18,915 nucleotides of DNA from Waddliaceae bacterium (GTDB lineage Bacteria; Chlamydiota; Chlamydiia; Chlamydiales; SLFE01), in contig CAWAPJ010000038.1 in assembly GCA_963783885.1 (NCBI GenBank), positions 1 to 18,915 on the forward strand, read 5' to 3'. The position numbers were made by a program, and so were the translations under genes. The notes under the pieces were generated by a model. That model saw only the letters and a program-made list of their open reading frames with translations. It did no database searches and was not told where the DNA came from. Below, piece by piece: positions 1 to 18,915 of the stretch (position 1 is its first letter; every line of letters starts with the position of its first letter).

Positions 1-2
1 AT

Positions 3-3000
3 GAACGGCTTGAAAAAGGACTTGCAGATTCAGAGGAAGCTGGCAAAATTTTGGAAAAGACTCTTGCGTATGTTCGCTTTGAACTTGCCGATGCAGTAGC
101 TAGGATACCAATAAAAAAGCTTCCTCTTTTTAGCGAATGGATTCAAATATCAAAAGACCCCTCTGTTTTGGATTTTTGTGAGTTTTTGCTTGAAAAAAAG
201 GAAAATGAACTTGTTTGCACTCTTTTCCCTTGGGGTAATAAAAAAACGTTTGAGAATAAGTTGGCTGCGCAATTCAAAAATGAAACGAAAAGCCGAAAGT
301 CTTACCGTGCATGGTCATCTCAATTTAAGGATGAAATTCCTCTGTTTTGTAACAAACTCCTTTTTGAGCTTTTGGACATATCCGAAAGAATTCCGGGCAT
401 TTTTGAACCTATTATGGAAATTGCAGGAAAGCATTCTCCATTATTTTTGATCACTCTTATGAGGCACGTTAAAGAAAACGCCGATGGGAAACTTTTAAAG
501 CAAATCATCGGCTTCTCGGAAAAGGAGTTTGATTTTCCTCTGCACCTGAGTCTATGGAAAGAGTGTGGAGTTTCGGCTAAAATGTGTTTTGAGCTGATGG
601 GTTCTATAGGCGAAAAGAAATTCACTTATTTCATGAGAAATTCGTCCCTCCATGGACCTATTTTTAAACAGCTGAGCCAGGCATTGAAACAGAAAAATCA
701 TCGCCTTGATACAATTCTGGCTTTGCCCGATAAAGAATGCCTTGATCTGCTTGAGGTGTTATTTCCGATAATAGTACAACAGCCAAAATCTTTGTTTTTT
801 AGTTTATTTTCACCGCCATCAGGTATAGAAGAATCATTCAATGAAGAGCTAAACGACCCAGCGTTTAGAAAGTTAATCGCAGGAATAAAAGGGCCCATGA
901 GTCACCAGACCTATTCTGACATTATCAATCTCCTAAAATCGGATGCTTCATATTGCCGCAAGCTTCTCAATTTATGCGAATCATATCAAGGAGCATTTAC
1001 CCAGCTTTCAGGGGACCGCGAACTTTATCATTCATTAAAAAACGTCGAAACCCAATTTGGAATTTCGCACCCTGTAGTGGACCACCTGCTTTCTTTATTC
1101 AACAATGGAAAGGCTGATTTAGCAAAATACTATTTAAAAGTGGCAGAGGGCAAACAATGGAATTTTTTAGATAGGCTCATAGACATGAGCCGGGTCTCGG
1201 CTTCCGAAGATATGAAAGCCTTGTTTGAATATCTGGAAACGCATTCAAATGACAAACTCATGCGCCTTGTCTCATCGTCAAATGCTGGAGCGATCAAAGC
1301 TATTTTAAATCTTTCTGAAGTGACTGATAAGCTTCTTATAGAGCGAATCCAAAAAGGTAAAAACCTCAATCAACTTGATCGCAATCTTCTCCTTTTAAAT
1401 GCGCGCGGCTACAAAGACATGATTAATTGTATTTTGGAGGATTTTTCTAATCATCTAGACATTATGAGGCTGATTTCCGAAGGACATATTGAAACGGCAG
1501 TTTCAAAGTTTAAAGGATCGGTTCAAGAAATCCTTTATGATCATGAGACGCAAGTTGGCCAAAGTTCGGATAAACTGAAATTAGATTCTGCTTTTGCGCT
1601 TGCTGATTACATAATCGATAAAAAAGGAAAGCTTCATCTTGGAAGGATTGCCTCCCTTAAAAACCACCGGGATTATCATTCACTTCATATGGAGAAGGTA
1701 TTAAATCTTCTTGAGGTAAAAAAAGATATAGGGACACTACTAGTCCGGACGCCAATCCCCCAAAACGGAACTCCACAAGATGTTTTAGTCAAAAAAGCTT
1801 TAAATTTAAGGCCTGATTCCATTGTGACTCATCGCGATGTGCGTCTCCTTGTACTAAGCGCTTTGCTCTCCCATACCCGTCAAAGCGATGTCGGTTCATG
1901 TTTTGGAACATGCCTCACGATCCAGCAAGAATCCTCTGCAGTAGGGATCCTACAAATCCTAAACGATTTCCACGCGATCTTAGAGACTGGAGGTTTGACA
2001 AGGAATGGGCAGTTCTTTCCTATCAATATCAATGAGAACTATCTGGAAACGATCTTTCGCACGGGGCACCCGCTTTCTAGGCTGCGGGAGTATACTGTTG
2101 CGACAATGGGCGCTGATGAAGCGGCAAGCAAAACGTACATCAAAAGACCGATTGAAACAATCTGCAGCAAACTAAAAGATTTTTTTGGGCAATTTGACAA
2201 AAAAATGATTTCGAATTCTGAAATTGCCGACGACCTGACAACTGATTTTATTTCGAAATTGCCGTGCAAATATGTCTACGACGCTTCAAAGAGCAACCCG
2301 AACAAACCGGAAGAGGGCCGAGGAGCCTGGATACTGTTTGATAACCAAACCGAACACCCTGTTCAAAATATTGATGATTTCAGAGCTTTGATTCTCAAAG
2401 CCGTGCCGCCGTTCCAGCAATCATTGGCAAGGAAATTTCCCGAACACAAGAAGCAAATTATAGAATTCATAAATTCAGATATTATTCCTTTGATAAAAAG
2501 CGATCATTTTATCAGTTTAATTTGGGATTCTCTTTACTTCATGGTTTTGGAAGACTGCGGCGTTGTTTTTGATCGACTTGCCGAGGTCAATCCTATCCGC
2601 CATTACCAAAAATTAGACGATTCCCCCTGGTGTCTGTATCAAGGAGGTCTATCTGAAAGAGTCTTCAACACCTATTACGAAAGAAAAGAGATGAATGACT
2701 TTTCCGGAAGCCAGGCCTTTAGTCAGGATAATTTAGTGGACTCCCTCATTAGCTTCATCCAAAATTTGCCGGAAAGTATCAAACATTGTTGCAATGAGAA
2801 TCCTGGACGGCTTATTTATTTGGGAATGCCTGGCCACGCACTGTCTCTCAAGCCGCATAAGCTTCTAAAACACTTATCTCAATATGAAAATAGAGAGTCT
2901 CTTCTTAAGAGTTTGAAAGAGCAAACTGAAAGTTGGTTAAAAGTTACGATTACCCTTCAAGATCACCAGAATATTTTTGATGGCTTGGTGAAAGAAGCCA

Positions 3001-3398
3001 ACGAAGAACAAAAACATGAGCTCAAAGAAATTCAGCAAAATATTATGACTGAGTCCTGCTCGCTCTCAGAATACATCGATATCTGTCGAAATGAATTGCA
3101 AGCGCATGTTTTTTCTAAATCGCATTTGCAACATAATTTATCAACTTTAGCCTCGGAAATTGCCAGTCTTCCTCGAATGAGAAAACTGAGGCCAAAGGTC
3201 ATTGAAATAGCCGATACAAATTGGGAGTCGCCTCGAAGCCATCTGGCCATAACCGGCAATCCCGTAACAGGTAAAGCAATGATTGTTCTGACTGATGACA
3301 AGCATCACCAGTTTAAAGCATTTAATGAAGCCGCATTAGTAGGAAAATGGCAGCTGCCGAGAGAAATTATTTTCCCTGATGAATTTTCAATTCATTGA
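3..3398 (+). CDS. Large hypothetical protein (5'-truncated by window edge), putative papain-fold Cys-His-Asp enzyme / secreted effector
   Basis: The frame is open from position 3 (ERLEKGLADSEEAGKI then LEKT...), so the TTG at 51 is probably not the true start. The N-terminal half is Leu-rich and helical. The C-terminal half has RQSDVGSCF (Gln 1881, Cys 1899), YQGG, PGHAL (His 2835) and IADTNW (Asp 3213). Stop TGA at 3396-3398. Confidence 0.85.
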   Translation, partial: ERLEKGLADSEEAGKILEKTLAYVRFELADAVARIPIKKLPLFSEWIQISKDPSVLDFCEFLLEKKENELVCTLFPWGNKKTFENKLAAQFKNETKSRKSYRAWSSQFKDEIPLFCNKLLFELLDISERIPGIFEPIMEIAGKHSPLFLITLMRHVKENADGKLLKQIIGFSEKEFDFPLHLSLWKECGVSAKMCFELMGSIGEKKFTYFMRNSSLHGPIFKQLSQALKQKNHRLDTILALPDKECLDLLEVLFPIIVQQPKSLFFSLFSPPSGIEESFNEELNDPAFRKLIAGIKGPMSHQTYSDIINLLKSDASYCRKLLNLCESYQGAFTQLSGDRELYHSLKNVETQFGISHPVVDHLLSLFNNGKADLAKYYLKVAEGKQWNFLDRLIDMSRVSASEDMKALFEYLETHSNDKLMRLVSSSNAGAIKAILNLSEVTDKLLIERIQKGKNLNQLDRNLLLLNARGYKDMINCILEDFSNHLDIMRLISEGHIETAVSKFKGSVQEILYDHETQVGQSSDKLKLDSAFALADYIIDKKGKLHLGRIASLKNHRDYHSLHMEKVLNLLEVKKDIGTLLVRTPIPQNGTPQDVLVKKALNLRPDSIVTHRDVRLLVLSALLSHTRQSDVGSCFGTCLTIQQESSAVGILQILNDFHAILETGGLTRNGQFFPININENYLETIFRTGHPLSRLREYTVATMGADEAASKTYIKRPIETICSKLKDFFGQFDKKMISNSEIADDLTTDFISKLPCKYVYDASKSNPNKPEEGRGAWILFDNQTEHPVQNIDDFRALILKAVPPFQQSLARKFPEHKKQIIEFINSDIIPLIKSDHFISLIWDSLYFMVLEDCGVVFDRLAEVNPIRHYQKLDDSPWCLYQGGLSERVFNTYYERKEMNDFSGSQAFSQDNLVDSLISFIQNLPESIKHCCNENPGRLIYLGMPGHALSLKPHKLLKHLSQYENRESLLKSLKEQTESWLKVTITLQDHQNIFDGLVKEANEEQKHELKEIQQNIMTESCSLSEYIDICRNELQAHVFSKSHLQHNLSTLASEIASLPRMRKLRPKVIEIADTNWESPRSHLAITGNPVTGKAMIVLTDDKHHQFKAFNEAALVGKWQLPREIIFPDEFSIH

Positions 3399-3425
3399 AT
3401 AATCTTATTGTTGATGTTTAGAAAA

Positions 3426-3499
3426 TTCAACCATGTCTACTGCCTAATTCTCGATCGGATAAAGCGATAGGCGGGCTTAAATCCCTAGACATGCTTGAA
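3426..3499. repeat. Inverted-repeat-bounded structured element (candidate ncRNA / miniature palindromic element / bidirectional terminator)
   Basis: TTCAACCATGTCTA (3426-3439) pairs with TAGACATGCTTGAA (3486-3499) at 13/14 positions. Internal stems are GCCTA/TAGGC (3442-3446/3468-3472) and GGG-CTTAAAT-CCC (3473-3485). It lies between convergent transcription units. Confidence 0.6.
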
Positions 3500-3531
3500 A
3501 GTTTCATTTTAGCGGTAAATTTTTTTAGGAT

Positions 3532-3700
3532 TCAAATTAAAATATTCGTGTTCAATGAGGTTGGGATACGGCCAACCGAATATTTGGGGAAAATCATTGC
3601 GGTCCAGGTGAGGAAGTTTTTTGCTGATCTCTTCAAGTTGTTTTGTAGGGGAAGAGGTTTCTTAAATCGGAAGACCAATTTCATACACCAAAGGCAACTA
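3532..3700 (-). pseudogene. Remnant of a paralog of the 4465-6324 hypothetical gene
   Basis: Minus-strand translation MKLVFRFKKPLPLQNN matches IKLILRLKKPLPLQEN of the 619-aa protein. DNA 3639-3684 vs 5931-5976 is 37/46 identical without gaps. The frame stops at 3532. Remnant boundaries are approximate. Confidence 0.65.
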
Positions 3701-4468
3701 TTAGAACAAGCCTGAGCAAAGGGCGGTGCCGAAAGCAAACAGAAGCACAGAAACAACAGACCTTAAGAAGTTTAAGGTAATTTTCTTGAGGAAAAAAATG
3801 CCAGTCAGGATGCCGAGGAGGCCCGAGAGTATCACGACAGTTAATAAACTTGGGGTGACTAGCGAAAAAAGATGATAGAAGCTGATTCCGTAAACGATCA
3901 GCCTGGCGGCATCGACTAAAATGGCGATGCAGGCCCCTGTGGCAATATAGCGGTCTTTGCTGAGATTCAAGTTGATGAGAAAGCCGCTTCTCAAGGCTCC
4001 CTGAAATCCCGAAATCCCTCCGAAAAAGCCGCTGGAAAGTCCTCCCAAGGGGAGCCATTTGGGGTTTATAGACGTAAAGTCGTAGAGGCTCTGGATTCTC
4101 AGGACTCCTAAGAGGATGAGGAGTAGGCCGATAAGAATCTTGATGTATTCGATGGAAAATCTATGGCCGAAAAGGACGTATGTAGCTATGGGTTGCAAGT
4201 GAAGCATCTTGACAAGAAGCCATGACCCGAGAAGCGATCCGGCGATGGCGGGAAGTCCGAAGTAAAGAACCGTTTTCAGGTCGATCGATTTGAAAAGAAG
4301 ACCGCTTTTGATCAGATTATTCAGAAAGTGAAGGAAGGCCGTCAGGGCAATGGCCACGGGTAGCGGGGCCGCTATGATGAGGATGGGGAGCATGAGGGTG
4401 CCGAATCCGAAACCTGTAAAAAAAGTCAGAAGGGAGACGATATAGATTACGACGGCTGCAGAGATCAT
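3701..4468 (-). CDS. Sulfite exporter TauE/SafE (TSUP) family membrane protein
   Basis: About 255 aa and very hydrophobic, with two internal Gly-rich halves (TGFGFGTLMLP; SSGFFGGISGFQGALRSGFL) typical of the TSUP family. The ATG at 4468 overlaps the upstream stop (ATGA). Alternative start at 4477. Confidence 0.85.
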   Translation of the reverse strand: MISAAVVIYIVSLLTFFTGFGFGTLMLPILIIAAPLPVAIALTAFLHFLNNLIKSGLLFKSIDLKTVLYFGLPAIAGSLLGSWLLVKMLHLQPIATYVLFGHRFSIEYIKILIGLLLILLGVLRIQSLYDFTSINPKWLPLGGLSSGFFGGISGFQGALRSGFLINLNLSKDRYIATGACIAILVDAARLIVYGISFYHLFSLVTPSLLTVVILSGLLGILTGIFFLKKITLNFLRSVVSVLLFAFGTALCSGLF

Positions 4469-6324
4469 GTAAGACATACATTTTTCTGGTGGCTGCGATA
4501 GAATAAAACTTTATTTTCGCCGACAAAGATCGGCTTAGCTTCGGAGGAATTTGACAAAGTGCCAATTTCCATGCTCTCATCCTGAGAATGTGCCTGGATT
4601 TTTTTGGTTTCCTCATCCATTGTCCAGATAAGATTGTGTTTTTTGTCGATATAATAGCTAATATTGGAAGAATCTAAATCGAGTTCTCTTGTTTCTTTTT
4701 TGTCAAAGTTGACAAGCATGATTTTCTGAGAGGTTTCCGATTGAAATATGAGTGTGCTTATGCCAATTCCTCCGATGAATCGGAGAGCCCCTAGAGGATA
4801 TTCCATTTTTTCTGTTGGCCGAAAGATCTTGCCATTTTTTACTAAACGCTTTGAAATAATTGTCGATTCTTTGCTTTGCATTAAAGTGAATAAATTTTGT
4901 TGATGAAAAAGAAAATCCGGGCAATCGGGCAATAGGGTTTTTTTTCCTTTTTGGGAGAACAAAGTGCTTATTCTCAAGCGGCTATTGCGAAAACCCGCCA
5001 ACTCTTCGGAGCAGATCAATTCTCCCGCAGGTCTCTTTTCGATGAATTTTGTTTTCCGGAAATTCTCCGAAAACTCCACTCCGTAAAGCTTATCGCCAAA
5101 TGCTAGAAAACAATATCCCGAGGAAGTAATCGACATTTGGTCTCCGTGGGCAGGCTGCTGCGGCAGGCTGGTTTTAAAGGATATTGTTCCATCTTCCGGA
5201 TTGACAAAATTCAGTACGTTGGAATTTTTATAGATAAAAGCAATCCCTAAAGGCGTTTGCTGGATATGAAAAAGTGCATCTTCCAAAGGGATGCCCCAAA
5301 TAAGCCTTCTCGTTGTATTGTGAAAGCTCATAAGCCATGTTGCAGGGTTGTTAGGAACGCGATAAAGGGAAGCCAGGCGGAACTTGGAAGGGAAAATCGG
5401 CCCCTGAAAACCTTCATTTAAACGAAAGGTTTTTTTGGGATGCAAATAAAAATGATCCTTATCAATCAGATCGGGGCCGGGCCATCCGAATAGCTGAGGA
5501 AAGTCGCTTCGGGCAATATGAGGGAGCGTTTTTCTGATTTCATCAAGCTGAGAGGCTGCTTCGAAGAGGCTGTCGGCTGAATTAATTTTATCCATTAGCT
5601 CGCCGACAAGAGCGGTTTTTTTATCGCAGTCGGAATTTTTCAGTTCCTTGATTAAACGAATACGTTCCCGGGGAGAGGACTGCTTAAGGAGACTGGCGAG
5701 CGATCTTCCTTTATTTTTCCACTTGTTGAAAGGAATCGAGGTTAAGGCCTTCTGGATATATTTAAAGGTTGATTCATTCTGAATAAAACTGTAGAGCAAA
5801 GGAGAGTTGCTGTCTTTGCTTTTCAAGAGAATAAAATCTATAAATTTCGTATTATTGGGGCATTGTTTCATATCAAATTCATTGAGGCATGATCGAATAT
5901 GGGTTCGCCTCAATTGAGCAAAGGTGCAATTTTCTTGAAGGGGGAGAGGTTTCTTAAGGCGTAAGATCAATTTAATCAATGCGAGAAAACAATAGCCTGA
6001 AACAGAATTATTGGTATTATTGCTGAAGAAATAGAAGCTCTCCAAAGTTTTTCTTAAGGTTTCAATTGTCATCCTATTTGTTAGAATTTGCAATTGCTGC
6101 CAAATGGGATTGCCGGGTTTCAAAGTTCCTTCTCTACAATGGTCCTTGAGATGACTTTCAAGAAACTCATTTTTATTATTAAGATTGTTTAGCGATTTTG
6201 GCCTCGGTGAATGCTTTTTCAAGGCTGTTTGGCCAATGCGAGCAATGGAACTATCGCCGGGTTTATTTTCCCGTCGATAGCTCGGTGGAGGAAAAAAACT
6301 GTTTATAACTGAGTTTGAATCCAT
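4465..6324 (-). CDS. Hypothetical protein, 619 aa (effector-like; helical middle, beta-rich C-terminal half)
   Basis: Long uninterrupted ORF with AGAGGA upstream of the ATG. Ser/Pro/Asn-rich N-terminus without a Sec signal or TM segments. The C-terminal ~330 aa consist of short alternating hydrophobic strands. No family recognised. Confidence 0.8.
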   Translation of the reverse strand: MDSNSVINSFFPPPSYRRENKPGDSSIARIGQTALKKHSPRPKSLNNLNNKNEFLESHLKDHCREGTLKPGNPIWQQLQILTNRMTIETLRKTLESFYFFSNNTNNSVSGYCFLALIKLILRLKKPLPLQENCTFAQLRRTHIRSCLNEFDMKQCPNNTKFIDFILLKSKDSNSPLLYSFIQNESTFKYIQKALTSIPFNKWKNKGRSLASLLKQSSPRERIRLIKELKNSDCDKKTALVGELMDKINSADSLFEAASQLDEIRKTLPHIARSDFPQLFGWPGPDLIDKDHFYLHPKKTFRLNEGFQGPIFPSKFRLASLYRVPNNPATWLMSFHNTTRRLIWGIPLEDALFHIQQTPLGIAFIYKNSNVLNFVNPEDGTISFKTSLPQQPAHGDQMSITSSGYCFLAFGDKLYGVEFSENFRKTKFIEKRPAGELICSEELAGFRNSRLRISTLFSQKGKKTLLPDCPDFLFHQQNLFTLMQSKESTIISKRLVKNGKIFRPTEKMEYPLGALRFIGGIGISTLIFQSETSQKIMLVNFDKKETRELDLDSSNISYYIDKKHNLIWTMDEETKKIQAHSQDESMEIGTLSNSSEAKPIFVGENKVLFYRSHQKNVCLT

Positions 6325-6434
6325 AATCTTTCCTCTGTGCTGGTAGGTTAATTTACTGAATTGTATTTCTTAAATCAAGAAAAATTGAATTAATTGAATG
6401 ATTGTGATTAGGTAATCTTGTTTAACTTAACCTT

Positions 6435-6440
6435 AGGAGG
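6435..6440 (+). promoter_or_regulatory. Shine-Dalgarno site for the 6446 ORF
   Basis: AGGAGG lies 5 nt upstream of ATG 6446. Confidence 0.75.
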
Positions 6441-6445
6441 TCGTT

Positions 6446-6772
6446 ATGCAGAAAATAGATTATCAAGTAACGCACAATTGTGCAAAACCCCATTGTCAAG
6501 TGGATTTTGACGAATCCAACGATCAAGTTTCTACAATTTGTATTGAGCATAACCATCCGCAATTGTCTTACATTTCAGGAAAACATCTTGATAAAAAAGA
6601 ATTGGAACAAATTCTGGAAAACTTGGAAAAGTGTATGTATACACTCGAACTTTCGCAAATCTTAATGGAACACAATAATCGCAACATCGTTGCCAAAGCC
6701 TTAGAAAAGCAGCATTATCACGACCTGGCTGTCTCAAAAATCATTGCCAAAAAACTGATCTCCTCACAATGA
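6446..6772 (+). CDS. Small hypothetical protein, 108 aa, His/Cys-rich N-terminus
   Basis: Strong RBS. The ORF fills the gap between the divergent 619-aa gene and the convergent antiporter (9-bp 3' overlap). No family recognised. Confidence 0.75.
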   Translation: MQKIDYQVTHNCAKPHCQVDFDESNDQVSTICIEHNHPQLSYISGKHLDKKELEQILENLEKCMYTLELSQILMEHNNRNIVAKALEKQHYHDLAVSKIIAKKLISSQ

Positions 6773-8542
6773 TTTTTTCGCCATGAAGATTACCTTTCCT
6801 CCAGCTGCGGGGGGAGAGGTTTTATCCGTTGTCAAAGGAACAAGAATGCCCCCTTTTCGAATGTAGAAGAGAGGGATCGCCTGGTGTTGATATTGGTTTT
6901 CCCAATCCTTGTGGGTAAACTCAGCTGTAATTCGGGTGGATTTGATGTCATAGCCTTCCTCTAAGAAGCGGGAAAGACGGTGGAAATCGTATCCTTCACC
7001 AAAAAGACGCCTTCCCATAAGGCGGGCGGGGATTTTATCTGTTGTTTCGGGAAGCTGGTAGAGGCCCGCCTGATCAAAATGTTCGCTAAAGTGAATAACA
7101 GCAAGACTGTTGACATCGTCGCTTTCGGTCATGGCCAACAGTTTTCCCATATCCTCAAGTCCATCGGGATTTTCCGATTCGAAAGTCAGAAAATTTCCGT
7201 GATAAACGGGGAGACGGTAATCTTTTGTTTCCGATACCTTCCAAAAATCGGTATCGATGAACTGCACTTTGTACTTTTCCGCGTCAAGTGCCTCGCCTAT
7301 ATGCCTTGCCAGTGTGTTGGCCCCGATAATGAGGATGCCTTGGTCGGGCAGGCTCGACAAATTGAGCCATTTGGCTATCAGCGGCGCGGCGATTCCATAA
7401 AAGATAACGGTTCCAGCGATGACCGTGAAGGTTATTGGGGCGATGATATGGGCGCCCTGATATCCGATTTTAGACAGCTCCAATCCGAAAAGGGCGGATA
7501 TCGCAGCGGCTATGATACCCCGCGGAGCGAGCGAAGATAAAAAGAAAATTTCTTTCCAGCTCAGCTCCGAGAACATTGTGGAAGCCAAAACACTTACAGG
7601 GCGGGCGATAAAAATTAGAAAGGCCAAAAGGAGCAAGCTGACCCCGAGGGTTTCTTTTAAGGCCTGCAGTTCGATGCTGGCAGCTAATATAATAAACAAA
7701 AACGCGATCAAAATAATCCGGAGGTTTTCTTTAAAATCGACGATATGGCTGATTTGGGTTTCTTTTTGATTGGCCAGGATCATCCCCATAATTGTCATGC
7801 AGATCAATCCCGAATCCTGTTGAAAAAGATTAGACAGGATGAAAGTGACAAACAGGATCATCAGGATGACAGGGTTGTGCAATTCGTCGCTCATCCAGTA
7901 TTTTCTGAGTAGCAGCAAAATAAAATAGGCTCCGGCAATTCCGATGACAGTTCCTATGACAAGTGTTTTGACAACTCCTATGGAGATAACGCCGAGCGCT
8001 TCGGTGACGCTTCGTTGAAGGAGGCCTTGATAGATAAGCACCGCAACCATCACTCCAAGCGGGTCGATGATAATCCCTTCCCACCTCAAAACCGAGCGAA
8101 TCGGTTCTTTGACGTTCAAATCGGAAAGCATCGGGATGATCACTGTCGGTCCTGTGACAATCAGGATGGCGCTCTCGAGAAGAGAGATTGTCAGGCTGAA
8201 CCCAAGCACGTAATGAAGGAACAGGAAGGTCAGACCCATCCCGACGATCGCCCCGATTGTAACAAGATTCCGGATGACATGGCCGACTTCCCTGACATCT
8301 TTAAATCTCAGGCTTAGGCCCCCTTCGAACAAAATGACTGCGACAGACAGCGAAACAATCGGAAGCAGCAAAGGACCGAAAAGCTGCTTGGGATCAATCC
8401 ACCCCAGTATCGGACCCGCTAAAAAACCGACAGTCAGCAATAACAGAATCGACGGGGCTTTAATGGCCCAGCTTAGCCATTTAACCGAAATGCCAAGCGC
8501 GATAATCGCGGCGAGACTGATGACAGCCGTTTGCGTTTCCAT
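6764..8542 (-). CDS. CPA1-family (NhaP-like) sodium:proton antiporter with C-terminal RCK/TrkA-N-like domain
   Basis: About 12-13 TM segments with motifs AVILFEGGLSL, VTGPTVIIP, LRWEGIIIDPLG, FIARP and APRGIIAAA. The C-terminal Rossmann-like region contains GILIIGAN...FIDTD...LLAMTESDDVNSL. Confidence 0.92.
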   Translation of the reverse strand: METQTAVISLAAIIALGISVKWLSWAIKAPSILLLLTVGFLAGPILGWIDPKQLFGPLLLPIVSLSVAVILFEGGLSLRFKDVREVGHVIRNLVTIGAIVGMGLTFLFLHYVLGFSLTISLLESAILIVTGPTVIIPMLSDLNVKEPIRSVLRWEGIIIDPLGVMVAVLIYQGLLQRSVTEALGVISIGVVKTLVIGTVIGIAGAYFILLLLRKYWMSDELHNPVILMILFVTFILSNLFQQDSGLICMTIMGMILANQKETQISHIVDFKENLRIILIAFLFIILAASIELQALKETLGVSLLLLAFLIFIARPVSVLASTMFSELSWKEIFFLSSLAPRGIIAAAISALFGLELSKIGYQGAHIIAPITFTVIAGTVIFYGIAAPLIAKWLNLSSLPDQGILIIGANTLARHIGEALDAEKYKVQFIDTDFWKVSETKDYRLPVYHGNFLTFESENPDGLEDMGKLLAMTESDDVNSLAVIHFSEHFDQAGLYQLPETTDKIPARLMGRRLFGEGYDFHRLSRFLEEGYDIKSTRITAEFTHKDWENQYQHQAIPLFYIRKGGILVPLTTDKTSPPAAGGKVIFMAKKSL

Positions 8543-8581
8543 AACTTTAGATGTACACGATACGGCTAAAAGAGAAAACTC

Positions 8582-9016
8582 TTACCCCGCGCATACAACT
8601 TGGGAAACCATGCCGGCAGCCTTGCTGATCATACCTTCGGTGATTTGAAATCTTTTATAGGGTATCGGCACAAAGCTTTGTATATCTTTGAGCGGCAAAA
8701 CCTTTAGATTCTCTTCACCAGCGAATTTGCCCACAAGAACCAGTTCTCCGATTTCATTTTTCCCAACCAGCACAGGCTCAAATAGCTGCTTTGTCAATAT
8801 GACTTTGCTTTTTTCGACTTTTTTCGTGAGGATTTCTAAAGTTGATTGATTTGTAATTGCCCGGCAGATAGGCTGCCCCGGGTCCGTCGGTAAAATCAGT
8901 TCGTGGGGTTGTCCTTCGAAGGCTTTGACATTCAATGGGCCAAGCTGCACATCGACACAAAAAGCAGCCAACGGGATAAGGACTAATATCGCTGAAAATG
9001 GGATTATTTTACTCAT
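8582..9016 (-). CDS. Putative exported protein, WYL-like domain pattern (tandem paralog 2)
   Basis: N-terminal signal peptide MSKIIPFSAILVLIPLAAFC and a perfect RBS. The C-terminal 95 aa are 34/95 identical (no gaps) to the 9028-9441 product. Confidence 0.8.
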   Translation of the reverse strand: MSKIIPFSAILVLIPLAAFCVDVQLGPLNVKAFEGQPHELILPTDPGQPICRAITNQSTLEILTKKVEKSKVILTKQLFEPVLVGKNEIGELVLVGKFAGEENLKVLPLKDIQSFVPIPYKRFQITEGMISKAAGMVSQVVCAG

Positions 9017-9028
9017 AATTCACCTCCT
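9017..9028 (-). promoter_or_regulatory. RBS AGGAGGTGAATT (copy 2), overlapping upstream stop codon
   Basis: Identical 12-mer to 9443-9454. Reads TAAGGAGGTGAATT-ATG, with the TAA being the stop of paralog 1. Confidence 0.8.
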
Positions 9029-9441
9029 TAAGGCCCGCAAATGACTTCGGAGACCATTCCGGCAGCTTGGTCTTTCATTTGCTGAGTGACAACAAAGTTT
9101 TTCGTTTCCAGTACAGCTGCGTTGCGGATAAATCTGATAGGAATTTGGACGAGTTCTTTTTGGCCCTCATATTTTCCTATCAGAATCAAAGCTCCCGAGG
9201 GATCGCGGCCAAGCAAGATGGGGTCGAAACGCTTTTGTTCGAATTTAAGAACATTATTCTCAGCGACTTGGCGGCTGATTTCAATGGTAAACTGATTGTT
9301 GATCGCATAGCATAAATGTTCAGGCGACACTTCTCTTACTCGTGTCGCAGGCGACTGAGGTTGAAATGGCTGAGCATTTAAACTAAATAAACTTAGCTGC
9401 GCGCAAACAAATAAAATAGAGAAGGAAATTAATTTATTCAT
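9028..9441 (-). CDS. Putative exported protein, WYL-like domain pattern (tandem paralog 1)
   Basis: Signal peptide MNKLISFSILFVCAQLSLFSLNA and a perfect RBS. Core sequence LCYAINNQFTIEI...RFDPILLG...GALILIG...IPIRFI...F...GMVSEVIC. Confidence 0.8.
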   Translation of the reverse strand: MNKLISFSILFVCAQLSLFSLNAQPFQPQSPATRVREVSPEHLCYAINNQFTIEISRQVAENNVLKFEQKRFDPILLGRDPSGALILIGKYEGQKELVQIPIRFIRNAAVLETKNFVVTQQMKDQAAGMVSEVICGP

Positions 9442-9442
9442 A

Positions 9443-9454
9443 AATTCACCTCCT
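9443..9454 (-). promoter_or_regulatory. RBS AGGAGGTGAATT (copy 1)
   Basis: AGGAGGTGAATTT-ATG directly before the 9441 start. Confidence 0.8.
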
Positions 9455-9463
9455 GTAAATACT

Positions 9464-9472
9464 ATTCTATCA
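9464..9472 (-). promoter_or_regulatory. Possible extended -10 promoter (TGaTAGAAT) for the paralog pair
   Basis: Minus strand TG-A-TAGAAT lies about 10 nt upstream of the RBS. No convincing -35 element. Confidence 0.3.
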
Positions 9473-9483
9473 AAAAATAGATA

Positions 9484-10653
9484 TTAATATTTAATTGCGG
9501 TTAAATTATTTATAGTTTGTTGAATATCAGTGACTAAGTCATCGAGATTCTCTATGCCGACAGAAAAGCGGACAAGCCCATCGCCAATTCCCATTTTTTT
9601 CCTCTCTTCAGCCGGGATTGACGCGTGGGTCATCAAGGCAGGATGATTGACAAGAGATTCCACCCCGCCTAGGCTTTCGGCTAAAGTAAAAAGCTTAAAG
9701 GAGGATATCAGCTGGTTTGTTTCTTCAAGAGAGAGATCAAATTCGACAGAGACAATTCCGCCGAACCCACTCATCTGCTTTTTCGCGATATCATGGGCTG
9801 GATGAGTGGACAGTCCGGGATAATAGGTTTTTTTGACGAGGGGATGACGATCGAAAAATTCCGCTATTGCAAGAGCGTTTTGATGATGGCGCTCCATTCT
9901 CAAGGCCAGAGTTTTGACGCCCCTGAGAGTCAGCCAGCAGTCAAAAGGACTGGGATTGACGCCAGCAGCCATGCGGGCAAAGTCGAGTTTTTGTTTGATT
10001 TCGGGATCGTTTGTCACTACCGCCCCGCCAATGACATCGGAGTGGCCTCCAATGTATTTTGTTGTGCTGTGCAAGACAATATCGGCCCCGTATTCAAGAG
10101 GGTTTTGAAAGCAGGGAGTAGCAAACGTATTGTCGACAATAGCTGTAATGGCGTAGGATTTTGCGGCCTTAAGTATGAGCTCTAAATCCAAAATTTCCAG
10201 AAGGGGGTTCGTGGGCGATTCCATAAGAAGCCATGCGGGCTTTTTTTCAAGTTCCTTGTTTAACGATTCCAAAGAAGTGAAATGATGGGAGCTAAATTCA
10301 ATACCGAATCGGTTAAACACCCGTGTGAGCAGGCGGTAAGTGCCTCCGTAAACGCTGTTTAGCAAAAGAACCCGGTCCCCTGACTTCAGCAGTCCTAAAA
10401 TCATGGCGGTCAGTCCGCCGAGTCCTGAGGAAAAGACTGTGGCGAATTTTCCTTTTTCCAAAGAAGCGAGAGTTGTTTCCTCCATGACAAAGTTGGGATT
10501 ATTGGCTCGTGTATACTCATAGCCGCTATGAACTCCCGGAGACGTTTGAGCGAAAGTCGAGGTCATATAAATCGGGGGCATGACAGCTCCCGTCTTTACG
10601 TCGGGTTGAAACCCTTCATGAATGGCTTTTGTGGCAAATGAAATCTCGTCCAT
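9484..10653 (-). CDS. Cystathionine gamma-lyase/gamma-synthase family PLP enzyme (MccB/MetB-like)
   Basis: Motifs FATKAIH, GAVMPPIYMTSTF, YEYTRANNP, FSSG, YGGTYR, ESPTNP, VDNTFATP, PLP-lysine motif HSTTKYIGGHSD, LAESLGGVESL and RFSVGIE. Start ATG 10653 (MDEISF) is preferred over the 10677 call. Confidence 0.95.
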   Translation of the reverse strand: MDEISFATKAIHEGFQPDVKTGAVMPPIYMTSTFAQTSPGVHSGYEYTRANNPNFVMEETTLASLEKGKFATVFSSGLGGLTAMILGLLKSGDRVLLLNSVYGGTYRLLTRVFNRFGIEFSSHHFTSLESLNKELEKKPAWLLMESPTNPLLEILDLELILKAAKSYAITAIVDNTFATPCFQNPLEYGADIVLHSTTKYIGGHSDVIGGAVVTNDPEIKQKLDFARMAAGVNPSPFDCWLTLRGVKTLALRMERHHQNALAIAEFFDRHPLVKKTYYPGLSTHPAHDIAKKQMSGFGGIVSVEFDLSLEETNQLISSFKLFTLAESLGGVESLVNHPALMTHASIPAEERKKMGIGDGLVRFSVGIENLDDLVTDIQQTINNLTAIKY

Positions 10654-10702
10654 AATCACCGTTTTGTTTAAATCCAATTTTGACTATAACAAAATCTTAT
10701 AT
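10654..10702. promoter_or_regulatory. 49-bp divergent promoter region with overlapping -10-like hexamers
   Basis: Plus-strand TATAAC (10685-10690) and minus-strand TGtTATAGT (10691-10683) overlap. A 7-bp inverted repeat TTTTGTT/AACAAAA lies at 10662-10668/10688-10694. Confidence 0.4.
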
Positions 10703-11548
10703 ATGAAAAAGAAGATTTTTATTACGGCCGGTATTATTCTGCTCGCTCTTGCAGCGGTTGGCCTTTATTATTTTTTAGAAAGTGAGGAGGAGGGTCAAAC
10801 TCTCGTTCTCTATGGAAATGTCGACGTGCGTCAGGTGGATTTGGGATTCCGAGTTAACGGAAGGGTTGCCGCGATGTTGTTTGAAGAAGGGGATCTTGTC
10901 GAACCAGGGCAGCTGATGGGGGCTCTGGATCCTGAGCCTTATCAGGAGGAGGTCTCTCAAGCGAAAGCCAGAGTCGGGGCGTCAATGGCGGCTCTTCAAA
11001 ATGCCGAATGGGTGCTCAAAAGACGGGAAGAGGTTGTGGGAACCGGAGCGGTGTCGAAGGAAAATTACGACGAGGCGCTTTACACGGCAGAGAGGCTGCG
11101 GGAGGATCTCAAAGAAGCAGTGGCAGCTCTTGAAAGAGCGGAAACCAATCTTCACGATACCGAAGTATTCGCTCCGACGCTTGGAACCATCCTAACGAGA
11201 GTCAGAGAGCCTGGAGCCGTCGTCAACTTCGGAGAGCCGATTTATACTCTGTCCATCACATCGCCGGTTTGGGTGAGAGCTTATGTTACAGAGCCCGAGC
11301 TTGGAAATATCTTCCCCGGGATGGAGGCGGAGGTGTTTACCGATTCGCCAAACCTTCCCGTTTACAAAGGACATATCGGATTTATCTCGCCCGTTGCCGA
11401 GTTTACGCCCAAAACCGTGCAAACCACAACGCTTAGGACCGACCTTGTCTACCGCATCCGCGTCGTTGTCGACAATCCCGACGAGCTGTTAAAACAGGGA
11501 ATGCCCGTCACAGTCAAGATCAATTTAAAGCAGGAGCAAAGTTCTTGA
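10703..11548 (+). CDS. ybhG: HlyD-family periplasmic adaptor (YbhG-like)
   Basis: MKKKIF plus a single TM anchor, then LYGNVDVRQVDLGFRVNGR, a coiled-coil hairpin and GFISPVAEFTPKTVQTTTLRTDLVYR. Start at 10703 avoids overlap with the divergent gene. Confidence 0.92.
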   Translation: MKKKIFITAGIILLALAAVGLYYFLESEEEGQTLVLYGNVDVRQVDLGFRVNGRVAAMLFEEGDLVEPGQLMGALDPEPYQEEVSQAKARVGASMAALQNAEWVLKRREEVVGTGAVSKENYDEALYTAERLREDLKEAVAALERAETNLHDTEVFAPTLGTILTRVREPGAVVNFGEPIYTLSITSPVWVRAYVTEPELGNIFPGMEAEVFTDSPNLPVYKGHIGFISPVAEFTPKTVQTTTLRTDLVYRIRVVVDNPDELLKQGMPVTVKINLKQEQSS

Positions 11549-13269
11549 GCGATGCTATCGTATCTCTGCAGAATCTGGCCAAACAGTTCCCGCGTCAAAA
11601 AACAATGGCCCTTGCGCCAATCACTACCGACATCCCTTCGGGAAAAATCGTCGGCCTTATAGGGCCTGACGGGGCGGGGAAGACGACATTGATCCGTCTT
11701 GTCATTGGTCTTCTCACCCCTACCGAGGGGACTGTCATCGCAATGGGCCATGACGTGTTTGAGGAAACGAATAAAGTCCATCAATTGTTGAGTTACATGC
11801 CCCAGCAATTCGGCCTTTATGACGATCTTACCGTGAAGCAGAATCTCGAGCTGTACGCCCGTCTAAGGGGGTTGCGGAAAAATGAGCAAAAAGACATTTT
11901 CGACAAACTCCTTGATTTTTCAAAACTTGCCCCTTTTCAAGATCGTCTGGCGAGGAATTTATCCGGAGGGATGAAGCAAAAGCTGGGATTGATTTCCGCT
12001 TTGCTGCAGAAGCCTCGCCTTCTTATTCTCGATGAACCCACAGTAGGTGTCGACCCTTTTGCCAGAAGAGAGCTTTGGGATATGATGCGCTCTCTTGTCA
12101 AGGACGGGATTTCAGTACTCTGGAGCACATCCTATCTAGACGAGGCTGAAAAATGCGATGAGGTTTTGCTGTTGAATGCGGGCAGCTTGTTGTTTCAGGG
12201 GCTTCCTGCGACTTTGACCGGGAAAATGGCTGGCAGGGGGTTTCTCATTAAGGGAATTTCCGGCCCCAAAAGGAATGTCTTGTCGCGCTGCCTTCTGAAT
12301 CCTGCGGTTCTTGACAGCGTCGTTGAGGGAAGAGCGGTAAGATTAGTTGTGAAGGAAGGAGAAAAGCGGCCTCCTCTTGAAGACCTTGAAGCGGGGGAGG
12401 GAGCCGTTTATGAGGAGGCAACCCCAAGGTTCGAAGATGCATTCATTGATATACTAGGCGGCGGGCCGAAAGAGGTGTCGCCTCTCACTAAAAGGATGAC
12501 TCACTTTCCCGAAGATAACGAAATCATTATTAAAGCCGACGGTTTGACAAAACGGTTCGGGAAGTTCACGGCGACCGCCGGGGTCAGCTTTTCCGTGCCG
12601 AGGGGGGAAATCTTCGGTCTTCTCGGACCGAACGGCGCGGGAAAATCCACGACATTCCGCATGCTTTGCGGCCTTATCAAGCCGACAGAAGGCGCTGCCT
12701 ATGTCGAAGGGGTCTCTCTGCAGGACGCTCCCAGCAAGGCGCGGTCGAAGATAGGCTATGTCGCGCAAAAATTTTCTCTCTACGGCAATATGACCGTCAG
12801 CCAGAATCTCAATTTTTTTTCCGGCATCTATCCTGTCAAAGAGGAAAACCGCAAAGAAGCCATAGGAGACATGGTTTCTATTTTTTCTTTTGAGCCTTAT
12901 TTGAATACTCCTGCCGGGCAGCTCCCTTTGGGATATAAACAGCGTCTTGCCCTTGCCTGTTCGCTGATGCACCGCCCCGAAGTTCTTTTTCTTGACGAGG
13001 CCACTTCCGGAGTGGACCCGGTGACCAGAAGGGAATTTTGGAATCACATTAACGGTCTCGTCGATAAGGGGACGACCGTGATGATCACCACCCACTATAT
13101 GGACGAGGCCGAATATTGCGATAGGATCGGATTCTTATCCCAAGGCAAACTGGTTGCCATAGGATCGCCGGACGAGCTTAAAGAAAGCGTTCAATCGGAC
13201 GAGCTCTTAAATCCGAGCATCGAGGATGCATTCATTATCTTGTGCGGAGGGGAAGGGAATGCAAAGTAG
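11545..13269 (+). CDS. ybhF: ABC transporter ATP-binding protein with two NBDs (YbhF-like)
   Basis: Walker A motifs GPDGAGKTT and GPNGAGKST, signatures LSGGMKQK and LPLGYKQR, Walker B LILDE and LFLDE. The TTG start overlaps the ybhG stop (TTGA). Confidence 0.95.
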   Translation: MSDAIVSLQNLAKQFPRQKTMALAPITTDIPSGKIVGLIGPDGAGKTTLIRLVIGLLTPTEGTVIAMGHDVFEETNKVHQLLSYMPQQFGLYDDLTVKQNLELYARLRGLRKNEQKDIFDKLLDFSKLAPFQDRLARNLSGGMKQKLGLISALLQKPRLLILDEPTVGVDPFARRELWDMMRSLVKDGISVLWSTSYLDEAEKCDEVLLLNAGSLLFQGLPATLTGKMAGRGFLIKGISGPKRNVLSRCLLNPAVLDSVVEGRAVRLVVKEGEKRPPLEDLEAGEGAVYEEATPRFEDAFIDILGGGPKEVSPLTKRMTHFPEDNEIIIKADGLTKRFGKFTATAGVSFSVPRGEIFGLLGPNGAGKSTTFRMLCGLIKPTEGAAYVEGVSLQDAPSKARSKIGYVAQKFSLYGNMTVSQNLNFFSGIYPVKEENRKEAIGDMVSIFSFEPYLNTPAGQLPLGYKQRLALACSLMHRPEVLFLDEATSGVDPVTRREFWNHINGLVDKGTTVMITTHYMDEAEYCDRIGFLSQGKLVAIGSPDELKESVQSDELLNPSIEDAFIILCGGEGNAK

Positions 13270-14389
13270 TTTAAAGGTTTTGAGAACCTGGGCGCTCATC
13301 AAAAAAGAGTTTTTTCAAATTGTGCGCGATCCAAGCAGCGCTCTTATCGCTATTATCTTGCCTCTTATCCTTTTGTTTATCTATGGCATTGGCATATCTC
13401 TTGATATTACGAATCTTGAAATCGGTATTGCTATGGAAGATTCCTCTCCTTTAGTGCAAAGTTTTGTCGACTCTATCAAGGATTCGAAATATTTTTCGGT
13501 CAAGGTCGAAAGATCCTCCGAACCGTTTTATCGAATGATGGAGGAGGGGGCCATTCGTGGATTTGTCGTCATTCCCTCTTATTTTTCCCGCGATTTTTTA
13601 AATCCTGAAACCCAGGCGCCCATACAGGTCATTGCCGACGGCTCTATTCCGAATACGGCCAGTTTCGTCCAAAATTATGTGAGGCAGGCCTGGCTAAACT
13701 GGGTGCGCCTATTAGATATTAACAAAGCAACTACAAGAAGGCCTAAGATCACAGTTGAATCCAGATTCTGGTATAATGAAGATCTCAACAGCCATTATTT
13801 TCTCGTTCCCGGGTCCATTGCGATAATCATGACTCTAATCGGTACCCTTTTAACGGCGGTTGTTGTGGCGCGGGAGTGGGAAAGGGGAACGATGGAGTCA
13901 TTGCTCTCTACGCCGGTGACAATCAGCGAGCTGATCATCAGCAAAATTGTGCCCAATTTCTGCCTCGGTATGACATCGCTATTTTTTTGCACGTTGATCG
14001 CCGTATTCCTGTACAATGTGCCTTTCAGAGGCAGCGTTTGGGTGCTTGCCCTTGTGTCTGCAGTGTTTCTGATGACAGCCCTTGGAATCGGACTCTTCAT
14101 TTCCACTCTTGCGCGCGATCAGTTTGTCGCCTCTCAAATGTCGATTGTCGTCTCCTATTTGCCGGCATTTATGCTTTCGGGGTTTATTTTCGAAATCTCC
14201 AGCATGCCGATTGTGATTCAATTGATCACTTATATTGTTCCCGCTAAATACTATGTAACATCTTTGCAGACCGTATTCCTTGTGGGAAATGTTTGGAAGC
14301 TGCTCCTCTATGATACTGGTGCGCTTTTGATTTTTTGCTTCATTATCTTTATTCTGACAATTAAAATTTCCAGAAAAAGGCTTGATTGA
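13259..14389 (+). CDS. ybhS: ABC-2 type permease (YbhS-like)
   Basis: Motifs ALIKKEFFQIVRDPSS, IQVIADGS.PNTA, VAREWERGTMESLLSTP and LSGFIFEISSMP. ATG 13259 is preceded by GGAGG. Confidence 0.93.
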   Translation: MQSSLKVLRTWALIKKEFFQIVRDPSSALIAIILPLILLFIYGIGISLDITNLEIGIAMEDSSPLVQSFVDSIKDSKYFSVKVERSSEPFYRMMEEGAIRGFVVIPSYFSRDFLNPETQAPIQVIADGSIPNTASFVQNYVRQAWLNWVRLLDINKATTRRPKITVESRFWYNEDLNSHYFLVPGSIAIIMTLIGTLLTAVVVAREWERGTMESLLSTPVTISELIISKIVPNFCLGMTSLFFCTLIAVFLYNVPFRGSVWVLALVSAVFLMTALGIGLFISTLARDQFVASQMSIVVSYLPAFMLSGFIFEISSMPIVIQLITYIVPAKYYVTSLQTVFLVGNVWKLLLYDTGALLIFCFIIFILTIKISRKRLD

Positions 14390-14391
14390 CA

Positions 14392-15501
14392 ATGATTAAG
14401 CGGCTCAAAGCTCTCATTATCAAGGAGTTTCTCGCGATACTTCAGGACAAAAAAAGCCGAACAGTCCTGATCATTCCGCCTTTGGTGCAGCTGTTTATTT
14501 TTTCGTTTGCCGCCACCCTCGATGTTGAGAATGTCAATATGGGCGTATGGAATAAAGACAATGGCAAGTATTCCTATGAACTTATTCAAAGATTTGTCGG
14601 ATCGCCCACTTTTAAGAACATTTATTTTTATCATAACGAAAAACAGGTAGAAAGGGCCATCGATAATGAAGAGGCTCTCATTGTTGTTCATATAGACGAG
14701 AACTTTTCCCGAGATATTTTGTCGGGAAAAGTTGCCAAGGTTCAGTTTTTGCTCGACGGGAGAAAATCCAATTCCGCGCAGATTGTCGGAGGGTATGCCG
14801 TCAGCATTTTAGAGCAGTTCCAGAAAGATACAAAGGCGGCAATCGGGCTGCCGAAAGCGAGGACAGCATTGATTCCTTGGAATTGGTACAATCCCAATTT
14901 GCTCTACACCTGGTTTACTGTTCCCGGCTTGGTTGGCATTCTGACTATGCTCATCTGCCTTTTGGTCACTGCCATGTCTGTGGCCCGGGAAAGAGAGGTG
15001 GGAACATTCGAGCAGCTTCTTGTTTCGCCCCTCCTTCCTTCGGAAATACTTCTGGGCAAGGCCATTCCCGCGATGGTTATCGGAATTGCTGAAGGGTCTT
15101 TGATATTATTTGCCGCCATTTTTTTCTTCGGCATTCCCTTTACCGGCTCTCTTTTTCTTTTATATTTCAGCATTATTATTTTCGTCTCTTCGATTGTCGG
15201 AATCGGTCTTTTCATTTCTTCTCTTTCAAAAACCCAGCAGCAAGGTCTTTTGGGCGTGATGATTTTTATGGCGCCGGCTGTTGCTCTTTCCGGTTTCGCG
15301 ACTCCGATCGAGAATATGCCCGAGTGGCTGCAGGTGGGCACGCTTGCCAATCCTCTGAGATATTTTCTCGTCATCGTTCGGGGCATCTTTCTCAAGAACC
15401 TTTCCTTCTCTATTGTCTGGAATCAGACCTATCCCATGGCCATTATCGCATTTTTTACCTTGACTGGGGCCGACTGGTTCTTTAGAAAAAAACTAGAATG
15501 A
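14392..15501 (+). CDS. ybhR: ABC-2 type permease (YbhR-like)
   Basis: Motifs LIIKEFLAILQD, LLDGRKSNSAQI, SVAREREVGTFEQLLVSP and LSGFATPIENMPEWLQ. Alternative TTG start at 14386. Confidence 0.93.
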   Translation: MIKRLKALIIKEFLAILQDKKSRTVLIIPPLVQLFIFSFAATLDVENVNMGVWNKDNGKYSYELIQRFVGSPTFKNIYFYHNEKQVERAIDNEEALIVVHIDENFSRDILSGKVAKVQFLLDGRKSNSAQIVGGYAVSILEQFQKDTKAAIGLPKARTALIPWNWYNPNLLYTWFTVPGLVGILTMLICLLVTAMSVAREREVGTFEQLLVSPLLPSEILLGKAIPAMVIGIAEGSLILFAAIFFFGIPFTGSLFLLYFSIIIFVSSIVGIGLFISSLSKTQQQGLLGVMIFMAPAVALSGFATPIENMPEWLQVGTLANPLRYFLVIVRGIFLKNLSFSIVWNQTYPMAIIAFFTLTGADWFFRKKLE

Positions 15502-16940
15502 AGATTGCATTATACTTAGGGATTGTTTTAGCGCTTGCCTCCTGCCGTGTCGGCCCCGATTACAGGCGGCCCGATTGCGACATGCCAGTCGCCTGGACAG
15601 TTTCCGATGAAGCCAAAACAGAAGAGAGTCCCGACGAGTGTTGGTGGGAGTCTTTTGATGATGAGCAACTTGTGCGCTACATTCGGCTTGCCTCGCATTA
15701 TAATAAGGACATTCAAACTGCTCTTGCAAACATTTCTGAGGCCAGGGCCCTAAGGGCTCAGGCAGCTTCCAGGCTTTATCCCGATATCGACGCCGAGCTT
15801 AGATACAACCGCAACTCCTTCAACACATTTTTCGGAGGCGCCGGAGATGTCAATCCCGGAAACATCCAATCGTTTACGACCAACTTCCAGCAGGAAATCT
15901 TTTTCGTTGGACTCGATGCCATCTGGGAAATCGATATCTTCGGGAGGACAAGAAGACAGGTCGAAGCGGCCTGTTATCGGATCGGAAGCTCGATTGAATA
16001 CTATTATGGCGCCCTCATTTCTGTTTTTGCCGAAACAGCGTGGAACTATCTGGATGCTAGAGGCCTTCAGGAAAAGATCTTCGTCAAGGAGCGTGAAATT
16101 GAAGTCATGTGCGAAGCGCTGCAATTAACAGGCGATAAATACCTTGCAGGACTTATCAGCGACATCGAGCTGAAAAACAGAGAGGCCGAGCTCAGCCGTC
16201 TCGAATCGGAGCTGCCCCACTTGTATACCGAGCTTTATGCCGCAATCTACCGTTTATCGGTGTTGACAGGCCATTTCCCCGGGGGGCTTCTTGAGGAAAT
16301 GCAGGAGTCGAAACCGCTGCCGGAATTGCCCCGGGTTGTCAATACCGGACTTCCTTCCGAACTTCTGCAGCGCCGTCCCGATATAAGACAGGCTGAAACC
16401 GAGCTTGCCGCTGCTACTGCCGACATCGGTGTCGCCGTAGGCGACCTTTTTCCCCGTTTTTTTCTTGCCGCCAGTATCGGCGATCAGAAGTTTTCTCTCC
16501 CAACCCAAACATTGGACGGCTTTGTTTGGTCATACACAGCCGATATCCTGACCCCCATATTTCACGGAGGAAGAATCCAGGCCAGCATCCGCGAGAAAAA
16601 GGCAAAAGCCGAGCAGGCCTTCTACACCTACGAAAATACCATTCTGCAGGCTGTTGAGGAGACAGAGGACCGCCTTTTGGGCTACACGCAGGAGCTCGAC
16701 AGGATCCGGTCATTGTCTCAGGCCCTTAAGGACAACACGGAATCGTGGGAGTTGACCCGGCTGCTCTATGACAAGGGGATAACAGACGCCATAACGGCAT
16801 TGGAAAAAGAAAGAGAGACCCTTCAGTCAAGGGAGTCTGTCATAGACAGCAGGATTCAGGCTTTTGAGCAGCTAGTCGGACTCTACAAAGCCTTGGGCGG
16901 GGGCTGGGAGTGCGAGGAAGGCGGACTCTGCGTTCAGTAG
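15498..16940 (+). CDS. Efflux outer-membrane lipoprotein (NodT/OprM/TolC family)
   Basis: Lipobox LASC followed by RVGPDY, plus WWESFDD, WEIDIFG, GLPSELLQRRPDIRQAE and C-terminal LYKALGGGW. ATGA overlap with ybhR. Confidence 0.94.
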   Translation: MKIALYLGIVLALASCRVGPDYRRPDCDMPVAWTVSDEAKTEESPDECWWESFDDEQLVRYIRLASHYNKDIQTALANISEARALRAQAASRLYPDIDAELRYNRNSFNTFFGGAGDVNPGNIQSFTTNFQQEIFFVGLDAIWEIDIFGRTRRQVEAACYRIGSSIEYYYGALISVFAETAWNYLDARGLQEKIFVKEREIEVMCEALQLTGDKYLAGLISDIELKNREAELSRLESELPHLYTELYAAIYRLSVLTGHFPGGLLEEMQESKPLPELPRVVNTGLPSELLQRRPDIRQAETELAAATADIGVAVGDLFPRFFLAASIGDQKFSLPTQTLDGFVWSYTADILTPIFHGGRIQASIREKKAKAEQAFYTYENTILQAVEETEDRLLGYTQELDRIRSLSQALKDNTESWELTRLLYDKGITDAITALEKERETLQSRESVIDSRIQAFEQLVGLYKALGGGWECEEGGLCVQ

Positions 16941-16963
16941 AGTGTTTATATGTAATGATGCTT

Positions 16964-17962
16964 TTATCTCGGGAGAGCGAGGCCGACTGCCTCTGGGTTC
17001 AGCAGGGGAGTTTTCAGGAAAATCTTGCTTAGATACTTGATGCCGCTGTCGGGCGCCACCGTGATGATCACGCTTTTTTTTGTGAGTCCTTGTGCGATTT
17101 TGAGGGCCGCCCATACATTGGCGCCTGTCGAGCCGCCGGCCAGAATCCCTTCCTGCGCGGCTAAAGCTCTCGCCGTGTCAAACGCTTCTTCATCTTCTAC
17201 TTGCATCATATCATCGACAAGGGAAAAATCGATCGCCTTGGCGATGTGGTCCTCGCCGATTCCTTCTACTTGGTAGCTGCAGCTAGCGTCTTTCGGAATC
17301 TTTCCGGTTTTAAAATAAGGATAATAGATCGAGCCGACCGGGTCGGGCATAATCACTTTTAAGTCGGGATTTCTTTCTTTCAGGTATTTGCCCACGCCGC
17401 TGACTGTTCCTCCGGTGCTTCCTGAGGCAACGAAGTAGTCGACCTCGCCATCGCACTGCGCCCAAATTTCCGGTCCCGTTGTCAGATAGTGCGCTTCGGG
17501 ATTGAGGGGGTTGTCGTACTGGTTGATGCGAAAACTTCCCGGAATTTCTTCGGCCAGGCGGCGTGCCGTATTGACATAATGATCGGGCGAGTCGGGTGCT
17601 GCCGATGTGGGGCAGACGACAATTTCCGCACCGAAAGCTTTCAAAGCGTTTTGTTTTTCCATACTGACTTTATCCGGCATAGTGAGGATAACTCTGTAGC
17701 CCCTTATGGCGGCGATCATCGCCGCTGCCGCTCCGGTATTTCCCGAAGTATTTTCGACAATCGTCCCCCCGGGTTTCAGGAGGCCGTCCTGTTCGGCTTT
17801 ATCGATAATATAGCGGACAATGCGGTCCTTGATACTGAGTCCCGGGTTGAAGAACTCCAATTTTATAAGGATTGTCACTAAAGGATTCGGGCACAGCCTT
17901 TGCAGCCTGACAAGAGGAGTTTGCCCGATCGCGTCGAGAACTGTCGAATATCTACTAGTCAT
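16964..17962 (-). CDS. Cystathionine beta-synthase / cysteine synthase family PLP enzyme (catalytic core only)
   Basis: Motifs IGQTPLV, KLEFFNPGLSIKDR (PLP Lys), ENTSGNTG, MPDKVSMEK, NQYDNPLNPEAHY, STGGT, YQVEGIGED and PDSGIKYLSK. The NQYxNPxN and EGIGED motifs are CBS-type. No N-terminal heme extension or C-terminal CBS domains. Alternative start at 17980. Confidence 0.92.
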   Translation of the reverse strand: MTSRYSTVLDAIGQTPLVRLQRLCPNPLVTILIKLEFFNPGLSIKDRIVRYIIDKAEQDGLLKPGGTIVENTSGNTGAAAAMIAAIRGYRVILTMPDKVSMEKQNALKAFGAEIVVCPTSAAPDSPDHYVNTARRLAEEIPGSFRINQYDNPLNPEAHYLTTGPEIWAQCDGEVDYFVASGSTGGTVSGVGKYLKERNPDLKVIMPDPVGSIYYPYFKTGKIPKDASCSYQVEGIGEDHIAKAIDFSLVDDMMQVEDEEAFDTARALAAQEGILAGGSTGANVWAALKIAQGLTKKSVIITVAPDSGIKYLSKIFLKTPLLNPEAVGLALPR

Positions 17963-18008
17963 AAATACAGTTAAAATCATAAAATCGAGTTAAAAACAAG
18001 GAGGAAAT

Positions 18009-18404
18009 GTGGATTTATCTCGAAGAATTAATGTTGGAAAGGAATTTGCCGCTTGCTTCACACAGGAGAATTCGGATCGGTTTGCAGAGCTGCTTTGCGA
18101 TGATGTCTGCATGGAGTACACACGAGATTCGTATCAACTTTCATTTGCCGGCAAAGAACAGGTAATTCAAAAAGCCAATGAGCTATTTTTTGAGCGTGTG
18201 AAAGGCCTCGCTGAATTTCAGTTCAAAAAATATTCCCTCAAAACAGACACTAAAAATGATCGAATTGTTGTGAGAACGACGATTCATGTCAAAGGACATG
18301 ATAATTCTCCCATAAAATTTTTGGGCGTCCACGAACTTTATGTCAAAAACGAAGACGAAAATTTTAGGATTTATAAAATTATCAGTGCCAACAAGTCATC
18401 ATAA
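18009..18404 (+). CDS. SnoaL-like / NTF2-fold protein
   Basis: GTG start after AAGGAGG. The pattern F...F...D.FAELL.DDV......GKEQV, followed by beta strands and a terminal F.I..I, fits SnoaL-like proteins. Confidence 0.7.
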
Positions 18405-18911
18405 TTTTTGTTGGTAGACTTTGAAGTCTGACTGGGAGAAGAGGATAAATCTCACTTCCGAGAGGATGGGGTTGCTTTCGGTAAATTCTTTGACGGTTCT
18501 GAGTGCAATATCAGCAGCGCTGTCAATGGGATACCCATAGGCGCCGGTACTGATCGAAGGGAATGCGATTGTTTTCACCCCGTTTTCAGCAGCGAGGGAA
18601 AGCGAGTTGAGATAGGCATTCCTAAGAAGTTGATGTTCGTTTTGGCCGCCGCCCTGCCATACCGGGCCGACTGTATGAATGACATATCGGGCATTCAGGT
18701 TGCCGGCTGTTGTAATTACAGCCTCACCGGTGGGGCATTTTCCCTTGGTTTCCCGAATTTTTTTGCACTCTTCAAGGATCACCGGGCCTCCTGCTCTGTG
18801 TATGGCGCCGTCGACACCTCCTCCGCCAAGAAGCCCCGAGTTGGCGGCATTGACGATCGCGTCAACGTCTTCTTCTGTAATGTCGCCCTGCTTTAAAATG
18901 ATCTTTGTCAT
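18399..18911 (-). CDS. ymdB: Macrodomain O-acetyl-ADP-ribose deacetylase (YmdB/MacroD type)
   Basis: Motifs [37 protein letters not shown] and [14 protein letters not shown]. The start is 4 nt from the window edge. Confidence 0.95.
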
Positions 18912-18915
18912 GTTT

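Follow-up and report, generated by a model that had tools for sequence, protein, structure and literature searches.

A tandem pair of predicted exported proteins with a conserved cysteine pair in Waddliaceae, best described as putative stand-alone WYL-like Sm barrels

The stretch of Waddliaceae DNA analysed here, 18,915 nucleotides in all and referred to below as the window, carries on its minus strand two small adjacent genes, A and B. Gene A (9028..9441) is an open reading frame of 137 codons plus stop, encoding a predicted signal peptide, a Pro/Gln-rich linker and a single putative WYL-like barrel domain; gene B (8582..9016; 144 codons plus stop) encodes the same predicted arrangement, with an LGPL strand motif between the signal peptide and a Pro-rich linker. 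Position and strand are as the preliminary description gave them. A Shine-Dalgarno sequence, AGGAGG, can be read 6-7 nt 5' of the ATG of both genes: that of A (9449..9454, minus strand) explains why the feature noted earlier ends at 9454, and that of B (9023..9028, minus strand) overlaps the stop codon of A. Given this overlap and the spacing of only 11 nt between the two genes, A and B are probably co-transcribed and translationally coupled. They are real genes. Comparison of the window's genome (G000) with G001 put dN/dS at 0.13 in A, 0.18 in B and 0.055 in the exchanger gene that follows them, which indicates that A and B are fast-evolving yet under purifying selection.

That A and B are tandem paralogues, as first proposed, is well supported. 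BLASTP aligns them at 33% identity (48/144; E 9e-27) with gaps confined to the N-terminal third, and the ungapped alignment of their C-terminal 95 residues has exactly 34 identities (34/95), a value that 20,000 shuffles of the tail of B never reached (maximum 19). The motifs originally quoted are likewise present, with PICRAI...QVVCAG in B and HLCYAI...EVICGP in A, and the segments from which a WYL-like spacing had been argued (AITNQSTLEI, FEPVLVG, GELVLVG and LPLKDI) were all found in B. Two other genomes of the genus carry orthologues of A at 83% (G001) and 52% (G002) identity, and those of B are 86% and 48% identical in two such genomes. Of the 41 related genomes searched, three, all of one genus, have both orthologues adjacent, with gene order unchanged and the same exchanger following them; outside that genus the search of the 41 found no such pair.

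Both proteins begin with a predicted Sec signal peptide, occupying residues 1-23 of A (MNK to SLNA, ahead of QPF; 9373..9441, minus strand; hydropathy 2.13) and residues 1-20 of B (MSK to LAAFC, ahead of VDV; 8957..9016, minus strand; hydropathy 3.01). These calls rest on a simple heuristic for the n-, h- and c-regions, namely a basic n-region, an h-region of 10-16 residues and small residues at -3 and -1. We applied it to eight short forms, comprising the three genome pairs together with P0004 and P0007 from a search of 1.84 billion proteins. All eight start M-x-K with a Lys at position 2-3, reach a 12-residue hydropathy maximum of 2.0-3.0 and have small residues at -3 and -1. The A-type cleavage site is kept as LNA, LHA or LEA in all four A-type orthologues (LNA/Q, LHA/R, LEA/I), and the corresponding B-type site reads AFC/V or LFS/L in all four B-types. 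A hydrophobic N-terminal segment (hydropathy 1.85-2.70) is also present in 11 of the 11 complete members of a second, longer form of the family described below, a count that omits L042, which is cut at a contig end, and L049, which is without an ATG. By this heuristic the Sec-type N-termini of the preliminary description are therefore shared by short and complete long relatives alike, and no family member of either form begins at the domain itself, the arrangement that the same description had set against its own reading. In the AF2 model of A the signal region has a pLDDT below 50. A and B would be exported by the Sec pathway and cleaved by signal peptidase I. Identity as bacterial lipoproteins was considered and rejected, since a cysteine occurs in the signal region of only two of four A-types and two of four B-types, and the residue before it (-1) is in no case Gly, Ala or Ser.

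Two cysteines had been said to bracket the domain, and both are conserved. In A, Cys44 in the first helix (9310..9312, minus strand; codon read directly) and Cys135 in the last strand (9037..9039, minus strand) are invariant in 18/18 aligned family sequences; the equivalents in B, Cys51 (8864..8866, minus strand; codon read directly) and Cys142 (8591..8593, minus strand), are invariant in the same family alignment. The mature part of every short form (8/8) contains exactly two cysteines, and all 13 long forms contain exactly two per domain outside the N-terminal hydrophobic segment. A 346-residue long form with two domains accordingly has two in each, and this pattern of two per domain, 2+2 in the two-domain protein, favors a pairing within the domain. 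The window's genome also encodes matches to DsbB (32 bits; cut-off 22.1) and to a DsbA-like Thioredoxin_4 protein (35.4 bits; cut-off 23.2), which makes periplasmic disulfide formation plausible. Most likely, the pair forms a periplasmic disulfide that ties the first helix to the last strand and so staples the domain shut.

We predicted the structures of both proteins with AF2. For A, modelled from an alignment of eight sequences, all five models agree (pLDDT 79.7-81.8, with 92-98 in the domain blocks); for B, modelled from six sequences, the best model has a pLDDT of 75 with about 90 or higher in the domain, and the other four reach 44-51. The folded domain of A (residues 36-137; 9031..9336, minus strand) is predicted to comprise a helix (40-48), five strands (51-61, 64-79, 85-91, 98-101 and 105-115), a second helix (120-127) and a short last strand (132-135). 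That of B (residues 45-144; 8585..8884, minus strand) has the same topology, so that helix, five strands, helix and short strand follow in identical order in both. As the alignments used for folding are shallow (six and eight sequences) and overlap, the two models are not independent of one another. Both predicted models show the features by which the WYL structure is recognized: a Sm-type barrel of long and bent strands, with a long helix at its N-terminal end and a further helix at its C-terminal end. The order of their elements agrees with the topology of the DriD WYL domain as printed in the excerpted text of PMC9186387, and they fit the account of WYL in excerpts of PMC6789036, where it is a Sm fold whose helix and strands are longer.

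When each model was compared with one representative per 40%-identity cluster of the PDB (48,161 chains), ranks 1 to 9 were all occupied by WYL proteins, for the A model and the B model alike. Foldseek placed PafBC (6sj9_B) first, with E-values of 2.0e-3 (A) and 2.6e-3 (B); nothing was returned for either at E<=1e-3, and ribosomal protein bL19 was mixed among the matches. Against viral structures (BFVD) Foldseek likewise gave no match at E<=1e-3, a phage 'WYL domain containing protein' standing at rank 15 (E 0.026). In a feature search of the ESM Atlas with A, the top matches were two clusters of 135-residue proteins labelled 'putative WYL domain-containing protein', which shared 172 and 163 of 256 features at scores of 0.86 and 0.85, values below 0.9 that count as a lead and not as proof; the same search with a long-form relative returned no usable match.

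Sequence comparison gave no such signal. Neither A nor B matched any family in Pfam or NCBIfam at E<=10, and no second domain was found in either (Pfam, E<=10). A six-frame search of the window's genome with PF13280 yielded no match among six candidates, and seven of 14 control genomes were matched. Six hhalign comparisons of the family with WYL profiles, which were themselves shallow, being built from 7 and 15 small WYL proteins of chlamydiae and from 120 CapW-like proteins that are close relatives of one another, gave E-values of 0.21-0.47 (including 0.32 and 0.41) at probabilities of at most 0.3; HHpred with deep profiles might give another outcome. The best match to the family profile in a PDB sequence search, a DegP-type protease at E 0.36, was not significant. 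The WYL fold put forward in the preliminary description therefore holds as far as the predicted structures, with their WYL proteins at ranks 1-9, and the Atlas look-up of A are concerned, but no sequence method supports it. We accordingly describe the domain as a predicted Sm-like barrel of the WYL variant, a description supported by structure and not by sequence, and file A and B as WYL-like in fold and outside PF13280, with homology to WYL unproven.

An alternative which must be weighed is that the domain is a generic small barrel of the Sm/SH3 type, independent of WYL, and that the likeness reflects convergence without functional meaning. We regard this as unlikely, though it retains an appreciable chance: the first nine ranks are exclusively WYL for two different sequences, these matches stand 1-3 Z units above generic barrels and cover some 30 more residues, both helices included, and the Atlas look-up, made with a separate language model, also returns WYL. 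It is improbable, moreover, that the AlphaFold models are simply wrong on account of their shallow alignments, the true fold being another and the family an unclassified exported chlamydial protein, since the five models of A agree at a pLDDT of about 80 (above 92 in the domain), since A and B give the same order of secondary structure at 33% identity, and since the conserved hydrophobic pattern fits alternating strands.

If the barrel is of the WYL variant, its ligand site appears much altered. The ssDNA pocket of DriD is formed by Y168, R176, R178, Y192, R204 and R207 (excerpts of PMC9186387) and that of CapW by S158, R180, R184 and R200 (excerpts of PMC11662680). In the longest hhalign alignment, which spans 74 columns and is not significant, the register is the one proposed earlier, running from the AI-helix through the conserved Pro and a hydrophobic strand to x-L-x-x-I. 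In this same non-significant register the RWHVR of CapW is matched by ALILI in A and the third arginine of the pocket by a Val, so that A retains no counterpart of the three CapW arginines. Tryptophan is absent from all eight short members, and by the best register no Tyr stands at the WYL motif position. The Arg, Tyr and Ser residues that clamp ssDNA thus appear to be lost in A and B, and the loss of the usual basic motif, already suspected, is borne out only as far as the non-significant hhalign alignment allows. The short forms range in pI from 4.3 to 9.6 (n=8). With the clamp residues not kept and the net charge varying across orthologues between acidic and basic, the ligand is probably something other than nucleic acid.

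The pair belongs to a wider family. An HMM built from the short forms was run on 400 genomes of the order (one further genome was left unscored) and matched 16, of which 13 lie outside the genus, the long-form matches lying in open frames of 155-376 residues at per-genome E-values of 1e-7 to 9e-3. A joint profile found the family in 19 of 400 genomes sampled from Chlamydiota, with E down to 5.5e-74. Its distribution is uneven, being concentrated in a few bacterial families (7/46, 3/6, 2/5 and 2/5 genomes); no member was found with the joint profile in three others (0/29, 0/90 and 0/69 genomes), one of which comprises genomes of about 1.1 Mb. Members occur in environmental chlamydiae whose genomes measure 1.8-4 Mb; the 29 small (~1.1 Mb) genomes of one family yielded none. 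The long forms are single genes of 185-350 residues with a predicted signal peptide, the same cysteine pair and an inserted loop of some 55 residues, and share an N-terminal G-P-F-S-L-Q-F motif, a P-I-C-x-A-I start, an E-P-Y strand and a V-I-C-Q-L-P end. The first of these motifs is reduced to L-G-P-L-N-V in B and lost in A. An alignment of 18 family sequences has seven invariant positions, both cysteines among them. The long forms had no match in Pfam or NCBIfam, and a scan of metagenome contigs with a family alignment gave 553 pattern matches and no relatives. What we describe, on these profile searches, is a new and unannotated family of predicted exported proteins confined to Chlamydiota.

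Two members depart from the usual architecture. The locus L045:883-1920:+ encodes the long form with two tandem domains (346 residues, 2+2 cysteines), and L050:913-1959:+ a long form of 349 residues whose signal peptide and domain are set apart by some 190 residues of low-complexity sequence with a high content of Gln, Gly, Tyr and Ser. Four long proteins with a vWA domain and repeats (P0006, P0008, P0009 and P0010; phmmer E 4e-7 to 3e-4) were rejected as spurious relatives: the family profiles did not match them, and a profile of B only gave at most 9.7 bits in total and 1.9 per stretch, confined to the Pro-rich linker. They carry a repeated L-L-M-P-T-E-P-G motif that matches this linker of B several times, and are false positives summed over repeats.

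In a maximum-likelihood tree of 21 rows, to which the L045 protein contributed each of its two domains as a separate row and from which L049 was omitted, short and long forms are split with support of 100/100; the A-types form a clade (100/100), and the branching of the B-types around it is not resolved. B also retains, in reduced form, the N-terminal motif taken as ancestral. On the simplest reading, the tandem duplication seen in one Waddliaceae genus arose from a shortened member of the family. As the tree is unrooted, we can only infer the order of events, in which the insertion would first have disappeared from a long form and a tandem duplication would have followed, A being the copy further removed from the ancestor. 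That the pair is a duplication within one genus, in a family that is otherwise single-copy, weakens the suggestion made in the preliminary description of a heterodimer akin to PafB/PafC.

Among systems already described, the closest by predicted fold are the WYL domains of the wHTH-WYL-WCX regulators DriD (7tzv, 8tp8), PafBC (6sj9, 9fnd), BrxR (7t8k, 7qfz) and CapW (7tb6, 9c5g). WYL domains are described in excerpts of PMC9186387, PMC6789036 and PMC11662680 as cytoplasmic sensors of nucleic acid that switch transcription factors and defence systems, and WYL proteins are usually fused to HTH and WCX domains, more than 90% of them carrying an HTH according to the excerpted PMC6789036. A and B, by contrast, have no significant sequence or profile similarity to these regulators and are without an HTH, a WCX or an output domain; they have instead a predicted signal peptide, and so would not be cytoplasmic, together with the conserved cysteine pair. 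At the positions of the ssDNA-contacting residues of DriD and CapW, as given in excerpts of PMC9186387 and PMC11662680, A and B would have hydrophobic or neutral residues, if the non-significant register is followed. Hfq, another Sm protein, covers only the core, unlike the models of A and B, which have longer strands and an additional C-terminal helix and strand, as WYL does (excerpts of PMC6789036). Assembly of A and B into Hfq-like rings and binding of RNA are unlikely outside the cytoplasm.

One true homologue in the databases is a long form, CRX37924.1 / WP_098037788.1 of Estrella lausannensis, a 186-residue 'Putative secreted protein'. Together with homologues in metagenome-assembled genomes of Parachlamydiales it shares with A and B the signal peptide, the P-I-C-x-A-I start, an E-P-[YV] strand and the V-I-C-Q-L-P end; these proteins differ in being single-copy, 185-350 residues long and equipped with the insertion of about 55 residues and the G-P-F-S-L-Q-F motif, and are uncharacterised. 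The earlier statement that no such system has been described was thus nearly right: relatives do stand in the databases, where their labels go no further than hypothetical or 'putative secreted'. In a literature survey at listing level, with most subscription journals outside its scope, we found no description of an exported WYL or Sm-like domain.

Chlamydiae also possess small canonical WYL proteins of about 70-100 residues, positive for PF13280, which like A and B stand alone, consist of the barrel only and occur in the same order. Unlike A and B they lie above the Pfam cut-off, retain W-H-x-x-x-Q-W-L-L and R-x-F-x-L-K-D-I and are without a conserved signal peptide or cysteine pair. We observed them (L010, L011, L012, L014, L016 and L018-L032) in 15 of 301 genomes of the order; with these queries none was found in the five genomes of the window's own bacterial family, the window's genome included. 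One canonical WYL frame, L013:1483-1833:- (G013:C70; the same locus as L017; PF13280 24.3 bits, cut-off 21.8), has in frame ahead of it a hydrophobic segment resembling a signal sequence, MKFFSFLCLFCFCQAMVFS. It was rejected as a sign of an exported canonical WYL family, as its homologues in 14 other genomes match the WYL part only, and its N-terminus could reflect either a misplaced start site or a single case of a canonical WYL that is exported. A full wHTH-WYL-WCX regulator was seen in one chlamydial metagenome-assembled genome (L009; G018:C100). It is about 70% identical to proteins attributed by their source records to Pseudomonas aeruginosa and other Pseudomonadota. As 5% contamination is given for that genome, this contig may have come from a non-chlamydial source.

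A and B are best described as a WYL-like Sm barrel in a predicted exported, disulfide-bearing and stand-alone form. The account that we prefer, and consider reasonably probable, is that they are co-transcribed, Sec-exported, disulfide-bearing WYL-like barrels, duplicated within a chlamydial family, which probably serve as soluble binding or adaptor modules. A signal peptide of about 20-23 residues would direct each through the Sec pathway; the mature protein would then comprise a short disordered Pro/Gln-rich linker and one domain of some 100 residues, a Sm-like beta-barrel with an N-terminal and a C-terminal helix as in the WYL domains of DriD, PafBC, BrxR and CapW. The invariant cysteine pair would be oxidised in the periplasm, stapling the domain shut, and binding of nucleic acid would have been lost. 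The protein would act in the periplasm, or after further secretion, as a soluble binding or adaptor module through contacts with proteins or small ligands, a role that seems most likely because no effector domain is attached. The ligand sensing put forward in the preliminary description would be speculative.

It is tempting to speculate further that A and B represent the first extracytoplasmic branch of WYL: an ssDNA-sensing barrel would have been captured by chlamydiae, would have gained a signal peptide and a stapling disulfide and lost its nucleic-acid pocket, and would now serve as a periplasmic or host-directed binding module, shortened and duplicated in one Waddliaceae genus to give an A/B heterodimer. 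This fuller scenario is possible, although we hold it to be doubtful as a whole.

If the proteins are indeed exported, stapled by a disulfide and deprived of their DNA-binding residues, the WYL fold would be a general scaffold for ligand binding, and those who work on WYL would have in A and B a natural minimal domain free of HTH and WCX. For chlamydial biology, the findings define an unannotated family of putative secreted or periplasmic proteins that are candidates for functions in the envelope or in interaction with the host.

The link of A and B to the exchanger gene beside them is weak. The gene for a Na+/H+ exchanger with a TrkA_N domain (Pfam; 6764..8542, minus strand) begins 39 nt downstream of B, and a gene for a PLP enzyme of Cys/Met metabolism ends 42 nt upstream of A. 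That A and B serve the exchanger as periplasmic accessory subunits, the three genes forming a functional operon, is suggested by their order on one strand in all three genomes that have the pair and by the lack of a terminator-like site between B and the exchanger, but is very improbable given that these genomes are all of one genus, that an exchanger orthologue of 58% identity in another genus of the family (G003) has an unrelated 400-residue gene upstream and no A or B, and that no neighbour family recurs at more than two of 14 long-form loci (a fifteenth, a weak Pseudoxanthomonas match at E 6e-4, was left out). A functional link to the exchanger is thus probably not present.

Elsewhere in the window, a frame of 1131 residues that is open at the contig start (3..3398, plus strand) has no Pfam match above threshold and a sub-threshold match to ApoLp-III, and a frame of 619 residues (4465..6324, minus strand) has no Pfam family above threshold. 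Divergent from the PLP enzyme gene lies a five-gene efflux set (10622..16940, plus strand), which encodes a membrane-fusion protein of the HlyD type, a double ABC ATPase, two ABC-2 permeases and a TolC-like outer-membrane factor.
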